Assembly (NCBI GenBank): GCA_963666835.2
Contig: CAXXGO010000007.1
Span: 32,001 to 96,000 of the forward strand
Length of the DNA stretch: 64,000 nucleotides
Direction: 5' to 3'
Origin: Phycisphaerae bacterium
GTDB lineage: Bacteria; Planctomycetota; Phycisphaerae; UBA1845
The translations under genes were made by a program, and so were the position numbers. The notes under the pieces are model-generated. The model saw only the letters and a program-made list of their open reading frames with translations. It was not told the origin of the DNA and did not search any database. This document shows, piece by piece, positions 1 to 64,000 of this stretch; position 1 is the first letter of the stretch, and each line of letters starts with the position of its first letter.

Positions 1-1581
1 GACCACGTCGGCCTCTCCCTCGGCATGGGTCATTCGTATCGGCAGGTCCAGTTCGAAAGCCCTCTCGCCGTGCGCAAGAGACAACACCAAGACCCCCTCC
101 GCTGAGCGGAAGACCGCCCGGTCGATCGAAACCGAAGGAGCTCCGGAGCCGCGCACCCATTGTTCGAAGAATGTGTCTAGCTGCTCCCCGCTTTCTTCCT
201 CGAAGACCCGGCTAAGATCATCCCAGGAGGCGTACTTCCCCAGATACTCCGCGTTGAACCGGCGAACCGCCGCCCAGAACACATCCTGCCCGATCCGCCG
301 CGCCAGCATGTGGAAAACCTCGGCGCCCTTGGAGTAGCCGATACCCCGGCCGCACCCATCCGGAAGCCCGAAGGTGCCCAACGGCTTGTCGTCCTCCGGC
401 TTCATTCGACCTAGGAAATGCGCGTCGTTGCGTCGTTTTCGCCGAGCCCCGGCCTCATCGCCGTCTAGAACGTAGCCATAGTAGTTGGTAGCGTAGCTTG
501 TTAACGCCTCGCACCAATTGCCGTCCTGCGGATCGACGAAGACCCCGTTACCCCACCAACAATGCAGCATCTCGTGGTCGAGGAACCCGTGCATGGTCTG
601 CGATCGTCGGCCCATTTCGATTACGGCCGAGCTAAGCAGCGTGAACGTCGGGAAGGCAAACCCGCTGCTGAAGAAGTTGTCCACGACGGCATATTCGCGT
701 GCCGGGTAAGGGCCAACCAGAGGCTGGTATCGGTCGAGATACCGCTTGACCGCGGAGCTCAAACCCTCGGCGTGCTGTTTCTGGGATGCCTTCAGGTGAA
801 TATCAATCGTAATCCCGTCGTGTTCATAACGGTGAACCTCATGCGGACCGCCGACCAGGACCATGTCCGGGACCGGGTATGCGCTCCGCCAGGCCAGGCG
901 ACCCGTACGTTTGCTCAAAGCAGCGTCGCGCTCCGCACCCGCCTTCAGCTCGAACCCGGGTACCGGATCGACAATAACCTCGAAATCCGCCGGCGGCACC
1001 GGGGCATCCTCCGGGACCGCCGGTTGGGGGTACCAATGGCCTTCTGCCAGGTATACGCCCTCCTCGCCGATGTGGGCCTGCATGTCGAAGTTGTGAATCT
1101 GCCCGGCCACCTCACCCGCGCCGACATCCTGGAAAAGCTCGCCTGCGTATTCCACGAATAACGTGAACGACTCCGCGGGTTTATCCAAAACGATCACATG
1201 CTCGCGCGCTTGGGACTTATCGGTTTTGGAGGTCTGCGCGACGAAGCGTCGTTGGATTGTCGCTCCCGAAGCCGTTACCGCGCGAACCTTCAGACTCGGG
1301 TGCAACAGGACTTCGACCCCCACCGGATCGGTTGCGGCCAAGTCCGGTCCGATCCGCACCAGATCCATCGTTGTCCGCCCCGTCAGGCGGTGAGCGGCCG
1401 GGTCCAGGGCGACGTCAATCCGATATCGCTCGGCCTGAACCGGCATTCGCGGAACCGTCATACATCCCGCCAAGCTCAGGATGGCCGCTGTCGCCACCCC
1501 GCGCGACACCCACCGACCCGGGCGAACGACAGACCACCCTACGCCTCGGGCGAACCGGTTCGAGCGACATGTTTCTTTCAT
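1..1581 (-). CDS. M1-family zinc aminopeptidase, probable lipoprotein (runs off window start)
   Basis: Manual minus-strand translation from ATG at 1581: MKETCRS...AILSLAGC (lipobox-like)...YRIDVALDP...FLDHEMLHCWWGNGV...WCEALT...GYSKGAEVFHML; HEXXH plus downstream E. No stop seen in the part translated; absent from the ORF track, consistent with running off the window. Confidence 0.85.
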   Translation of the reverse strand, partial: MKETCRSNRFARGVGWSVVRPGRWVSRGVATAAILSLAGCMTVPRMPVQAERYRIDVALDPAAHRLTGRTTMDLVRIGPDLAATDPVGVEVLLHPSLKVRAVTASGATIQRRFVAQTSKTDKSQAREHVIVLDKPAESFTLFVEYAGELFQDVGAGEVAGQIHNFDMQAHIGEEGVYLAEGHWYPQPAVPEDAPVPPADFEVIVDPVPGFELKAGAERDAALSKRTGRLAWRSAYPVPDMVLVGGPHEVHRYEHDGITIDIHLKASQKQHAEGLSSAVKRYLDRYQPLVGPYPAREYAVVDNFFSSGFAFPTFTLLSSAVIEMGRRSQTMHGFLDHEMLHCWWGNGVFVDPQDGNWCEALTSYATNYYGYVLDGDEAGARRKRRNDAHFLGRMKPEDDKPLGTFGLPDGCGRGIGYSKGAEVFHMLARRIGQDVFWAAVRRFNAEYLGKYASWDDLSRVFEEESGEQLDTFFEQWVRGSGAPSVSIDRAVFRSAEGVLVLSLAHGERAFELDLPIRMTHAEGEADVV

Positions 1582-1875
1582 GTCCAAGTCTCCACAGGTC
1601 ATTTGGTACACTCACAGGGCCAAAACGCAAGAGGACCGCCCGATGGCGTCGGCCCTACCCCGGCCCGTCTTCTGCCCAGCCGATCCACCGTTAATGGACG
1701 GCGCTTGGGGTTGTAGCTAAGGGGGGCATCGCTATACTATTGACCGTCCCGTAAAGTCGTTCGACCTTCGCTTCGCGCGCTATCGGCGGCGGCTGACGGG
1801 GTCTCGGCCGGCAGGTTAGCCCTGCCGCCTAGACATTGAGGGCAACTTGGCAAGAGGCAACGGCGGCGAGTTTGT

Positions 1876-2130
1876 ATGGCGAATGTTGACGCAATCGAAG
1901 TGGAAGGCATGGTCGTAGCGGCTCTGCCGAACGCGATGTTCCGCGTTGAAGTTGATACTGGTGGCGAAAAAAGCTACGTGCTGGCCACAATCTCCGGAAA
2001 GATGAGGAAATACTACATCCGAATCCTCCCGGGCGACCCCGTACTGGTAGAAATCTCCCCATACGACCTTACCCGCGGCCGGATCATCTACCGCGGTACC
2101 AAGTCACAACGCCCTCCGCGACGCCGGTAG
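1876..2130 (+). CDS. infA: Translation initiation factor IF-1
   Basis: [18 protein letters not shown]...[32 protein letters not shown]. Confidence 0.97.
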
Positions 2131-2220
2131 CCCTCGCATCCGGTGCCAGAATTGCCTCTCGGATCACCACCCGCGGCGTTTTCTGAAGTTGGGAGCTGCC
2201 GTATTCCCGGAAAGGCGAAC

Positions 2221-3123
2221 ATGGCCACGATGATCCCTCGCCTTCGAATACCCCGCGGACATCCCGCCCCAACTGCGTGCCCGCTCATCATGGGTATCTT
2301 GAATATCACCCCGGACTCCTTCAGTGACGGTGGAGACTTCTCGTCGGTGGCCCTGGCCGTCGAACGGGCCCAGGAAATGGTCCGGGAGGGGGTGGACATC
2401 ATCGATGTCGGCCCGGAGTCGACTCGTCCCGGCTCGCGGGAAGTCTCCGCGCAGGAACAGATCAGCCGAGCCGTCCCGGTCATCGATGCCATCCGCAGGG
2501 TGGATCGGCAGACCCCGATTTCGATAGACACACGGCTGGCCCAGGTCGCTCAGGCCGCCCTCGACGCGGGAGCGGACATGATCAACGACGTCTCCGCCCT
2601 CCAAGATGACCCCGAGATGGCAACGGTGGCGGCGCAGGCGGGAGTGCCGATCTGCCTGATGCACCGGCGCGGTCGATCGGTTGACATGCAGCGTGGCGGC
2701 GGGCCCGAATACGTCAACGTTCTGGACGAAATCAGCACTTTCCTTCGCGAGCAGGTCGATTACGCAACGGCCCGCGGCATAGATGCTGCGAGGATCATCA
2801 TCGATCCTGGAATCGGCTTCGGAAAACGGGTGGAGCACAACCTCCTGATCGTCAAGCACCTTGGCCGGTTTCTGAAACTCGGCCGGCCCTTGCTACTGGG
2901 AGTCTCTCGGAAGGCGTTCATCGGTACGGTGCTCGGAATCGAAGATCCGAAACAACGTGCCAGTGGATCCCTGGCTTGCGCCGCGCTGGCGACGATGGCG
3001 GGAGTGTCAATCCTGCGCGTACACGACGTGCGTTCGACGGTCGAGGTCGCTCGTTTATGCACCGCGGTCCGCCAGGCGAGAGTAGGACGTAACTTCTACG
3101 CGATACAACCTTCCACGGAGTAG
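2221..3123 (+). CDS. folP: Dihydropteroate synthase (start uncertain)
   Basis: IMGILNITPDSFSDGG, DVGPESTRPG, IIIDPGIGFGK, GVSRKAF, ILRVHDV. Confidence 0.95.
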   Translation: MATMIPRLRIPRGHPAPTACPLIMGILNITPDSFSDGGDFSSVALAVERAQEMVREGVDIIDVGPESTRPGSREVSAQEQISRAVPVIDAIRRVDRQTPISIDTRLAQVAQAALDAGADMINDVSALQDDPEMATVAAQAGVPICLMHRRGRSVDMQRGGGPEYVNVLDEISTFLREQVDYATARGIDAARIIIDPGIGFGKRVEHNLLIVKHLGRFLKLGRPLLLGVSRKAFIGTVLGIEDPKQRASGSLACAALATMAGVSILRVHDVRSTVEVARLCTAVRQARVGRNFYAIQPSTE

Positions 3124-3179
3124 AAGCCCTGCAGAAGTAAGGGGTCCCTGTCTCAGACGGCGCGAAGAGACGGACAAAA

Positions 3180-3415
3180 CAGGCACGGACCTGCTTCACC
3201 CAAACGGCCCGGGTAATCGTCCGGGCCAGCCGGGCGAGAATATGCGTATGGTCCTCCCCTCCGCCAATCCTGGTCGGCGGACAGTTGAGGCGCCTGCTGA
3301 TGGCCCCCAAGTAGGCGTGCAACGAATTGCGCCCCGCGTTGTTTCGAAGCAACGGGTGCCGCGCCTTCGTAGAGAAGGTCAAATACACCTCGACTGCAGA
3401 CAGCGATTGCGGCAT
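3180..3415 (-). pseudogene. Truncated HUH (Y1) transposase, IS200/REP-associated type
   Basis: MPQSLSAVEVYLTFSTKARHPLL...LHAYLGAI...GGGEDHTHIL...WVKQVR with HUH motif; similarity is lost after about 75 aa, before the catalytic Tyr region; REP-like palindromes lie immediately upstream (3432-3530). Confidence 0.75.
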
Positions 3416-3431
3416 AGGATGCCATCCCTAT

Positions 3432-3530
3432 GACGCAACCCGTTGGGGTTGATCTTTGATGCAACCGTGATCCAAGGGTGGCCGCTTCGCGGCAATTCCG
3501 GGCTGCAGGACGTAACGCCGTTGGCGTATG
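3432..3530. repeat. REP-like composite (CCCAGGGTAGCCG..GGCAACCCTGGG family plus ACGCCnnnGGCGT hairpin)
   Basis: Related copies at about 8135-8240, 31305-31400 and 40405-40460. Confidence 0.8.
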
Positions 3531-4073
3531 TTGATAACCCGGGCACAACGCCGTCTGATCTTCAGACTTCGAGTTTGCTGGGGATGAATCGCCGACCCAA
3601 ACGCGATCATGATCCCAGCCGGCCACGCGGCCGACTCGCAACCATTCGACATCGCCGCAGCACGGTCGTTCACGAGACCGCCCGCGAGCTATGTTCTCGG
3701 AATCGCGACACTGATGGTAATCCCGCACAAGTACCAGAAAAGGGTAAAAATCGTCGAACGCCTCTTGACGTGGTTTCCTACTGTGGACACTTTAGTGACC
3801 GCATCTGCCGGATGACTTCATAGTCATCGTCCTCGTTTCGGCGGGCAGCAACCGGCCCGCCACCAAGACCGAGGGACTTTTCGGATGAGTGGAATCGACA
3901 GGCGTAGTCCGACCGGGGTCCTACGTATTCCGGCTTTCCACAGGCCGGCCTCATATACGCGTGCTGAGTTCCCGACATTCTCAACACCACGAAGAACGAA
4001 AGGAGGTTGTGCGATAAGCAGGGCGTTGGTCTGTACGGAGGGTCACCTCATGTATCTATGGAGCTAGAGGAAG

Positions 4074-4847
4074 ATGACAATTCGAATTGACTGTACGCTG
4101 ATGCGTCTGATCTCGCTTGCGATGTTCCTGGCGGCAACCACGACCCCGGTGGTTATCGCGGATCCGGGATCAACCGAACAGATTGTCGAGACTTCTCCGG
4201 TTCGGGACATTGTCCCTGCAGAACAGCTTGTTTCGCGTCCGGAGATCCAATACGACGAAGAGGTAGACGAATACTTCTTCGATCTACACCTGGCGGACTA
4301 CAACTTGCGGGCAACGCTCGTCCCGAACGATCCGGGCCTGGTACGCATAACCCACCCGACTGAGGGCGGAGAGTTCTGGATTCGGGTCACGAGCGTCGGC
4401 GATCCGGAGGCCGGAACAGCGATCCAGTTCCTGACCGTGCTGGATCAGGATCGTATTGCCCGGGGCACGGTTGTCATTTCGCACGACCTTGTTGAAGACC
4501 AAAACGGCGACCTCGTCGGGGCAGAGCTTCTGGTTGAAAGCCCCGCGGCCGGAACCGCCGCTGCGGTCTGGTACGACGCGGAAGATCTGACATTCCGACC
4601 TTTCGCCATCCAACCGTCGTCGACTGTGTTAATCCAGCCCGAGCTGCCCGGCGGCAACGATGTGGAAGCCTCTATCTGGGGGTGGGTGCAAGCGGGTATT
4701 GCGGCTATTCTCACTCCGATCGGGGTCGCGAGTACCGCGGCCGTTGTTAGCGTGGGAGTCGCGGTAGCGGGCGCACGCAGCGGCCTGTTTGGTCCGTATA
4801 ACTGCGATGGCGCCTGGAATCAACATTGGAACGGCTGCGTGCAATAG
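4074..4847 (+). CDS. Secreted hypothetical protein: acidic body plus hydrophobic C-terminal peptide with a Cys pair
   Basis: RBS GAGG; signal-like N-terminus ending VIA-DP; C-terminus SIWGWVQAGIAAIL...NCDGAWNQHWNGCVQ. Confidence 0.75.
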   Translation: MTIRIDCTLMRLISLAMFLAATTTPVVIADPGSTEQIVETSPVRDIVPAEQLVSRPEIQYDEEVDEYFFDLHLADYNLRATLVPNDPGLVRITHPTEGGEFWIRVTSVGDPEAGTAIQFLTVLDQDRIARGTVVISHDLVEDQNGDLVGAELLVESPAAGTAAAVWYDAEDLTFRPFAIQPSSTVLIQPELPGGNDVEASIWGWVQAGIAAILTPIGVASTAAVVSVGVAVAGARSGLFGPYNCDGAWNQHWNGCVQ

Positions 4848-4902
4848 CGGCTTTGCGGAAAAGTCGATCTGCAATCGGGTTTGAATAGACTGGGGAGGTG
4901 CA

Positions 4903-5838
4903 ATGGAAGTTGTCGTCGTTCCAACCCGCCGGGGTACATGCTGGAGTCTCGGCGTTTGTTTCGTGTTGGCATGCGCGGTAACCGGGTTGGGCTTATCCGT
5001 GCTGGTGGGGAACCTGCTTTGGGTGGACAATCCGCTGGGCGCTTACGCTTTTGGCCTTCTTGTTGCGGTGGCGGCCGTGGTAGCCGGCAGCTTGTTTCGC
5101 TCATTCGTGAAACACTGCCGGGCAGCTCGAAAGTGCCGCGCGGGGGTCGATGAGAATCAGAGTCCTTTGTGGAGACTTATCGCGCAGTGTAACCGCCGCT
5201 CTGACAATGCGATTCTGCGTGAACTCAACCGGATGAGGCCCAAGCTATTCGGGCCGGCGAGTCCTCCTCCGCTGCTGGTTTGTCTGGGTGTTCTGCCGTC
5301 CGAGCCGGAGCCGTCCGAGTATCAGACGGAGCCGAGCTGTTACGAGGTTCACCACTCATTCAGGCCGTTTGGGTGGATGTTGATCGGCGCACTGATCCTC
5401 ATTGGCGCGATCGATTGGCTGGCAGTGCCTTCACCGGCTACGTTCTACGCGAGGCAGGCGTTGGTGGCACTCTGCGGCGTTCTAGCCATCGGCGGTGTGG
5501 TCTACCTGGCTTGCTTCTCATGGCGAACCGTTTTGCGTGTTTCTCCGGGCGTGGTAGAGGTGTTTCGATACCCGATATTCGGCTCCAAACCCCGGGTGCA
5601 TCGGTACCCGTGTGTGCCGGGCACAACGTTGATTCTCCGTTGCGTGGACCCGCCGGACGGCGAGCCGAAGGACGCGTTCTTGTCGCACCACCACAGTGGG
5701 ACCCTCACGCTATCGCGTGGTAAGCACGTTGAGACCATTCCCTTGACCGGGATCAAACCGGAGAGTCTCTGCCGAGCCGTTACGGCAGAACGGGTAACGC
5801 CCTTGGAGATACTCTCAACGGATAGCCTGATCGGCTAG
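4903..5838 (+). CDS. Hypothetical integral membrane protein (about 4 TM segments)
   Basis: GGAGG RBS; two pairs of hydrophobic segments. Confidence 0.7.
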   Translation: MEVVVVPTRRGTCWSLGVCFVLACAVTGLGLSVLVGNLLWVDNPLGAYAFGLLVAVAAVVAGSLFRSFVKHCRAARKCRAGVDENQSPLWRLIAQCNRRSDNAILRELNRMRPKLFGPASPPPLLVCLGVLPSEPEPSEYQTEPSCYEVHHSFRPFGWMLIGALILIGAIDWLAVPSPATFYARQALVALCGVLAIGGVVYLACFSWRTVLRVSPGVVEVFRYPIFGSKPRVHRYPCVPGTTLILRCVDPPDGEPKDAFLSHHHSGTLTLSRGKHVETIPLTGIKPESLCRAVTAERVTPLEILSTDSLIG

Positions 5839-6020
5839 ACTGAGCCGGCCGCTCTGCGGGGGCGTCGCCCAACGACGCCCCCGCCGGGTGCCCATACTCC
5901 GACACACCAAGGTATCCTGCACCGGGAAGCCAGATAGCCTGATAATCACGTCGCGATTCCGCAACACTGTACCCCCTCCCTGCGAGATTACCCCGTGGGG
6001 GAAATGTTCTACGAATTCCC

Positions 6021-6049
6021 TTGACTTGCGGTCAGGGAAGATGTAAGAT
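6021..6049 (+). promoter_or_regulatory. Sigma70-type promoter
   Basis: TTGACT-17 nt-TAAGAT upstream of the 6196 gene. Confidence 0.6.
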
Positions 6050-6145
6050 TCGTCGATAGCATATGCTGGGCAACTGCAAGGTTGTCGTTCTTGTCGCGGT
6101 GGGGCTTGGCCGGCCCGCCCGGGATGTTAGGGCACTCCTCACGCG

Positions 6146-6297
6146 AGAGGGGTGTTGTGGAGCTTTCTGAGTGCTTGCATATCTGGAGAAAAGCGATGAA
6201 GAAGCTGCTAACGGGGTTAATGGTATTGGTGCTCTGTGCGGGGCTGTTCGGCGTATCGTCACTTCTGTACGCCGCCGACCCTGAACCGGTTGAGTCG
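6146..6297 (+). repeat. Duplicated 5' UTR plus signal-peptide cassette, copy 1 (copy 2 at 7096-7247)
   Basis: Near-identical DNA at offset 950 (AGAGGGGTGT...GCCGCCGACCCTGAACCGGTTGAGTCG); weaker similarity extends about 65 nt further upstream. Confidence 0.92.
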
Positions 6298-6927
6298 GTG
6301 GTGACACAGGTGGAGTATGAGGATTGCGTGATTCTGCTGGGTTGCGATGACCTGAGGCGGACGGAGCCGGAGATCTACTACCACCTGCTTTCGGTAGCCG
6401 AGCAGGCCGAAGCTTGGGAAGAAAGCGAGGCCTTTGCGTTCGATGAAGACGGGTTCCTGTCGGTCGAGCTGACTGACGATAGCTTGGTTTGTGTGCTGAC
6501 TGAGAACAACGTGGACGACACGGATGAAGAGGCGCAGAGTGTCACGGTGGTACCGGCTGAGCGGAATGAGGATGGGGACTTCGTGACTGGTTTAGCGCTT
6601 AGGTTGACTCCCCCAACCGAAGCATCACCGTTCGAGTATCGTGTCATCCAGCAACCTTCGGAACCGGGGAGCGTGGATAAGTCAAGCTTGGTCGAAGATG
6701 CGGCCGTTGCGGTCGACGGCATCGATAGCGACGATTCGGACCCTGTCGATGACGGAGAGCCCGCCGTACAAGCACAAGACCCACCGACGTCAACCCACTG
6801 TTCAAGCGCTGGCAGCGATACGATCTGCTGTGGCTTCTCCCGCGCATCCGGCGAGGTCCGCGTAATCTGTATCTGCCGGGGAAAAGCGGGAACCTGGCAG
6901 AGGTGCCTTGATACCGGTTGGATCTAG
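6196..6927 (+). CDS. Secreted protein: acidic region plus 6-Cys C-terminal domain
   Basis: GGAGA RBS; MKKLLTGLMVLVLCAGLFGVSSLLYA-ADPEPVES; C-x8-CC-x12-C-x-C-x9-C tail. Confidence 0.8.
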   Translation: MKKLLTGLMVLVLCAGLFGVSSLLYAADPEPVESVVTQVEYEDCVILLGCDDLRRTEPEIYYHLLSVAEQAEAWEESEAFAFDEDGFLSVELTDDSLVCVLTENNVDDTDEEAQSVTVVPAERNEDGDFVTGLALRLTPPTEASPFEYRVIQQPSEPGSVDKSSLVEDAAVAVDGIDSDDSDPVDDGEPAVQAQDPPTSTHCSSAGSDTICCGFSRASGEVRVICICRGKAGTWQRCLDTGWI

Positions 6928-7145
6928 ATTGGCTGAGAGTAGTATCATCTGCTGATGAGTGGACGGTGACCAGCCGTGTAACCGGTTAGATGGCGACCAG
7001 CACACTGGGTTCCCAACGGGGCCGGTGTGCTTGGTCGTTCCTGCGTTGGCGGCACTTGCGCAGCCCGCCCTTACGATTGGGGGATTCCTCATCCAAGAGG
7101 GGTGTCGTGGAGTCCTTTGAGTGCTTTCATATCTGGAGAAGTGTC

Positions 7146-7667
7146 ATGAAGAGGCTGCTAACGGGGTTAATGGTATTGGGGCTCTGTGCGGGGTTGTGCG
7201 GGGTATCGTCACTTCTGTACGCCGCCGACCCTGAACCGGTTGAGTCGATCGACGCGCAGGCAGAGCAAGAGGAGGAGGCCGCTTGGGACGCGTGGCGTAC
7301 GGACTTCGAAGCCCGCCTGGCCGCGGATGAGAAGTACCTCGCGGCCGAGGAGGAGGCTCTGAAGGGATACTTCGGCGACGTGGACGAGTACAGGGTCCTT
7401 GAGGAAGCTCGCGCCGAGAGGTATCGCGAGATCGCGTTGATTACATACGAAGAGCATTTCGGTGTGTGGACCGGCACCACGGACGAGTTCGACGCCCTAA
7501 TGGAAGTGAAGGCGGCGGACGAGAATCCGCTGAAGCAGTGTTCTGAAGCGGCCACCGATAGTTGCGGTGAACACCGAGTCTGCAGCGTCAAAGTGGCGCA
7601 GAACGTGTGTTCGTGGACCTGCCAGGACGCGAAAGGAAACTGCCCGAGCCTTGCAGGGGTCGAGTAG
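7146..7667 (+). CDS. Secreted protein: acidic helical region plus 6-Cys C-terminal domain
   Basis: Same leader MKRLLTGLMVLGLCAGLCGVSSLLYA-ADPEPVES; C-x7-C-x5-C-x8-C-x3-C-x6-C tail. Confidence 0.8.
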   Translation: MKRLLTGLMVLGLCAGLCGVSSLLYAADPEPVESIDAQAEQEEEAAWDAWRTDFEARLAADEKYLAAEEEALKGYFGDVDEYRVLEEARAERYREIALITYEEHFGVWTGTTDEFDALMEVKAADENPLKQCSEAATDSCGEHRVCSVKVAQNVCSWTCQDAKGNCPSLAGVE

Positions 7668-7759
7668 CCGACGCCGGAGCTTGGCAAACCGGTGAAACGA
7701 TTTCTTAAGCCGGAAGAAATGGCCCAAAGAGGGGGAGCCGAATGAGACCGGCTCCCCCT

Positions 7760-8240
7760 TGCGCGGGTGCCCCATACCATTCCGGCGTTTGCTGGTATGG
7801 AACAGCCGCGCCGGTTCCCCGCCGGAATGGGTGGGGGACGGATGGAGACCCGAGCGGTAGCCCTCTTCCGCAATCAGTCTTCGCGCGACGTGCGCCGTTG
7901 CGGCAGGTCTCGTACGTCAACCGTACCCTACAAGGTGTTCACGCGATGTGCGCCTTTGGGACCCGCGCCGAAGGCGTTGAACAGCCAAGCCCAGTCTTCG
8001 CGCGATATGCACCCTTTTGAACTTAGCCCGAAGGCGTTTCACGACAAAGCCCTGGGTAAACGAAGCGGCGTAGTCGCTTCAGTGCCACCCTCGGTAACAA
8101 AGCCCCCTCACACGCCAACCCCGAAGCGGGTTGAACAACGGCAAAACCCCGTTTGGGCGGATCTTTGATGTGACCGTGATCCCAGGGTAGCCGCTCCGCG
8201 GCAACCCTGGGCTGAAGAACTGACCGCCTTCGGCGGATGT
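7760..8240. repeat. Mosaic of REP/MITE-like repeats, including an empty homologue of the intron target
   Basis: CGCGGGTGCCCC...GCCGGAATGGGTGGGGGACGGA; GGCAGGTCTCGTAC..CCCTAC; CCCAGGGTAGCCGCTCCGCGGCAACCCTGGG; 7880-8240 resembles 31105-31400. Confidence 0.85.
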
Positions 8241-8251
8241 TGACGGCCCCG

Positions 8252-9199
8252 TCACAGCGACGTGAACATGTCACCTTCTCTCACGTGCCGGCCGTTGACG
8301 TAATCGCCCCAGCTCATGACCCGCCCGGATGACGGCTTGATCTCCAGAATCTCGACGAAGCCGGCGCCGGCGGCCACGTAGCGCCGAGCATCGATAGTCC
8401 CCGGGGCAATCGCAGGCGCGGTCGGGTCTTCCGCGCGGCGAGCTCGGGTGATGGCCACCTGCTCCCAGCGACCGTCGTCGGATTCGAAACGGGCGCGGGC
8501 GCCGGGCCAGGGCGTCATGCCGCAGATGTGGTTGGCCACGTACCGGGCGGGACGGTTGAAGTCTATCAACCCGTCGGACTTCTTCAGTTTCGGGGCTCGC
8601 GTCGCCTCGGCCTCATTCTGCGGGGTGCCCTCCGGGATGGCGTCTCCGGCAAACAGCTCGATGGTCGCCCTGACGGCGTCGACCCCGACCCCGGCCAGCC
8701 GGTCGTGAAGCTCTTCCGCGGTTTCCTCCGGCTTCAGGGCCGTCCAACGTGAGGCGAGAATCGGTCCGGCGTCCATCCGCTCGACAATGCGAAAGACGGT
8801 GCAGCCGGAACGCTCCTCCCCGTGGACAATCGCCCAGTTGATCGGGGCCGCCCCGCGATACTTGGGCAGCAGGGACGCGTGCAGATTGACGAAGCCGCCG
8901 GGTGCGCTGGCCATCAGTTCCGGCCCGAGCTTCTGACCGAAGTCTATCACCAACCCGAGCCGGGCATCGAGACTGCGGATCCGGTCGACGGTATCCGGGT
9001 CGTTGACGTCCGGGGCTTCGAGCGTCTCCAAACCCAGCTCATCTGCAAGAGCTCGAACCGGGGTCCGGGCAGTGTGGCGTCCGCGACCGCTGGGGCGGGC
9101 GGGCTGGGTGATAACCAGCGGTACTTCGTGTTCGCTCTGGGCCAGCCACCGCAAGGTGGGGCGGGCAAACGCCCCGGATGCCACAAAGACGATACGCAT
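8252..9199 (-). CDS. fmt: Methionyl-tRNA formyltransferase
   Basis: MRIVFVASG..., VITQPARPSGRG, NLHASLLPKYRGAAPINWAI, MDAGPI. Confidence 0.96.
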   Translation of the reverse strand: MRIVFVASGAFARPTLRWLAQSEHEVPLVITQPARPSGRGRHTARTPVRALADELGLETLEAPDVNDPDTVDRIRSLDARLGLVIDFGQKLGPELMASAPGGFVNLHASLLPKYRGAAPINWAIVHGEERSGCTVFRIVERMDAGPILASRWTALKPEETAEELHDRLAGVGVDAVRATIELFAGDAIPEGTPQNEAEATRAPKLKKSDGLIDFNRPARYVANHICGMTPWPGARARFESDDGRWEQVAITRARRAEDPTAPAIAPGTIDARRYVAAGAGFVEILEIKPSSGRVMSWGDYVNGRHVREGDMFTSL

Positions 9200-9212
9200 G
9201 GGATTCCCCCAC

Positions 9213-9752
9213 TCACTTCTTGGTTCGCTGCCGCTGGGCGTACTCTTGTTTGAGCTGCTTGAGGGCCCGGCGGTTGGCGATCTCGTCGGTCGCGGACATG
9301 GCATCCGCCACCAATCGGCCGACCAGGTGATCGCACTCGTGCTGCCACACCCTGGCGAGCAAGTCCGTTCCGACCATCCGAACCGGCTGACCGTCGAGGT
9401 CAGCGGCATCTATCACCACATGGGAGGCCCGGCGCTTCGTAACCGTCACGCCGGGAAACGACAGACAGCCCTCCTCCGCCTCAACGGCCCCCGTCAGCTC
9501 CGATAAACGTGGATTGACGAAGATCTGCCGGTCTTGCGGCTCTCCGGTTATGTTGCAGATGAACAACTGCACGGGCCAGGCAACCTGAGGGGCGGCCAGC
9601 CCGATCCCTCTACCATCGCGCATGACTTCGAACATGCGCTCCACCACGATCTTGAGCTGGTCGCTGAACTCCTCTACAGGAGCGCAGACTTCGCGCAAGA
9701 TCGGATCCGGGTAATGGATTATGCGAAGCTCGGCTGGGTTGGGTATTGGCAT
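9213..9752 (-). CDS. def: Peptide deformylase
   Basis: GIGLAAPQV, EGCLS, QHECDHL; adjacent to fmt. Confidence 0.96.
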   Translation of the reverse strand: MPIPNPAELRIIHYPDPILREVCAPVEEFSDQLKIVVERMFEVMRDGRGIGLAAPQVAWPVQLFICNITGEPQDRQIFVNPRLSELTGAVEAEEGCLSFPGVTVTKRRASHVVIDAADLDGQPVRMVGTDLLARVWQHECDHLVGRLVADAMSATDEIANRRALKQLKQEYAQRQRTKK

Positions 9753-9997
9753 GGATGACACTTTCTGACAATCGAGATCGGCTCGCGCGGCTCCTCACGG
9801 ATCTTGACACTAGCCGTACCCAAGAATACTATCTGTGGTCTTTCGTTTGTAAAGGTATACTATCTACCTGTGTTGTATTTCATGGCTTGCGTGGTGTGCC
9901 GAGAACCCAGTTTCGCCGGCGTCGATGCCTGAACCGGCGATGATACCGGCAGGTCTCGTAGCCTCTCCGTCGTTTTAACAGAAAGTTACCAAGGCCC

Positions 9998-11458
9998 ATG
10001 GCGAAGAACAAGAACGGTGATTCGGAACCACCGGCCGACCCGAATGCCCGCTTGGTAACCAGCAAAGAAGACAAGCTCAAGGCCAAGAAGTGGTTCGACC
10101 GCGCCCGCGAGCTGGGCGACAAGCGGCAGTTCGACTACGCCATCGAGTATTACGTAAACGGCTTGGAATACTGGCCCAACGCGGTAGAGGAGGCCTGCAA
10201 GCCTCTTCACGGTTGCGCGGTCGCCCGCAGGCAGACCGGCGGCAAGAAACCCGGCATCCGCGACAGTATGAAGCACTCCATGAACGACAAGGACCCCAAG
10301 AAGGCGTTCCTGAACGCCGCTTGGCTGTTCGGTCATGATCCCGATAACGCCGACTACCTCGAAGGGATGGCCAAGACGGCTAATCGGCTCCGGGCGGAGG
10401 ATGCAGCCTTATGGGCGTGCGGCCTGTGCCGTAAGACCTTGGAAGGGTCCGCCAAGACCAACGCCAAGCAGTATTTGGCGCTGGCCGGGTTGTTCGAGGA
10501 AATCGGGGAGCGAGCCGCCGCTCGCGACGACGCGGCGCTTGGCGTCGAGGCTTTCAATTCGGGAGTTCAGTTACTCCACACCCTGCGAGCCCGGGTTTCT
10601 AAGGACCGAACCGTCGAAAACAGTCTGCGCGACCTATCCACCAAGCTGACCATCCTGAAAGGCAAATACCAGGAGGGCGAGTCCTTCCGGGATAGTATCC
10701 AGGACAAAGAAACTCAGAGGGTGTTGCACGATGAAGAGCGCACCATGCAGGCGGACGAGCGGGTCGAACAGCTCATCGCCCAGGCGGATCAGGCGTTTCG
10801 GGAGGCGCCGGACGACGCTCGTACCCTCAGCCGCCTCGTGGATTTGCTGTGCCGCCGGGAGAACGAAGAAGATGAGCTGCGCGCCATCGGCCTGCTCGTC
10901 GCCCAGTTTAAGCGGACCTCAGACTACCGCCACAAACACAATGCTGACGACATCCGCATGAAACAGCTCGGCCGAAAGGTCCGCCAGGCTACCAAGGCCG
11001 GCGACGAGGCCGCCGCCAAAGAGGCCCAGGTCGCAAGCCTTCGCTTCGATTTGGGCGTGTTCAAAGAACGGGTGGAGAGATACCCGACGGACAACCGGGT
11101 GAAGTTCGAATACGGGGTCCGGCTGTTCAAGGCCGGGAGATTCGACGACGCCATCCCCGCCTTTCAGGCTGCCCGCACCGATCCCAAGAACCGCAGTGCA
11201 TGTGGCCTGTATCTGGGGCGCTGCTTCTTCCGCAAAGGTTACTTCACCCAGGCGATAACCGCTCTGAAGTCGGAAATAGAAGCCCACGAGCACTCGGATG
11301 ACGATCTGGCTAAAGGCCTGCTTTACTGGCTAGGGAGGAGCTACGAGGCCGCGAAGGACGCAAAGAAGGCCGAACAGGTTTATGGAGAGATTCTCCAACT
11401 GGACTACAACTATAAGGACGTCCGTGCTAGAATGGACGGTCTGTCGTCGGCCGATTAG
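9998..11458 (+). CDS. Tetratricopeptide-repeat protein
   Basis: Helical TPR-like repeats; C-terminal YWLGRSYE...YGEILQLDYNYKDV. Confidence 0.8.
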   Translation: MAKNKNGDSEPPADPNARLVTSKEDKLKAKKWFDRARELGDKRQFDYAIEYYVNGLEYWPNAVEEACKPLHGCAVARRQTGGKKPGIRDSMKHSMNDKDPKKAFLNAAWLFGHDPDNADYLEGMAKTANRLRAEDAALWACGLCRKTLEGSAKTNAKQYLALAGLFEEIGERAAARDDAALGVEAFNSGVQLLHTLRARVSKDRTVENSLRDLSTKLTILKGKYQEGESFRDSIQDKETQRVLHDEERTMQADERVEQLIAQADQAFREAPDDARTLSRLVDLLCRRENEEDELRAIGLLVAQFKRTSDYRHKHNADDIRMKQLGRKVRQATKAGDEAAAKEAQVASLRFDLGVFKERVERYPTDNRVKFEYGVRLFKAGRFDDAIPAFQAARTDPKNRSACGLYLGRCFFRKGYFTQAITALKSEIEAHEHSDDDLAKGLLYWLGRSYEAAKDAKKAEQVYGEILQLDYNYKDVRARMDGLSSAD

Positions 11459-11503
11459 TGAGATAACGGACGGCAGGGAAGGCTTACTGACGGAGAAGAG
11501 ACT

Positions 11504-11782
11504 GTGGCGAATTTGCCTTCGGCCAAGAAGCGCAACAAGCAGAACGAACGTAACCGTATTCGCAATCGTGCCCGCAAGTCGGTGATAAAGACCGAAACGC
11601 GTAAGCTCTTGGATGCGATTCATGAGGGTGACGTTGACGCGGCACAAAGTGCGTTCGTTAAAGTGACGAAGAAGATCGACCAGGTAGCCGCGCATGGCAC
11701 TCTGCACAAGAATACCGCTGCCCGCAAGAAATCGCGGCTGGCGCGCCGGCTGAACGCGGCTCTGGCCGCAAAGAAAGCCTGA
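11504..11782 (+). CDS. rpsT: 30S ribosomal protein S20
   Basis: MANLPSAKKR...IRNRARKS...LHKNTAARKKSRL. Confidence 0.97.
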   Translation: MANLPSAKKRNKQNERNRIRNRARKSVIKTETRKLLDAIHEGDVDAAQSAFVKVTKKIDQVAAHGTLHKNTAARKKSRLARRLNAALAAKKA

Positions 11783-11872
11783 CCAGCGGGCGGGGGGTAG
11801 CCCCGCGCTCGTTTACGTAGAACACCCACGGGTGCTGCGGTCTGCGGCGCCCGTGTTTTTCTGCGCTAAGTT

Positions 11873-12469
11873 ATGACCGCACCGCAATCCGAAGAATACG
11901 TCTCGCGTGGCGGTGACAAGCTCGCGGCGGCGCTCGATCGTTTCGAGATCGAAGTTGATGGACTGGTTTGCGCCGACCTGGGGAGCCACGTCGGGGGCTT
12001 CGTGGATTGCCTGTTGCGCCGGGGCGCTCGGCGGGCGTATTCGGTGGACACTTCGTACGGTACCCTTGCGTGGAAACTCCGACGCGACCCCAGGGTCGTG
12101 GTCATCGAGCGGAAGAACGCCATGCACGTCGAACTGCCGGAGCTTTGCGAACTTGTCACCGTCGATGTGGGATGGACGCCGCAAGCAAAGATTCTGCCGA
12201 ACGTAGCCCGGATGCTGCAAGCGACAGGACGGGTCGTTACCTTGGTTAAGCCCCACTACGAGGCACCGCGCAAGTGGTTGGAAGGCGGTGTGCTTCCCGA
12301 CGCCAGGGTTGACGGCGTAGTCGGCAATGTGCTCGAGCAAGCCGCGGCCACGGGGTGGGAAGTGCTCGGCACCGTCCCCAGCCCAATACGAGGCCAGGGC
12401 GGAAACCAGGAGTTTCTCGCCCTGCTTACCCGCGCATGTGTAGCGCAAGCATCCTGCGTGCCAAGATGA
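11873..12469 (+). CDS. tlyA: TlyA-family RNA 2'-O-methyltransferase, short form without S4 domain
   Basis: YVSRGGDKL, DLGSHVGGFVDCLL, LVKPHYEA, SPIRGQGGNQEF. Confidence 0.8.
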   Translation: MTAPQSEEYVSRGGDKLAAALDRFEIEVDGLVCADLGSHVGGFVDCLLRRGARRAYSVDTSYGTLAWKLRRDPRVVVIERKNAMHVELPELCELVTVDVGWTPQAKILPNVARMLQATGRVVTLVKPHYEAPRKWLEGGVLPDARVDGVVGNVLEQAAATGWEVLGTVPSPIRGQGGNQEFLALLTRACVAQASCVPR

Positions 12470-12584
12470 TATGCAACTCAGTCGGCATGGGTAGGGCACG
12501 GTCGAGGTACGAGACCTGCCGCAAAGGAGCGCGTCATGCGAAAGCTGATTGCGGGATGGGGGTGCCCATCGGGTCCCGATCCGT

Positions 12585-14511
12585 GTCGGAGTAGGAATCC
12601 CGGTTACCCGGGACCCCCTCCACAGATCCCAGCGTGCGGGACTACCGCACTGGGCTCCTGCCTTGGGTCATAACGGCCAGGTGTCGGTCGGGGTAAGGAT
12701 GTAGGATTTTGGGAGCAGGTATCCACTGCTTGGCCAAACGGTTCATGCGGGCCCAGGTAATCCGAGTCTTCTCGCTGCGACGCCGGAGCGTCCAGCGCCA
12801 AAGACGGACAACCTCATCCCGAAATGCCGTTAAGGCCGGGTAGTTCCGCGGTACCGCATAATACTGATAGTACCCGCGAACCACCGCCCGCAAATACGCG
12901 CCCACCTCTCGGACGGGGGCATGCATACGTCGCCGAAGCTCTTGCTTAATCGCTTTGAGCTTCGCACGCCGTCGTTTCGCGACAGTCTGCCGTAGTACCG
13001 TGAACCTCCCACGCCGGGTCTTGCCACAGATGTGGCGAAAACCCAGAAACTCGAAGGTCGCCGGTTTGCCGCGGCCTTCTCGCTTGCGATTGGTCGACGC
13101 AAAACGGCCGAACTCAATCAGACGAGTCTTGTCCGCATGTAGCTCCAGCTTGAACTTCCGGAGGCGATCCGTCAGCTCATCCCGAAACCGCTCGGCATCC
13201 TCTCGCTGTTGAAATCCCACCACGAAGTCGTCCGCATATCTCACGATAATCACATCTCCGTGAGCTTGCGTCCGTCGCCATTGGCGGGCCCACAAGTCGA
13301 AGGCGTAATGGAGATAGATGTTCGCCAATAGCGGGCTGATACTGCCCCCCTGCGGCGTCCCCGTCTCCGTGTCCCTTCGACACCCGTCCTCCAGCACGCC
13401 GGCGTTCAGCCACTTCTTCACGTGACGCACGACACGCTGGTCTGCGATCCGGTGCTCGACGAACTTGATCAGCCAATCGTGGTCTATGGCATCGAAGAAT
13501 CCACGAATGTCTGCATCCAGCACCCAATTCACCTTCTTCCTCTCGATGCCGACAGTCAGGGCACTTAACGCCTGATGGGCGTCCCGTCCTGGTCGAAATC
13601 CGTAGGAGAACCCGAGGAAGTCTGCCTCGTAGACAGCCGAGAGCACATCGGTCATCGCCCGTTGGACGATCTTGTCTTCCAACACGGGAATCCCTATTGG
13701 TCTCTGCCGTCCATCGGGTTTCGGAATGTAGACCCGCTTGACCGGCCTCGCTCGGTACGCTCCGCGCTGTAGACGTGCCGACAGATCCAAGAGGTGTTCT
13801 TCTAGGTCCCTGCCGTACGCCTCCCATGTCATGCCGTCCATCCCCGGTGCCGAAGCATGCTTGAGGCTCAAGTACGCCTCCCGGAGGCGAGCGACATCAT
13901 AGACATGGTGCCAAAGCGTGGTGAACTGTAAATCCTTATCCTTTACCGCTGCCTGTCGTACCCGATCCAACCCGCTTTGCAGACGATCCCGGCTCTGCGT
14001 ACGGTGCCTGTTGTGTCGAATCGAGTTGCCCTTGGCCAGGCCCCTTTCCTCCAACTGCTCCGCGGACGACCTCCCCGCCGGGGGATCACCGTTGTTCGCA
14101 GTCTTCTTCGGTACTATGGGCCTGTCCGACTTCCCGCGCCCGTGCATCAGTGTCGTGCTCCTATGGATTCACACTGCGGACCTCGATGCCATGTTCGAGG
14201 CCGAACGCGGGATCTCCCGGGTTCCGCGTGAGGAGTTTCCGTGCGTGCTCGGGTTCTAAGACCGCGCGGAGTCCGAAAGGCGTCTCGCGTTAACGACGCC
14301 CTCCGGTGTTGCCTTCCGCCTTGGGGGACGGCGTCGGCACTCCGGAGTAAAAGGCTTTCACGGCTCAATGGCCGGCCCGCACGTGCCCCTGTCAACGCTC
14401 CCGCCATGCCCTTGCGGACACCACAGTATGACTCGGGGTCGGTGTGGTTCGCTATTCCTTCACCGTATGGCTCTCTCATCCACTACTCCTCACCGGCTTA
14501 CCGGCGCTTTC
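12585..14511 (-). mobile_element. Full-length group II intron (IIB-like, bacterial class E type) inserted in a dispersed repeat
   Basis: Domain V GAGCCCAGTGCGGTAGTCCCGCACGCTGGGATC; domain VI with bulged A 8 nt from the terminal AC at 12585; flanks rejoin to match the repeat at 7760-7930; 5' boundary uncertain by 2 nt. Confidence 0.9.
12642..14147 (-). CDS. ltrA: Group II intron reverse transcriptase/maturase without endonuclease domain
   Basis: IPKPDGRQRPIGIP, DADIRGFFD, GTPQGGSISPLLANIYL, RYADD, maturase ILHPYP; no HNH motif. Confidence 0.95.
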   Translation of the reverse strand: MHGRGKSDRPIVPKKTANNGDPPAGRSSAEQLEERGLAKGNSIRHNRHRTQSRDRLQSGLDRVRQAAVKDKDLQFTTLWHHVYDVARLREAYLSLKHASAPGMDGMTWEAYGRDLEEHLLDLSARLQRGAYRARPVKRVYIPKPDGRQRPIGIPVLEDKIVQRAMTDVLSAVYEADFLGFSYGFRPGRDAHQALSALTVGIERKKVNWVLDADIRGFFDAIDHDWLIKFVEHRIADQRVVRHVKKWLNAGVLEDGCRRDTETGTPQGGSISPLLANIYLHYAFDLWARQWRRTQAHGDVIIVRYADDFVVGFQQREDAERFRDELTDRLRKFKLELHADKTRLIEFGRFASTNRKREGRGKPATFEFLGFRHICGKTRRGRFTVLRQTVAKRRRAKLKAIKQELRRRMHAPVREVGAYLRAVVRGYYQYYAVPRNYPALTAFRDEVVRLWRWTLRRRSEKTRITWARMNRLAKQWIPAPKILHPYPDRHLAVMTQGRSPVR

Positions 14512-14621
14512 CCCCCACCCATTCCGGCGGGGAGCCGGCGTTACTGTCCCAGCTTGGCAAATGCCGGAATGGATGGGGCACCCGCGCCGACCAAGGGGTA
14601 AGACCAAACGGTTGTCCGCAA

Positions 14622-14855
14622 CTATGTGACCGTCAGAAGGACCAGCGCGGCCACCAGCAACAGAACGACCACGGCCGCGATCCACCGTTTCGACGAACCG
14701 CCCGGATCCACCGGGATGATCCAGTCGCCGCAGTGTGGACATTGCTGCGTATCTTCGTGAACCAGATTCTTGCAGGCGGGGCAGGCCAGGTAGACGTCGT
14801 CCTCGTCGCCTTCGTCCTCGACCCACTCCTCGTCCGGGAGGTCGTCGTAATCCAT
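14622..14855 (-). CDS. Small zinc-ribbon membrane protein
   Basis: Acidic N-terminus, CPAC...CPHC, C-terminal TM helix. Confidence 0.75.
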   Translation of the reverse strand: MDYDDLPDEEWVEDEGDEDDVYLACPACKNLVHEDTQQCPHCGDWIIPVDPGGSSKRWIAAVVVLLLVAALVLLTVT

Positions 14856-14897
14856 GACAGAGACTCCGGCAGTTCCGCGCCGCCGACGCGGACCGCG

Positions 14898-15494
14898 TCA
14901 ATCGTTCGGGGGAGGGGTGGCCTTGACGACCTTGATCATGTTCTTGAACTCCGGAGTGTCACACCGGTTGCACAGCTCGAACAGAACGCTCTCCACGGTG
15001 GTGATGAACGCCCCCTCCTGCCGCATCCGCTCGAGCGCGTTCTCGTAATCCAACCGCCCGCGCGAACCGACTGCATCGGCGCAGACGAAAACGTCGTAAT
15101 CCATCGCCCGCAGATCGAGGGTGGTCTGCTGCACGCAGACGTGAGCTTCGATCCCGATCACAATCGCCTGCGGCCGGTCGAGTTTCTGCAACGCTTCCCG
15201 GACCGGTGGCTCACCGCACGAGCTGAAGGTCATCTTCTCGATCACCGTGGCGTCCGCGGCCTGCAAACACTGCTGAATGTCCGGCTGCGTCGCACCGATG
15301 CCCTTCGGGTACTGCTCCGTAGCCAACACCGGCATCGAAAAGCAGCGCAGGCCGTCCAGCAGCTTCCGCGCGGCCGCCACGACCCGGTCCTGATGGCCGA
15401 TACTCGGCAACAACTTCTCCTGAATATCGATTACGAATGCAAACGCCCGCTCGACGTCAAGCTGATTAGCACGCATCATGGTTAGTAGCTCCAT
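14898..15494 (-). CDS. Isochorismatase-family (cysteine) hydrolase
   Basis: VIDIQEKL, TEQYPKGIG, KMTFS, GIEAHVCVQQT. Confidence 0.9.
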   Translation of the reverse strand: MELLTMMRANQLDVERAFAFVIDIQEKLLPSIGHQDRVVAAARKLLDGLRCFSMPVLATEQYPKGIGATQPDIQQCLQAADATVIEKMTFSSCGEPPVREALQKLDRPQAIVIGIEAHVCVQQTTLDLRAMDYDVFVCADAVGSRGRLDYENALERMRQEGAFITTVESVLFELCNRCDTPEFKNMIKVVKATPPPND

Positions 15495-15599
15495 CTCGCC
15501 GACCGGAGTCTACGAACGCCCCGCCTGTCCGTCAACGCACGCTATGTAGGTATGGTCGACGTACCAGACCTACTGCGTTCTTTGCGCGACGCGCCAGGA

Positions 15600-15735
15600 T
15601 GGCGGCAGGTCTCGTGCCTCGACCGTGCCCTACCCGCGCGGACAGCGATGTCTGTCGCGTTGTAGGTAAGATGCCTGCGCTACATGCGCCGGCGCTGTTT
15701 GTCGCGCTGCAGGCAGGATGCCTACGCTACGCATT
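15600..15735. repeat. REP cluster
   Basis: GGCAGGTCTCGTGCCTCGACCGTGCCCTAC and two GCAGGATGCCT(G/A)CGCTAC-type units. Confidence 0.75.
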
Positions 15736-15849
15736 TCGACGCTGCCCTGCACGCGCCTGCGCTGCCCCGCAGTCTTCCGCAGTTGACCCATGACACCAAG
15801 TTGGCACCTCCCGCCGGGCATGGTTCGGCGTGCTTTGGTTTTCTGTTTC

Positions 15850-16530
15850 TTACGAGCCTATTTCGGTCAGCTCCACGGTGAAGTCCACGTCGGAGCTGAA
15901 GAGCTCCTCGTCCTCGTGCATATCCTCGACCCAGATGTAGGCCCCTTCGCAGATCGTGTCGGTTCCCGGCGGCATGGTCATTCCCCCGCCGAATATAGCA
16001 GCGAAGGTATTGAGGGTGCCGTCGGCTCCGGGGAGCGTCAAGTCGTCAGCAACCACGGTCGTCGTGTAAGTCTCGGTCTGTTCTTCGGTAATCGTCCCGA
16101 CAAGCTGGATGCAGTTCGGCCCGACGATCGTATCCCAATAAGCCTCCCACTCCACCTTCCCGGTCAGCACGAAGCTGGAGGGTTCCCAGAAGATCGTGGC
16201 ACCGTCGGACTCCTTCGGCGTGTAGTCGTAGGTCACCCGATAGTCGATCTCCACCGTCGTGGTCTCGCCCGGAGCCAACGTGAATGTGCCCTCCGCCTCG
16301 AGAGTACTCTCTCCGTTGTGCGTCGGCATATCCACATTACTCGTTCCGTAGTGCTCAATCCGAAAAGTCTTGGCTCCGACCGCCACGGCATTATCGTTGT
16401 TGTTCTCTCCCGTCGGGTCGTCCCCGGCCGGAGGGACCGCACATGCCCCGACCATCACGCAGACAAGACCCGCCAAGGCCACCAAACGCAGCGATGCACC
16501 CGAGAAACTACGAAAACCAGCCTGATTCAT
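15850..16530 (-). CDS. Hypothetical lipoprotein
   Basis: Signal with VGAC lipobox-like motif; acidic, beta-rich body. Confidence 0.65.
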   Translation of the reverse strand: MNQAGFRSFSGASLRLVALAGLVCVMVGACAVPPAGDDPTGENNNDNAVAVGAKTFRIEHYGTSNVDMPTHNGESTLEAEGTFTLAPGETTTVEIDYRVTYDYTPKESDGATIFWEPSSFVLTGKVEWEAYWDTIVGPNCIQLVGTITEEQTETYTTTVVADDLTLPGADGTLNTFAAIFGGGMTMPPGTDTICEGAYIWVEDMHEDEELFSSDVDFTVELTEIGS

Positions 16531-16841
16531 GATTGCCCTCCCGAACACTCAGAATGTACGCACACTCTTCAACGCCACAGACCCGCGTCTGCGGTTGCCA
16601 AACAGAGCCTCCATCGCCGGGCGGAGGCGTTAGCCTGCCATTAAAGGGATGTCTCTACCGAAAGACAGAGGTCTCGTTCGACCGCGCTTGAAGATGATAC
16701 ATGCACGGGGCTGCGGCGCCAAGGTGGTTTGTGATACTTGCGGCAGCTTGGGATGTGCGTTTCGATCGTCGAAAGGGCGCCGGCGCCGGGTCCGCGAAAT
16801 GGGGCTCGCGGACCCGGCACTCACGGCCGGCGCGTTACGCT

Positions 16842-17693
16842 CTATTCTTCGCCGTATCCGTCGCCGGGGTGGTGCTTGCCGCGACCTTCCCGGGGCTTTC
16901 GTCCGTGCCCGTCGCGTGGGCGGTCCTTGCGCGCCTGGCGGGCTTCTTCCTTGCTCAGCACGCCGTCACCGTCGAGATCGGCCTCCGGATTCAACTCGAG
17001 GATCCTGGCGGCGCGCTTCTCGAGTTGCTCCGCGTGCAGAGCGTCGAGTTCCGCGTCAGACAGAGTGCCGTCACCATCGGTGTCAGCTTCCGGATGTCGC
17101 TCGAGCACCCGGGCACGCATCTCGTCCTTGATCGCCGCCAGTTCGGCGTCGTCGATCACCCCGTTGCCGTCGGTGTCCGCTTCGGGCATTCTCCTGGCAA
17201 GTCCGGTCAACATCCGTTCCCGCGCCTTGGCGGCGAAGGCCTTCCATTCGTCGTTGCTCAGCACGCCGTCACCGTCCGCGTCGGCCCCGGGGAACCGTTC
17301 CAAATCGAACTCGGCAGGTGGGGTGTCCGAAGCGAGCAACTCCAGGCGCTTCAACAGACCTCCAAGCTGCTCTCCCGGGCCTTCACCTGCACCCATGTGT
17401 TTGCCACGCATGCCACGATGCCCTTTGCCACGAGGACCGCGCTCGGCGCGCTGGCAGCGCGGCGTCCGCTCGTCCCCGAAGTTCTCCTCCAAGAAAGTCC
17501 GGACTTCCTCATGTGTCAGAGAACCGTCACCGTTAGCATCGATGCCATCGTCTCCGAACCGCTCGAGCAACTTAACCTGCCGAGCGGCGGGAATCGGATC
17601 GTCCGCTCCGTCGTCCGCCACCGCCGTACTCGCCGTCGTTATCGTCCAAGCCAATCCCGCTACGAGGAATCCTCTCATGTATGTTCTCATCAC
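16842..17693 (-). CDS. Secreted EF-hand-repeat protein
   Basis: Five DxD/NGDGxL/I loops (DANGDGSL, DADGDGVL, DTDGNGVI, DTDGDGTL, DLDGDGVL); signal peptide. Confidence 0.85.
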   Translation of the reverse strand: MMRTYMRGFLVAGLAWTITTASTAVADDGADDPIPAARQVKLLERFGDDGIDANGDGSLTHEEVRTFLEENFGDERTPRCQRAERGPRGKGHRGMRGKHMGAGEGPGEQLGGLLKRLELLASDTPPAEFDLERFPGADADGDGVLSNDEWKAFAAKARERMLTGLARRMPEADTDGNGVIDDAELAAIKDEMRARVLERHPEADTDGDGTLSDAELDALHAEQLEKRAARILELNPEADLDGDGVLSKEEARQARKDRPRDGHGRKPREGRGKHHPGDGYGEE

Positions 17694-18283
17694 TCTTTCT
17701 CCCTTACTGGTTGTGGTTCAATCCAATCTTTCGGGCCGCGGTGCTCTCCCGTCTTACCGCGCCCAACCCGTCCGCGGGGGCCATGGAGAGCCTTAAGACC
17801 CCCTCGCTCGGGACCGCCGTGCCGAAAAGCCCGGCGGATCATCTCATCGAAGACCTCGTGCTGCTCCGGTCTCAACAGCTTTCTGCTGTCGAGAAAATGC
17901 TGCACGATCTCATTACTCATTTGCCGGCGTAAGCGGGCGGTTTCGTCCAACTGCGCGGCAATAGCCTGGCGGTCGGGTTCGGGTGCCGTCATCAGATCCG
18001 TAAGCCTCTCCCCGGCCGCCTTGAGTTGTTGCCGCACCCCGCTGACCCGTTCGTACATTTCATTCCGACTCTGCTCCAGGAGAGCCGCCTGATCCGGGTC
18101 CAACTGAAGTTCCTTGGCAAGATCCAGCTTGCCCTGGCGACCCTCATGGCGCTTACCGAAACCGGGCAATGCACCGCGATGATAGGCCATCACTCCGAAG
18201 GTCAACCCGACCCCGATGTTGAACGCCAGCGACACGATCAACAGCAGTGAGAGCGATCGGCGACTCCAACCTTCCCAGGCCAT
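17690..18283 (-). CDS. Spy/CpxP-like periplasmic (metal-sensor) protein
   Basis: N-terminal TM with SLAFNIG, L-x-L-x-x-x-Q motif and LLRPEQ repeat. Confidence 0.75.
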   Translation of the reverse strand: MAWEGWSRRSLSLLLIVSLAFNIGVGLTFGVMAYHRGALPGFGKRHEGRQGKLDLAKELQLDPDQAALLEQSRNEMYERVSGVRQQLKAAGERLTDLMTAPEPDRQAIAAQLDETARLRRQMSNEIVQHFLDSRKLLRPEQHEVFDEMIRRAFRHGGPERGGLKALHGPRGRVGRGKTGEHRGPKDWIEPQPVREKE

Positions 18284-18286
18284 CTC

Positions 18287-18748
18287 TTAATCCTCCGCAT
18301 CCGGCAGCAACGCCAGAAGCTGCTCGTCAAAGGAACTCTCGGACAACACGTCGGAATACGAACTCACGGCAGTCCCGCCGTTCGATTCGACGGACGATCC
18401 CACCGACGACGATAGCCCGCCCACCATGATCGTCAGCAGCACTCCGCACGAGAATGCCGCCGCTCCCAAACCAAGCGGAGCCGGGCGAAGAAACTCGAGC
18501 CACGTCCGTGACACCCTCGCTCCGGAATCCCCTACCGGAAGTTGGGCCAAGACTCTGCTACTGAAACCCCACCGCGGCTCCGGGGCCGACAGCTTGCCCA
18601 AATCGGCGGTGAAACCCGCAACATCCGCGAGGAACGCCCGGCAACCGGCGCATCCGGCCAGATGGTCTTCCAGGAGCCCGTTTAGTGGCTCGCTGAGCTC
18701 GCCATCGAGCCGGGCCGAGATCAGTTTTTGAGCTTTCCTGCATCGCAC
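18287..18748 (-). CDS. Zinc-finger (zf-HC2) anti-sigma factor
   Basis: CRKAQKLISARLDGEL...HLAGCAGC plus TM helix. Confidence 0.88.
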   Translation of the reverse strand: MRCRKAQKLISARLDGELSEPLNGLLEDHLAGCAGCRAFLADVAGFTADLGKLSAPEPRWGFSSRVLAQLPVGDSGARVSRTWLEFLRPAPLGLGAAAFSCGVLLTIMVGGLSSSVGSSVESNGGTAVSSYSDVLSESSFDEQLLALLPDAED

Positions 18749-18767
18749 GGGAATTCACCAGTTCCTT

Positions 18768-19406
18768 TCACAGGGTTTCAGCACCCAATCCGGGCGAAAC
18801 TTGCGGTGACTCGATATCCTCGCTCTCGTTCTCCAGGAGCTTCCGAAGACGCCTTCTCGCCCGGAAAAGTAGCGATTCCACGGACGAAACGGTGGTTTCC
18901 AGCACTTCGGCAATTTCTGCGTATGAAAGACCGTGGAAATGGCGGAGTACGATAACCGCGCGCTGCGGGCGCGCGAGCCGCCCGAGCGCCTCGCGGACGG
19001 AAGCGGCCTGTTCGTCCGCCGCCATGCGGTCGGCCGCGGATTCAGGATCGTCCGGCAATGCCGCCGGTCCCTCATCGCCGGGCAAAGACGCCGTTCGACG
19101 CAGACGCCACCACCGTCGGTAATTCAGCGCCGTATTCGTGGCCAGCCGCAACAGGTAAGTTGTGGTCTTGGCGCGCGGCGTGTACGCCGGCGCGGCCTTC
19201 CAGGCCTTCAGAAAGACGTCCTGGGTAAGATCCTCGGCCGTGCAACGGTCCACATTGCCGAGGAATCTGTAGATGAACTGCATGACACCGCGATGATGGC
19301 GCTCCACCAGCGTGCCGAACGCGCTGCGATCACCCCGACCGGCCGCAACTAATAGGTCCTCGTCGCTACACATCGATACTCTGTTATCGGTGGTCTCGCG
19401 GCTCAC
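18768..19406 (-). CDS. ECF RNA polymerase sigma factor
   Basis: AEDLTQDVFLKAW; region 4 LSYAEIAEVL...VESLLFRAR. Confidence 0.93.
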   Translation of the reverse strand: MSRETTDNRVSMCSDEDLLVAAGRGDRSAFGTLVERHHRGVMQFIYRFLGNVDRCTAEDLTQDVFLKAWKAAPAYTPRAKTTTYLLRLATNTALNYRRWWRLRRTASLPGDEGPAALPDDPESAADRMAADEQAASVREALGRLARPQRAVIVLRHFHGLSYAEIAEVLETTVSSVESLLFRARRRLRKLLENESEDIESPQVSPGLGAETL

Positions 19407-19594
19407 GAGTGCCTTTCTTCCGATCTAACGCCGGATCCCCGATTACGCCCTCGGCCACATGGGCGTTTCCCACTTCTTCTAACTCCGAACCCGGCCCAAA
19501 CTTGCACCGGCTTGCCAGGAAACTCGCCTGTTACAAAGAGGACATCTTCGGATCGGGTACGGTATTCACGGGTGGAAGCCCGCCCTCGAGGCGG

Positions 19595-19705
19595 CAGGGT
19601 CCGCAGTGCGGACCGATTGGTTCTCGCCACAGATGGTAGATGGATACGGTCCGCTCTGCGGACCAACAGCCTCACCACAATGTTGGTCCGCGGAGCCGAC
19701 CCTAC
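19595..19705. repeat. REP cluster, GGTCCGCnnnGCGGACC(CTAC) family
   Basis: Three copies here; others at 39605-39625 and about 50717-50735. Confidence 0.8.
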
Positions 19706-19809
19706 GGATTTTGAATCTGCGGGGGCCTTGCGGTTGGTGGATCGGGTTGTTGGACAACGGTGGGGGCTCCGATAGACTTCCATGGCGACGGAACACTGGA
19801 GGCTCGGAA

Positions 19810-21303
19810 TTGGCGGCGAAACAGAAGAAAACTCGTACTCTTCCCCGGCGACTGAAGGGGTTTCGTGATATCACGGCGGCGAATGTGCTCGCCCGCGACC
19901 GGATGATCCTGCGGATTCGGGAGGTCTATGAACGTTATGGGTTCCTCCCGCTGGAGACGCCGGCGCTCGAGTACGTAGACGTGCTCGGTAAGTACCTGCC
20001 CGAGGCGGATGAGCCCAGCGGCGGCATCTTCGCGTTTCGCGACGAGGACGACGAATGGATTGCGCTGCGCTATGACCTGACGGCCCCGCTTTCGCGATAC
20101 GTGGCCATGAACCCGGATCTGCCCCGGCCATTCCGCCGGTATCAGGTGGGCCCGGTCTACCGGGTGGAGAAGCCGGGCCCGGACCGGTTTCGCGAGTTCT
20201 ACCAGTTTGATTTCGACTCGGTGGGCACCGGGTCGATGCTGGCCGACGCCGAGTGCTGCATGGTCATGTGCGACACGCTCGAGGCGTTGGGCGTGGGCCC
20301 CGGAGATTACATCGTTCGGGTTAACGATCGTAAGGTGCTCACGGGCGTGCTCGAGGCGGTGGCCGGCGGTGAGACGCTGGAGACGCGGACCTCCCTAAAC
20401 ATCCTGCGCTCGATCGACAAACTTGACCGCGTCGGGATGGACGGGGTGAAGGACCTGCTCGGCCCCGGTCGGACGGACGAATCGGGCGACAAGATGGCGG
20501 GGCTCAACCTCAAGCCCGAACAGATCGACGTCGTGATGGGATATCTGACCATCGCCACCGATTCGCGCTCGAGCCTGTGCGGTGAGCTGGAGAAGCTGGT
20601 CGCCAAGAGCGAAACCGGCGCCGAGGGCGTTCGCGAGTTACGCGAGATAGACGAGGCGCTATCCGGTGCCGGCTACGCCGAGAACCGGGTGATTATCGAT
20701 CCGACGGTCGTGCGCGGTCTGGCCTATTACACGGGACCGGTGTTTGAAGGTGTCTTAACGCACGACGTCGTCGACGAAAGCGGGGTGACCCGGCAGTTCG
20801 GCAGCGTGTTCGGCGGTGGGCGGTACGACGGGCTGGTCGAACGCTTCACCGGCCAGAAGATGCCCGCCACCGGCGCGTCGATCGGGGTGGACCGGCTCCT
20901 GGCCGCCTTGCGTACGCTCGGCAAGCTCGACGTCGACGGCACGACCGCCCCCGTGCTGGTGACCCGCCTGGATCGGAAGATGACGGTGGAGTATCAGAAG
21001 CTGGCGGCCGAGCTGCGCTCCGCCGGGGTGAATGCGGAGTTGTACGTCGGCAACCAGGGTATCGGGAAGCAGTTCAAGTACGCCAGCGACAGCGGCAAGA
21101 CCTTGGCATTAATCATGGGTGAGGACGAGCTTGCCGCGGGGGAAGTGTCGATCAAGGACCTCAGGCTCGGTGACGAGCTGTCGAAGGAGGTCGGCTCCGA
21201 TCGCAAGAAATGGCTTGAAGAACAGCCCGCCCAGTTCAGCGCCAAACGCCGCGAGCTGATCTCGGCCGTTAAGAAGGTCATGGCTCGGTACTCGATCGGG
21301 TGA
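19810..21303 (+). CDS. hisS: Histidyl-tRNA synthetase
   Basis: LKGFRD, LRYDLTAP, RFREFYQFDFD, VRGLAYYTG, GGGRYDGL; TTG start after GGAGG. Confidence 0.96.
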   Translation: MAAKQKKTRTLPRRLKGFRDITAANVLARDRMILRIREVYERYGFLPLETPALEYVDVLGKYLPEADEPSGGIFAFRDEDDEWIALRYDLTAPLSRYVAMNPDLPRPFRRYQVGPVYRVEKPGPDRFREFYQFDFDSVGTGSMLADAECCMVMCDTLEALGVGPGDYIVRVNDRKVLTGVLEAVAGGETLETRTSLNILRSIDKLDRVGMDGVKDLLGPGRTDESGDKMAGLNLKPEQIDVVMGYLTIATDSRSSLCGELEKLVAKSETGAEGVRELREIDEALSGAGYAENRVIIDPTVVRGLAYYTGPVFEGVLTHDVVDESGVTRQFGSVFGGGRYDGLVERFTGQKMPATGASIGVDRLLAALRTLGKLDVDGTTAPVLVTRLDRKMTVEYQKLAAELRSAGVNAELYVGNQGIGKQFKYASDSGKTLALIMGEDELAAGEVSIKDLRLGDELSKEVGSDRKKWLEEQPAQFSAKRRELISAVKKVMARYSIG

Positions 21304-21312
21304 CGCCCGGCA

Positions 21313-21520
21313 CACGGGCGCCCATTCCGACGCATGCCGAGCTGGAGCAGCCGCGCCGGTTCCCCGCCGAAATGGGTGGGGAACGGACGAAGACCCGAAA
21401 GGCACTCGCACTCCGCAATCGACTCCCCACCCTTCGCCTGGCGCATGGTGCGTGCGCCGTAAGTACACCTGTATCCAAGTCTCTTTCTTCACTGCGATGT
21501 AACTCAAGGCGAAGGGTACC
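21313..21520. repeat. MITE-like dispersed repeat (homologue of 62250-62470), empty intron target
   Basis: CAGCCGCGCCGGTTCCCCGCCGAAATGGGTGGGGAACGGACGAAGACCCGAAAG...CCCTTCGCCTGG. Confidence 0.8.
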
Positions 21521-22072
21521 CCGCTCATCGGCGCGCGTGAACATCATCGGCTCCCCCACGTTAAGGCAACATGACTTCGCGCGACTCTCGGCAGACTGGA
21601 ACATACGCGAAAGTCAAAAGGACGCGGGCCACCCAGCATTCCCGTCCCGAAGGGCCGGGGGGCCAGTTACCGCGAATCGCGTGAAGGTCTGGCGCAATGG
21701 CGAAGTGTCGGCTATACGGCACTAGCGACCACAGGCAAGCTGCAACAGCCCATACTCGTGACGCGAGATCGAATAACGAACGGCACTTCCCCGCGCGAGT
21801 CGGCGATGCTTGCCTATGCCACCCTCGATGGCAGGTCTCGTTCCTCGACCTGCCCTACACCCGCCGACGCTGCCCTACAAAGAGGCTGTCGTAATCAGTA
21901 CGGCGAGCGTGAGCGACCCGCCCTTGGCCGATAGGCAGCCACCCTCGATGGCAGGTCTCGTTCCTCGACCATGCCCTACAGAGAGTGCAACGGGGTGGCA
22001 TGGGTCAACTTGTTGACCCGTGGTGTTAATCCGTGGAGTTACACACGGGGGATGAGCCCGGTGATCCGAAGG

Positions 22073-23080
22073 CTACGTACAGCGCAGCACGGCCGCCCCG
22101 GAGATGTTGCCGGTTTTGAGGGCGTAAAGGGCCTCGTTAGCCTGCGACAGGGGGAACACGGTAATCTGCGTCTTAATGGGGATCTCGGCGGCCGTTTCCA
22201 GCAGCTCTACGCCGTCGCGCCGCGTGGCGTTGGCCACGCTGCGCAAAACCTTCTCATCGTAAAGATGCCTGCCGTAGTCCATCGGCGGCACTTCGCTCAT
22301 GTATATTCCGGCAAGGGCCACCGTGCCGCCTTTTTCGAGAACGTCCAGGGCGTTCAGAATAAGCGGTCCGGCGGGGGCGAATATGACCGAAGCATGCATC
22401 TTCTCCGGTGGCGTATCCGCGGCACTGCCCACCCATTCGGCCCCGAGCTTCATCGCCAGCGATCGATTCGCCTCGTTCCGGGTGAAGACGTATACGTGGC
22501 ACCCCCAGTGGCGCGCAACTTGAATCGCAATGTGCGCGGAAGCTCCGAAGCCGTACAGACCCAGCCGCTGACCCGGGCGAATCGCGCTGAGGCGTAACGC
22601 CCGAAACCCGATAATGCCACCGCAGAGCAACGGGGCGGCCTGTTCGTCGGAGAATCCATCGGGAATGCGATAGGCAAACTCGGCGGGGATTGTCGCAAAC
22701 TCAGCGTAGCCCCCATCGAGCGAGTAACCGGTGAAGCGCGCGGCGCGGCAGAGGTTCTCGCGGCCGGCGGCGTCACGGCAGAACCCGCACTCTCCGCAGG
22801 TGTCGTGCAGCCACGCCATCCCAACGCGATCGCCAATCTCGAAACCGCCCCCGTCTCCTTCGCTATCAACAACCACGCCGACCACTTGGTGTCCGGGGAT
22901 CAACGGCGATCGTATGGGAGGCAGCTCGCCCTCAACCACGTGCAGATCGGTGCGGCAGACGCCGCAGAAGTTGACTTGCACCAGCAGCTCACCCGGCCCG
23001 GGTGACGGCTTGGGCGCCTCACCGAGCCTCAGCGGACTCGCGGAGATCGGCTTCGGATTATCAAGCAACGCGGCGTACAT
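22073..23080 (-). CDS. Zinc-dependent alcohol dehydrogenase family protein
   Basis: CGVCRTDLH, PGHQVVG, CGECGFC...NLC, GLYGFGAS. Confidence 0.93.
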   Translation of the reverse strand: MYAALLDNPKPISASPLRLGEAPKPSPGPGELLVQVNFCGVCRTDLHVVEGELPPIRSPLIPGHQVVGVVVDSEGDGGGFEIGDRVGMAWLHDTCGECGFCRDAAGRENLCRAARFTGYSLDGGYAEFATIPAEFAYRIPDGFSDEQAAPLLCGGIIGFRALRLSAIRPGQRLGLYGFGASAHIAIQVARHWGCHVYVFTRNEANRSLAMKLGAEWVGSAADTPPEKMHASVIFAPAGPLILNALDVLEKGGTVALAGIYMSEVPPMDYGRHLYDEKVLRSVANATRRDGVELLETAAEIPIKTQITVFPLSQANEALYALKTGNISGAAVLRCT

Positions 23081-23508
23081 GACCGCGAGGCATTATAACC
23101 CGCACACGCGACCACCGCTTGGCGAATCGTCATCTGTGAAGCGTCGCAAACTTGCCCGGGCAGGGCTCCCGCGCCCCGGAGAGCAGCAACTTGCCGTAAC
23201 TACATAGTCAATCTGAGGTTAAACGACTTAAGCGGGATGCCGATCCCGGGCAGCACGGTTCAGGCCGGCCGAATGTCGGATTACCGTAAGGCACGGCGAG
23301 GCTTGCAGTAATGCCGCATACTGTGATAGGCTGCTCAGATCGGGCACGCGGATCGCGCCGGCGCCGGGAATCCGGCTTAAACCCGTCGACGGCCTTGAGC
23401 CGATAAATCCACGGCGCGAGCGCCGAAACTTATTGTGGTACAGGGTGTTACGAATCGCGGTCGGCCTGGCGGACACCCGTTGAACAACTGCGAAGCGAGT
23501 AGCATACC

Positions 23509-25101
23509 TTGGCAAATCCAGTGTGGGATTACCGAAACGCGGGCAGGCAGTTCGGGCTGCGGATTCTGCTGCTTGGGCTTCTAGTGGCGTCGGGCGGCTG
23601 CAACGCGATCATGAACGGCTGGCTGGATCCGACGGTGGTCGGAGCATACGACCGGAATCGAGTCAGCGAGATCCGCGCGTCTCTGACCCTAGAGGACACC
23701 CCGCCGGGGATCGCCGGAGCGGAATCGCCTTCGGCGATGGACAAAGTGCTCATTGCGGAGGAGTACCCCATTTCCGGGGGAGACACGCTTGCGATAGAGA
23801 TCGATGAACTTCGCCAGCGCGATACGCTTTATCAGATCCAGGCCCAGGTATCGCCAACCGGATTCGTGAATTTGCCGGTCGTCGGGCGGGTCATGGCCGG
23901 CGGTGATACCGTACCGCAGTTCGAAGCATCTCTGGTGAACGTACTGCGGGACCGCAACGTCCTGATCGACCCCAAGGTAACGGTCAACCCGCTCTTTCTG
24001 CACAAGGCCACGTATTCTATCTTCGGAGTCGGAGTCAGCGCATCCAACAACGCCCCGTTGCGGGCGGGAACTTTCCCGATCCAGCGTCCCGATCTCCGCA
24101 TTCTGGAGGCAATCAACCAGGTCGGTGGTCTGAACGAGTTCGTCACAGACGTTTTCGTTTTTCGCTCGTACGACCCCCCACCGGAATTCACGGGGGAACC
24201 CCTCGAAACAAGCGGATCGACCTATTCGGGAACCCCCTCCGGGGATATTGATGAACCAGGCGAGCACGAGGCCGGCCTGGACGAACCGGCGCAAGGCGAG
24301 GGCGATTCGGCAATAGAACAAGAGCTGTTCGACGTCGTAACCGAAGGCGGGCGGGCGGAACCGGAAACGGGTATCGTCGATGAGGAATCCGAGACTCTAA
24401 AAGAGCTCGAGCCGGACGGATCGGATCCGTTTCTCTGGGTCAACGGCGAGTTCGTGCCTAACCCGGCTTATTCGGCTACCCCGGCGGGGACCCCCGCAGC
24501 GGTACCGGTGGAGCCGCCGTCGCCTGATCTGGTTAGCCCGGCCGTGAACTGGGCGCGAGTGGCGGGGGAGACGTCCTATCGGGTATTGCGAATCCCGGCC
24601 GAGGCGATGCGGAGCGGCGATCCTGAGGCCAACATCTTCGTTCGCCCGGGCGATGTGATCCGGATAACGAGCGGCGAGGTCGGGGTTTACTATGTGATGG
24701 GTCAGGTGAACCGCGTCGGTCCGTACTCGTTCAACAGCGAGTCGATTACGGTGAAGAGGGCGATCGCCATGGCGGGTGGTTTGTCTGCTCTGGCGTGGCC
24801 TGATCGTTGCACCGTTTACCGCCGGCTGGGTCAGCGTGAGCAGATGATCCAGGTGGATCTTGATCGGATCTTCGCGGGCAAGGACCCTGACTTCGAGATC
24901 CGGCGCGGGGACATCATCAACGTCGGTACTCATCCGTTTGCCCCGTTCCTGCGGAGGATCCGTGAGCTTACGCTGCCGAACCCGTCGACCAACGTCGGTT
25001 ACAGTTTCATGTACTCGCGGAACTTCGCGGACATTGACTCCTACGACGCGCGGATCAACCCGGCCAATGAACAGGACACGTTCTCGAACCTGTTTCCGTA
25101 G
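23509..25101 (+). CDS. Polysaccharide export lipoprotein (Wza/SLBB-type)
   Basis: SGGC lipobox; GDTLAI...GFVNLPVVG; YVMGQVNRVG...AIAMAGG. Confidence 0.85.
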   Translation: MANPVWDYRNAGRQFGLRILLLGLLVASGGCNAIMNGWLDPTVVGAYDRNRVSEIRASLTLEDTPPGIAGAESPSAMDKVLIAEEYPISGGDTLAIEIDELRQRDTLYQIQAQVSPTGFVNLPVVGRVMAGGDTVPQFEASLVNVLRDRNVLIDPKVTVNPLFLHKATYSIFGVGVSASNNAPLRAGTFPIQRPDLRILEAINQVGGLNEFVTDVFVFRSYDPPPEFTGEPLETSGSTYSGTPSGDIDEPGEHEAGLDEPAQGEGDSAIEQELFDVVTEGGRAEPETGIVDEESETLKELEPDGSDPFLWVNGEFVPNPAYSATPAGTPAAVPVEPPSPDLVSPAVNWARVAGETSYRVLRIPAEAMRSGDPEANIFVRPGDVIRITSGEVGVYYVMGQVNRVGPYSFNSESITVKRAIAMAGGLSALAWPDRCTVYRRLGQREQMIQVDLDRIFAGKDPDFEIRRGDIINVGTHPFAPFLRRIRELTLPNPSTNVGYSFMYSRNFADIDSYDARINPANEQDTFSNLFP

Positions 25102-25110
25102 GAGGTCAGG

Positions 25111-26055
25111 GTGAGCGTTCCCGGATCCGTTGCCGTTAATCAGCCGCGAACGTGGGGTGAGTTCATCCCCCCCGTCAGCCGTATCCGCATTGCGGTGGTC
25201 GCGGCGCTTCTGATTGCGGCTTATTGGGGCCCGATCCGGCATTTGCTCGTAGGCCGCTGGATCAGTGACGGCAACTGGTCACACGGCTGGCTGGTCCCGG
25301 CCTTCAGTCTGTATTTTCTGGCAAGTCGGCAGGACGACCTGTTCCGCTGCAAGGTGCGTCCCAGCTACATCGGGGCGGTGATCCTCTTCGGTTCGCTGAC
25401 AGCGTACTTTTACAGTGCGTGGGCGTGGTCGATGAACTACCCCCAGGCGTTGTCGATTGTCGGGTCCATCTTCGGGCTGGTCCTGTTGATGGGCGGCTGG
25501 CAGGTCATGCGTATCGCCTGGTTCCCGATCCTCTTTATGGTGCTGGCGATACCCCTGCCGACCGGTCTGTATGTAACGATAACACAGCCGTTGCGGGCGT
25601 TTTCCTCGACGGCGGCGGCCGCGATTATGCCGCTGTTGAGCAGCGGGCTGCAGACCGAAGCCCAGGCGGTGGTGATTGACTACTACCTGGACGGTAACAC
25701 CGGTCAGTTGAATGTGGAAGAGGCCTGTAGTGGGATGCGGCTGATGATGGCCTTCGTAACGCTGGGCGTGGCGATGGCGTATTTCAACAAGCGGCCGGCC
25801 TGGCAACAGGTCATTATGGTCTTGAGTTGCGTTCCGATAGCGGTTTTGTGCAATGCGATTCGGGTGACGACCACCGGGATGCTCTACATTCACGGTAAGG
25901 AGGATCTGGCAACCGGCACCCCGCACCAGATGCTCGGGATTCTGATGTTGGTAATCGCCCTGGGCCTCTACGCGCTGATCGGATATGTTCTGAGTCACTT
26001 GTTTGTTGAAGAGCCCGAACCCGATGTCGAGGCATCGGAGTCCGCCGGCGGTTGA
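25111..26055 (+). CDS. Exosortase (EpsH family)
   Basis: SHGWLVP, VEEACSG, CNAIRV, downstream His; about 8 TM segments. Confidence 0.92.
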   Translation: MSVPGSVAVNQPRTWGEFIPPVSRIRIAVVAALLIAAYWGPIRHLLVGRWISDGNWSHGWLVPAFSLYFLASRQDDLFRCKVRPSYIGAVILFGSLTAYFYSAWAWSMNYPQALSIVGSIFGLVLLMGGWQVMRIAWFPILFMVLAIPLPTGLYVTITQPLRAFSSTAAAAIMPLLSSGLQTEAQAVVIDYYLDGNTGQLNVEEACSGMRLMMAFVTLGVAMAYFNKRPAWQQVIMVLSCVPIAVLCNAIRVTTTGMLYIHGKEDLATGTPHQMLGILMLVIALGLYALIGYVLSHLFVEEPEPDVEASESAGG

Positions 26056-26090
26056 TTCGACAACCGCAGGCGGGAACTGTATGAGGTAGC

Positions 26091-28319
26091 GTGATGACAA
26101 CATTCTCAACGCCTTCAGAGCACGGTCCCGGTCCGGTTTTCGCCCTTCCGCGCGCGGGCGGAGAGGGCGGCGGCCCTCCAAGCGCCGGCGACATCGTATC
26201 GATGCTGCGTCGGCGGATCGTGCTGATTGTCATCCTGTTCATCCTGTTCTCGGCGATGGCGGTGGCGGGTTTTTGGGCGTGGTGGACTTACCTTCCCAGC
26301 TACCGGGCCGAGTGCCAGATCCAGTGCATCTCGAACATCCCCGACTCGGGTTTGAGCGTCGAACAACGCCAACTCCGCCAGGATGAGCACGAGCGATTCG
26401 TGATGACCCAGGCGCTGGCTTTGAGGACGCCGTCTATTCTGGAGGACGCCCTCAGAACCGCCGCAGTCCGCGAAACGGAGTGGTTCAAAGGGGTGCAGCG
26501 GCGGGAAGAAGAACCGCTCTTGAAGCTGGAAGACAAGCTGCGGGCGGCACCGGTCCGCGGCACGGACATCTTGAAGGTGTGGATCGAGTGTCACAACCGT
26601 AAGGACCCGGCGGTCCTGGTGAACACGGTGGTGGATCGCTGGTATGAGACGGTCGAGCGCCGCGCCGCACAGGAGTTTGCATCCGAGCCGCTCAGAGACG
26701 CCCAGGAGCAGCTTGTTGCCATCGACGCGCAGATCGAAGAGAAGCGGGCTCAGCAGCGGGAGATCGCGATGCGTTTGCCCGCCGGCGCCCGCCAGAATCC
26801 GGCGAATAACATCGCCGCCCAGCAGGTCGAACAGTACTCGGCGCAAGTGGCCGAGCTTACGCTTGAAATGTCCCAACTCGAGCAGTTCAGGCAGATCTAT
26901 AACGATCCGGCAGGAGTACCGGTTACCGCGGAAGATCGAGCGTTGGTCGAGCAGGATCCCCAGGTCGCTGAACTCGCCCGAACGCTCTTCTTGCTCGAGC
27001 AGCAGAAGGCGGCCGACGAAGGCGTCTTCGGGCCGGAGCATCGGGAGTACCGGCAACTGGAAGCGCGGATCGAGGCTATCGCCGACAAGCTGGCCAATCT
27101 GCGCGCCGAGAAACTCACCGAGCGCCGCGAAGACATCCGCGAGGCAACCAACACTGCCTACGCCAACGCGCAGCATGCCCTGTTCCTGGCGCGCGAGAAT
27201 CTGGCGATGAGTGAGGCCATGCTCCAGGATCAGGACCAGCTTCTTTTCAACTACGCGACTCTGCAAGAGGATCTCGATCGCGATGTTGCTTACCGAGCTC
27301 AACTCAACGAGGTGATCCAGTCGTTGAACCGGGTCGTGCGTCAGAAGGGGGCCGTGAACATTAACATCCTCCAGCGCGCGATCGACCCGCTGGAGAAAAG
27401 CAGCCCCAGCCTACTTGTTCTTCCCGTGGGTATCGTGCTGGCGCTGGCCGTAGCTATCGGCTTGGCGCTGGTGTTGGAGTTGGCCGACAAGTCGATCCGC
27501 ACTCCCAAGGACCTGGAACGATACTTGACCGTCGCCCTGTTGGGGGTTGTCCCGGACACCGACGACGAGGAAGTCGCCATCAAGCAGGTGGAGACCGTAG
27601 TGCGCGACACCCCGCGATCGATGGTTGCGGAAGCCTTCAGACGCGTGCGGACCAGCATGCGTTTCAGCACCACGGCCGATCGGCAGCGTTGCGTGGTCGT
27701 CACCAGTCCGCGTCCCGAAGACGGCAAGACGACGGTCGCCTGCAATTTGGCGCTGGCGATCGCCCAAGGCGGGCGCCGCGTGCTGTTGATGGACGCCAAC
27801 TTCCGCCGACCGGGTATTCACAAACAGTTCGACAAGGTCGCAAAACGCGGGCTGAGCAACATCCTGATCGGCGACGAGACGTTGGAGTCCTGTGTGAACC
27901 CCACGGACCTGCCGGCGCTGCACGTGCTGGGCAGCGGACCGATTCCGCCGAACCCGACGGAGTTGCTGGGTAGCGAGGCGTTTCGGCAGTTGCTCGGCAA
28001 AGCGACTGAGGATTACGATCAGGTCATTATCGACACGGCACCGGTGCTACTGACCAGTGACGCTCTCGTGCTGGCCTCGGCCGACGTCGGCGTGATTCTC
28101 GTAGTTCGAGCAAACGAGAACACCCGGGGGGCGGTGCGGCGAGCGCAAAGCCTGCTGGATGGGGTCAACGCTTGCGTGCTCGGGTCGGTATTGAACGCCG
28201 TCCAAAGCACCCGCGGCGGATACTTCCGGGAACAACTCCACGACTACTACGAGTATCAGGCGGAGGTCGAAACGTCCGGGACCGCCAAACCTCCCCAAGA
28301 ACCGGGCAAGCCATCGTAG
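26091..28319 (+). CDS. Wzc-like polysaccharide co-polymerase/tyrosine autokinase
   Basis: Two TM segments flanking a coiled coil; AEAFRRVRT, PEDGKTT, DANFRRP, IIDTAP; C-terminal Tyr cluster. Confidence 0.92.
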   Translation: MMTTFSTPSEHGPGPVFALPRAGGEGGGPPSAGDIVSMLRRRIVLIVILFILFSAMAVAGFWAWWTYLPSYRAECQIQCISNIPDSGLSVEQRQLRQDEHERFVMTQALALRTPSILEDALRTAAVRETEWFKGVQRREEEPLLKLEDKLRAAPVRGTDILKVWIECHNRKDPAVLVNTVVDRWYETVERRAAQEFASEPLRDAQEQLVAIDAQIEEKRAQQREIAMRLPAGARQNPANNIAAQQVEQYSAQVAELTLEMSQLEQFRQIYNDPAGVPVTAEDRALVEQDPQVAELARTLFLLEQQKAADEGVFGPEHREYRQLEARIEAIADKLANLRAEKLTERREDIREATNTAYANAQHALFLARENLAMSEAMLQDQDQLLFNYATLQEDLDRDVAYRAQLNEVIQSLNRVVRQKGAVNINILQRAIDPLEKSSPSLLVLPVGIVLALAVAIGLALVLELADKSIRTPKDLERYLTVALLGVVPDTDDEEVAIKQVETVVRDTPRSMVAEAFRRVRTSMRFSTTADRQRCVVVTSPRPEDGKTTVACNLALAIAQGGRRVLLMDANFRRPGIHKQFDKVAKRGLSNILIGDETLESCVNPTDLPALHVLGSGPIPPNPTELLGSEAFRQLLGKATEDYDQVIIDTAPVLLTSDALVLASADVGVILVVRANENTRGAVRRAQSLLDGVNACVLGSVLNAVQSTRGGYFREQLHDYYEYQAEVETSGTAKPPQEPGKPS

Positions 28320-28475
28320 CATTCAGCACCGAAGACGCCGCGTTGTCGGCCTCGGCGGTCTGCGATACAATCCCTGCGGTCAGCGTGCGCGTCGTGAAGC
28401 GGGGTCGATGAAGATTGCACGATGGGTGCAGTTCGTACCGCCGTTCCGCGGGCCGGCTTGATCGAGGAAACCAAT

Positions 28476-29627
28476 ATGCGACAGGTCACGATGCTTGACC
28501 TCCACGCGGAGTACAAGCTGTTTGCCGATGAAATCCGTACGGTGGTAAGCGCCGTATTGGACAGCCAGCAGTTCGTTAACGGTCCCGCCGTCGCGGAACT
28601 GGAGGCCGACCTGAGCGCCCGTGTCGGAGTGCCTCACGCGGTCGGAGTCAGCAGCGGTACGGATGCCCTGCTGTGCGCTTTGATGTCTCTGGGCATCGGA
28701 CCGGGGGACGAGGTCATCCTCCCGGCGTTCACGTTTTTCGCCACGGCCGGGTCCGTCGCCCGAGTGGGAGCTACTCCCGTCTTTGTCGACATCGACGCGC
28801 GCACGTTCAATCTCGATCCTGCCGAGGTGGAAGCCGCGGTTACGGACAAAACCCGGGCGATACTCGTTGTCCATCTCTTCGGCCAGTGTGCCGACATGGA
28901 TCCTATTAACGAGATCGCGCGCCGCGGGTCTATTGCGGTGATCGAAGACGCCGCTCAGGCGTTGGGCGCTGCTTACCGGGACCGGCCGGCGTGCAGTTTG
29001 GGTGATCTGGCTTGCGTGTCGTTCTATCCGACCAAGAACCTCGGCGGGTTCGGTGAAGGCGGGATGGTCTTCGTCCGCGACGACGCCCTGGCCGCTACGG
29101 TTCGGCAGACTCGCGTCCACGGCGAGTCGCAGCGCTATGTACACGAGCGGGTCGGCGGCAACTTCCGGCTGGATACGATGAAGGCCGCCATTTTGCGGGT
29201 CAAGCTTGGCCGGTTTGACGAGTTTACCCGGCGGCGGCGGGCTAACGCAGCGCGTTATAACGAGCTTCTGGCCGATGCCGGGGTCAAGACGCCTTTCGTC
29301 GCCGAGGGCCAGCAGCCGGTTTACCATCAGTATTCGATTCTCTGCCACCGGCGGGACGAGCTCCGCAAGCATCTTAACGAGCGCGGAGTGCAGAGCGGCA
29401 TCTATTACGAAGTGCCGCTCCATTTGCAGAAGTGCTTTGCCGATCTGGGCTATAAGCCGGGGTCGTTGCCGGTTACGGAAGATACGTGCAAGCATATTCT
29501 GTCATTGCCGTGTCATCCGATGCTCTCGGACGATGATCTGGAATACGTCGCCGCGGGCATACACGAGGTGTGTACGGGATCGTCGAAAGCGTGCTCGGCC
29601 GGGGGAGCCCCGACCGCCACGAAGTGA
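28476..29627 (+). CDS. DegT/DnrJ/EryC1/StrS aminotransferase
   Basis: [29 protein letters not shown]. Confidence 0.93.
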
Positions 29628-29664
29628 TTGTCCGGAGTGTTTCGCGGCAAGGTGGAGTTACGTT

Positions 29665-30609
29665 ATGCGCACTGTCGTAACCGGCGGGGCCGGGTTCCTG
29701 GGCAGCCATCTTTGCGACCGCCTGCTGGCCGACGGGCACGAGGTCATCGCCCTCGACAATCTGTTCACCGGATCGAAGCAGAACGTCGCCCATCTGGCCA
29801 ACCGGCCCGGTTTCGAGTTTATTCGGCACGACGTGGTCAATCCGATCTTGCTGGAGGTGGATTGGATCTTCAATCTCGCCTGCCCGGCCTCACCCGTGCA
29901 TTATCAACATAACCCCGTCAAAACGGTGAAAACCTCGGTGATGGGGACCTTGAACATGCTCGGGCTGGCGAAGCGTGTCAAAGCCCGAATCCTGCAGGCC
30001 TCTACCAGCGAAGTGTACGGCGACCCTCACGAGCATCCGCAGAAGGAGTCTTATTGGGGTAACGTCAACACGATCGGCCCGCGAAGCTGTTACGACGAGG
30101 GCAAACGCGTCGCCGAGACGTTGATGATGGACTACCACCGCCAGAACAACGTGGACATTCGGATCGTGCGGATATTCAACACGTACGGCCCGCGCATGGC
30201 CGTCGGTGACGGGCGGGTCGTTTCCAATTTCATCGTTCAGGCGTTGCGTGGCGAGAAGCTGACCGTCTACGGCGACGGAACTCAGACGCGGTGCTTCTGT
30301 TATGTCGACGACCTGATCGACGGGCTGGTTCGCGCTATGGCGTATGAAGGCGATGACGACCACCTGCCCATCAACATCGGCAACACCGACGAGCGCTCGA
30401 TGAACGACTTGGTGACCTGCCTCGGTGAGATCCTCGGCGAACCACTAGGGATCGAACGGCAGCCGATCCCGGTCAACGACCCGGTCCGCCGGCGCCCCGA
30501 TTGCACGCGGGCGCAGCAGGTTCTCGGCTGGCATCCGCAGGTCACGCTGACGGAAGGCCTGCGCCGCACCGTCGATTACTTCCGCTCCCAGATGGCGCCG
30601 CCGCCGTAG
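29665..30609 (+). CDS. UDP-glucuronate decarboxylase (UXS-like SDR)
   Basis: [38 protein letters not shown]. Confidence 0.92.
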
Positions 30610-30653
30610 TGCCCGCTTGCCGGCCTGTTTGCAATATTAGGGTGTCACCTTCT

Positions 30654-31103
30654 GTAGGGCAGGTCGAGGTACGAGACCTGCCGCTGTTTTAGCGTAATGT
30701 GCGCGGGTGCCCCGTCGCTTTAGCGGTGGGGGACTCGCGCGTTACATGCCACGGGTCAACAAGTTGACCCATGCCACCCATCTGGCACCCCCGGTAGGGC
30801 AGGTCGAGGTACGAGACCTGCCGCTGTTTTAGCGTAATGTGCGCGGGTGCCCCATCGCTTCAGCGGTGGGGGACTCGCGCGTTACATGCCACGGGTCAAC
30901 AAGTTGACCCATGCCACCCGGCTGTCACCCCCGGTAGGGCAGGTCGAGGTACGAGACCTGCCGCTGTTTTAGCGTAATGTGCGCGGGTGCCCCATCGCTT
31001 CAGCGGTGGGGGACTCGCGCGTTACATGCCACGGGTCAACAAGTTGGCCCATGCCACCCATCTGGCACACCCGGTAGGGCAGGTCGAGGTACGAGACCTG
31101 CCG
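30654..31103 (+). repeat. Tandem array of 140-bp REP mosaic units (3 full plus 1 partial)
   Basis: GTAGGGCAGGTCGAGGTACGAGACCTGCC recurs at 30654, 30794, 30934 and 31074 with near-identical intervening DNA. Confidence 0.93.
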
Positions 31104-31463
31104 CCGTCTTCGCGCGATGTGCGCCGTTGTGGCAGGTCTCGTGCCTCGACCGTGCCCTACGAGCTCTTCGCGCTATGCGCGTCTTTTGAACTCACGCCAA
31201 CGGCGTTTAACAGCAAAGCCCAGGGTAAACGAAGCGGCGCAGCCGCGCAGCGCCACCCTGGGGCACGGCGCCCCTTTCCACACCAACCCCGAAGCGGGTT
31301 GAACAACGGCGCAACCCCTGTCGGGGTTGATCCTCGATGTCACCGTAATCCCAGGGTAGCCGCTGCGCAGCAACCCTGGGCTATAGGACGTAACGCCTAC
31401 CTTCCTGACATATGTCCACCCGGGTACCTTGGTAACGGACTTCGGGACTTGGGAGGACTACGC

Positions 31464-32315
31464 ATGGGGCTGCGGAACAAGAAGAAGGAGAGGCTTGAGC
31501 GTCTTGACTCGAAGACACTGGATGCCAAGTTTTTGCACGAAATCAAGCACGGACTCCATTGTTCGCCATTCGAGGCCGAGGCGGTTCTCGATGTGGTCAA
31601 GGAAGTTTACTTCCCGTACCTCGATGAACACGCCGGCAAGGCCCCACCTGGCAAGATTGGCTTGGTCGTCGTCGACGCCGACGAGCCTGCCGGGAAACCC
31701 GTCTGCGAATGCCAGAAGCAGAACGTGTGCCTGACAATCCACCGAGGTGCAGAGGATGATCGACTTCTGGAGGAGGAGGGGCCGGTCGGCTTTCGACAAG
31801 CCCGCATCCCACCGCTTTGCCAAGAAGCCCTGAGTCAAGGTGGGCTGCTCACGCGCGAAGATCTGGCCTACCGGATGTTCTTTGTTACGCCACGAACCAT
31901 TACGCGCGATTTGAACGCTCTCCGGAGTGCGTATCCCGGGGTGCTTATTCCTCTGCGAGGAATCGTACACGATCTTGGTCCCGTGTTGACTCATCGCAGC
32001 CAAATCGTGCGTTTGGCTCTGGAGGGAAAGACGACCTCACAGATCTGCACCATGCTTCGCCATTCACCGGCGGCTGTAGCGAACTACGTCTCGACATTCA
32101 CCCGTTGTGCGCAGTTGGCAAAGAAAGGTATGCAGGTCGGGCAAATCGCCTTCCTTCTGCGGAGAGGCAAGCGGTTGGTACAACAGTACCTTGATCTCCT
32201 CGACGAATGCGCGGTCGACAAGAACATGGGCTATCACCTGGAAGAACTGATGCGCCTGGGTTGTTGTGGCGGGGGGAAAAAGGGACACGGTGAAGAGGGA
32301 AGATCCGATGGGTAA
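31464..32315 (+). CDS. DUF1670-like protein A
   Basis: GGAGG RBS; EALSQGGLLTREDLA...IPLRGIVHDLGPVLTHR...HSPAAVANY (family recognised from recalled motif). Confidence 0.8.
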   Translation: MGLRNKKKERLERLDSKTLDAKFLHEIKHGLHCSPFEAEAVLDVVKEVYFPYLDEHAGKAPPGKIGLVVVDADEPAGKPVCECQKQNVCLTIHRGAEDDRLLEEEGPVGFRQARIPPLCQEALSQGGLLTREDLAYRMFFVTPRTITRDLNALRSAYPGVLIPLRGIVHDLGPVLTHRSQIVRLALEGKTTSQICTMLRHSPAAVANYVSTFTRCAQLAKKGMQVGQIAFLLRRGKRLVQQYLDLLDECAVDKNMGYHLEELMRLGCCGGGKKGHGEEGRSDG

Positions 32316-33081
32316 GCCGCGAGACACCAACAGCAGAAGATACAGTCCCCTGCAGGCGAAAACGCTGAGAAACGTGTTGGCTCACCGCATCGAAACGGAG
32401 TTTCCACGCATAGGCGGCCCACGGATTCGCAACCTGTGCGCAGAGATGATCCTTGAGGTCATCGGTGCCCACGTTCTCCCGAAGGAGCATATCCAACATG
32501 GTCAGATACTCTGGATGGCGATCAGCAGCGCAGATCCCCCGAGTCAGCGTCGACGGATTGAGGATACCGATCTGCTTCCGGTGGTCTTGGACGTGAGTAC
32601 CTTCGAGGATATCGAGATGCGTTTGCAGAAGAAGGGACGTGGAGAGTTGCTCTTACAAAAGAGCTTGAGGTTATGCCGGCAGGCGTACGAACAAGGGGGC
32701 GTTCTGTCCAACTCTGATCTCTCGGAGTTGTTAGCAGTCAATGCGTCGGACGTCTCGCGATTGTTGGCGGCGTACGAACGCGAGACCGGTCAGATCGTCC
32801 CACGTCGCGCTACTGTCCACGATGTCGGCACAGGGCTTACGCACAAACGGATCATCTGTTTCAAACATTACGCAGAAGGCAAAGCGGCTAACGAAGTGGC
32901 TCGGGAAACGTACCACAGCCTTGAGGCTGTGGATCGTTACCTGGGCCAGTACGATCGCGTCCGCCACTGCCATCTTCAGGGGCTGACGGCAAAGGAGACA
33001 GCCCATGCTTTAGGTTGCAGCATCTTCCTGGTTCAGGAGTACCTGGAGATCGATCATGAGTTGGAGGGCCAGCATGCTTGA
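32308..33081 (+). CDS. DUF1670-like protein B (paralogue of A)
   Basis: QAYEQGGVLSNSDLS...VPRRATVHDVGTGLTHK...HSLEAVDRY; overlaps gene A by 8 nt. Confidence 0.8.
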   Translation: MGKPRDTNSRRYSPLQAKTLRNVLAHRIETEFPRIGGPRIRNLCAEMILEVIGAHVLPKEHIQHGQILWMAISSADPPSQRRRIEDTDLLPVVLDVSTFEDIEMRLQKKGRGELLLQKSLRLCRQAYEQGGVLSNSDLSELLAVNASDVSRLLAAYERETGQIVPRRATVHDVGTGLTHKRIICFKHYAEGKAANEVARETYHSLEAVDRYLGQYDRVRHCHLQGLTAKETAHALGCSIFLVQEYLEIDHELEGQHA

Positions 33082-33119
33082 CTCGATGGCACAGCACGTC
33101 AGACTTGTGTGTGCTGGTC

Positions 33120-33270
33120 GAGAGGACAGGGCTCTGCTGAGGAGCACCCCGAGCGCTCGTACCAGTGCCGGGACAGGCGCGGGAGTCTGCATGCACGGCG
33201 GGCTCTCGCTCTCCCTGGCCTGTTCTGGCTCCCAAGCGACAAACCTTGGGGGTCTGGGGGCAAAGCCCCC
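33120..33270 (+). ncRNA. Candidate structured non-coding motif shared with the IS1111 element
   Basis: Homologous to 39302-39482 (minus strand); preceded by TTGACT-16 nt-CAGACT (33078-33105); ends in GGGGGC-AAA-GCCCCC hairpin. Confidence 0.55.
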
Positions 33271-33628
33271 GGTGATCGCCACACGGTCGCGGTGGACATA
33301 TGTCACTATCTACGGCGTATTTGCGACCGCGGGTGCCCAGCGTTATCGGAGCAAAGGCCTGACCGGAGTGCATTCCTACACCGTGAACGGCTCTACCGCG
33401 ACGCAGGCAATCTGGCAAATCATGGGGGAAGACGGCGCCGCCCGAGGATTCGGTTGCGGCAGATTCACCGGGCCGACCGAGCTGGCCGCCCGGCAGCCAT
33501 ACCGGCGAAGCCCAGCCGCCAAAGAGGATTCGGCTTCGATACAAAGCCGACCGAGCCGATATCGCTGATCGGCGGATAACTCGATATTGCGACAGACCGA
33601 CCCCATTTGGATATAGTAAGAACAGCTC

Positions 33629-36600
33629 ATGAGCCAAGCAGATCTAATGCAAACCGTCACCGAACGGGTGCTGGTGTTCGACGGGGCTATGGGCACCGGT
33701 CTTCATGCCCGGGAGCTGTCGATATCGGACTATGGAGGTCACGAAGGCTGCCCGGAGGTTCTGGTTCGAACTCGCCCGGACGTCATTCTGGATATCCACA
33801 GGTCGTTTCTGGCGGTCGGCTGTGACGCGGTGCTGACAAACACCTTCGGGGCCAACCAGGTCGTTTTGATCGACTACGACCTTGCGGACCAGACCTTCGA
33901 ACTCAACAAGGCGGCCGCCGAGCTGGCTTGCCGGGCGTGCCGCGACTTCGAGAGGCCGGGTCGCCCGCGGTTCGCCGTCGGTTCGATCGGGCCGGGTACG
34001 CGCCTTCCCACGTTGGGCCAGATTACCTGGGACGAGCTGGTTCAAAGTTATCGAGAACAGACCCTGGGGCTGCTCGCAGGGGGCGTCGATGCGGTCGTTA
34101 TCGAAACCTGCCAGGACATCCTCCAGGCGAAATCGGCAATCGTGGCGGCCGGTGACGCCATGACCGAACAGAACCGCGAGGTGCCGATCTTCTGCACCGT
34201 TACGATCCAGCCGACCGGGACAATGCTGGTCGGAACGGATCTCGCCGCGGCCGTGACCACAATACAGGCATTCGACCGGGTGGCCGCAATCGGGGTGAAC
34301 TGCGCGACCGGCCCGCAGGAGATGGCCGAGCACGTTCATTACCTTAGCAGTTGTTGTGCCCGCCCGCTGATCGTGCAGCCGAACGCGGGACTGCCTCAGC
34401 TTCTCGATGGTCAGCCTCACTACGATCTGACCCCCGAGGAGTTTGCGAAGTGGATGGTCGAGTTCGTCGACCGTGACGGAGTGAGTATCGTCGGCGGGTG
34501 CTGCGGGACGACCCCGGAGCATCTTGCGGCCGTGGTCGACGCTCTCGATGGTCACCGGCCGAAAACGCGCCGGGACAAGTCAGAGCCGGCCCTGAGCAGC
34601 GTGTATCAGTCCGTTACCTTCCGGCAGGAAAACACGGTGTTGATGATCGGCGAGAGGACCAACGCCAACGGCTCGAAGAGGTTCCGTGAACTCCTGGCTG
34701 AGGACGATTTCGACGGGATGTTGCAGGTTGCTCGTCAGCAGATCGACGACGGCAGCCATCTGCTGGACGTCTGCACCGCCCAGGTAGGTCGCGACGAAGA
34801 GCGGGACATGATCGAGCTGATCCGGCGCCTCGCCGTCGACATTACGGCGCCGTTGGTTATCGACAGCACCGAGCCCGCGGTAATCGAAGCGGCCTTGAAG
34901 CTGCTCGGCGGTAAGGCGATCATCAACTCGATCAACTTGGAGGACGGCGAGGAGAAGGCGGCGGCGGTGTGCAGGCTGGCACGTCGTTACGGGGCGGCCT
35001 TGATCGCCCTGACTATCGATGAAGCCGGGATGGCCAAGACGTGCTCGCGGAAAGTGGAGATTGCCCGGCGTCTATATGAGCTGGCCGTCAACCGTCACGG
35101 ACTGCACCCGGAGGACCTTATCTTCGACCCGCTGACCTTTACCGTCGGCACGGGCAATCCTCAGGACTCCGGGCTGGCCTTGGAGACGCTGGACGCCGTT
35201 GCGGAGATCAAGAGCGTTTTGCCGAACGTCCACACTCTGTTAGGCGTCAGCAATGTCAGCTTCGGCCTCAAGCCACCGGTCCGGCGGGTGCTCAATAGCG
35301 TGTTCTTGCATCACGCGCAGCAGCGGGGGTTGGACGCGGCGATCCTGCACCCCACGGGGATCCTTCCGCTTCATTCGATCAACGAGCATCACCGCCGGTT
35401 GGCCGAAGATCTCATCTTCAACCGGCGGAGCGGCGAATACGACCCGCTCGCGGAGTTGCTCGAAGCTCTGGCAGATGCCCCGCAGGAAACGGCGCGGGTC
35501 ATCGAGCTGCCGCCTAAGGTCGAGGACCGCCTGAGGAAACGGATTATAAGCGGCGAACGCCGGGATCTGGCGGAAGACCTGGATGAAGCGTTGGGCACGC
35601 ACACCGCGGAGGACATTATCAACGACATCCTGTTCGACGGGATGAACACGGTGGGCGACCTGTTCGGGGCGGGGCAAACGCAGCTTCCCTTCGTACTCCG
35701 CTCGGCGGAGACCATGAAGGCGGCCGTGCAGTACCTTGAACCGCACATGAGCCGCGACGCCGCGGCCGACAAAGGGACTCTGGTCCTAGCCACGGTCCGG
35801 GGCGACGTTCACGACATCGGCAAGAACCTCGTAGACATCATCCTGACCAACAACGGCTACACCGTCCACGATCTGGGCATCAAGCAGCCTATCAGTAATA
35901 TCATTAAGGCGTGCAACGAGTACGAGCCCGATGCCATTGGCATGTCAGGATTACTCGTGAAATCTACGGTAGTCATGCGCGAGAACCTGCAGACCCTCAA
36001 CGAGCACGGAATCACTACCCCGGTGATTCTGGGCGGCGCCGCCTTGACCCGCAGATTCGTCGAGCAGGATCTTAGAGCCGAATACGGCGGTCCGGTGTAT
36101 TTCGCCAAAGACGCCTTTGCCGGCCTGCGTTTGATGGATGAAATCACTACCGACCGGGCCCGAGCGTCTGCCGCGGTGGAACGCCTGCTCACTCCGATTG
36201 CCGGGGCGGTAATCGGCAACGCCCCGCCCGCGGTCTCTGAGATCTACGAAGCGGGAGGGGAACATTCGGAACACCCGGAGTACATCCCGCCTCGGTCGGA
36301 CATATCGCGGGACGAGCCCGTGCCCGAGCCTCCCTTCTGGGGAGCGCGAGTTCTGGAAAACGTGCCGATCGGAGAGGTCGCCGCTCACCTCGACGAGAAG
36401 GCGCTCTTTCAGGTTCATTGGCAATACCGCAAGAACCGCAGAAGCCTACAGGAGTATGGCCGGTTCCTCGATACCGAAGTCCGCCCGATCCTTTGTGATC
36501 TGCTCGATCGATGCGTTCGAGAGGACATTCTGAAGCTGCAGGCGGTCTACGGCTTCTGGCCCGCCCAGGCCGAGGGTGACAGCCTGGTGGTCTATGACCC

Positions 36601-37117
36601 GCATGACCGCAACGCGCGTCTTACCGAGTTCGAGTTCCCCCGCATGGGCAAGCCGCCGTACTGGTGCATCAGCGACTTCTTCAGACCGGCTGACGGCGGG
36701 GTCTTTGATGTCGTCGCGTTCATGCTGGTGACTGCAGGCCGGCGGGTCGGCGAGGTTGCGCACGATCTGCGGGCGGCCAATCGGTATCAGGATTACCTGC
36801 ACCTCCACGGTCTGGGCGTAGAGATGACCGAAGCGTTGGCCGAGTATCTGCATCAGCGGATTCGCACCGAATGGGGAATCGGGGGGAACGCCCCCGAAGA
36901 CCAAAGGAAGATCGGCGTGCAATCTCGGCAGGGTTCGCGCTATAGCTTCGGTTATCCGGCTTGTCCGCGCTTGGAGGACCAAGTGAAACTCTGGCCTCTC
37001 CTCGAACCGGAACGACTCGGCGTGAGCCTCTCGGAGACGTGCCAGTTAGAGCCGGAGCAAACCGCCACCGCCCTAATCGCTCACCATCGTCAAGCGAAGT
37101 ACTTCAGCGTGAGCTAG
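33629..37117 (+). CDS. metH: Cobalamin-dependent methionine synthase
   Basis: FDGAMGT, GVNCATGP, GGCCGTTP, IGERTNANGS, GDVHDIGKN, RYSFGYPACP. Confidence 0.97.
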   Translation: MSQADLMQTVTERVLVFDGAMGTGLHARELSISDYGGHEGCPEVLVRTRPDVILDIHRSFLAVGCDAVLTNTFGANQVVLIDYDLADQTFELNKAAAELACRACRDFERPGRPRFAVGSIGPGTRLPTLGQITWDELVQSYREQTLGLLAGGVDAVVIETCQDILQAKSAIVAAGDAMTEQNREVPIFCTVTIQPTGTMLVGTDLAAAVTTIQAFDRVAAIGVNCATGPQEMAEHVHYLSSCCARPLIVQPNAGLPQLLDGQPHYDLTPEEFAKWMVEFVDRDGVSIVGGCCGTTPEHLAAVVDALDGHRPKTRRDKSEPALSSVYQSVTFRQENTVLMIGERTNANGSKRFRELLAEDDFDGMLQVARQQIDDGSHLLDVCTAQVGRDEERDMIELIRRLAVDITAPLVIDSTEPAVIEAALKLLGGKAIINSINLEDGEEKAAAVCRLARRYGAALIALTIDEAGMAKTCSRKVEIARRLYELAVNRHGLHPEDLIFDPLTFTVGTGNPQDSGLALETLDAVAEIKSVLPNVHTLLGVSNVSFGLKPPVRRVLNSVFLHHAQQRGLDAAILHPTGILPLHSINEHHRRLAEDLIFNRRSGEYDPLAELLEALADAPQETARVIELPPKVEDRLRKRIISGERRDLAEDLDEALGTHTAEDIINDILFDGMNTVGDLFGAGQTQLPFVLRSAETMKAAVQYLEPHMSRDAAADKGTLVLATVRGDVHDIGKNLVDIILTNNGYTVHDLGIKQPISNIIKACNEYEPDAIGMSGLLVKSTVVMRENLQTLNEHGITTPVILGGAALTRRFVEQDLRAEYGGPVYFAKDAFAGLRLMDEITTDRARASAAVERLLTPIAGAVIGNAPPAVSEIYEAGGEHSEHPEYIPPRSDISRDEPVPEPPFWGARVLENVPIGEVAAHLDEKALFQVHWQYRKNRRSLQEYGRFLDTEVRPILCDLLDRCVREDILKLQAVYGFWPAQAEGDSLVVYDPHDRNARLTEFEFPRMGKPPYWCISDFFRPADGGVFDVVAFMLVTAGRRVGEVAHDLRAANRYQDYLHLHGLGVEMTEALAEYLHQRIRTEWGIGGNAPEDQRKIGVQSRQGSRYSFGYPACPRLEDQVKLWPLLEPERLGVSLSETCQLEPEQTATALIAHHRQAKYFSVS

Positions 37118-37128
37118 AACGAGCGGGT

Positions 37129-37536
37129 GTCGGAGTAGGAATCCCGGTTGCCCGGGACCCCCTCCACAGATCCCAGCGTGCGGGACTGCCGCACTGGGCT
37201 CCTACCTTGGGCCATAACGGCCAGGTGTCGGTCGGGGTAAGGATGTAGGATCTTGGGAGCGGGTATCCACTGCTTGGCCAGACGGTTCATGCGGGCCCAG
37301 GTAATCCGAGTCTTCTCGCTACGACGCCGGAGCGTCCAGCGCCAGAGACGAACAACCTCATCCCGAAACGCCGTTAAGGCCGGGTAGTTCCGCGGCACCG
37401 CATAATACCGATAGTACCCGAGAACCACCGCTCGCAAATACGCACCCACCTCTCGAACGGGGGCATGCAGATGTCGCCGAAGCTCTTGCTTAATCGCTTT
37501 GAGCTTCGCACGCCGTCGTTTCGCGACAGTCTGCCG
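37129..37536 (-). mobile_element. 5'-truncated copy (3' 408 nt) of the class E-type group II intron
   Basis: Near-identical to 12585-12992, including the maturase C-terminus, DV and DVI. Confidence 0.92.
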
Positions 37537-37589
37537 CTATCCCTACGCCATCGTCTCGTCTTGTCGAGAATCCCGTCGCGCACAAGCGG

Positions 37590-37787
37590 TCTGGGCTTCG
37601 CCAGTCCATGGATGGCTCGCCGCAAACGCCCGGCCGAATCGCGTTTGTCTTCCTGCGGACCGATGATTCACCTCCGGTTGCTCCCCACCCCGCCTCACGG
37701 CGACGCAGTTACCTTCAGTTACAGGCCGGAGAACGCATGCCTGAAGGGGACTTGCACCCCTCCGATCAAGTACACTCTTAGGCGCAC
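37590..37787 (-). mobile_element. 5' fragment (domain I) of a IIC-type group II intron
   Basis: Starts GTGCG at 37787; AGGGGTGCAAGTCCCCT; AACTGCGTCGCCGTGAGGCGGGGTGGGGAGCAACC; lies 3 nt after a hairpin once the IS is removed. Confidence 0.75.
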
Positions 37788-37865
37788 TAATCGCATGAAA
37801 GGCTGTCTCCCGCCGGACGGTAGGATGTCCGTTCGGCGGTCGGGAGGACCAATAGGGAGACGACC

Positions 37866-39053
37866 ATGAAGAAGGACAGAATGGTAGCGCAGATTGGCTT
37901 GGATAGCCACAGGAAGTTCAGCTCGGTGACGGCACGGGGAGAAGACAACAGGATTGTATGGCGGCAGCGTCTCGAGCACTGGAATCGGGACGAGGTACGG
38001 GAACGCCTGCAGTCTTGGCCGGTTGGGACTCCCGTGATTCTCGAGGGGACGTTCGGGTGGGGCTGGTTGGCGGACGAGTTGACCGCGGCGGGGTTGGATC
38101 CGCACTTGGCATCGAGTCGGAAAGTGGCTGGCTGGCGGGAGGTTCGGGGAATCGCGAAGTCCAACCGGACGGATGCAGATCTGTTGTCGGAGCTGTGGTC
38201 GGAGAAGTCGCGGTGGTGGGAGGTCTGGCTGGCGCCGCGGGCGGTTCGGGACGAGCGAGAACGGATGCGGTACCGAATGAGCTTGGTGCAGATGCAGACG
38301 CGGCTCAAGAATCAGATTCACGCCATCCTGCATCGGCACGGGATCTTGCATGAGTTTTCCGACCTTTTCGGCCGGGCCGGCCGGCGTATGTTGGATGGTC
38401 TGGTAACGCCGAAGGATGAGACGCTTCGAGCCAGCGCGAAGGCTGCGTTGAAGGGGTATCTGCAATTGCTCGATCATGTGCGTCGCCAGATTGCACGGGT
38501 CACGCGAGAAATTCGCCGGGAGCTCAAGAAGGATCCAAACGGCGAACGCTTGCGTACGATCCCGGGGATTGACGTGGTTTTGGCGTATACGATTCTGGCG
38601 GAGATCGGACGAATCAGCCGATTCCCAAACCGGAAACACTTGGCTTCGTACGCCTTGTTGGCTCCGCGCGCGGACGACAGCGGTGATGAGGACGATGAGA
38701 CACCCAAGGGGCGGCATGTGGGACGGATCGGTCGCCGTACGCTGAAATGGGCGTTTATCGAGGCCGCCCGCGGCGCAGTACGGAAGGATAAGCGTTTTCG
38801 GGAGATCTTTGACCGACGCACAGACGGGGGGAAGAAGGACCGCAATCGCGGCTACATCACCGTGGCTCACGATTTGACGCGTGTGGTACACGTGATGTGG
38901 AAAAAGGAGATCGACTACATGGACGATCCGCCGGATCGTCCACGGACAGCATCAAAGAAACGCCGTCCGGCAAGAACGGCAAGGAAGCGACTTCGAAAGA
39001 AATCTCGTCCGGGAACGGGCCAGCCCGAGGACCCTATGGTCGTTGCTGTCTGA
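37866..39053 (+). CDS. IS110-family DEDD recombinase/transposase
   Basis: IGLDSH, ILEGT, KSNRTDA, TIPGID, EIGRISRF, DDSG serine motif, LKWAFIEAA. Confidence 0.95.
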   Translation: MKKDRMVAQIGLDSHRKFSSVTARGEDNRIVWRQRLEHWNRDEVRERLQSWPVGTPVILEGTFGWGWLADELTAAGLDPHLASSRKVAGWREVRGIAKSNRTDADLLSELWSEKSRWWEVWLAPRAVRDERERMRYRMSLVQMQTRLKNQIHAILHRHGILHEFSDLFGRAGRRMLDGLVTPKDETLRASAKAALKGYLQLLDHVRRQIARVTREIRRELKKDPNGERLRTIPGIDVVLAYTILAEIGRISRFPNRKHLASYALLAPRADDSGDEDDETPKGRHVGRIGRRTLKWAFIEAARGAVRKDKRFREIFDRRTDGGKKDRNRGYITVAHDLTRVVHVMWKKEIDYMDDPPDRPRTASKKRRPARTARKRLRKKSRPGTGQPEDPMVVAV

Positions 39054-39210
39054 GAAGACGGCTCCAGGCCTCGTAGTAAATGGGCCGCCCGTACCGGACG
39101 AGATCATGCGACCCCGCGCCCGGTGTCCCATGGTGGCATCGGATCGACATCATGTTGTTATGTCGGCAGGCAAGCGGTAGCGCGAATGGATAGATGGACC
39201 GATCGAGAGA
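39002..39210 (+). ncRNA. Predicted bridge/seek RNA of the IS1111 element
   Basis: 11-bp stem 39002-39012/39094-39104 encloses GGACCCTA and CGTA (target matches); CATGCGA and ATGGATA match the donor junction. Confidence 0.65.
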
Positions 39211-39661
39211 TCTAGTCCGAACCGGTACACGGACGAGACAGATACGAGAAAGACACTGGGAAACGCCCGCGGGGTCGGGCTTTCCCGCCTACGGCGGAAC
39301 TGGGGGCGCTGCCCCCAGACCCCCGGAGTTTATCGCTTTGGACCAAGAGCAGACTGCAGAACATATGATAAGAGGCGTCCACCAGCTACGATGGACGCCC
39401 CTGCCCTTGACCAGGTCGTCAAGAGTCTGCCCTCGGGTCTTGCGGGCGCTCGGGTCGCACTCCTGCGTTGCCCTACCCTCTCGCAAGACAACGCCAGGAT
39501 AATCGGATTGACCCCAATCGAACAGCCCCGTTGCCTGCCGAATCAGCAAGCAGCCGGGCCGAATGGGAATGTTTTATACTTGACCGGGACATGCCTTTCA
39601 TGGATAGGGTCCGCTGTGCGGACCATCTGTCTTTGACCGTTTCGCTGCTCGAGAATGCACA

Positions 39662-40186
39662 GTGCTCGCCAACCTGCTGGACAATACGGTAGTGCAGATC
39701 CTTGGAATGGCGGTAATCGCCTGTTTCATTGGGGATCTTGGCTGCGGTCTGATGTCGAGGCATTTGTTCGCAACCGAGTTCACGCACTTCGAAGGCGCGC
39801 AGGAGAGGCGAGACGCAGTGGAGCGTGCCAAGCGCGCGCCGCGCAGGCGACTGTGGTGGCGGTTACTGCGGCGATGCTTGGTCATTGTTCCGGCTGCTCT
39901 GGTCGCGTACGAAGTCGCTCAACTGATAGGCCGGACTGTCTCCATTCCGGATCGATATCTGGAAGTCGTTTGCATGGGCGTGGTTTTTGGGGCAACGGCT
40001 TGGGGCGAGCTGTGGGTTGCGGCAAGGCGGATCCGCCTCAACCTCCGCCGACGGCTCAACGACCAGGGGGCAGTGGTTTGCATGCGCTGCGGCTACGACC
40101 TGCGTGGGCAGGTTGAGCGCCGTTGCCCGGAGTGTGGGGAGCCCTTTGAGTGCCCGGGGGAAGACGGGTCGGGTCAAGATCGATGA
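39662..40186 (+). CDS. Membrane protein with C-terminal zinc ribbon
   Basis: Hydrophobic segments then CMRCGYDLRG...CPECG. Confidence 0.75.
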   Translation: MLANLLDNTVVQILGMAVIACFIGDLGCGLMSRHLFATEFTHFEGAQERRDAVERAKRAPRRRLWWRLLRRCLVIVPAALVAYEVAQLIGRTVSIPDRYLEVVCMGVVFGATAWGELWVAARRIRLNLRRRLNDQGAVVCMRCGYDLRGQVERRCPECGEPFECPGEDGSGQDR

Positions 40187-40649
40187 GCGCCATTGAGCCG
40201 CGCAAAACAGCGATCGCATGAACGTGCCGGGGAGGTGTTCGTCTCCCACCCGCTTCGGGACGGAGAACACGTTCGATGTCTCTGCTATCCACGAGTCGCG
40301 CTGCGCTCCACTCGTGGCTACGTGCCTGCGCCCCTATCGGGGCGAAGAAGACATTTGATGTGCCTGCTACCGAGGCCCTGGGTCGAAGAGAACCGGCGTC
40401 GGCGTACCCAGGGTAGCAGCTGCGCGGCGACTCTGGGCTGTAGGCGCAACGCCGGCGTTGGCCGGGCAAGGTGGAGGCCTACGCTACGGTTGTCGGGCGA
40501 AAGGCCTTCGGCGTTTGCGGCGGATCTGACTGGCACTAATCTGTGAGCTGCCAACTGGGCTGAAGGGCGAGGCGTCTTCGGCGTTGCGGGCGGGCAGGGT
40601 AGAGGCCTGCGATACTGTTGCCGGGCGCAACGCCGGTGTTGCGGGGCGG

Positions 40650-41750
40650 TCAGACCGGGGAGAACTCGAGCCGTTCGGCCGGGGCGGGACGGGTTGAGCC
40701 GAGGGCGTCGGTGCGGGCGAGGGAACGGGCGGTTGGGGCGTCGCTCTTGAAGTTGACGGCCCGGGCGCAGATGTACAACGGGCGGTGCTTTGTCTCGGTG
40801 TACGTCTGGCCGATATACTCACCGAGCACGGCCAGAACGGCAAACTCCATCGCGTGCAGAGCGAGCATAGCCACGACCAGCGAGGCCCAGCCGCTTACGA
40901 CGAATCCGAAGGCCAAGTAGCGATAGACGATAAAGCCGACCCCGATCAGGCACATCGCAATCGTCATGCCGGAGAAGATAGCCGCCACCCGCAACGGGGC
41001 CGTAGAAAACGCCGTCAGTCCGGTCAATCCGAGCGTAACGAGGTGCGTAATGGAATATTTGGTCTCGCCATGCCGGCGGGGGTCCATTTCGACCTCGATC
41101 TCAGCACTTCGAAACCCGGTCCACGGAATCAGGTAGGCCATATACCGGTTTCGTTCCGGCAGTTCCCGGAGCGACTCGGCCACCTTCGCGCTGAACAGGC
41201 GCAAGCACGCCCGCTCGGGCGGTACATCGAGCTTGGCCAGACGGTTCAGGAAGCGGAGATAGGCATTACTCAGCACGGCGCGCAGGCGGCTCTGCCGTCT
41301 TTGGCGACGACGGGCATAGACGACATCGAAGCCCTCGCGGTGTTTGTCGATCAGGCGGGGAATGTCTTCCGGGCGTTCCTGTAGATCGGCGTCCATCCAA
41401 ACGACCATTTGCCCGCGGGCGGAGTCAATCCCGGCCGTGGCGGCGATGTGCTGTCCGAAGTTCCGGCTCAGCACGAGCACTTTGATCCGTTCATCCCGAC
41501 CGGCCGCTTCTTCCAGATAGGCAACCCCGTCGTCCGTGCTGCCGTCATCGATGAACAGCAACTCATAGGACAAACCGGTGGGATCCAGCGTCCCGCGAAG
41601 CCGTTCCAGCAGCTCGGGCAGGCATTCCCGCTCGTTGCAGAACGGCAGGATCACGCTCAGCTCGCACTGCGGGTCCATGGTGTTTCGCGTGGGTTCATCC
41701 GGCCGGGTGTTTCGGTTGGTCATAACGGTTGCCGACAGTTCGAAATCCAT
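40650..41750 (-). CDS. GT2 glycosyltransferase (ArnC/GtrB-like; start uncertain)
   Basis: LSVILPFCNE, IDDGSTD, SRNFGQ, MDADLQ, two C-terminal TM segments. Confidence 0.9.
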   Translation of the reverse strand: MDFELSATVMTNRNTRPDEPTRNTMDPQCELSVILPFCNERECLPELLERLRGTLDPTGLSYELLFIDDGSTDDGVAYLEEAAGRDERIKVLVLSRNFGQHIAATAGIDSARGQMVVWMDADLQERPEDIPRLIDKHREGFDVVYARRRQRRQSRLRAVLSNAYLRFLNRLAKLDVPPERACLRLFSAKVAESLRELPERNRYMAYLIPWTGFRSAEIEVEMDPRRHGETKYSITHLVTLGLTGLTAFSTAPLRVAAIFSGMTIAMCLIGVGFIVYRYLAFGFVVSGWASLVVAMLALHAMEFAVLAVLGEYIGQTYTETKHRPLYICARAVNFKSDAPTARSLARTDALGSTRPAPAERLEFSPV

Positions 41751-41787
41751 TCCGTCATTCGCCTCGGGGGCCGACCCGTCAGATCGG

Positions 41788-42816
41788 TCAATGCAAAACC
41801 ACGTGTCCGTCGGTCATGGCGATCGGCACGTGTTTCATCCACTCCTGCTTACGCCACCAGGCTTCGTGACGGTGATACCAATCGATGGTGCGGGCCAGAC
41901 CCGTTCGCAAGTCGGTCTTGGCGCGCCAGCCGAGCAGCCGTTCGGCCCGGTCGGTCGAGCTGATATGCAGGTCGACCTGTCCGGGGCGGTTGGCGATATA
42001 CTCGACGCGCGACTCTGTACCGCCCATCAACTCGCTGATTTCCTGGAACACGGTAAGGATGTCGGCGGCGACGCCGGTGCCCAGGTTGATCACTTCGCCG
42101 AGCAGATCATCGAGCGGTACCTCGAGCGCGGCCAGCAGGGCTTCGCAGGTATCAGAAACATAGCACCAATCGCGAGCCGCGGAGCCATCGCCGTGGATCG
42201 TGATAGGTTCGCCGTCGAGGGCGCTGGTCACGAATCGCGGGATGCACTTTTCGAGATGCTGATACGGGCCGTACTGATTGAACGGCCGGATGATAATCGC
42301 CGGGATGTCGTACGTCCGCCAATACGAATACACCAGGCGGTCCGCCCCGCATTTGGCGGCGGCATACGGGGTCAGCGGCATCAGCGGATGGTCTTCGGTC
42401 ATGGGCTCGGATAGCGCGGTGCCGTACACTTCCGAGGTGGAAATGTGGATGAACCGCTTGATCCGCCGCCGGTGACGAAGAACCTGGTCCGCGATGACGC
42501 GCGTGCCGATCACATCCGTTTCGAAGAAAACAACATTGTCGTATATGCTGCGGGCTACGTGCGACTCGGCTGCGAAATGGACGACGGTGTCCACCTTGTC
42601 CATCAGATCACCGACCAGGCTGGCGTTGCAGACGTTGCCATACCAGAAGTTGAAGCGAGGGTCTTCCCGAACGTGCGACGGGAGGTTATCAGGGTTGCCC
42701 GCGTACGTTAGCGCGTCCAGGACGTGTACGTCCACATGGGGGTGCCGCTTCATGAACGCGCGTACGAAGTTGGACCCGATGAACCCGGCCCCACCTGTTA
42801 TCAGAATCGATTCCAT
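41788..42816 (-). CDS. dTDP-glucose 4,6-dehydratase-like SDR
   Basis: TGGAGFIGSNF, DALTYAGN, HFAAESHV, STSEVYG, YAAAK. Confidence 0.88.
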   Translation of the reverse strand: MESILITGGAGFIGSNFVRAFMKRHPHVDVHVLDALTYAGNPDNLPSHVREDPRFNFWYGNVCNASLVGDLMDKVDTVVHFAAESHVARSIYDNVVFFETDVIGTRVIADQVLRHRRRIKRFIHISTSEVYGTALSEPMTEDHPLMPLTPYAAAKCGADRLVYSYWRTYDIPAIIIRPFNQYGPYQHLEKCIPRFVTSALDGEPITIHGDGSAARDWCYVSDTCEALLAALEVPLDDLLGEVINLGTGVAADILTVFQEISELMGGTESRVEYIANRPGQVDLHISSTDRAERLLGWRAKTDLRTGLARTIDWYHRHEAWWRKQEWMKHVPIAMTDGHVVLH

Positions 42817-43116
42817 TAGCCGCCTCGCGTAGCGAAGTTGTTGGTTTACGAACGCATCTCGTCACCCGCTCGGTAACGGGGGCTCGGCGCGTAGCTGCGC
42901 TGCCGGGGTTATCGGCCGATAGGGTAGTCGCCTGAACTTACGGGATTGTGCGTAACGCGCCGGCGCCGGGCGCCCCGGCCGGGGATGCGCAATTAAAGCC
43001 CCGCGCGCAACCGGACGAAGCGACTATCGGACTATAGTTGGACTCGGGGTAGTGGTGCGCGGATCGGTCAGCGACCCGGGTACGGGTACTCTGAGCGTTC
43101 GCCGGAGCAACCTTAG

Positions 43117-44502
43117 ATGCCGTCGTTTCTTGTGGAACGCCTACCGCTGACCCCGACCGACCGTCGGGGGCGGATCGAGCTGCATCACGTAGTGATCGCG
43201 GTCGTGATTGTGGTCACTGTAGCGATGTATGCGCACATGATCTTGCGGTACGGGCAGGCGGTCGCCGTGGCCGACGGACACATGTACTACGCCCACGCTC
43301 ATTCGTGGTATTTCGACGGCGACTGCGATTACGCGAACAACCTCGAAAGCAATATCGAGCTTGAAGCCCGAAGTTTCTACATGCGGGAGCGATCGGGCTC
43401 CGGGCGGGTGCTCAACATGTTCCCGTGCGGCTGGTCGGTGTTGGCGATGCCGTTCGTAGCGCTGGCTGATGTTCTGACCATCTTGCACAACGCCGTTTTC
43501 GCCACGGACTTCGCCCGCGACGGCTACACGATCTACTATCGGGTCGTGGTACCTATCGGCCATGTGCTGGTCGGGCTGGCCGGGCTGCTGGCGGCGTACG
43601 CGCTGGTCAGTCGGTACTTTTCCAAGACGACGGCTGCCGTTGCAATGGCACTGACGTGGCTGGGAACGAATGTCGGCTACTTCATCGGGGTCGAGCCGAC
43701 CATGAGCCATGCGGCCAGCTTGGGCTTTGTCAGCCTGATGATCTTCACCGCCGAGGGTATCCACCGCGCAGGCTGGTCGCTCGGGCGAGCGCTGGGGTTG
43801 GGGGTATGCTGCGGAATGATGATGGCGATGCGGCACCAGAACATCGCCTGGATGTTCGTTCCGGCGGTCCTGCTGGGAATCCCCCTGATACGGGCGCTGT
43901 TTCGGCGGGAGCCGGGGTCCTGGCGACAGCTTGGGGCGACCGTTATCGCCGCCCTGACCGCGTGCGTATGCCTGCTCCCGCAGGTCGCGGTCAATCAGGC
44001 GACTTTCGGCAGCGTATTCAGCGGAATGACCAAGTACACTCCGTTCTGGTTCAATCCCGAGCCGTATCGCGACCTGTTTGAGTTTCCCACCGGCTTGGTC
44101 GTGCTCTATCCGTTGGCGGGACTCAGTTTGATCGGGCTGGTCGGCCTGGTTTGGCGTTGCCGTCGAAACCCGCTCATCCGGGCGGTCGCTGTCGGGTTCA
44201 TGGCCTTCGCGTATATCAGCTTCTGTGCCCACTCGGGCACGTCGCGTAAGTACGCCTGCTGTGCGGTGGTGTTCATTTTCGGGCTGGCGGCCGTGTTGCA
44301 CTGGGCTCGGACCGCGCGGTGGCGTGGGGTCTTGGTGGGGGCAACGGTAAGCGCGCTGTGCGTGAAGAACGTCATGATGATCTTCCTGGCCGACCGCGGC
44401 TTCGTCAGCCGGTACATCTTCACCGCCGCCCCGCACGACCCACCGGAGATGATGCACGGACTCGCCCGCTACGTCGCCCAGTTCATCTCGAGCCTTACTT
44501 AG
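43117..44502 (+). CDS. Polytopic membrane protein, probable GT-C glycosyltransferase
   Basis: DGHMYYA...DGDCD loop after TM1; more than 10 TM segments; inside a GT cluster. Confidence 0.65.
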   Translation: MPSFLVERLPLTPTDRRGRIELHHVVIAVVIVVTVAMYAHMILRYGQAVAVADGHMYYAHAHSWYFDGDCDYANNLESNIELEARSFYMRERSGSGRVLNMFPCGWSVLAMPFVALADVLTILHNAVFATDFARDGYTIYYRVVVPIGHVLVGLAGLLAAYALVSRYFSKTTAAVAMALTWLGTNVGYFIGVEPTMSHAASLGFVSLMIFTAEGIHRAGWSLGRALGLGVCCGMMMAMRHQNIAWMFVPAVLLGIPLIRALFRREPGSWRQLGATVIAALTACVCLLPQVAVNQATFGSVFSGMTKYTPFWFNPEPYRDLFEFPTGLVVLYPLAGLSLIGLVGLVWRCRRNPLIRAVAVGFMAFAYISFCAHSGTSRKYACCAVVFIFGLAAVLHWARTARWRGVLVGATVSALCVKNVMMIFLADRGFVSRYIFTAAPHDPPEMMHGLARYVAQFISSLT

Positions 44503-44564
44503 GCGGTGAACAGTCGATATGCCCCCGCCCCGCTGATTGGCGCGAGATGACACCACGCGGCATC

Positions 44565-45569
44565 TCAGCGGAGTCGGACGCGTTGCGGGCGGTCGCGCCC
44601 GCACCACAGACCAATGCCCTGTACGACGTATCCGGCCAACCGGGCGTGGTAGTAGGCCAACAAGACCGGAAAAGTAATCAAGACCTCTCCCACCGTCTTG
44701 CGCTTGCGGAGAAACTCGTTGTAGAGAATCGCCGCCAGGAAGAAGCCGGCACTCAACGCCGAAATCGCCCACCCGAACGGATGCCAGATACCCGGCACAA
44801 GCGCGATATATGCCAACAGCAACGGGGTCAATTCGATTCGCGGTCGAAGGCCGTATTTGTAGCCTAACCGCGCCGCGGACCGGCCGCCGCGATACGCCTG
44901 CCTGAAGAACGTCCGCCCCGTATAGTGGTGTTCGTGATAGACGATCGCGTCCGGAACGACGTGTTGCTCGTGCCCGGCCGCCCGCAGCATAAGGAACAAC
45001 CCCTCTTCATCCCCCCGCCCGGATACGTTCTGGTCGGCGCTGGGAGCGGCGCGGTCTTCGTCGAGCGTATGTTTCAACAGGAGTTCACGGCGGACGCACA
45101 TGTTGCCGGCAACGAGCCGCGTCGCGTGGGTCCGACCATGGACACGGTGGCTGCCCTTGAACGTCAGCTCGAAGATGTTCTTCGGCGGCGGATCATCCAC
45201 GCGCCCGGTAACCGCGGCGACCCGCGGCGAGACAAAGCCGGCCAGCAGGCGTTCCAGCCATTCGGGCTCGGCAATGCAGTCGTTATCGAGAAAAGCCACA
45301 AACGCGCCGCGGCTTGTGTGGATACCTCGGTTTCGGCTCGGATTCGCACCCAAATGGACGTCGTTGCGCAGCCAGCGAAAGTCGAGCCCGGGATGGTTCT
45401 CGGCGAAATCGGCCAGAAACTGCGGGCTGTCATCGGTGGAGCAGTCGTCCACCACGATAACCTCGAACGAAGGGTGAGTCTGGCGGGCCAGCGCTTCCAG
45501 GCAGCGGCTCAGTATCTCGCGCCGATTGCGATTGGGGACGATTACGGAAACCTGGGGCTGTTCCGGCAT
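44565..45569 (-). CDS. GT2 glycosyltransferase
   Basis: VSVIVPN, VDDCSTD, RNRG, FLDND. Confidence 0.9.
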   Translation of the reverse strand: MPEQPQVSVIVPNRNRREILSRCLEALARQTHPSFEVIVVDDCSTDDSPQFLADFAENHPGLDFRWLRNDVHLGANPSRNRGIHTSRGAFVAFLDNDCIAEPEWLERLLAGFVSPRVAAVTGRVDDPPPKNIFELTFKGSHRVHGRTHATRLVAGNMCVRRELLLKHTLDEDRAAPSADQNVSGRGDEEGLFLMLRAAGHEQHVVPDAIVYHEHHYTGRTFFRQAYRGGRSAARLGYKYGLRPRIELTPLLLAYIALVPGIWHPFGWAISALSAGFFLAAILYNEFLRKRKTVGEVLITFPVLLAYYHARLAGYVVQGIGLWCGRDRPQRVRLR

Positions 45570-45581
45570 CAGAGCGTGGCC

Positions 45582-46856
45582 TCATTCTTGCGGGCCGACC
45601 GAAGGACCGGCGGCGGTTTCATCCGACCCGGCCGCCCTTCGCGAGCGGCACACGGTAAACAACCCGAGTGCCACAAACACGACACTATGAACGATTAGCA
45701 GCACGCGGATGATCGCAGCAGGCGAGTCGTGCCATCGGTATAGAGCTGCCGCCTGGATTAACAGCCCCGGGACGTAAACATACAGGAACGCGAACCGGTT
45801 TGTTGCCGCCCCGGCTAAGGCGATCATGTGCGAGAGGTATCCGATCAGGCGAACCCCGGCCAGGCCGAAAAGCAGGGTGGAACCCGCGGCGTATTCCTCG
45901 TCAAAAAGAACCACCATGATCCGCTGTGGCCAAAGCAGAAAGAGCAGCATCGGCCCGGCCGCGAGCAGTAGGAAGTACGCGCATATTCGCGCGAAGGTCC
46001 CGAACAGAACCTGCCCCTTAGCATGCATCGTGGTCAGCAGGGGGAGCATCAGCGTAGTGAACGGGGTGACGAGCGTTCCCAACGCCCGCGCCAGGACGAA
46101 GGCCGCCCCGTATACCCCGGCGTGCTCGGGAAGAAAGTAGTGTTTGACACAGAGCATATCGATGTTCTGATACGCAGCCGAGGTAAACATCAGAATGAAC
46201 ATCGGGCCCGTGAACCGACGAATCGCGCTGCCGTCCAGCGGTATGGCCTCGTGCCCGCGCCAGGTCCGGCGCAATTGGACTGTGGCGACTCCGAGCGTTA
46301 CGAGCAGACCGGCTAAGTAGGCGGTCAGCCCGGAAGTGGCCCCCCAGATAACTCGCAGAAGAACGACACCCACCACCAGCCGAACGGCGCTTTCGGTGAT
46401 AATGTTGACGTTGTACTGCCCGAAATCCTGGGTTCCCCGCAGCACCCCGCGGGCAACGGCGACCAGCAGAGTCAGATAGACCATGCCGAACGCAACGACC
46501 AAAGGCCAGACACTGTCGAACTGCAGAAAGGTCGCCACCGGTTTGACCAGCACCGCCCCGCCGGCCAATCCCAGCAGCCCATAGACGCCCACCCGGCGAG
46601 CCACTTCTCGCGCCAGGGTGCGGATCTTCCCGGGCTGCCCTGCTCCGATGTACTCGGCGCTGAACCGGGCAACCGTACCGTTGATAGGGCCCAGTGCTAC
46701 CTGGCACCAGAAGACCAGTGACACTACGGTGGCAAAGACTGAGTACTCGGCGCTGCCTAACTCGCGACCGGCGTAGACCGAATACGCCAAGCCCAGCACG
46801 GCCGTAACGCCGGTACCGAAGATTAGTATCGCGCTATTTCTGGTCTCGGCTCGCAT
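45582..46856 (-). CDS. Wzx-like oligosaccharide flippase
   Basis: About 12 TM segments; NIDML...AGVYGAA pattern; GT context. Confidence 0.8.
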   Translation of the reverse strand: MRAETRNSAILIFGTGVTAVLGLAYSVYAGRELGSAEYSVFATVVSLVFWCQVALGPINGTVARFSAEYIGAGQPGKIRTLAREVARRVGVYGLLGLAGGAVLVKPVATFLQFDSVWPLVVAFGMVYLTLLVAVARGVLRGTQDFGQYNVNIITESAVRLVVGVVLLRVIWGATSGLTAYLAGLLVTLGVATVQLRRTWRGHEAIPLDGSAIRRFTGPMFILMFTSAAYQNIDMLCVKHYFLPEHAGVYGAAFVLARALGTLVTPFTTLMLPLLTTMHAKGQVLFGTFARICAYFLLLAAGPMLLFLLWPQRIMVVLFDEEYAAGSTLLFGLAGVRLIGYLSHMIALAGAATNRFAFLYVYVPGLLIQAAALYRWHDSPAAIIRVLLIVHSVVFVALGLFTVCRSRRAAGSDETAAGPSVGPQE

Positions 46857-47880
46857 CCGCTTTTTTGCCAACCTGCCCGGTTGAGCGGGCGGAACCACTT
46901 CCACCGCCCCGCCGCCCGGTAATAAGGAACATCAACACCGCAGCGGTCATGCCCGCCCCACGCCAAAACGCCCGGACCACACTCATAATCGCAAAACCCG
47001 CGTAGGCCGGACGACGCGTCCGCCGCACGATCTTCCAGGTCATCGGCATCTGGAAAACCAGAAGCAATAACAACATGATGGCCGGCAGCCACCACGTCGC
47101 CGGCCACAACAATAGCGGAAGCGCCGCCAGCGTCAGCATGGCCAGCGGAGGTTGCAGGTGATCGGTCAAACCGCTGTAGGAATCTCCGGCCGCATGACCT
47201 CGGTGCTTCAGGTATAACCAGACCCGCCAGTAGCCCTGTTGGCTTTGCGTTTGCAGATAGGCCGGCCAGGACACGGGATGGTAGTGCTTCACGCGCGAGC
47301 CGATGTCGAAAGCCAGTTCGTGCCCGGCTTCCAGCACCCGCCAAGACAGTTCGGCGTCCTGCCCCTTAAGGAAGCGCTCGTCGAAGCCCCCCACCTCTTC
47401 CAAGGCGGATCTACGATAGACTACGTTGAAGGTGGCCAGGAAGTTCACCCGTGAGCCCATGCTCTGGTGACGTTGCACAATCTCTTCGTGAATCAGGCAA
47501 GCCAGCAACGAGTGCCCGGTCATTATGCCGTAGCTGCCGCCCACCCCGGCGACCTTCGGGTCATCCAGGTGAGGCAGCAACCGGGACAGGGCGTCCGGCT
47601 CCGCTACGCAGTCCGAGTCTACGAACCACACCAGCGGCGTGCGGGCCGCGCGCCAGCCGAGGTTCCGCGCAGCTCCGGCGCCTCGACCTTCGCCCCGGAT
47701 GTACGTGATCGGAAACTCGCGGGCGACTTGCGGGGTGTCGTCGGTCGAACCGTCATCGACGAAGATGATCTCGCGCAAACGGAAATCACTGAGCATCGGC
47801 ACCACGGCTGCCAGGCACTCGCGCAGGGTAGCCGCACAGTTGCGACCGGGGATAACCAGACTGACGCCGTCGATGCTCAT
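46834..47880 (-). CDS. GT2 glycosyltransferase
   Basis: VSLVIPGRN, VDDGSTD, ARNLG, FVDSDC, GGFDERF. Confidence 0.9.
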   Translation of the reverse strand: MSIDGVSLVIPGRNCAATLRECLAAVVPMLSDFRLREIIFVDDGSTDDTPQVAREFPITYIRGEGRGAGAARNLGWRAARTPLVWFVDSDCVAEPDALSRLLPHLDDPKVAGVGGSYGIMTGHSLLACLIHEEIVQRHQSMGSRVNFLATFNVVYRRSALEEVGGFDERFLKGQDAELSWRVLEAGHELAFDIGSRVKHYHPVSWPAYLQTQSQQGYWRVWLYLKHRGHAAGDSYSGLTDHLQPPLAMLTLAALPLLLWPATWWLPAIMLLLLLVFQMPMTWKIVRRTRRPAYAGFAIMSVVRAFWRGAGMTAAVLMFLITGRRGGGSGSARSTGQVGKKADASRDQK

Positions 47881-48005
47881 ATCGCCTGGAGTGTAGCTGA
47901 GCCGGTCCGAAAGCCCAACTCGGCGAGGAAGAAGGGTGACTTTCCAGGAAGAGAACGCCACGATGATCTTCCAGCCATCCGAAGAACCGTTCTTTTTCCG
48001 GCCTA

Positions 48006-49682
48006 CTACCGGGCTGTGGCGCGTCTCATCTCAGGCCAGCTTGTCTGGGCGTAGGAGCGTATTAGCAGGATGAACGCGATGAGTACAAGAGGGATCCCGA
48101 CCCACACGGTGACCGGGTGGATCAGCAACATCACATAGTGGATCAGGGCCATCGTAGCGGGTACGAGAAAGAGCAGAATCGATCTGCCCAATTGCCCGGT
48201 CTGTTCGGACGCGACGAACTCCTCGGAGAACGGGAAGTACCTTCCGAAAACAAGCGCCTGGAGGACGATCCCCAAGAGAGCGGCGCAGGCGGCCAGGATT
48301 ATGTCATCCAGCACGCCAACACCCCACACCGCGAACGTAAGAACCGCTACCACGAAGAAAACAGGCAACGCAAAGCGGACGACCGCCACCTTGAAGGCTG
48401 CGACCAGCACGTCGCCCGGTCGCGCGATCGGCAGAGCAAAGTAGACCCATGCGGCCTCGAGTTGGGTAGTGAAACGAAGTTGGATGATGGTAATCGGTGC
48501 CATCATGCAGACAATATACAGCGCGAAGAGATACACTTTGCTCTCCCGGAGAGTGCCGAGTACATCGGTCGCGCCGCTGGCCGTATTGAAGACCATCACT
48601 CCGCCCATGATCAGGCTGAACGCCACCGTCGGGTAGGTTCTCTGTTTGAATGACCGGTCTCTTCCGGTCAACTGCCAGCACAACTCGAAAGCGGCCCGCT
48701 CAGTTGCAGACGCGGTCAGAACACGCGCGATTCTGCTCCCGATGGCCGGCCGATTGGGCCGATCGGTTGTACTCTTCTTTGCTGTCGGTCCATCGTGGAG
48801 CTTACTGAGTGCTCGGCTGAAACCCGGAGCCAACGGGCCGGCGACGACGATCAGGCATACCGCCGGAACGACAAACGCCAGGACCGAAAGCACTATCTGG
48901 ACGACGCCGACATGGCCGGTCAGCAGATCGATCGGGGCGGCAAACCACGCCGGCGGGAAGTAGTAGATCCACCACCGGTCGTCGATGGTAAGCGTCTTGA
49001 GGCTGGTGAGGCTCATTAGGCGCGGCATTACCTGGTAGCCACCGAGCATGACCAGCGTCATCCCGATTTGACAATAGAGAATGAGGTCGCGGAACCGCTC
49101 GGTGTCGGTCAGCCGCATGGCCACCAGGTAGGCCACCTGTGCCAGAAAAACGACCATGACAACCGAGCAAACCAACGTGGCCAGGAACACAACCGAGAAC
49201 AAAGGGTGATAGGCGAAGCTGCCGGCGATCATCGAGCCCGCAGAGAGGCTCAGGGCCAGCAGCGACAGGTAGGCGCTGATGTGGGCAATCCGGGCCGCCA
49301 GGAGGGTCCGGCCCGACACCGGCCGCGGGTGGAGAATCGCGACATCCGTCGTGTCCAAGAGAACGGCCGACAGATCGGCCACGAGAGACATACCCACCAT
49401 CGTCATCACGAACGCGTGGATGATCGTGACTCCGGCCAGCGCCGACGGAATCTGGAACATCATCGTGCTCATGAACAGGCCCATGAAGGTGTAGAAGCAC
49501 AGAGTCCAGAAGAACGTGTTTCGGGGTTTCTTCTGGCCTTCGTTTCGCATTGCGCTCATGTGCCGCCGGTTGTCCATCACCAGCCGGACTCCCAGAATGG
49601 CCCGGAACTGGTCATAGTCGACCCCGAACCTGCGAATCAGCCGCGCGAACAGATCGAAGCACCTCAAGATGAGTCTAACCAT
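48006..49682 (-). CDS. ABC transporter permease (large membrane subunit)
   Basis: Many TM segments; overlaps the end of the ABC ATPase gene. Confidence 0.78.
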   Translation of the reverse strand: MVRLILRCFDLFARLIRRFGVDYDQFRAILGVRLVMDNRRHMSAMRNEGQKKPRNTFFWTLCFYTFMGLFMSTMMFQIPSALAGVTIIHAFVMTMVGMSLVADLSAVLLDTTDVAILHPRPVSGRTLLAARIAHISAYLSLLALSLSAGSMIAGSFAYHPLFSVVFLATLVCSVVMVVFLAQVAYLVAMRLTDTERFRDLILYCQIGMTLVMLGGYQVMPRLMSLTSLKTLTIDDRWWIYYFPPAWFAAPIDLLTGHVGVVQIVLSVLAFVVPAVCLIVVAGPLAPGFSRALSKLHDGPTAKKSTTDRPNRPAIGSRIARVLTASATERAAFELCWQLTGRDRSFKQRTYPTVAFSLIMGGVMVFNTASGATDVLGTLRESKVYLFALYIVCMMAPITIIQLRFTTQLEAAWVYFALPIARPGDVLVAAFKVAVVRFALPVFFVVAVLTFAVWGVGVLDDIILAACAALLGIVLQALVFGRYFPFSEEFVASEQTGQLGRSILLFLVPATMALIHYVMLLIHPVTVWVGIPLVLIAFILLIRSYAQTSWPEMRRATAR

Positions 49683-50481
49683 CGCTATGCTCACCGCCTT
49701 CGATGGCTCGAATGAACCGGTTGGCCACGACGGCGTGCCCGCCTTCGCTGGTGAGCTGAGCGAATATTCGCTCGAGCGACGCCTCCTTGCTTCTGCCTTG
49801 CAACTCCTCGAACGAGCCGTCCGCCAGAATAGTGCCGTCTGAAACGATGATAATGCGGTCACAGATACGCTCGACCACGTCCATCACGTGCGAGCAATAG
49901 AAGATGGTTTTCCCCTTCGCCGCAAGCTGACCGATGATCTCCTTGACGGTCAGGGCGGAATTGGCGTCGAGGCCGGATAGTGGCTCGTCTAAAAAGAGCA
50001 CATCCGGGTTGTGAATCATCCCGGCCACGATTAAGACCTTCTGCCGCATACCCTTGGAGAAGGTGGACAGACGATCATCAATACGCTCAGTCAGCTCGAA
50101 CAACGACAGCATCTCCCTGGACCGCTGTTCAATCTCGTCCGTCTCGAGGCCGTACAGACGTCCGACAAACCGAAGGTACTCCAAGGGCGTAAGTGAATCG
50201 TAGAGCGCGGCGGATTCCGGGACGTAGCCGATCCGCCGTTTAACGGCCAGGGGCTCGGTGGCCACGTCGTGTCCACACACTGAAGCCTGCCCGCCGAACC
50301 CGTCGAGCATTCCGATGAGGATCTTCACCGTGGTCGATTTGCCCGCGCCGTTGGGGCCGATGTAGCCGAGGACCTTGCCAGGTGCTACGTCAAGATCGAT
50401 CCCGCGCAGCACAATTATCTCGCCGAACGACTTGGTCAACCCGCGCAGGCTTATGGCCGGCTCTGAAGGTGTATTGCCCAT
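49675..50481 (-). CDS. ABC transporter ATP-binding protein (start uncertain)
   Basis: GPNGAGKST, FSKGM, LDEP, SH. Confidence 0.93.
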   Translation of the reverse strand: MGNTPSEPAISLRGLTKSFGEIIVLRGIDLDVAPGKVLGYIGPNGAGKSTTVKILIGMLDGFGGQASVCGHDVATEPLAVKRRIGYVPESAALYDSLTPLEYLRFVGRLYGLETDEIEQRSREMLSLFELTERIDDRLSTFSKGMRQKVLIVAGMIHNPDVLFLDEPLSGLDANSALTVKEIIGQLAAKGKTIFYCSHVMDVVERICDRIIIVSDGTILADGSFEELQGRSKEASLERIFAQLTSEGGHAVVANRFIRAIEGGEHSDG

Positions 50482-50846
50482 GCTTATCATCATATTGGTC
50501 CTCAACGCTGTTCGCCAAGCGGCTGCGTCAGTCTGCCGGCCATTATGCCCCGAATTGCCGTGCCGGCAGATTAGAAACCGCCCGAGTGTTTGGAATGACC
50601 GAGGCTGAGCGGCCGGTCCTTCGCAACGAGCGGGTAGGGTACGCTCCGCTCAATGGCAGTATTCTCGTTAGGCGGCCATGCGGTATCCCGTCCCGGAGGG
50701 CCGGCGGAAGACCATTGGTCCGCACAGCGGAACCTTCTCTGCTTTCGCACGGGCAGCATCGGCCGAACACCCATGGGGCAACGGGTGGCTCTGCCCGGCT
50801 TGACAACCGGACGGTCAATCGCAACCCTTAGCGCAGGAGATTAGAA

Positions 50847-51830
50847 ATGCGCGTACTTTCCGGAATTCAACCAAGCGGCAAGCTGCACCTGGGCAACTTC
50901 CTGGGGGCCATGAAGCAGCACATCGAGCTGCAGCACCAGCACGAGTGCTTCTTCTTTATTGCCAATTTTCATTCCCTCACGACGGTCCAGGATCCCGACC
51001 GGCTCCGAACGTTGACCAACGATGTGGCTCTCGACTACCTCGCTTTGGGTCTGGATCCGACCAAGGTGAACCTATTCCGCCAGAGCGATATTCCGGAGGT
51101 GACGGAACTGACTTGGCTGCTCGCCACGGTGACCGGAAAAGGGCTCCTGGATCGGGCGACGTCCTTCAAAGACAAGATCGCCCGGGGGATCCCGCCTTCG
51201 ATGGGGCTGTTCAGCTATCCGGTGCTCATGGCCGCCGACATCCTGATCTACCGCAGCGAGGTCGTTCCCGTAGGCAAGGACCAGTTGCAGCACATCGAGA
51301 TGACCCAGGACATGGCCGGGTACTTCAACAATACGTTCAAGTGCGAGGTCTTCACCCGTCCTGAGCCGAAGCTCAACGAGGCGTTCATCTGCCCGGGAAT
51401 CGACGGTCAGAAGATGTCCAAAAGCTATGGGAACGCCATCAACCTATTCGATCCGCCCAAGCCGACGCGTAAGCGGATCATGACTATCAAGACCGACAGC
51501 ACCCCGCTCGAGGACCCCAAAGACCCGGATACGTGCAACGTGTTTGCCCTGTATCAACTGCTGGCCAGCCCGGATGAGGTGGCCGCCATGCGCGAGCGGT
51601 ACTGTGCCGGGGGCATGGGCTACGGCGAAGCGAAGAAAAGGCTCGCGGACGTCGTCGAACGCCTTTTGGGGCCGGCGCGAGAGAAACGGGAGCAGCTCGT
51701 GGCGGATCCGGATTACGTTGAAGACGTCCTGGCCTCGGGAGCGAGCCGAGCCCGCAAGATCGCTCGGGAAGTAATGGCGGCCGCCCGGGAGGCTTGCGGA
51801 CTAACCACAGCAAAGGACACCCATCGTTGA
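50847..51830 (+). CDS. trpS: Tryptophanyl-tRNA synthetase
   Basis: SGIQPSG, HLGN, YPVLMAADIL, VPVGKDQ, KMSKS. Confidence 0.97.
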   Translation: MRVLSGIQPSGKLHLGNFLGAMKQHIELQHQHECFFFIANFHSLTTVQDPDRLRTLTNDVALDYLALGLDPTKVNLFRQSDIPEVTELTWLLATVTGKGLLDRATSFKDKIARGIPPSMGLFSYPVLMAADILIYRSEVVPVGKDQLQHIEMTQDMAGYFNNTFKCEVFTRPEPKLNEAFICPGIDGQKMSKSYGNAINLFDPPKPTRKRIMTIKTDSTPLEDPKDPDTCNVFALYQLLASPDEVAAMRERYCAGGMGYGEAKKRLADVVERLLGPAREKREQLVADPDYVEDVLASGASRARKIAREVMAAAREACGLTTAKDTHR

Positions 51831-52948
51831 CCGACTACAAGGTGGCTTTGGAGGTCTACAACGGTCCGATGGATCTGCTTCTCTTCCTGATCAAGCGGGA
51901 AGAGATCGACATCCACGATATTCCCATTGCGCGGATCACGTCGCAATACCTGGCTTATGTCGACCTTCTCCGGGAGCTTGATCCGGAGGTGGTCAGCGAA
52001 TTCGTAGTGCTCGCCGCGACTCTGATGGAAATCAAGTCGCGGGTGCTTCTTCCTCGCCCGCCGGTCGAGGAAGTAGAAGAGGAGATGGTCGATCCGCGGT
52101 TGGAACTGGTTCGCCAACTTCTGGAATACAAGAAATTCAAGGACGCGGCCCACTCTCTGGACGCGGCGGCCGAGGAGCGGGCTTTGAAGTTTGCCCGCCG
52201 GCCCGTCCGCCCGGAGCAGCCGGAGGACGAGGTCGAGCTGGAGAACATCGAAATCTGGGATCTGTTCGACGCGTTCAACCGGCTCCTGGAGCAAACCGGT
52301 AAGGCCCAGGCGGTCCACCGGGTCCAGGTCGACGATACCCCGATTGCCCTGCACGAAGAAGACATTCTTGATTCGATCGGGCGGGCCGGTGGGGCTCAGC
52401 CGTTTGAAGAGATCTTCGCCGGGCGGGGGCGCGGCGAGATGATCGGCCTGTTCCTCGCCCTGCTCGAGCTGGTGCGGCGGCAGCAGGTCCGCGTGAGCCA
52501 GGATTGCCCGTTCGGCAGAATCCTGATCCACCTGCGGGATCCGGATGACCCCAACGGGGAAGCCGCGCAAAACCTGTCCGATGAGTCGGCCGATCTCGAT
52601 AGCGCGGAGGCATCTTCCGAATCGCAGGATTCTGCTCCCGCAGCGCCGGACGCTTCAGACGAAGATGACCCGACTCCGCCCCTGCGGGACGTCGAGAGTC
52701 GGCCTCCCTTCGATGACAGACCGGAGCACGAGCAAACGAGTTTGCCCCTGGCGACTGCGGGTGAGGACCGGGCTTCGTCCGCGCCGGATTACGAACAGAT
52801 GCCGCCCGACGGGAACGAGCTGGACTTCACCGGGCAACCGAATCGTCCCGTCCCATCCGCGGGCGGTTTTTCAGTGGACGAACAAACGAGTTCGCCCGTG
52901 CCATTTGTTGACGGCAATGAACACCCTGGTATTGGAGCAGAGCAATGA
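51827..52948 (+). CDS. scpA: Segregation and condensation protein A with acidic C-terminal extension
   Basis: YNGPMDLLLFLI, IKSRVLLP, FLALLEL. Confidence 0.9.
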   Translation: MTDYKVALEVYNGPMDLLLFLIKREEIDIHDIPIARITSQYLAYVDLLRELDPEVVSEFVVLAATLMEIKSRVLLPRPPVEEVEEEMVDPRLELVRQLLEYKKFKDAAHSLDAAAEERALKFARRPVRPEQPEDEVELENIEIWDLFDAFNRLLEQTGKAQAVHRVQVDDTPIALHEEDILDSIGRAGGAQPFEEIFAGRGRGEMIGLFLALLELVRRQQVRVSQDCPFGRILIHLRDPDDPNGEAAQNLSDESADLDSAEASSESQDSAPAAPDASDEDDPTPPLRDVESRPPFDDRPEHEQTSLPLATAGEDRASSAPDYEQMPPDGNELDFTGQPNRPVPSAGGFSVDEQTSSPVPFVDGNEHPGIGAEQ

Positions 52949-53409
52949 CCCCTAGTGAACGCCTCAAGGCTCTCGATATGGAACTCCCGGCCGTGGCCAC
53001 GCCAGTGGGCAGCTACGTCCCGGCCACGCGCACCGGACATTACGTGTTTACGAGCGGGCAGCTCCCGTTTCGCGATGGTGCTTTAGTCTGTGCCGGGAAG
53101 CTCGGGGCGGACGTAAGCGTTGAAGACGCCGGCGCTGCCGCGGCGATTGCGGCTCTGAACGGGGTGGCCGCGGCCGCGCAAGTGGCTGGCGGTCTTGATC
53201 GAATCGCTCGAGTAATCCGCGTCGGCGTCTTCGTGCAGAGTGCCCCCGGGTTCAACGATCAGCCGAAGGTAGCCAACGGAGCGAGCGATCTTCTGGTCGG
53301 CATCTTCGGCGATGCGGGCAAACACGCCCGCGCCGCGGTCGGCGTCAACGAGCTGCCGTTGAATACAGCGGTGGAAGTCGAACTGCTGTTCGAGGTAACG
53401 GACGCCTAG
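52945..53409 (+). CDS. RidA/YjgF family protein
   Basis: FTSGQLP, VANGAS, HARAAVG, AVEVE. Confidence 0.92.
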
Positions 53410-53927
53410 AAGCCGGTTGGACGGCGGGCTTTGTCTCCGCTCCGAACACGGAACGCAAACCGGCGGACTCGGTAGTAACCAGCATCGCATCAGATCGGGA
53501 AACGCCGGTCCGAGTGGCGTCGGCATGTACGGCGCGGGCATCCTGCCTGCCAAGATGATTGAGTAACGCAGGCATCCTGCCCACCGGAAGGGTGCCGCCC
53601 ACTGCCGGCGAGGGTAGGGCATGGTCGAGGTACGAGACCTGCCGCGGCCCTTGCGCGGCGCGCGCCATTGTGGCAACTGTCGCACCTCGACCGTGTCTAC
53701 GAGGCTACGCGAGCATCCCGACCTTCACCCCTGGCTTCACCGGGCAGCGTTAAGTTCCGATAACTTAACAGAGCCGCAACGTTAGGATTCGTGACCAAAT
53801 GGTGACGAAGTACCGGAGCGGTTGTGTTAAGATTACCGAGTAGCGCTCCCGACACCCAAGAGGTGCCACAGAGCCCAGGTGGAAGATAACTCGTTTCTTC
53901 GATAGTTGTAGCTGTAGGAGCATTCGG

Positions 53928-55205
53928 ATGCGCAGGACATCATTAGCCAGGCACCCGCAGCGGGGTCTGAGCGGCTTTCGCACGGTAGGCCTCGGGCTTC
54001 TGTGCGTGGCGTTATCTGCCGGGTTCGCCCTGGCTCAGTCGGGGCCGACCCCCTCCCCCAAGAAGGACAGTCCCAAAACCGAAGCCGGTGACAAGGCGGG
54101 CGAGGTCGACAAGAAAAGCGGCTTCAGCAAGACGTCTGCACCGCGCAAGAAGACCAAGAGTCGCCGTAATCCCAACTACAAGATGGACCCCAATGCCAAG
54201 TGGTCTTGCGAGAAGAGCATCATCGAGGAACCGCCCGTCTGGCGCAACTCGGGCAAGCTGACTTTCTCCTTCCACATTCGCAACGAAGGCACCGCTGACC
54301 TGCAGATTAAAGCAGCCGGTGGGTGAGGGACGAAATTCAACGGTCGGCCTGACCGTACGATTAAGCCGGGACAAGTTGAGGAACTCGCAGTGACCCTCAG
54401 TTGTCACAAACTTCGCAACAAGTTTACGAAGAACATCACCGTATACACGAATGACCCGACTCACAGTCTGGAGACTCTGGTCTGTAGAGGGGAGATTCTC
54501 GAAGGCGTGAAGTTCACGCCCAATCGGGTGAACTTCGGGTCGGTTTCACGGCTCGATAAAGCCCAAACCAAGACGATCACTATCACTCGTGGAGATGGAG
54601 CCCCACTCAAACCGAAACTGCACGAGACTAACAACAAGGCCGTCACGGCCGAGCTGAAGGAGATCACCCCCGGCGAACGCTATGAGATTGCGGTCACGGC
54701 AACTCCGCCCTTCACGGAGGACCAGTTGCGGACCAACATCAGATTCGATACCGGTGTCCCCGAGGTTCCCACCACCAATATCCCGATCATGGGGCGGATG
54801 AAACCTCTGGTGGAAGCCAAACCGAGACGTTTCGTGCTGGCGGATGACAAGCAGGGGGACTGGAAGGAGACCGTCGAACTGGTGTGGGACGCTGCCACGC
54901 CGGGCAAGATCATCGGCGCCGAGACGACGGACCCGGCCATGAGCGTCCAGGTTGACGATAAGGACGGGAAGCAGACGGTGACGCTGATGGTGCCGCGTAG
55001 CTTCGATCCACGGATCGGAGCCCAGGCGGTCACTCTCAAGATCGAGAGTAACGAAACTCCAACGGTGAAGATCCCCATTAGCGTGGCCTCCAAACCGCGG
55101 TCCGGTGCGGATTCGGGCCGAGCCGGGCGGAACTCCACCGGGCGCGCCAAAGCGCCGGCTCCGACGAGTGCTCATAAGGGAGGATCCCGGGGCGGACGCT
55201 GGTAG
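53928..55205 (+). CDS. DUF1573-like Ig-fold secreted protein with in-frame UGA (probable selenoprotein)
   Basis: ORFs 53928-54326 and 54390-55205 are in frame and separated only by TGA 54324-54326; read-through gives FHIRNEGTADLQIKAAGG-U-GT...IKPGQ...KNITVYTNDP. Confidence 0.7.
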
Positions 55206-55305
55206 GGGAACAACACGCCTGTTTCTATCCGTGCAAGGCCGGGCTAGCATGAGTTCCCCCGGCCTTTCTTTTCAGATTGTGCGGAGAGGGTCTCTGCCGT
55301 TGGGG

Positions 55306-56412
55306 TCAGGCCTTGCCCGGAACCGGAATGGACACGACGAAGCAGGCGCCTTTGTGTGGCTCGGAGGAGACGGCAATGCTGCCGCCGACGGTCTGCACCA
55401 GACCATGCGCAATCGCCAAACCCAACCCGGTGCCTTCGGCCGAACCGGCCGACGAGGATAGCGTGCTCTTCGTACTCCAGAACGGCTCGAACGCACGGGA
55501 GATGGCCGATTCGTCCATCCCAACTCCCGTGTCGCAGACCCGGGTAACCAGCCGGTCTCCTTCGAGGGATACCGCAACGGTCAGCTTCCCGCCGTTCGGC
55601 ATGGCCTCAACGGCGTTGCGAGCAATATTGTGCAGAGCCGTCTGCATTTGGACACGCGACGTCGGGATGATCGGAAGGCGGGGAATCTCCAGGACGAACT
55701 CGATATTGCGACCTTCGATCATCGCATCGATGTCGTCGGCCACGTTGTAGAGGATCTCCGTGAAGTCGCTCAGGTCCTCCGTGCGATGGTCGCCCTCCGC
55801 GAATGCCAGCAGGCCGTTTACCAAAGCCGTCGCCCGATGCAGGGCCTTGCCGGTCTGTTGAAGAACGCGGTTGGTGACCGACGGAATGTTGCTCGCAAGG
55901 GCGTAATCAACGCTGGTGATGACTCCGCCGAGGATGTTGTTGAAATGATGGGAAAGCGCCCCGGCCAGGGCTCCCAGGGAGGCCATCTTGCGGCTCTCGT
56001 TGACCTCGTTCTGCAGGTTGATCCGTTTGGTGATGTCCCGGATGCAAAGTGAGCTGCCCAGGCACGCGCCGGATTCCGATACCACCGGAGCAATATTCCC
56101 GGCCAGCTCGCGCGGGTGCCCGTCCTCGTCGCGGTGCTGAAACTCAATCATGAAGGTCGACCCGGTCATAATCGCCCGGCGGATTAGCTCTTCGGCGTTG
56201 GCCCGGCGGCCCTTCGGGATCACGGAGCTGACCGGCGTACCGATCATGCGGTCGGCAGCGGCTCCGAACATCCGGGCGGCGGCGGAGTTCCACGTTCGGA
56301 TGTTCAGATCGCGATCGGTGGCGATCAGCGCCACCCCGGCCGTCTCGCACAGTTGCCGGAAGAAAGCATCCCCGCAGAAGGGGTCGGCATCGTTGTGAGG
56401 CACACGACTCAC
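55306..56412 (-). CDS. PAS-domain sensor histidine kinase
   Basis: WNSAAARMFG (PAS), HHFNN, NAVEAM, DTGVG, GTGLGL. Confidence 0.93.
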   Translation of the reverse strand: MSRVPHNDADPFCGDAFFRQLCETAGVALIATDRDLNIRTWNSAAARMFGAAADRMIGTPVSSVIPKGRRANAEELIRRAIMTGSTFMIEFQHRDEDGHPRELAGNIAPVVSESGACLGSSLCIRDITKRINLQNEVNESRKMASLGALAGALSHHFNNILGGVITSVDYALASNIPSVTNRVLQQTGKALHRATALVNGLLAFAEGDHRTEDLSDFTEILYNVADDIDAMIEGRNIEFVLEIPRLPIIPTSRVQMQTALHNIARNAVEAMPNGGKLTVAVSLEGDRLVTRVCDTGVGMDESAISRAFEPFWSTKSTLSSSAGSAEGTGLGLAIAHGLVQTVGGSIAVSSEPHKGACFVVSIPVPGKA

Positions 56413-57308
56413 TCGGCTCTCCGCATGGATCCGGGTCGATGCTGTATTATCGGCGTAATGAAGTACATCTTCTCGTGTCGTTTCCCAAGATCCTCTTCCG
56501 AGAAGAAACGGCTCCCCACGAGGAACTCCTGGTCGATTTCCGCCCCGGCACCGATGAGTACAGACTCATGCGGGTTCAGGGCGAGTACCGTCCGCAGGCT
56601 GGAGAACACGTGACGCTCGTATTCCGGAACCTCCCGCAGGATCCCACCCTCGCGTTCCCAGGTCATTCTCCCGAGGTTATGGCGGATTTCCAGACTAATC
56701 TGCAGATCCACCCGACCGCCGAAGTCCGGATGGTAGGCGTATTCCACCGTAATCAGCTTGTCACCCGCGGTGAACGTCTTGCCCGCCAGGCGATCGCCCA
56801 CCCCGTAAGCGAAGATCGACTCGCGATCGCGAATCGTGCTGACCAGAAGGGCCAGCGGCAAGCCCGCTTGGGCCTGGACCCGGTCGCGATGCACCACGGC
56901 TTCGCCGGCGCTGAGGATCGTCTTGACCGCAGGCCAGGCGTCTTCCGTCACCGCCCCCATTCGAACCCCGTTGCGGGCCAGTCTGGAAACCAACTGAGGC
57001 TCGACCCGCAGCTCGTCGATGTGGTTCCAAATCTTGCGCGAGTGCTGGATTGTATCGGCCGGAAGCTCCACCCGAATGACGTCGAACAGAAGATCCACCA
57101 CCTGGATAGAGCCGGTGTGAGCGGGTAACGGCTCCGATTCTGATAAGGTCGCCGATTCAATCCGTGGTTGGGAATCTGCATCCGCCTCGTGGGGAGACGA
57201 ACCCGGTCCGCCCGGACCGGACCATAAGGCCGATGGGGCGCACCCCCCGAGCAAGGAAACGCCGATCAGAGCGGCCATCGCACGATAGTAGAATCGCCGA
57301 TCAATCAT
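56409..57308 (-). CDS. Hypothetical lipoprotein
   Basis: LLGGC lipobox; overlaps the kinase start. Confidence 0.65.
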   Translation of the reverse strand: MIDRRFYYRAMAALIGVSLLGGCAPSALWSGPGGPGSSPHEADADSQPRIESATLSESEPLPAHTGSIQVVDLLFDVIRVELPADTIQHSRKIWNHIDELRVEPQLVSRLARNGVRMGAVTEDAWPAVKTILSAGEAVVHRDRVQAQAGLPLALLVSTIRDRESIFAYGVGDRLAGKTFTAGDKLITVEYAYHPDFGGRVDLQISLEIRHNLGRMTWEREGGILREVPEYERHVFSSLRTVLALNPHESVLIGAGAEIDQEFLVGSRFFSEEDLGKRHEKMYFITPIIQHRPGSMRRAE

Positions 57309-57453
57309 GACGCCATGCCCCCGAACATCAGTTCCAGTATACGCCGGGTGCCGCCCGGCTAACAAGCGCCGCCGGAAAAGAAGGCGGCGTTTCAATACTG
57401 CCGAGGGGGTCAAGAACCCTCCGGTTGGGCAGACAGGCAGGCACAAGCCTCGA

Positions 57454-58608
57454 TCAGGACCCGAACTCACCCTTCTCGTACACGAAGCATACCCGGCCGT
57501 CTTCAGACAAGTACAGGGCGACAGCGGCGCCGTCATCGAGCGGGCGCAGCCAGGCCGGCGCCTGCTGCCCACGGTACTCGAGTGACAGGGCAATGGCGCC
57601 GGAATCGTCGGGCTCTGCGAGATCGCGGCCGACCGCCGCGGCGCTGGGGATCCTCAATTCCACAAAGCCGACCACGTTCGTGCGGATGTCGAGCAGGCCG
57701 ACCCGCGGGTCGGCGAGCGCATCCGACAGCGGGTCGGAGAAGCGTAGGGGCTGCAGTTGGGAGCGCAGCCGAAACCACACCCCGACCAACTCGCCGGCGG
57801 TCATCGCGGTTGCCCCGGTCAGGTCAAAGCGGTCGTGCGGTTGTCCGTCGAGGACCATCGACACCACCTCAGCCTCGTTGGGCAGCAGGAAGACGACGTC
57901 CACCGTTTCCCGAGAGTCGGGGGCGACCGAAAGCGAGTCTGTCGTCAAAGGAGTTAGCGGGTCGAAGTCCGTGAGAAAACTACCGAGCGGATCGAACAAC
58001 TGCCCGTCAACCAGAAGCTGCAAAGTCGGGTGGTTCGGCGGCTCTGCCTCCAGTACGATCTTCCGCGCGTCGCGACCTTTCCAAGTCAGCGCAACCGTCA
58101 GCACGGCGTAGCGCTGGTCGATCGGGGCGGCCATGAACATCCGGCGGACTCCGTCGGAGTCCCGGCGGTCGAGCAAAAAGACCTGCGATCGGACCGCAAC
58201 AGAGTGGATCCACCACGCACCGCCGGCGCTCGGAAAACGGGCCGGTCGGTCGTCATCCGAGGAACCCGCAACTGCCGTCTCGACCGGAACGGTTGGGGTC
58301 TCCGGCACGATTTCAGTTGGCGCCTCGTCGGATTCCGTCGGCTCCGAGGGTTGTTCAGCCTTAACCGGCTCCGCACCGACCGGGTCGGGTTCCGTCGCCG
58401 GGACCTTAGCCGTAGCGTCGACGATTGGTGAGCCGGAATCCGTAGACTCGCCCGGCGCGGGTATCGATACGCCGGCGGTCGGCAGTGCTGCTGAAACCAC
58501 GGTACGACGGGGAGCCCAAGCCACGACCGCAACCGTGGCGGCGGCGAGAATCGCCAGCGCTGCCAGGCACAGCCCGAGCGATACGCTGAATCGGCTATCG
58601 TGGTTCAT
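57454..58608 (-). CDS. Hypothetical membrane-anchored protein
   Basis: N-terminal TM, Pro/Glu-rich linker, globular C-terminus. Confidence 0.65.
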   Translation of the reverse strand: MNHDSRFSVSLGLCLAALAILAAATVAVVAWAPRRTVVSAALPTAGVSIPAPGESTDSGSPIVDATAKVPATEPDPVGAEPVKAEQPSEPTESDEAPTEIVPETPTVPVETAVAGSSDDDRPARFPSAGGAWWIHSVAVRSQVFLLDRRDSDGVRRMFMAAPIDQRYAVLTVALTWKGRDARKIVLEAEPPNHPTLQLLVDGQLFDPLGSFLTDFDPLTPLTTDSLSVAPDSRETVDVVFLLPNEAEVVSMVLDGQPHDRFDLTGATAMTAGELVGVWFRLRSQLQPLRFSDPLSDALADPRVGLLDIRTNVVGFVELRIPSAAAVGRDLAEPDDSGAIALSLEYRGQQAPAWLRPLDDGAAVALYLSEDGRVCFVYEKGEFGS

Positions 58609-58654
58609 GATCCTGCCGGCCTCCTCAATCGGCGGCATTCCTTCGGCCGAAAAG

Positions 58655-60301
58655 TCAGTGACAACGGGCGGCGATCGGCATTCGCCTCCCGGAACCGAAG
58701 GCGCGGCTGGTAACCTTCAAACCGACCGGGGCCTGTTTGCGCTTATACTCGTTGCGGTCCACCATCCGAACCACTTCCTCTACCGTCGCCCGATCAAACC
58801 CGCACCCGATGATATCATCAACGGACATGTCCTCCTCGACATAGTGCTCCAAAATGGCGTCGAGAATCTCGTAAGGAGGCAGCGAGTCCTGGTCGCACTG
58901 GCCCGCTCTCAACTCGGCGGAAGGCGGCTTGGTGAGCACGTTTTCAGGTATCCCGGGTCGCTTAGCCTCCGCGTTGAGATACCGTGACATTTCGTACACG
59001 ACGGTCTTCGGAACGTCGCTCAACACCGCCAACCCGCCGCACATATCTCCGTATAACGTGCAGTATCCGACGGCCAGCTCGCTCTTGTTCCCCGTGGTCA
59101 ACAGCAGCCAGCCGAACTTGTTCGACAGCGCCATCAAGATCGCCCCGCGGATGCGGGCCTGGATGTTCTCTTCGGCAATGCCCGGCGACTGGTCCTTGAA
59201 GTGGTCGGCGACCGCAATCTCCATCGATCTATGAACGTCTTCAATTGGAATAACCGAATACGCAATACCAAGATTGCTCGCCAGAGCTTCCGCGTCCGAC
59301 AGGCTGTGGTCACTGCTGAAACGTGACGGCATAGCGACACCGCATACACGGTCTGCTCCGACGGCCTCTACCGCCAGCGCCGCGGTCAGCGCCGAATCGA
59401 TACCGCCGGACAACCCGATAATCACCTTCTCGAAACCGCACTTGCGGATGTAGTCGCGGATTCCCAACACCACAGCCCGGCAGATCCCCGGAATCCGGTC
59501 CGGATAGGACTCTACCCGTCCGCCGGTTTCCAGATCGGCATAGAGCAAGTCTTCAGCGAATGCTTCGGTCCGAGCGATGACCTGACCTTTGCCATCCAGC
59601 ACCAGACCGGCCCCGTCGAAGATAAGGTCGTCGTTCCCGCCGACCTGATTGACATACACCAAAGGCGCGCCCTGTTCGCGGATCTGCTCCGCGAAGATGG
59701 CCTCCCGTTCGGCCTGCTTGCCGGCGACATACGGGGAAGAGGCGAGGTTGACGATAACTTCGGCCCCGGCAGCGGCGGTCTGCCGGATCGGGTCGAACCC
59801 GTATACGCGCCGCCCGATGAACTGCCGGTCGTTCCACAGGTCCTCGCAAATCGTCAAACCGAGTCGAATCGTCCCCGAGCCGCTGTCGATCTCGGTTACC
59901 AGCGGTCCCGATCCCGGGCTGAAATAGCGGGTTTCGTCAAACACGTCATACGTGGGCAACAGCCGCTTGGCGTACGAAGCGTGGATCTTGCCGTCCCGGC
60001 ATATCGCGGCCGAGTTGAAGATGCCCTTCCCCGCACCGCTTGGATCAGGCTGCACGTAGCCGACCATGGCCGTGATGCCGACGCACCGTTCGGCGATCTG
60101 TTCCATCGCGCGGACATTCCGCCGAATCAAATCCTGGCGGAGGAGAAGATCTTTCGGCGGGTACCCGAAAACCGCAAGCTCTGGGAAGACTACGAGGTTC
60201 GCCCCCTCGGCGCGAGCCTTCTCGATCCACTCGACGATCCGACTCTGATTGCCGTCGATATCGCCGACGGTCGGATTAACTTGGGCAAGTGCTATCTTCA
60301 T
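58655..60301 (-). CDS. nadE: Glutamine-dependent NAD+ synthetase
   Basis: Nitrilase domain FPEL, K, ICEDLW; SGGIDS, NIQARIR, TGNKSE, PSAELR. Confidence 0.96.
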   Translation of the reverse strand: MKIALAQVNPTVGDIDGNQSRIVEWIEKARAEGANLVVFPELAVFGYPPKDLLLRQDLIRRNVRAMEQIAERCVGITAMVGYVQPDPSGAGKGIFNSAAICRDGKIHASYAKRLLPTYDVFDETRYFSPGSGPLVTEIDSGSGTIRLGLTICEDLWNDRQFIGRRVYGFDPIRQTAAAGAEVIVNLASSPYVAGKQAEREAIFAEQIREQGAPLVYVNQVGGNDDLIFDGAGLVLDGKGQVIARTEAFAEDLLYADLETGGRVESYPDRIPGICRAVVLGIRDYIRKCGFEKVIIGLSGGIDSALTAALAVEAVGADRVCGVAMPSRFSSDHSLSDAEALASNLGIAYSVIPIEDVHRSMEIAVADHFKDQSPGIAEENIQARIRGAILMALSNKFGWLLLTTGNKSELAVGYCTLYGDMCGGLAVLSDVPKTVVYEMSRYLNAEAKRPGIPENVLTKPPSAELRAGQCDQDSLPPYEILDAILEHYVEEDMSVDDIIGCGFDRATVEEVVRMVDRNEYKRKQAPVGLKVTSRAFGSGRRMPIAARCH

Positions 60302-61296
60302 ACGGACTCCGCTTGGCGATACGTTGCCACACTCCGTCGGCGGATTGTAGATCGAAACCCAGCCCTACGCACGACGGTGTGAAAGACGCAAAGGTGTGCG
60401 CAAAAAAACAACGAGACCAGCGGGACTCCTCCGTGTTCGGGCCGGAGAGAGGAGGATGGTGGAAGAGCCTTTCTTCCGCTGATCCCGTTAATTCGTCGGC
60501 GGTGCCGGGAAGCTTTCTATGGTTCAACAGGCAACCAAGCCTATCGAATTATACCCATGGGTTTTCCCGACCGCTAGCCTGCAGGCTGGACAACCCGTGC
60601 CGGACGGTGACTCTGCCCTCACCTCTCATACTCAGAGCATCGCCCATAAGCGGCTGCCGCATAACCGCCGTGTGCTTCGTCGCCGGAAAGACTGAGCAAT
60701 CCGAATGCCACGAGCCGCATTGTAGCATAAACCGCTTGCCCAGACACCGCAAAAGTCGGCTATTATTTTCCGGGGCGGTGCCGTGCCAAACCCCATCGCC
60801 GACTCGTAACGCCGAGCCGCCCTAAAGCAATCGCCGGCTAGGTTCCTTCGTTATTATCAGACACTCTCACTGTAAGCATTCACCTTTTGCTGCCACCGTT
60901 AGCCGCTGTTCCTGACGAATCACTGGCCCGGCGTCGCCCGCTCGTGCCGGGAGGGTTCCCCGATGATTGGCTCCCGACAAGAAGTTACAGATTTTGAGCG
61001 TGCGGTGGATTCCGCTGGAGTCAGCACCGAGCCAATTGCCCGATTCGGCGTCGTCCGTACAGTTCGAAAGGTCCACGGACGGGCGTAACGCTGCGCTCTT
61101 GTCGGCGGGACATTCCAGTAAACGCGGGTCTGTCATCTGCACCGGGGCGGGCTTACTCCGACGCGAACAGACGCGCGTGCGTCCCGAGTTGTTGACGGTC
61201 CAGCGGTTTGCCGTGATCATCGTCTGGTGGACGGGTGAGTGTTCTAACCGGCACGGGTGTACTGGTTCGCCGGGTTTTTGGAGTTGAACGAAGACC

Positions 61297-61590
61297 ATGA
61301 GCAAGCTCCCTTTCGATCGCAAGATCTTCTGGACGACGTTCGGCGTCGTTATGGTCCTGCTCGTGGTGACCTTCTTCGTGCTCTTCAAGTTCACCACCTA
61401 CCAACTCACGAATGCAGACCTGTTCGGCTCTCTGATCGCCGCGACCATCTTCTCGTACCTGGTCCATCTCTGGATGCTGCCCGGGATGTACGACGACGAG
61501 GACTACTACGAAGAGGGCGAGGACGTCGGCGAAGATGCCCTGCAAGAAGACGTCGAAGACTCGCCCGAGGGTGAGCTGCCCGTCGAGTAA
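61297..61590 (+). CDS. Small two-TM protein with acidic tail
   Basis: Two hydrophobic helices, D/E-rich C-terminus, strong GC3 codon bias. Confidence 0.7.
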   Translation: MSKLPFDRKIFWTTFGVVMVLLVVTFFVLFKFTTYQLTNADLFGSLIAATIFSYLVHLWMLPGMYDDEDYYEEGEDVGEDALQEDVEDSPEGELPVE

Positions 61591-62249
61591 GTTCGCCCCG
61601 CACGCACCCAACGGAATGCGACCTCCCAGTGCGTCAGGCGGGCTATCGTTGTGTCATTCCTGGTTTTTCGGGTGTGCCACTACTCTTGAGCAGTGCAGAA
61701 TCGTCGTTGGACTATGACACCTAGTTGGCATCACTTGTAGGGCAGGTCGAGGCACGAGACCTGCCGCCCACAAACCCGTAGGCGTCGCGGTGCGTCGTGG
61801 CCGACCTGGTCAGTACGGCAAGCGTGAGCGACCCGCCCCTGACCGATACGCGGCTACTCGTTGGCGCTCCACCAAACGAAGACGTGCCGCCCGCAGGGGG
61901 CTTCGCGTGAAACGGCCGCACGATCCCCCAGGCTCACGCCTTGGGGCTAGAGGACCTGTCGCCCCAAGGGGCTTGGCTTACGGCACGGTCGAGGCACGAA
62001 ACCTGCCATCAAGGCCGCAATGGTTCGAGTCGTACGAAGATGTGCCACGCACGTGGCTTGCGGGACCAGCCCGCCAGGGCGACAGCTCTGCCTAGCCCGC
62101 GCGCGAGCCGCGGGATCGAGTCGCGAGTCGCCCCCAGCCCCGCCAGGGGCGGCACGTCGATACTCGAGAAGACGCCTGTGGTCGCCAACATGTCCCCCGT
62201 ATGATGTCCAATCACCGGTGTCCGATTCAAACAAAGATGATCCGCATGG

Positions 62250-62470
62250 CGCGGGTGCCCCATACATCCCGGCGTTTGTTGCGCTGGAACAGCCACGCCG
62301 GTTTCCCGCCGGGATGGGTGGGGGACGGACAAAGACCCGAAAGAAACTCGCCTTCAGGCAAGCCCCCACCCTTCGCCTGGTGCGTCGTGCGTGCGCCGCA
62401 ACTACAACCTGTATCCGACGCTCTTTCGCCGCTACGGGATAACCCAAGGCAAAGGATGAGGGCACCCGCG
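62250..62470. repeat. MITE-like repeat with 11-bp terminal inverted repeats
   Basis: CGCGGGTGCCC (62250-62260)/GGGCACCCGCG (62460-62470); internal similarity to 21313-21520 and 7762-7850. Confidence 0.75.
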
Positions 62471-62518
62471 CTGGGATCTGTGGAGGGGGTCCCGGGTAAC
62501 CGGGATTCCTACTCCGGC
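62469..62518 (+). mobile_element. 50-nt 3' remnant (half of DV plus DVI) of the group II intron
   Basis: CGCTGGGATCTGTGGAGGGGGTCCCGGGTAACCGGGATTCCTACTCCGGC matches the intron end at 12585-12634 except for one base. Confidence 0.88.
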
Positions 62519-63912
62519 ACCTTGCCGGCTTTAGTGACAGGAGCGCGTCTCCCCGGCAGCAACGCCAACAGAATGAGCAGCGGAATCATCGGCACGCGAA
62601 AACGCGGGTCGATCTGCGGGGCCGTCGCGAGCAACAACGCTACCGTGCAAGCCAGCGGAAAGAACGCTGCGTCATAATCGAATCTGCGACGGACCAATCC
62701 GGCCACCACACCCAGAAAGAGCAGAACGTACGGGCCGGCCAGAAGCGCTGATCGCAACCGCGCGGGCTCAGTACCCTTCGGGGGACGGAAGGCCAGGTTC
62801 ATCGGAAACGTCAGGATCGAACCACACCTCGTCAGATAACACGTTAGTGTGCTGAACGGCCGGGCCGCCAGGTACGACAAGCCGATCCCCCGAAGAGCTC
62901 TGGACAACTCGAACGAATCCACGGTCGTCCGATTCCCCTGGGCCAGGTTCCGCCAGTTCAGAGCTAACCGCTGCTGTTCAGTCAGCCCGGTAAGCCGCCC
63001 GGGTAACTCCGCATCAATCCGATCCCAAACCGTGTGCGGCTCCTCGGCCCGGTTCGGATCAAGCGAGGTCTCCGCATAGCGATCGTCCGCGCGCCCCTCG
63101 CCCCACAGCACCACCTCGGTAGCCTTGAAGTAGGCCAGCACAACCCCGCTCTGATCGGATAACGCAAAGTGCCCGGCCACAACCTGGTTGCGGATCAACC
63201 ACGGCGACAGCACAACCGCAACGCCCAGAACGTAGCTCAAGGCAAAGCGCCCGGTGCCGGCAGATGGCTCTGCGGACGCAAGCAAACCACGGCGCTGCCA
63301 GGCGCGCCAGAGCAATCCGACCAGCAGTACCGGCGGGATCAGGATGGCCACCGGACGAACAAGAATCAGAAGCCCGGCCGACACCCCGAGCAGGAGAAAC
63401 CACCGCCCTTGTCGCCGTTCGGCGGCAATCTGCCAGATGAGCCAGGTGATAAGGAGCAGAGTCAGAAAGAGGGTCGTGGCCATCAGCCACATCGAGTAGT
63501 ACAGATGATAAGGTTCCATCAGAAAGAGCCAGGCCACCACGATGGCGCGGCGGTCGCTAATCTGTCGCCGGGTGATACCGTAAAGAAGCAAGACGTTGAG
63601 CACGCCGAGGATCTGTTGGGCGGCAATAAGCGTCGAAACCGCGCCACCGCCGACCAGCATCACCCCGGCCAGAAACAGCGGATAGCCCGGCGTCCGCCAA
63701 GTGTCCGGACGCCGAGGCGGTTCCGTGGACTGGCTGAACGTACCGTGTTCCGCCACGTTGCGGGCGATCTGGTAATACTCCTGGCTGTCGAGAGATCGGA
63801 ACGCGAAGGTGTCGATCCGCCCGGTGGCTCGATACACCGCCGCCAGCGCGCAGCCGTGTACGAAGACCGCGACGATCAGCAAATACAAAAACGGTCGGTG
63901 GGCATTCGACAT
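62509..63912 (-). CDS. GT39/ArnT-like membrane glycosyltransferase
   Basis: DSQEY...RTPGYPLFLA, LILVRP, PWLIRN, PRFRVP; many TM segments. Confidence 0.82.
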   Translation of the reverse strand: MSNAHRPFLYLLIVAVFVHGCALAAVYRATGRIDTFAFRSLDSQEYYQIARNVAEHGTFSQSTEPPRRPDTWRTPGYPLFLAGVMLVGGGAVSTLIAAQQILGVLNVLLLYGITRRQISDRRAIVVAWLFLMEPYHLYYSMWLMATTLFLTLLLITWLIWQIAAERRQGRWFLLLGVSAGLLILVRPVAILIPPVLLVGLLWRAWQRRGLLASAEPSAGTGRFALSYVLGVAVVLSPWLIRNQVVAGHFALSDQSGVVLAYFKATEVVLWGEGRADDRYAETSLDPNRAEEPHTVWDRIDAELPGRLTGLTEQQRLALNWRNLAQGNRTTVDSFELSRALRGIGLSYLAARPFSTLTCYLTRCGSILTFPMNLAFRPPKGTEPARLRSALLAGPYVLLFLGVVAGLVRRRFDYDAAFFPLACTVALLLATAPQIDPRFRVPMIPLLILLALLPGRRAPVTKAGKVPE

Positions 63913-64000
63913 GGCCGGATAGTGTAAGCGCTTTGGCCATAATTGCGAGAGGAAGAAACGCGGCCCTTCGCCAATGTCAGTCGATGCCGGGCCGAGATCC

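Follow-up and report, generated by a model that had tools for sequence, protein, structure and literature searches.

The window analysed here, that is, the whole stretch of 64,000 nucleotides, contains a real and recently active mobile element of 1.9 kb, whose insertion point is a single, exactly defined position within the loop of a small, repeated hairpin. We read it, with a probability of roughly 0.55, as an insertion sequence that is autonomous and site-specific and belongs to a family not yet described, with the DUF1670 gene pair or its fusion as the recombination machinery. Because the element holds only two genes, both encoding DNA-binding proteins without a recognizable DNA-cutting domain, it probably moves by undescribed machinery. 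The window copy is made up as follows.

31385–31396, + strand: left half of the target, the 5' arm of the small REP hairpin (..GACGTAACGC); in six copies ..ACGC precedes CT
31397–31398, + strand: CT core of the left junction, the crossover dinucleotide common to the right junction (junctions compared across lineages)
31399–31405, + strand: outer left end ACCTTCC, conserved in relatives as (CT)ACCTTC(C/T)
31406–31420, + strand: left sub-terminal inverted repeat TGACATATGTCCACC, which contains the palindrome GACATATGTC as its core (read from the sequence)
31464–32315, + strand: ORF-A, 283 aa, DUF1670 plus HTH_23 (Pfam)
32271–32284, + strand: homopolymer run G6A5G3, about 25 nt upstream of the ORF-B start; a run is present in all 12 sequences shown
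32308–33081, + strand: ORF-B, 257 aa, DUF1670, very conserved (Pfam and the alignment of relatives)
33113–33272, + strand: structured tail RNA, made up of a multi-helix hairpin SL1, a long P4 stem whose inner hairpin varies, and a GC hairpin (covariation)
33291–33305, + strand: right sub-terminal inverted repeat GGTGGACATATGTCA, the exact reverse complement of TGACATATGTCCACC
33306–33309, + strand: outer right end CTAT, which is NNAT or GAT in the relatives compared
33310–33311, + strand: CT core of the right junction (six copies and relatives)
33312–33322, + strand: right half of the target (ACGGCGTATTT); where the window copy has A, at 33312, the other five copies have T

Counting one CT, the element spans window positions 31399–33311. 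The first-pass annotation had described a perfect 15-bp inverted repeat set 5 nt and 4 nt inside a duplicated CTAC, and both can indeed be read in the window copy, with CTAC at 31397–31400 and 33310–33313. The duplication does not hold as the core, since five of the six genomic copies have CTTC in place of CTAC at the right junction, so that the two junctions share CT only and the element therefore measures 1913 bp. The last C of the left hairpin arm is itself the C of this CT core. The boundaries had been fixed by an empty site in the window, and this also bears inspection: removing 31401–33313 leaves AGGACGTAACGCC-TAC-GGCGTAT, which has an uninterrupted counterpart, AGGACGTAACGCC-GTT-GGCGTAT, at 3507–3529. 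Furthermore, the genome offers empty sites, 44 of the form ACGCC-TTC-GGCGT and two of the form ACGCC-TAC-GGCGT. The proposed insertion into a REP loop extends to all six copies, each of which sits, in the same orientation, within the loop of a small REP hairpin (ACGCC-TNC-GGCGT), flanked by ACGC on the left and CGGCGTA on the right in 6/6 cases.

The six copies differ from one another by at most 5 nt and occupy six different REP hairpins. In two public runs the element assembles as a separate contig at a depth of 16.7 versus 2.8 in the flank (about 6x), in agreement with the mobile element first suspected. Among the assembled contigs of the public runs, neither a circle junction of right end, core and left end, by which the circular intermediate of IS110/IS1111 elements is known, nor an excision product nor an empty-site joint was seen at the locus, and no RNA run containing it was listed among the public reads. 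One could also imagine a REP-associated regulatory gene pair that has been duplicated together with its flanks and is not mobile, given that both proteins are rich in helix-turn-helix (HTH) domains and that some relatives bear the name of a CsgD family regulator. This is contradicted by the flanks of the six copies, which differ beyond the 13-nt hairpin and leave sharp and common boundaries, by the existence of matching empty sites, and by the metagenome contigs of relatives, which are about 2 kb long and therefore point to assembly breaking at a repeat; we hold it to be extremely improbable.

The ends and the gene pair are conserved across phyla. Relatives in other phyla keep the ends, the CT core, the hairpin-loop targets and the slippery homopolymer run, and CT stands at both junctions in 17 of the 19 insertions examined across lineages. 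The mapped relatives bear out the expectation that homologous gene pairs elsewhere would carry the same sub-terminal inverted repeats, core and hairpin targets; their target stems vary between lineages, and the protein stays conserved. Among elements with mapped ends the gene pair is the sole constant content, and the long family members are fusions of two or three DUF1670 units in which Pfam shows no other catalytic domain. One relative, with four copies that share these ends and this type of target, is without the tail RNA, the RNA model finding nothing in its genome. Related loci were found in genome contigs with an alignment as the query, where a single-protein query returned nothing; tblastn against plasmids gave no match, and PF07900 occurred in one of 400 other genomes of a phylum-wide survey, weakly. 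In some sources relatives are named 'CsgD family transcriptional regulator'.

The two ORFs are, as the first-pass annotation had stated, overlapping and paralogous; the overlap is 8 nt, the identity 26% (E 3e-16), and both belong to DUF1670 (PF07900), with 129.3 bits and E 1.8e-37 for ORF-A and 168.7 bits and E 1.6e-49 for ORF-B, above the gathering score of 25 bits that defines membership. It had likewise seen no known transposase domain, and Pfam, NCBIfam, fold and PDB profile searches agree: neither a transposase fold nor a catalytic domain was recognized by Pfam, NCBIfam, the AlphaFold model or the fold searches, which returned only HTH modules. The AlphaFold model (pLDDT 87.9) consists of helices and one beta hairpin. 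Its highest-ranking fold matches are to generic HTH domains (Z at most 6.4), no match of its N-terminal domain exceeds Z 3.8, and VIA-align likewise gave generic HTH matches only. Foldseek against the PDB had no match at E ≤0.001, the PDB profile search returned a designed CAP-repeat protein as its sole match, and the best score in the Protein Atlas (0.81) gave no lead. The predicted complex of ORF-A with ORF-B had a score of 0.09 and a mark of 0.32, figures that speak neither for nor against binding. A promoter and terminator scan of the element yielded nothing exceeding shuffle expectation, and the search for full-text literature on DUF1670 or PF07900 found none.

To our knowledge, the enzyme classes that move bacterial DNA elements are only the DDE, DEDD, HUH, serine, tyrosine and Cas1-type ones. 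Serine-recombinase elements (IS607, small resolvases, invertases) use a 2-nt core, dyad sites and HTH domains, and the DUF1670 element shares with them a 2-nt crossover core, dyad-symmetric sites, HTH domains and insertion without target duplication. It differs in having no Pfam resolvase match and, as modelled, a two-stranded beta hairpin instead of the resolvase alpha/beta domain; in the fold searches the Tn3 resolvase was matched solely through its HTH (Z 5.3). The HUH Y1/Y2 nuclease of IS200/IS605 and IS91 had no Pfam match and was not among the fold matches, and the conserved columns of the DUF1670 alignments show no His-hydrophobic-His motif.

The arrangement of the genes recalls the IS3 and IS1 families, in which OrfA and OrfAB are made by programmed slippage and a conserved run at the junction is typical of regulated transposase expression. 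In both cases consecutive overlapping genes meet at a conserved slippery run, and fused as well as split alleles exist: among copies within one DUF1670-bearing genome, G8A4 gives split genes and G7A4, one G shorter, a fused protein of 539 aa. The DUF1670 element differs in that it has no DDE (rve) domain by Pfam, its two ORFs are mutual paralogues, its insertion is site-specific and without target duplication, and the fusion in the window copy needs a +1, not a −1, shift, i.e., the loss of one nucleotide in the run would join ORF-A to ORF-B.

Where, then, might the chemistry reside? ORF-B is 58–83% identical to 27 aligned relatives from several phyla, with 60 invariant columns, and polar residues outside the recognition helices are very strongly conserved in this alignment; D172, H179, K/R180, H203 and Y211 (ORF-B numbering) are kept in both paralogues. 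In the AlphaFold model the conserved H, K and Y lie at the N-caps and the recognition helix of a sigma-4-like HTH, and because of this placement they might simply read the conserved inverted repeat. It is conceivable that the DUF1670 proteins only recognize and pair the ends and the target, while a recruited, ubiquitous host enzyme (for instance a tyrosine recombinase of the Xer type, a topoisomerase or a REP-associated HUH enzyme) breaks and joins the DNA, much as IMEX elements borrow XerCD. The resemblance of the proteins to pure multi-HTH DNA binders, the dyad symmetry that the target and the predicted junction of right end, CT and left end (RE-CT-LE) share with recombinase core sites, and a spread over many phyla that fits reliance on a universal host function all speak for such an arrangement. 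We nevertheless consider it unlikely, though by no means negligible, as the polar conservation exceeds the usual need of DNA binding, the target stems vary between lineages where the protein does not, and no resemblance to a host recombinase site was found.

On the preferred reading, in which the DUF1670 pair is itself the recombinase, ORF-A and ORF-B would be made separately and also as an A-B fusion through slippage on the G6A5 run. Their HTH domains may bind the palindromic core GACATATGTC of both sub-terminal inverted repeats, and the ends would then pair, probably in an excised circle or a synapse, to form an RE-CT-LE dyad of inverted repeat, 4 nt, CT, 7 nt and inverted repeat, with the predicted junction ..GTCACTAT-CT-ACCTTCCTGAC... 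This dyad would recombine with a CT that lies at the apex of a small hairpin or dyad rich in GC (..CC-CT-NCGG..), the element being inserted without target duplication and the asymmetric loop setting its orientation. Strand cleavage may be carried out by the DUF1670 proteins themselves, with D172, H179, K/R180, H203 and Y211 as candidate residues. A more far-reaching version, to which we give somewhat less than an even chance, is that the A/B fusion or heteromer represents a new HTH-only class of transposase/recombinase with an Asp/His/His/Tyr catalytic cluster, hairpin- or dyad-tip recognition and CT exchange, alongside which, independently, an undescribed and promiscuous tail RNA of 160–170 nt resides in the 3' ends of about ten other families. 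Should the pair prove to be the enzyme, it would represent a new kind of integrase, small in size and highly site-specific; otherwise the element would illustrate a novel way for an element to borrow a recombinase, be it the host's or a foreign one. As a widespread, active insertion sequence whose proteins match no known class, it makes the question directly testable, for it is a 1.9-kb element with ends, core and target defined to the nucleotide and with many natural variants, among them some that are split or fused and that have or lack the tail RNA.

A close architectural parallel is the IS1111 group of the IS110 family, which, in the part of the published account drawn on here, has sub-terminal inverted repeats, a dinucleotide core, specific targets and no target duplication (PMC11187229). 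To the extent that this account covers ISEc11, ISPa11 and ISKpn4, the DUF1670 element resembles that group in its sub-terminal inverted repeats, its precise insertion at a shared dinucleotide without duplication, its strong site and orientation specificity, its use of REP or other hairpin-forming repeats as targets and its long non-coding region with structured RNA 3' of the genes. It differs in having no DEDD/Transposase_20 recombinase, PF01548 and PF02371 being absent among the Pfam hits of both ORFs at E ≤1 and found in a neighbouring IS110 element; in having inverted repeats with a palindromic core suited to HTH dimers; and in a tail RNA that shows no target-matching segments and is dispensable, because an active relative does without it. 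A role of the tail RNA as a contiguous guide was rejected, the only exact match of at least 6 nt to target or donor being ACGGCG; judged by sequence comparison, it is not a guide in the form of a contiguous segment of at least 5 nt.

The neighbouring IS110-family element lies 4.5 kb away at window positions 37789–39613, is present in five copies and has a tail RNA homologue of its own. Its presence, together with the IS1111-like architecture (sub-terminal inverted repeats, 2-nt core, no target duplication, REP targets) and the occurrence of IS110-family recombinases in 10 of 11 DUF1670-bearing genomes tested versus 6 of 14 control genomes, lends some weight to the notion that the DUF1670 element is non-autonomous, an IS110/IS1111 DEDD recombinase acting in trans and the DUF1670 genes being cargo or regulators. 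The same co-occurrence, along with the failure to identify a catalytic fold, motif or active site in either DUF1670 protein, qualifies the earlier proposal that the two proteins are the machinery of an insertion element: the insertion element stands, whereas the catalytic role is less secure. Dependence on an IS110 recombinase is nonetheless improbable in our estimate. Neither in its ends (TAATCGCATGAAAGG.. and ..GGATAGGGTCCG) nor in its flanks does the resident IS110 element resemble the DUF1670 element, and complementarity of tail or leader to target or donor does not exceed chance, with 5 matches of at least 5 nt in the window copy versus 9.6 in shuffles and, over nine lineages, 7.56 for matched RNA-target pairs versus 7.08 for mismatched ones. 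Additionally, the tail RNA is specific neither to IS110 nor to DUF1670, the two IS110 transposases carrying it show no relationship by BLASTP (E 1.1), one DUF1670-bearing genome, though it is a MAG, has no IS110 match, and cargo would not be expected to hold 58–83% identity across phyla together with conserved ends. In the IS110 element the RNA is followed by 'CCGGTTCGGAC-TAGATCT', which was considered as a decayed DUF-type right end; since this part is collinear in related IS110 non-coding regions (L135), the likeness is probably fortuitous.

The tail RNA itself, about 160–170 nt long and with strong covariation, is an accessory passenger outside the core machinery. It matched none of 4227 Rfam covariance models at E ≤1 (window plus eight metagenome loci), and the listing of a literature search for surveys of structured RNA motifs showed no publication linkable to it. 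Across many metagenomes, and unexpectedly, its neighbours are genes of some ten further families of mobile elements (IS3, IS481, IS30, IS110, IS256, ISL3, IS21, IS630, Tn7/Mu-like elements and group II introns) as well as two plasmid replication genes, a spread that may hint at a general accessory role in transposons and is a lead separate from that of the DUF1670 proteins. Solo RNA modules were considered as MITEs of the DUF1670 element and set aside, with no DUF-type inverted repeats beside the module at the 28 metagenome loci inspected. A partial counterpart is ssr9, a small-RNA gene that, in the sections of the report consulted (PMC12288879), follows a transposase gene and is found solo as well, only in a few strains of Pseudomonas putida and with one IS, and whose MITEPpu9 is mobilized by the ISPpu9 transposase. 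Within the bounds of that source, the tail RNA is alike in riding behind transposon genes and in occurring solo, and differs in adjoining so many families in so many metagenomes. In the present genome, six of its copies lie in DUF1670 elements, five in IS110-family elements, and one stands solo.

The DUF1670 element occupies positions 31399-33311 of the window (1913 bp), and its layout, with two overlapping ORFs lying inside a 15-nt inverted repeat and an outer pair of CTACs as reported in the first-pass annotation, corresponds to the sequence as read in the window.

Features of the DUF1670 element
31397-31400: left CTAC, then CTTCC
31406-31420: left sub-terminal 15-nt repeat TGACATATGTCCACC
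31464-32315: ORF-A, 283 aa, overlapping ORF-B
32308-33081: ORF-B, 257 aa, overlapping ORF-A
3' of the two ORFs: non-coding tail of 230 nt
33291-33305: right repeat GGTGGACATATGTCA, exact inverted copy of the left repeat, then CTAT
33310-33313: right CTAC, directly after CTAT

The two proteins, taken for paralogues in the same annotation, are indeed paralogous (26% identity, E 3e-16), and the uninterrupted repeat that it cited is present at 3507-3529. The window element is a mobile element. Six copies, spanning element positions 1-1915 and with at most 5 nt of difference between them, were found in its own genome (6.02 Mb, 7 contigs). They represent two alleles, with three copies apiece, and all six share one orientation and one type of 13-nt hairpin target (..ACGC/element/..CGGCGTA..). 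The left junction is ACGC-CTACCTTCC in every copy. Because the right junction reads CACTATCT-TC-GGCGTA in five of the six and CACTATCT-AC-GGCGTA in the window copy only, the core common to both junctions is CT, and the CTAC proposed earlier must be given up as a peculiarity of the target of this one copy. Unoccupied sites are plentiful, comprising 44 of ACGCC-TTC-GGCGT and two of ACGCC-TAC-GGCGT, exactly the sequences predicted from deleting the element plus one CT. Furthermore, the element assembles alone in contigs of two public runs at depths of 16.7 and 15.6, whereas the right flank has a depth of 2.8, an element-to-flank ratio of about six. Separately, a solo right end of about 50 bp, 100% identical to the element, lies at L008:1500-1550 (own genome C6:1881239-1881279), where it remains joined to CT-TCGGCGTA and the remainder of the element is missing.

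Relatives of ORF-B are numerous, with 1453 at E 0.001 or better in a 90%-clustered collection, the majority on contigs of about 2 kb, and 970 representatives at 50% clustering. We retrieved 55 related loci from species-representative genomes, covering Planctomycetota, Acidobacteriota, Nitrospirota, Verrucomicrobiota, Chloroflexota, Lentisphaerota and other phyla. The earlier proposal of a family of such elements gains substance here, as DUF1670 pairs in other genomes share one end anatomy wherever both ends could be placed, the loci to which this comparison was confined. On the left, flank-CT-ACCTTC(C/T)(T/A) precedes the inverted repeat, whose palindromic core is GACATATGTC, GACAATTGTC or GCCAAATGGC; on the right, the inverted repeat is followed by NN(G/T)AT-CT-flank. 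The insertion target is the loop position of a short GC hairpin, whose stem varies by lineage and whose common feature is ..CC/CT/NCGG.. at the tip.

Hairpin targets of related elements, by locus
L070, L037, L038: GCCCC-TTC-GGGGC
L035, L036, L040, L041: GCCCC-T(T/C/A)C-GGGGC
L043: GACCCC-TCC-GGGGTC
L032: CGTCCC-TAC-GGGACG
L046: GCCCCC-TCT-GGGGGC

CT stands at both junctions in 17 of 19 insertions, the six window-genome copies included, the exceptions being L061 (TT/TT) and L031 (CT/CC).

Pfam assigns both proteins to DUF1670 (E 1.8e-37 and 1.6e-49) and gives extra weak matches to HTH_23 and HTH_29, and NCBIfam provides a name for neither. Identity of ORF-B to the 27 relatives aligned with it ranges from 58 to 83%, and 60 columns do not vary; across 79 sequences G174, H179 and Y211 are invariant and R121, Q129, D137, D172, K180, H203 and Y245 at least 90% conserved, while ORF-A retains the equivalents D170, G172, H177, R178, H200 and Y208. 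Long members (504-952 aa) consist of two or three DUF1670 units, in which no other catalytic content was found; in three unusual cases a DnaG zinc ribbon or UvrD is fused on, apparently through read-through from host genes. The AlphaFold model of ORF-B (79 sequences; pLDDT 87.9, pTM 0.78) comprises three N-terminal helices, one beta hairpin and an all-helical remainder. Foldseek returned no match to it at E 0.001 or better, VIA-align only generic HTH, sigma-region-4 and winged-helix matches (Z 6.4 or below, residues 97-257), and the N-terminal 110 residues modelled alone (pLDDT 75.8) no match above Z 3.8; the sole match in a profile search of PDB sequences was a designed CAP-repeat protein. 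Therefore, the initial impression that DDE, DEDD, HUH and serine-recombinase motifs are missing can be extended to folds, none of these being recognisable by Pfam, Foldseek, VIA-align or PDB profile, and a tyrosine-recombinase fold is likewise unrecognisable in ORF-B by fold and profile searches. In the model, the conserved His, Lys and Tyr are located at helix N-caps and in the recognition helix of a sigma-4-like HTH, where they may be catalytic or may merely read the conserved inverted repeat. The DUF1670 pair might also recruit a host enzyme to carry out the recombination, which we regard as unlikely.

Upstream of the ORF-B start, at a distance of about 25-35 nt, a homopolymer run was present in 12 of 12 sequences compared.

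Slippery runs at the ORF-A/ORF-B junction
Window: G6A5
L031: G7A5
L032, L033, L037, L070: A8 or A9
L043: A6G4
L061: G4A7
Acidobacteriota genome: G8A4 or G7A4

In the Acidobacteriota genome two G8 copies keep a 281-aa gene and ORF-B apart and two G7 copies form one fused gene of 539 aa; in the window copy the reading frame of ORF-B is +1 relative to ORF-A, so the loss of one nucleotide fuses them. Such slippage sets the transposase dose in the IS1 and IS3 families, and the likeness lies in a slippery run between consecutive genes and a fused product. Taken with this parallel, the conserved run and the split and fused alleles argue that the A-B fusion would be a functional product. As a side observation, the two alleles of the window genome, both contained in public contigs, are separated at 32284, 32285 and 32287 (GGGACAC vs GGAGCTC), directly 3' of the run, and by one base within ORF-B at 32679.

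Of the 55 related loci, 24 conserve the tail segment (33113-33272) directly 3' of ORF-B and in the same orientation; it encodes a structured RNA (the tail RNA). Its consensus from 26 sequences contains 28 pairs, 20 of them with compensatory changes, and 94.1% of cells are paired versus 80.8% in shuffles (0 of 500 as high; slid controls 45% or below). G-U pairs are frequent, e.g., 18 of 26 at one position, and thus the RNA is assigned to the gene strand. Rfam had no match for the window tail or for eight metagenome loci holding the RNA. A role as a contiguous guide was considered and rejected, complementarity to target or donor not exceeding chance. The tail RNA is dispensable to the DUF1670 element, because a four-copy Acidobacteriota element, with just about 60 nt from ORF-B to the right repeat, keeps the ends, core and target type without it; the covariance model found no match anywhere in that genome.

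The tail RNA occurs 12 times in the window's own genome, in the six DUF1670 elements, in five copies of an IS110-family element, one of them at window 37789-39613, and once solo.

Features of the resident IS110-family element
37866-39053, plus strand: transposase, 395 aa (PF01548 30 bits, PF02371 65 bits)
about 39295-39490, strand opposite to the transposase: tail-RNA homologue

Its sub-terminal repeats are CATGAAAGGC..TGTC..CCG, 6 and 11 nt from the ends, and its flanks do not resemble the REP hairpin target. Another genome, G002, contains a different IS110-family element of the same layout (L102:1150-3031, six copies, 437-aa transposase), with the tail RNA convergent and directly after the transposase gene; both transposases carry PF01548 and PF02371, with no detectable similarity between them (BLASTP E 1.1), and by eye, over the aligned stretch, the RNA copy is closest to that of the DUF1670 element in the same genome. 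The solo copy (L007:1497-1700, own genome C6:796204-796400), 79% identical to the window's, has no DUF1670 gene nearby and is followed by GGTGGGACAATTGTCAAGAAGGTAG, the inverted left end of another DUF1670-element lineage (L043/L045 type); it is probably a remnant or miniature derivative.

A 33-nt pattern taken from the first stem-loop hit at least 119 stretches of metagenome contigs; the 80 taken further (L110-L189) are all matched by the covariance model, mostly at full length (82 matches). In this alignment, fitted to the model, 92.3% of cells are paired versus 67.7% in shuffles (0 of 500 as high; slid controls 45% or below). The length across carriers is 160-170 nt. Pfam annotation of the two longest ORFs in each of 75 loci identified as neighbours IS3/IS481-type rve transposases, IS110 (12 loci), IS30, ISL3, IS256, IS630, IS66 and DDE_Tnp_1 transposases, IS21 IstA/IstB, AAA_22/AAA_25 Tn7- or Mu-like ATPases, a group II intron reverse transcriptase and two plasmid Rep genes, with DUF1670 in only one locus and ordinary genes in about 12. 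The RNA lies just 3' of the mobile-element or plasmid gene in 44 of the 56 loci having one, usually no more than about 30 nt from the stop codon (27 antisense, 17 sense), and in many copies the first helix is preceded, at 4-8 nt, by a -10-like box (TAYAMT). Because its neighbours span about ten other mobile-element families, the tail RNA is a promiscuous accessory module of transposons, and therefore its presence in both DUF1670 and IS110 elements is no evidence of shared machinery. The nearest published parallel found, ssr9/MITEPpu9 of ISPpu9, is by contrast confined to that one IS (PMC12288879).

Which enzyme, then, moves the DUF1670 element? In its sub-terminal repeats, dinucleotide core, lack of duplication and REP targets it behaves like IS1111 (PMC11187229), and IS110-family genes occur in 10 of 11 DUF1670-bearing genomes tested versus 6 of 14 control genomes, which would fit an IS110-type enzyme acting in trans. 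However, the ends and targets of the resident IS110 element are unrelated, no guide-like RNA was detected in the DUF1670 element, one DUF1670-bearing genome, a MAG, gave no IS110 match, and the content common to elements across phyla is only the ends and the DUF1670 gene pair, itself under strong constraint. On these grounds we consider action in trans very doubtful and favor, at a probability of roughly 0.55, an autonomous element whose recombinase is the DUF1670 pair or its fusion; whatever weight the readings named leave over belongs to other explanations.

A full-text literature search, with ISfinder outside the comparison, found no paper on DUF1670 or PF07900, and database names of the relatives are limited to DUF1670, hypothetical protein or 'CsgD family regulator'. 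New here are the correction of the core from CTAC to CT, the census of six copies and of the pool of empty sites, and the tail RNA, backed by covariation, dispensable to the element and found beside about ten other mobile-element families. Additionally, a group II intron remnant (37114-37704, minus strand) separates the methionine synthase gene (33629-37117) from the IS110-family element; its Rfam domain V/VI and D1-D4 matches score 36.3 and 25.2 bits, under the gathering threshold, and it contains a 111-aa ORF resembling the C-terminal part of a maturase.

Follow-up and report, generated by a model that had tools for sequence, protein, structure and literature searches.

A head-and-tail module shared by many unrelated mobile elements, a possible RNA-primed single-strand origin

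The closest known systems to the module described here are the single-strand origins (ssos) of rolling-circle plasmids, phages and ICEs, namely ssoA, ssoU, ssoT, ssoW and the sso1 of ICEBs1. Also to be considered are ColE1 RNA II, a promoter-driven structured primer RNA with a G-rich loop that base-pairs to a C-rich segment, and the bacterial MITEs and REP-derived palindromic elements, which are short, gene-less, multicopy and intergenic and have inverted ends. As for the ssos, PMC5703833 describes them as functional on the leading strand only, and the modes of priming listed in PMC4595007 are three, by RNA polymerase on a folded ssDNA promoter, by the host primase and by a plasmid primase, none of which, as listed there, uses a pre-made RNA.

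Below we report the analysis of a motif that occurs twice in the window, that is, the whole stretch of 64,000 nucleotides that was analysed. The earlier note had placed one copy in a DUF1670 element and one in an IS1111-type element, with blocks in common; the alignment bears out both positions and the shared blocks, and both copies indeed lie between the gene 3' end and the right end, in opposite orientations relative to their genes. Overall, the motif is a two-part module, composed of a structured head driven by a predicted promoter and a tail made of a stem partner, a AAGCGATAAA-type box and an optional G-rich hairpin. The features are as follows.

31393..33318, + strand: DUF1670 two-gene element, with subterminal inverted repeats 31406-31419 and 33292-33305; six genome copies
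31464..32315, + strand: DUF1670 ORF1, 283 aa (Pfam PF07900, E 1.8e-37)
32308..33081, + strand: DUF1670 ORF2, 257 aa (Pfam PF07900, E 1.6e-49)
33078..33105, + strand: predicted promoter of copy 1, -35 TTGACT and -10 CAGACT, predicted start about 33113
33113..33166, + strand: head of copy 1, with P1 stem, internal loop, core 33123-33155 and tetraloop GAGG 33139-33142
33167..33229, + strand: variable insert region of copy 1, with P2 5' strand 33167-33178, inner hairpin and pyrimidine run, P2 partner 33218-33229
33234..33270, + strand: tail of copy 1, with box 33234-33243, loop-pairing CCTT 33244-33247, G-run and triloop hairpin 33256-33270
37788..39613, + strand: IS110-family element (IS1111-type, subterminal repeats), five copies; right end approximate
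37866-39053, + strand: transposase of the IS1111-type element, IS110 family
39054-39300: candidate bridge RNA region of the IS1111-type element
39302..39368, - strand: tail of copy 2, with P2 partner, box 39338-39329, loop-pairing CTCC 39328-39325, G-run and hairpin
39435..39501, - strand: head of copy 2, with -10 TATCCT 39501-39496, core 39479-39447 and tetraloop GGAG 39463-39460

The tail pattern has exactly two matches in the window, a number reached by none of 100 shuffles, and the two copies have folding z-scores of -3.4 and -5.0. In both, the tetraloop is complementary to the bases behind the box, GAGG to CCTT and GGAG to CTCC. The -10-like hexamers of the earlier note are present as CAGACT (33100-33105, with TTGACT 16 nt upstream), 23 nt 5' of the head core of copy 1, and as TATCCT, 22 nt 5' of that of copy 2; a strict sigma-70 scan calls neither, and we predict promoters here because the position of the hexamer is conserved in relatives. 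A terminator scan calls none inside either copy, and neither insert contains a U-run. In their own genome 12 module copies are found, all 12 head matches lying within elements: six in identical copies of the DUF1670 element, five in the IS1111-type element and one in what remains of the right end of a further DUF1670 element. With its two genes, the DUF1670 element is multicopy and mobile, and inserts into palindromic repeats. We found no paper using the term DUF1670 in the literature searched, and the ESM Atlas returns DUF1670 clusters only. Across the phylum, PF07900 occurs in 3 of 301 genomes and the strict tail pattern in 1 of 301. Elsewhere in the window, group II intron remains with a maturase fragment (37114-37704, - strand) adjoin the IS1111-type element, another group II intron domain lies at 14252-14476, and 30800-31160 holds a 140-bp tandem array of a REP-like palindrome that is abundant and has a great number of genomic relatives. 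In runs X1 and X2, loose ends at window position 33156 give a further head variant from the same community; no circle junction was seen among the joints listed for contigs of four runs, which we do not take as evidence.

The reading that we prefer, with a probability of about 0.5, is that the module RNA anneals to single-stranded DNA of the element and primes second-strand synthesis there, which would make the module a new kind of single-strand origin.

As to structure, the head has a core of 33 nt with strong covariation. In a gap-free alignment of 51 non-redundant heads, which were picked by pattern so that invariant columns partly reflect selection, the 11 named pairs are formed in 96.8% of cells and 8 of the 11 show double changes, equalled in 0 of 500 shuffles, while slid controls give 33-42%. 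G-U pairs number 55 against 14 A-C pairs, an excess that tells which strand forms the structure. A TAnnnT hexamer peaks 22-23 nt 5' of the core (21 of the 51 heads), a -10-like hexamer stands at -22/-23 in 57 of 113 metagenome heads among the matches listed, and position -10, the first base of P1, is a purine in 43 of 51 heads. The strand that follows P1 pairs with the bases 5' of the box, with a mean of -19.9 kcal/mol compared with -9.0 for shuffled partners (better in 136 of 138), and downstream of this P2 strand stands a hairpin, a U-run being present in 73 of 138 inserts. The earlier note missed a further pairing, that of the tetraloop with the bases behind the box, and likewise the possibility that head and tail stand on opposite strands. 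Among 138 non-redundant loci, 84.6% of loop-tail cells are Watson-Crick, while shuffled pairing gives 55.3 ± 1.8% with a maximum of 61.4% in 5000 shuffles; the loop-tail pairs are among the top covarying columns and rank with the stems in mutual information. On the 51-row alignment they are 97.1% paired with 38 double changes (0 of 500 shuffles), and two of five measures, the pairs with a double change and the further pair types, are not above shuffles. The loops of 161 tail hairpins are mostly AGA (75), AGC (24), GGA (16), TG (16) and AAA (11), kinds that are stable in DNA. In addition, the internal loop of the head resembles a bacterial loop-E submotif.

No family of Rfam 15 matches the motif, one of the checks proposed earlier: the window gives none at the gathering threshold, both copies give sub-threshold chance matches only at E<=10, 20 loci give none at E<=0.5, and one chance miRNA match off the motif was obtained with 8 loci. 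A likeness of the module to the ykkC riboswitch and to SRP was set aside, Rfam giving no match. An RP4-type oriT on the reverse strand of the head was also rejected, as the would-be nick base covaries with P1 (33 G-C and 14 C-G of 51).

On the whole, the module is real, widespread and uncatalogued. The tail pattern was found at no fewer than 111 GTDB loci and two viral loci, in Planctomycetota, Desulfobacterota, Bacillota, Acidobacteriota, Verrucomicrobiota and others, with a head upstream of the tail in 79 of 113 GTDB and viral loci among the matches listed. An independent head pattern recovers at least 119 metagenome loci and 22 viral loci; among the matches listed, the box follows in 86 of the 110 metagenome heads with room for it, compared with 1 of 110 when the other strand is read and 3 of 99 when the upstream side is. 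Tabulation of neighbour genes shows association with mobile elements of many families: among the matches listed, 47 of 77 metagenome loci with neighbour ORFs scanned adjoin a transposase or DUF1670 gene, and a further 8 adjoin an ATPase or helicase gene of an rve-type transposon. The carriers are IS3, IS21, IS256, IS110/IS1111, IS30, ISL3, IS481-like and DUF1670 elements and tyrosine recombinases, with single cases of IS630 and IS1380, and the module is common to many unrelated elements, a small plasmid and a filamentous (inovirus-like) phage. The proposal of a modular, covarying single-stranded structure shared across element families is supported well beyond two copies; among the roles offered with it that of a priming signal fits best, and a scaffold for DUF1670 proteins is unlikely because the enzymes of most carriers are unrelated. 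Within the order the head occurs patchily, in 15 of 61 genomes, not as the single copy in most genomes of the clade that marks a conserved host sRNA. In other searches, a first viral pattern had no matches, a looser scan of viral sequences for the head contributed mainly chance matches, plasmid blastn, run with five queries, returned tail-hairpin scraps and pRGF00088 only, the annotated plasmid matches (H1, H8, H14, H26, H31, H34) share no context, and phage records gave no matches.

Several carriers deserve description. At seven loci (L201, L218, L252, L254, L039, L175, L192) a transposon with an rve transposase, an AAA ATPase and a third gene is followed directly by the motif; the third gene, just 5' of the head, encodes an RSF1010 RepA-like helicase (PDB 1g8y, E 1e-11). 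At L163 a group II intron stands directly behind the U-run of the module; IIC introns insert behind terminators. An IS3 end lies within the inner hairpin of the module at L197, and an IS256 carrier in a Brevibacillus genome (L056, 1853-3202) lies beside a thiol-activated cytolysin gene. Sporomusa ovata DSM 2662 also has IS256 copies with the module (L069, L084, L094).

The tail strand is nearly fixed for each IS family. Among 99 loci with an assigned gene, of which 95 were scored and 87 have a tail, relatives being left uncollapsed so that kin are not independent, the tails of IS3 (13/13), IS256 (8/8), IS21 (12/13) and IS110 (16/18) elements are antisense to the gene, and those of the IS481-like (6/6), DUF1670 (5/5), helicase-carrying (7/7) and IS30 (3/4) elements are sense. 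The exceptions are L222, L230, L239 and L209, and L068 falls under no family rule. This polarity is kept at either end of the element, and all six cases with a flipped head retain the antisense tail. In addition, 10.1101/2023.06.07.543989 counts as circle-forming the families of 64 of the 95 scored carriers. Most copies in IS3, IS21, IS256 and IS110 would, from their predicted direction, be transcribed towards the transposase 3' end, and regulatory sRNAs borne by insertion sequences are known, as described for ISPpu9 (PMC8450116), so that one may think of an antisense or attenuating regulator of the transposase, or of an outward promoter with a structured leader. We judge this to be very unlikely: the module is present at either end, in either direction and also where a transposase is lacking altogether, in co-directional cases the head has no complementarity to the transposase mRNA, and the opposite-strand tails described next would be left unexplained.

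For 155 heads there is enough flanking sequence on either side; the tail is downstream only in 121 of them, on both sides in 14, upstream on the opposite strand only in 11, and absent in 9, wrong-orientation controls giving 4 and 7. At 13 listed loci without a downstream tail there is an upstream opposite-strand tail, each with 3/3 loop matches and a P2 match, a rate inflated by the choice of site, in which loop matches were scored; rare codes such as GGCA/TGCC, GGCG/CGCA and GGAA/TTCC are among them. A tail of this kind would be absent from the head transcript, and pairing would therefore have to occur in trans. The predicted head promoter is kept in 14 of 16 opposite-strand loci. On the tail strand a -10-like hexamer lies 48-51 nt before the box in 6 of the 16, mostly the reverse of the conserved AGGATA of the head, and none lies within 60 nt in 8 of the 16; read on the other strand, AGGATA looks like a -10 hexamer, and a second RNA may thus be made.

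These data bear on two readings in which the tail acts within RNA or by read-through. In the first, head and tail form an all-RNA pseudoknot, in one piece by read-through or in two from overlapping promoters, which works as a ribozyme, protein decoy or antiterminator aiding any mobile element. The compact fold with its many invariant bases and the loop-E-like internal loop suit it, the tail 3' of the head in the 121 loci could pair in cis within a read-through RNA, and the tail-strand hexamers could supply the second piece in six loci. Nevertheless we consider it improbable: a diffusible RNA gives no reason for a fixed tail polarity, half of the opposite-strand loci are without the hexamer, the tail hairpin loops are of the DNA-stable kinds named above, and a terminator-like hairpin stands between head and tail. 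In the second, RNA from read-through would open an R-loop at the G-run and there prime the leading strand of a double-stranded circle, as at a ColE1-like transcription-primed origin. ColE1 has a similar G-run motif at 1176-1187, near its origin, and its best match to the 5' half of the head falls in RNA II; but this match scores 12.2 bits with the next best at 11.2 and is not significant, a model search of ColE1 gives nothing (best E 0.8), only 35 of the 86 boxes at metagenome loci, among the matches listed, have a G-rich hairpin behind them, and opposite-strand tails cannot be read by read-through, which makes this origin extremely improbable.

The module is also able to exist without an insertion sequence and has apparently spread so. 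Four planctomycete genomes contain 3, 7, 3 and 15 clear heads, many of them between two inverted tails. Both tails match the loop of their own unit, and the code differs among units; headless tails carry the code of a resident head, by-eye counts giving CTTC in 22 of 37 (G301) and 12 of 15 (G303) and TGCC in 11 of 18 (G304), where GAAG and GGCA heads are resident. These units lie between housekeeping genes, one of them inside an etfB-etfA pair, and among 47 ORFs scanned no transposase is found at any of 14 two-tailed loci. The earlier note had considered an independent MITE with its own ends, and this holds in part: the stand-alone units are gene-less and multicopy with inverted ends, and the window copies are not. 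In G301 a second repeated motif ending GATGACTCAG is seen 30-60 nt outside many two-tailed units (L341-L344, L353).

The main rival to priming starts from these units. It takes the two-tailed unit to be a selfish mobile element without genes; the RNA would identify the two ends of the element for an enzyme in a guide- or bridge-like manner, or the element would copy itself through inward priming at both tails, with the one-tailed copies in insertion sequences as captured or truncated passengers. Besides the location and the matching codes of the units, it finds support in an inverted tail pair around 1.2 kb with a 308-aa ORF (L340, G301:C300, 1112-2363), a possible gene cassette, and in a modest signal that module similarity tracks the host more than the IS family, the identity being 0.655 for 104 pairs from the same host group with different IS families and 0.587 for 18 pairs from the same IS family with different hosts; the module tree is poorly resolved (1 of 28 branches well supported). 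Passengers, however, would not hold a family-fixed tail strand under head flips, nor sit on the nicked strand beside the nick in two replicons (see below); the one-tailed copies retain full covariation, and we found no candidate for the mobilising enzyme. We thus regard this rival as unlikely, and if priming were itself the mechanism of mobility it would be compatible with our explanation.

The nicked strand can be assigned from a nick motif in two rolling-circle replicons. The inovirus-like locus L208 (1-2299) has a Rep_OBD gene on the - strand and, by eye, ssDNA-binding and coat ORFs on the + strand. The pMV158 nick sequence, taken as query from PMC5030251, occurs there once, on the + strand at 1385-1393 at a hairpin apex, and the tail lies on the + strand about 150 nt 5' of the nick, with the head on the - strand like rep. 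The second is pRGF00088, a complete 2.4-kb plasmid with, by eye, a Rep_1-type gene, in which head, tail and a pC194-type nick motif are all on the + strand, the motif following the tail at about 100 nt; the motif is equalled in 1 of 200 shuffles. In both, the tail stands on the nicked strand regardless of the direction of rep and head, the placement required of an sso (PMC5703833). At L179 (Rep_1) the tail is antisense to rep and the only nick-like motif is on the other strand, with one mismatch and 65 of 200 shuffles as good. No viral relatives were found for the two Rep proteins queried.

Priming would proceed as follows. The head would be a small RNA gene with its own promoter, transcribed from duplex copies into an RNA of about 75-110 nt that comprises the P1 domain, a free P2 strand and a terminator-like hairpin. 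Once the DNA of the element becomes single-stranded, this RNA would anneal antiparallel to the tail by two contacts, P2 (about 10-15 bp) and the tetraloop with 3-4 bases after the box, and the invariant box and the internal loop would build a compact RNA-DNA structure. From it the host may start the complementary strand, either through trimming by RNase H and Pol I or through primase. In circle-transposing elements this would speed the conversion of the single-stranded circle to the double-stranded intermediate, and in two-tailed forms both strands would be primed. The loop-address and P2 contacts are colinear and antiparallel, and therefore in every layout the RNA would have its 3' side directed backwards along the tail strand and across the RNA gene, which is the geometry of a primer. 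We also count for priming the helicase gene before the head in the rve transposon and the intron behind the U-run at L163.

Several points stand against priming. Only two rolling-circle cases fit, L179 being a third that may be contrary. Reportedly, the right end attacks in IS2; if so in IS3-family elements, the strand that circularises would be the sense one, and the tail is on the other. For copy-out, PMC9333248 describes priming from the 3'-OH of the flank, and PMC7780238 leaves processing to host factors. Most insertion sequences manage without the module, for example four ISL3 loci and one IS21 locus in its own genome. The 3' end of the RNA would be a hairpin and need processing, and the U-run is present in barely more than half of the inserts, as given above. 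Furthermore, in integrative mobilisable elements (L082, L099) headless tails stand 400-700 nt ahead of the mobC-relaxase genes, on the sense strand; a similar headless tail (L086) lies on the L082 contig.

A wider picture would be that of a protein-free, exchangeable replication module, in which a small RNA reads an address of 3-4 bases and a stem of 10-15 bp on ssDNA in trans, with orthogonal codes, and primes there; ten or more unrelated families would have adopted it to finish their circular intermediates, and its two-tailed form would copy and spread itself. We offer this tentatively, as somewhat more probably wrong than right. If priming is true, it would be a fourth way to prime single-stranded circles, and an element-encoded, strand-specific RNA module would predict the attacking end for each IS family. 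Loop and tail covary in several orthogonal codes, and the module may represent a reprogrammable way, found in nature, for RNA to recognise DNA with no dedicated protein. Should the priming idea fail, a pseudoknot-like pairing that is kept between opposite strands, in a module exchanged among unrelated IS families, still calls for explanation.

Finally, we compare the module with the known systems. No description of it appears in the literature searched, which was mainly open-access, and surveys of RNA motifs could list it in their supplements. With the ssos, as far as PMC5703833 and PMC4595007 characterise them, it shares flexible position, a length of about 150-250 nt and a limited host range, and it would share orientation dependence and location on the nicked strand, as seen in L208 and pRGF00088 but perhaps not at L179. 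Unlike them, it is found mainly in insertion sequences and would use a duplex-DNA promoter to make a folded RNA that anneals in trans; in ssoA, ssoU, ssoT and ssoW the promoter lies inside an ssDNA hairpin, while here the -10 hexamer is outside P1, before the predicted start. These ssos also have RSB and CS-6 boxes, and the box of the module is only loosely like CS-6. Compared with ColE1 RNA II (NC_001371), the promoter-driven structured RNA, the G-rich loop with C-rich pairing and the G-run hairpin motif are alike, but the module RNA is about 100 nt and not 555, its partner stands on either strand relative to the RNA gene, and homology is not indicated by any significant sequence or model match. 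Like the bridge (seek) RNA of IS110/IS1111 (PMC12288879), it would be an IS-borne non-coding RNA with loops that pair with element DNA; unlike it, only 18 of the 95 scored carriers are IS110, the module is antisense to the transposase in most of these, and its loop is complementary to an internal tail, where the loops of a bridge RNA pair with donor end and target. The Ssr9 of ISPpu9 is similar in that it is an accessory sRNA gene 3' of an IS110 transposase, can also be found alone and is mobile as a module; by its description in PMC8450116 and PMC12288879 it is set apart, being sense to tnp, complementary to Asr9, flanked by IS end boxes and confined to one IS family. With MITEs and REP-derived elements the two-tailed units share the short, gene-less, multicopy, intergenic form, while the inverted ends of the module covary with an internal RNA loop and resemble no known IS end.
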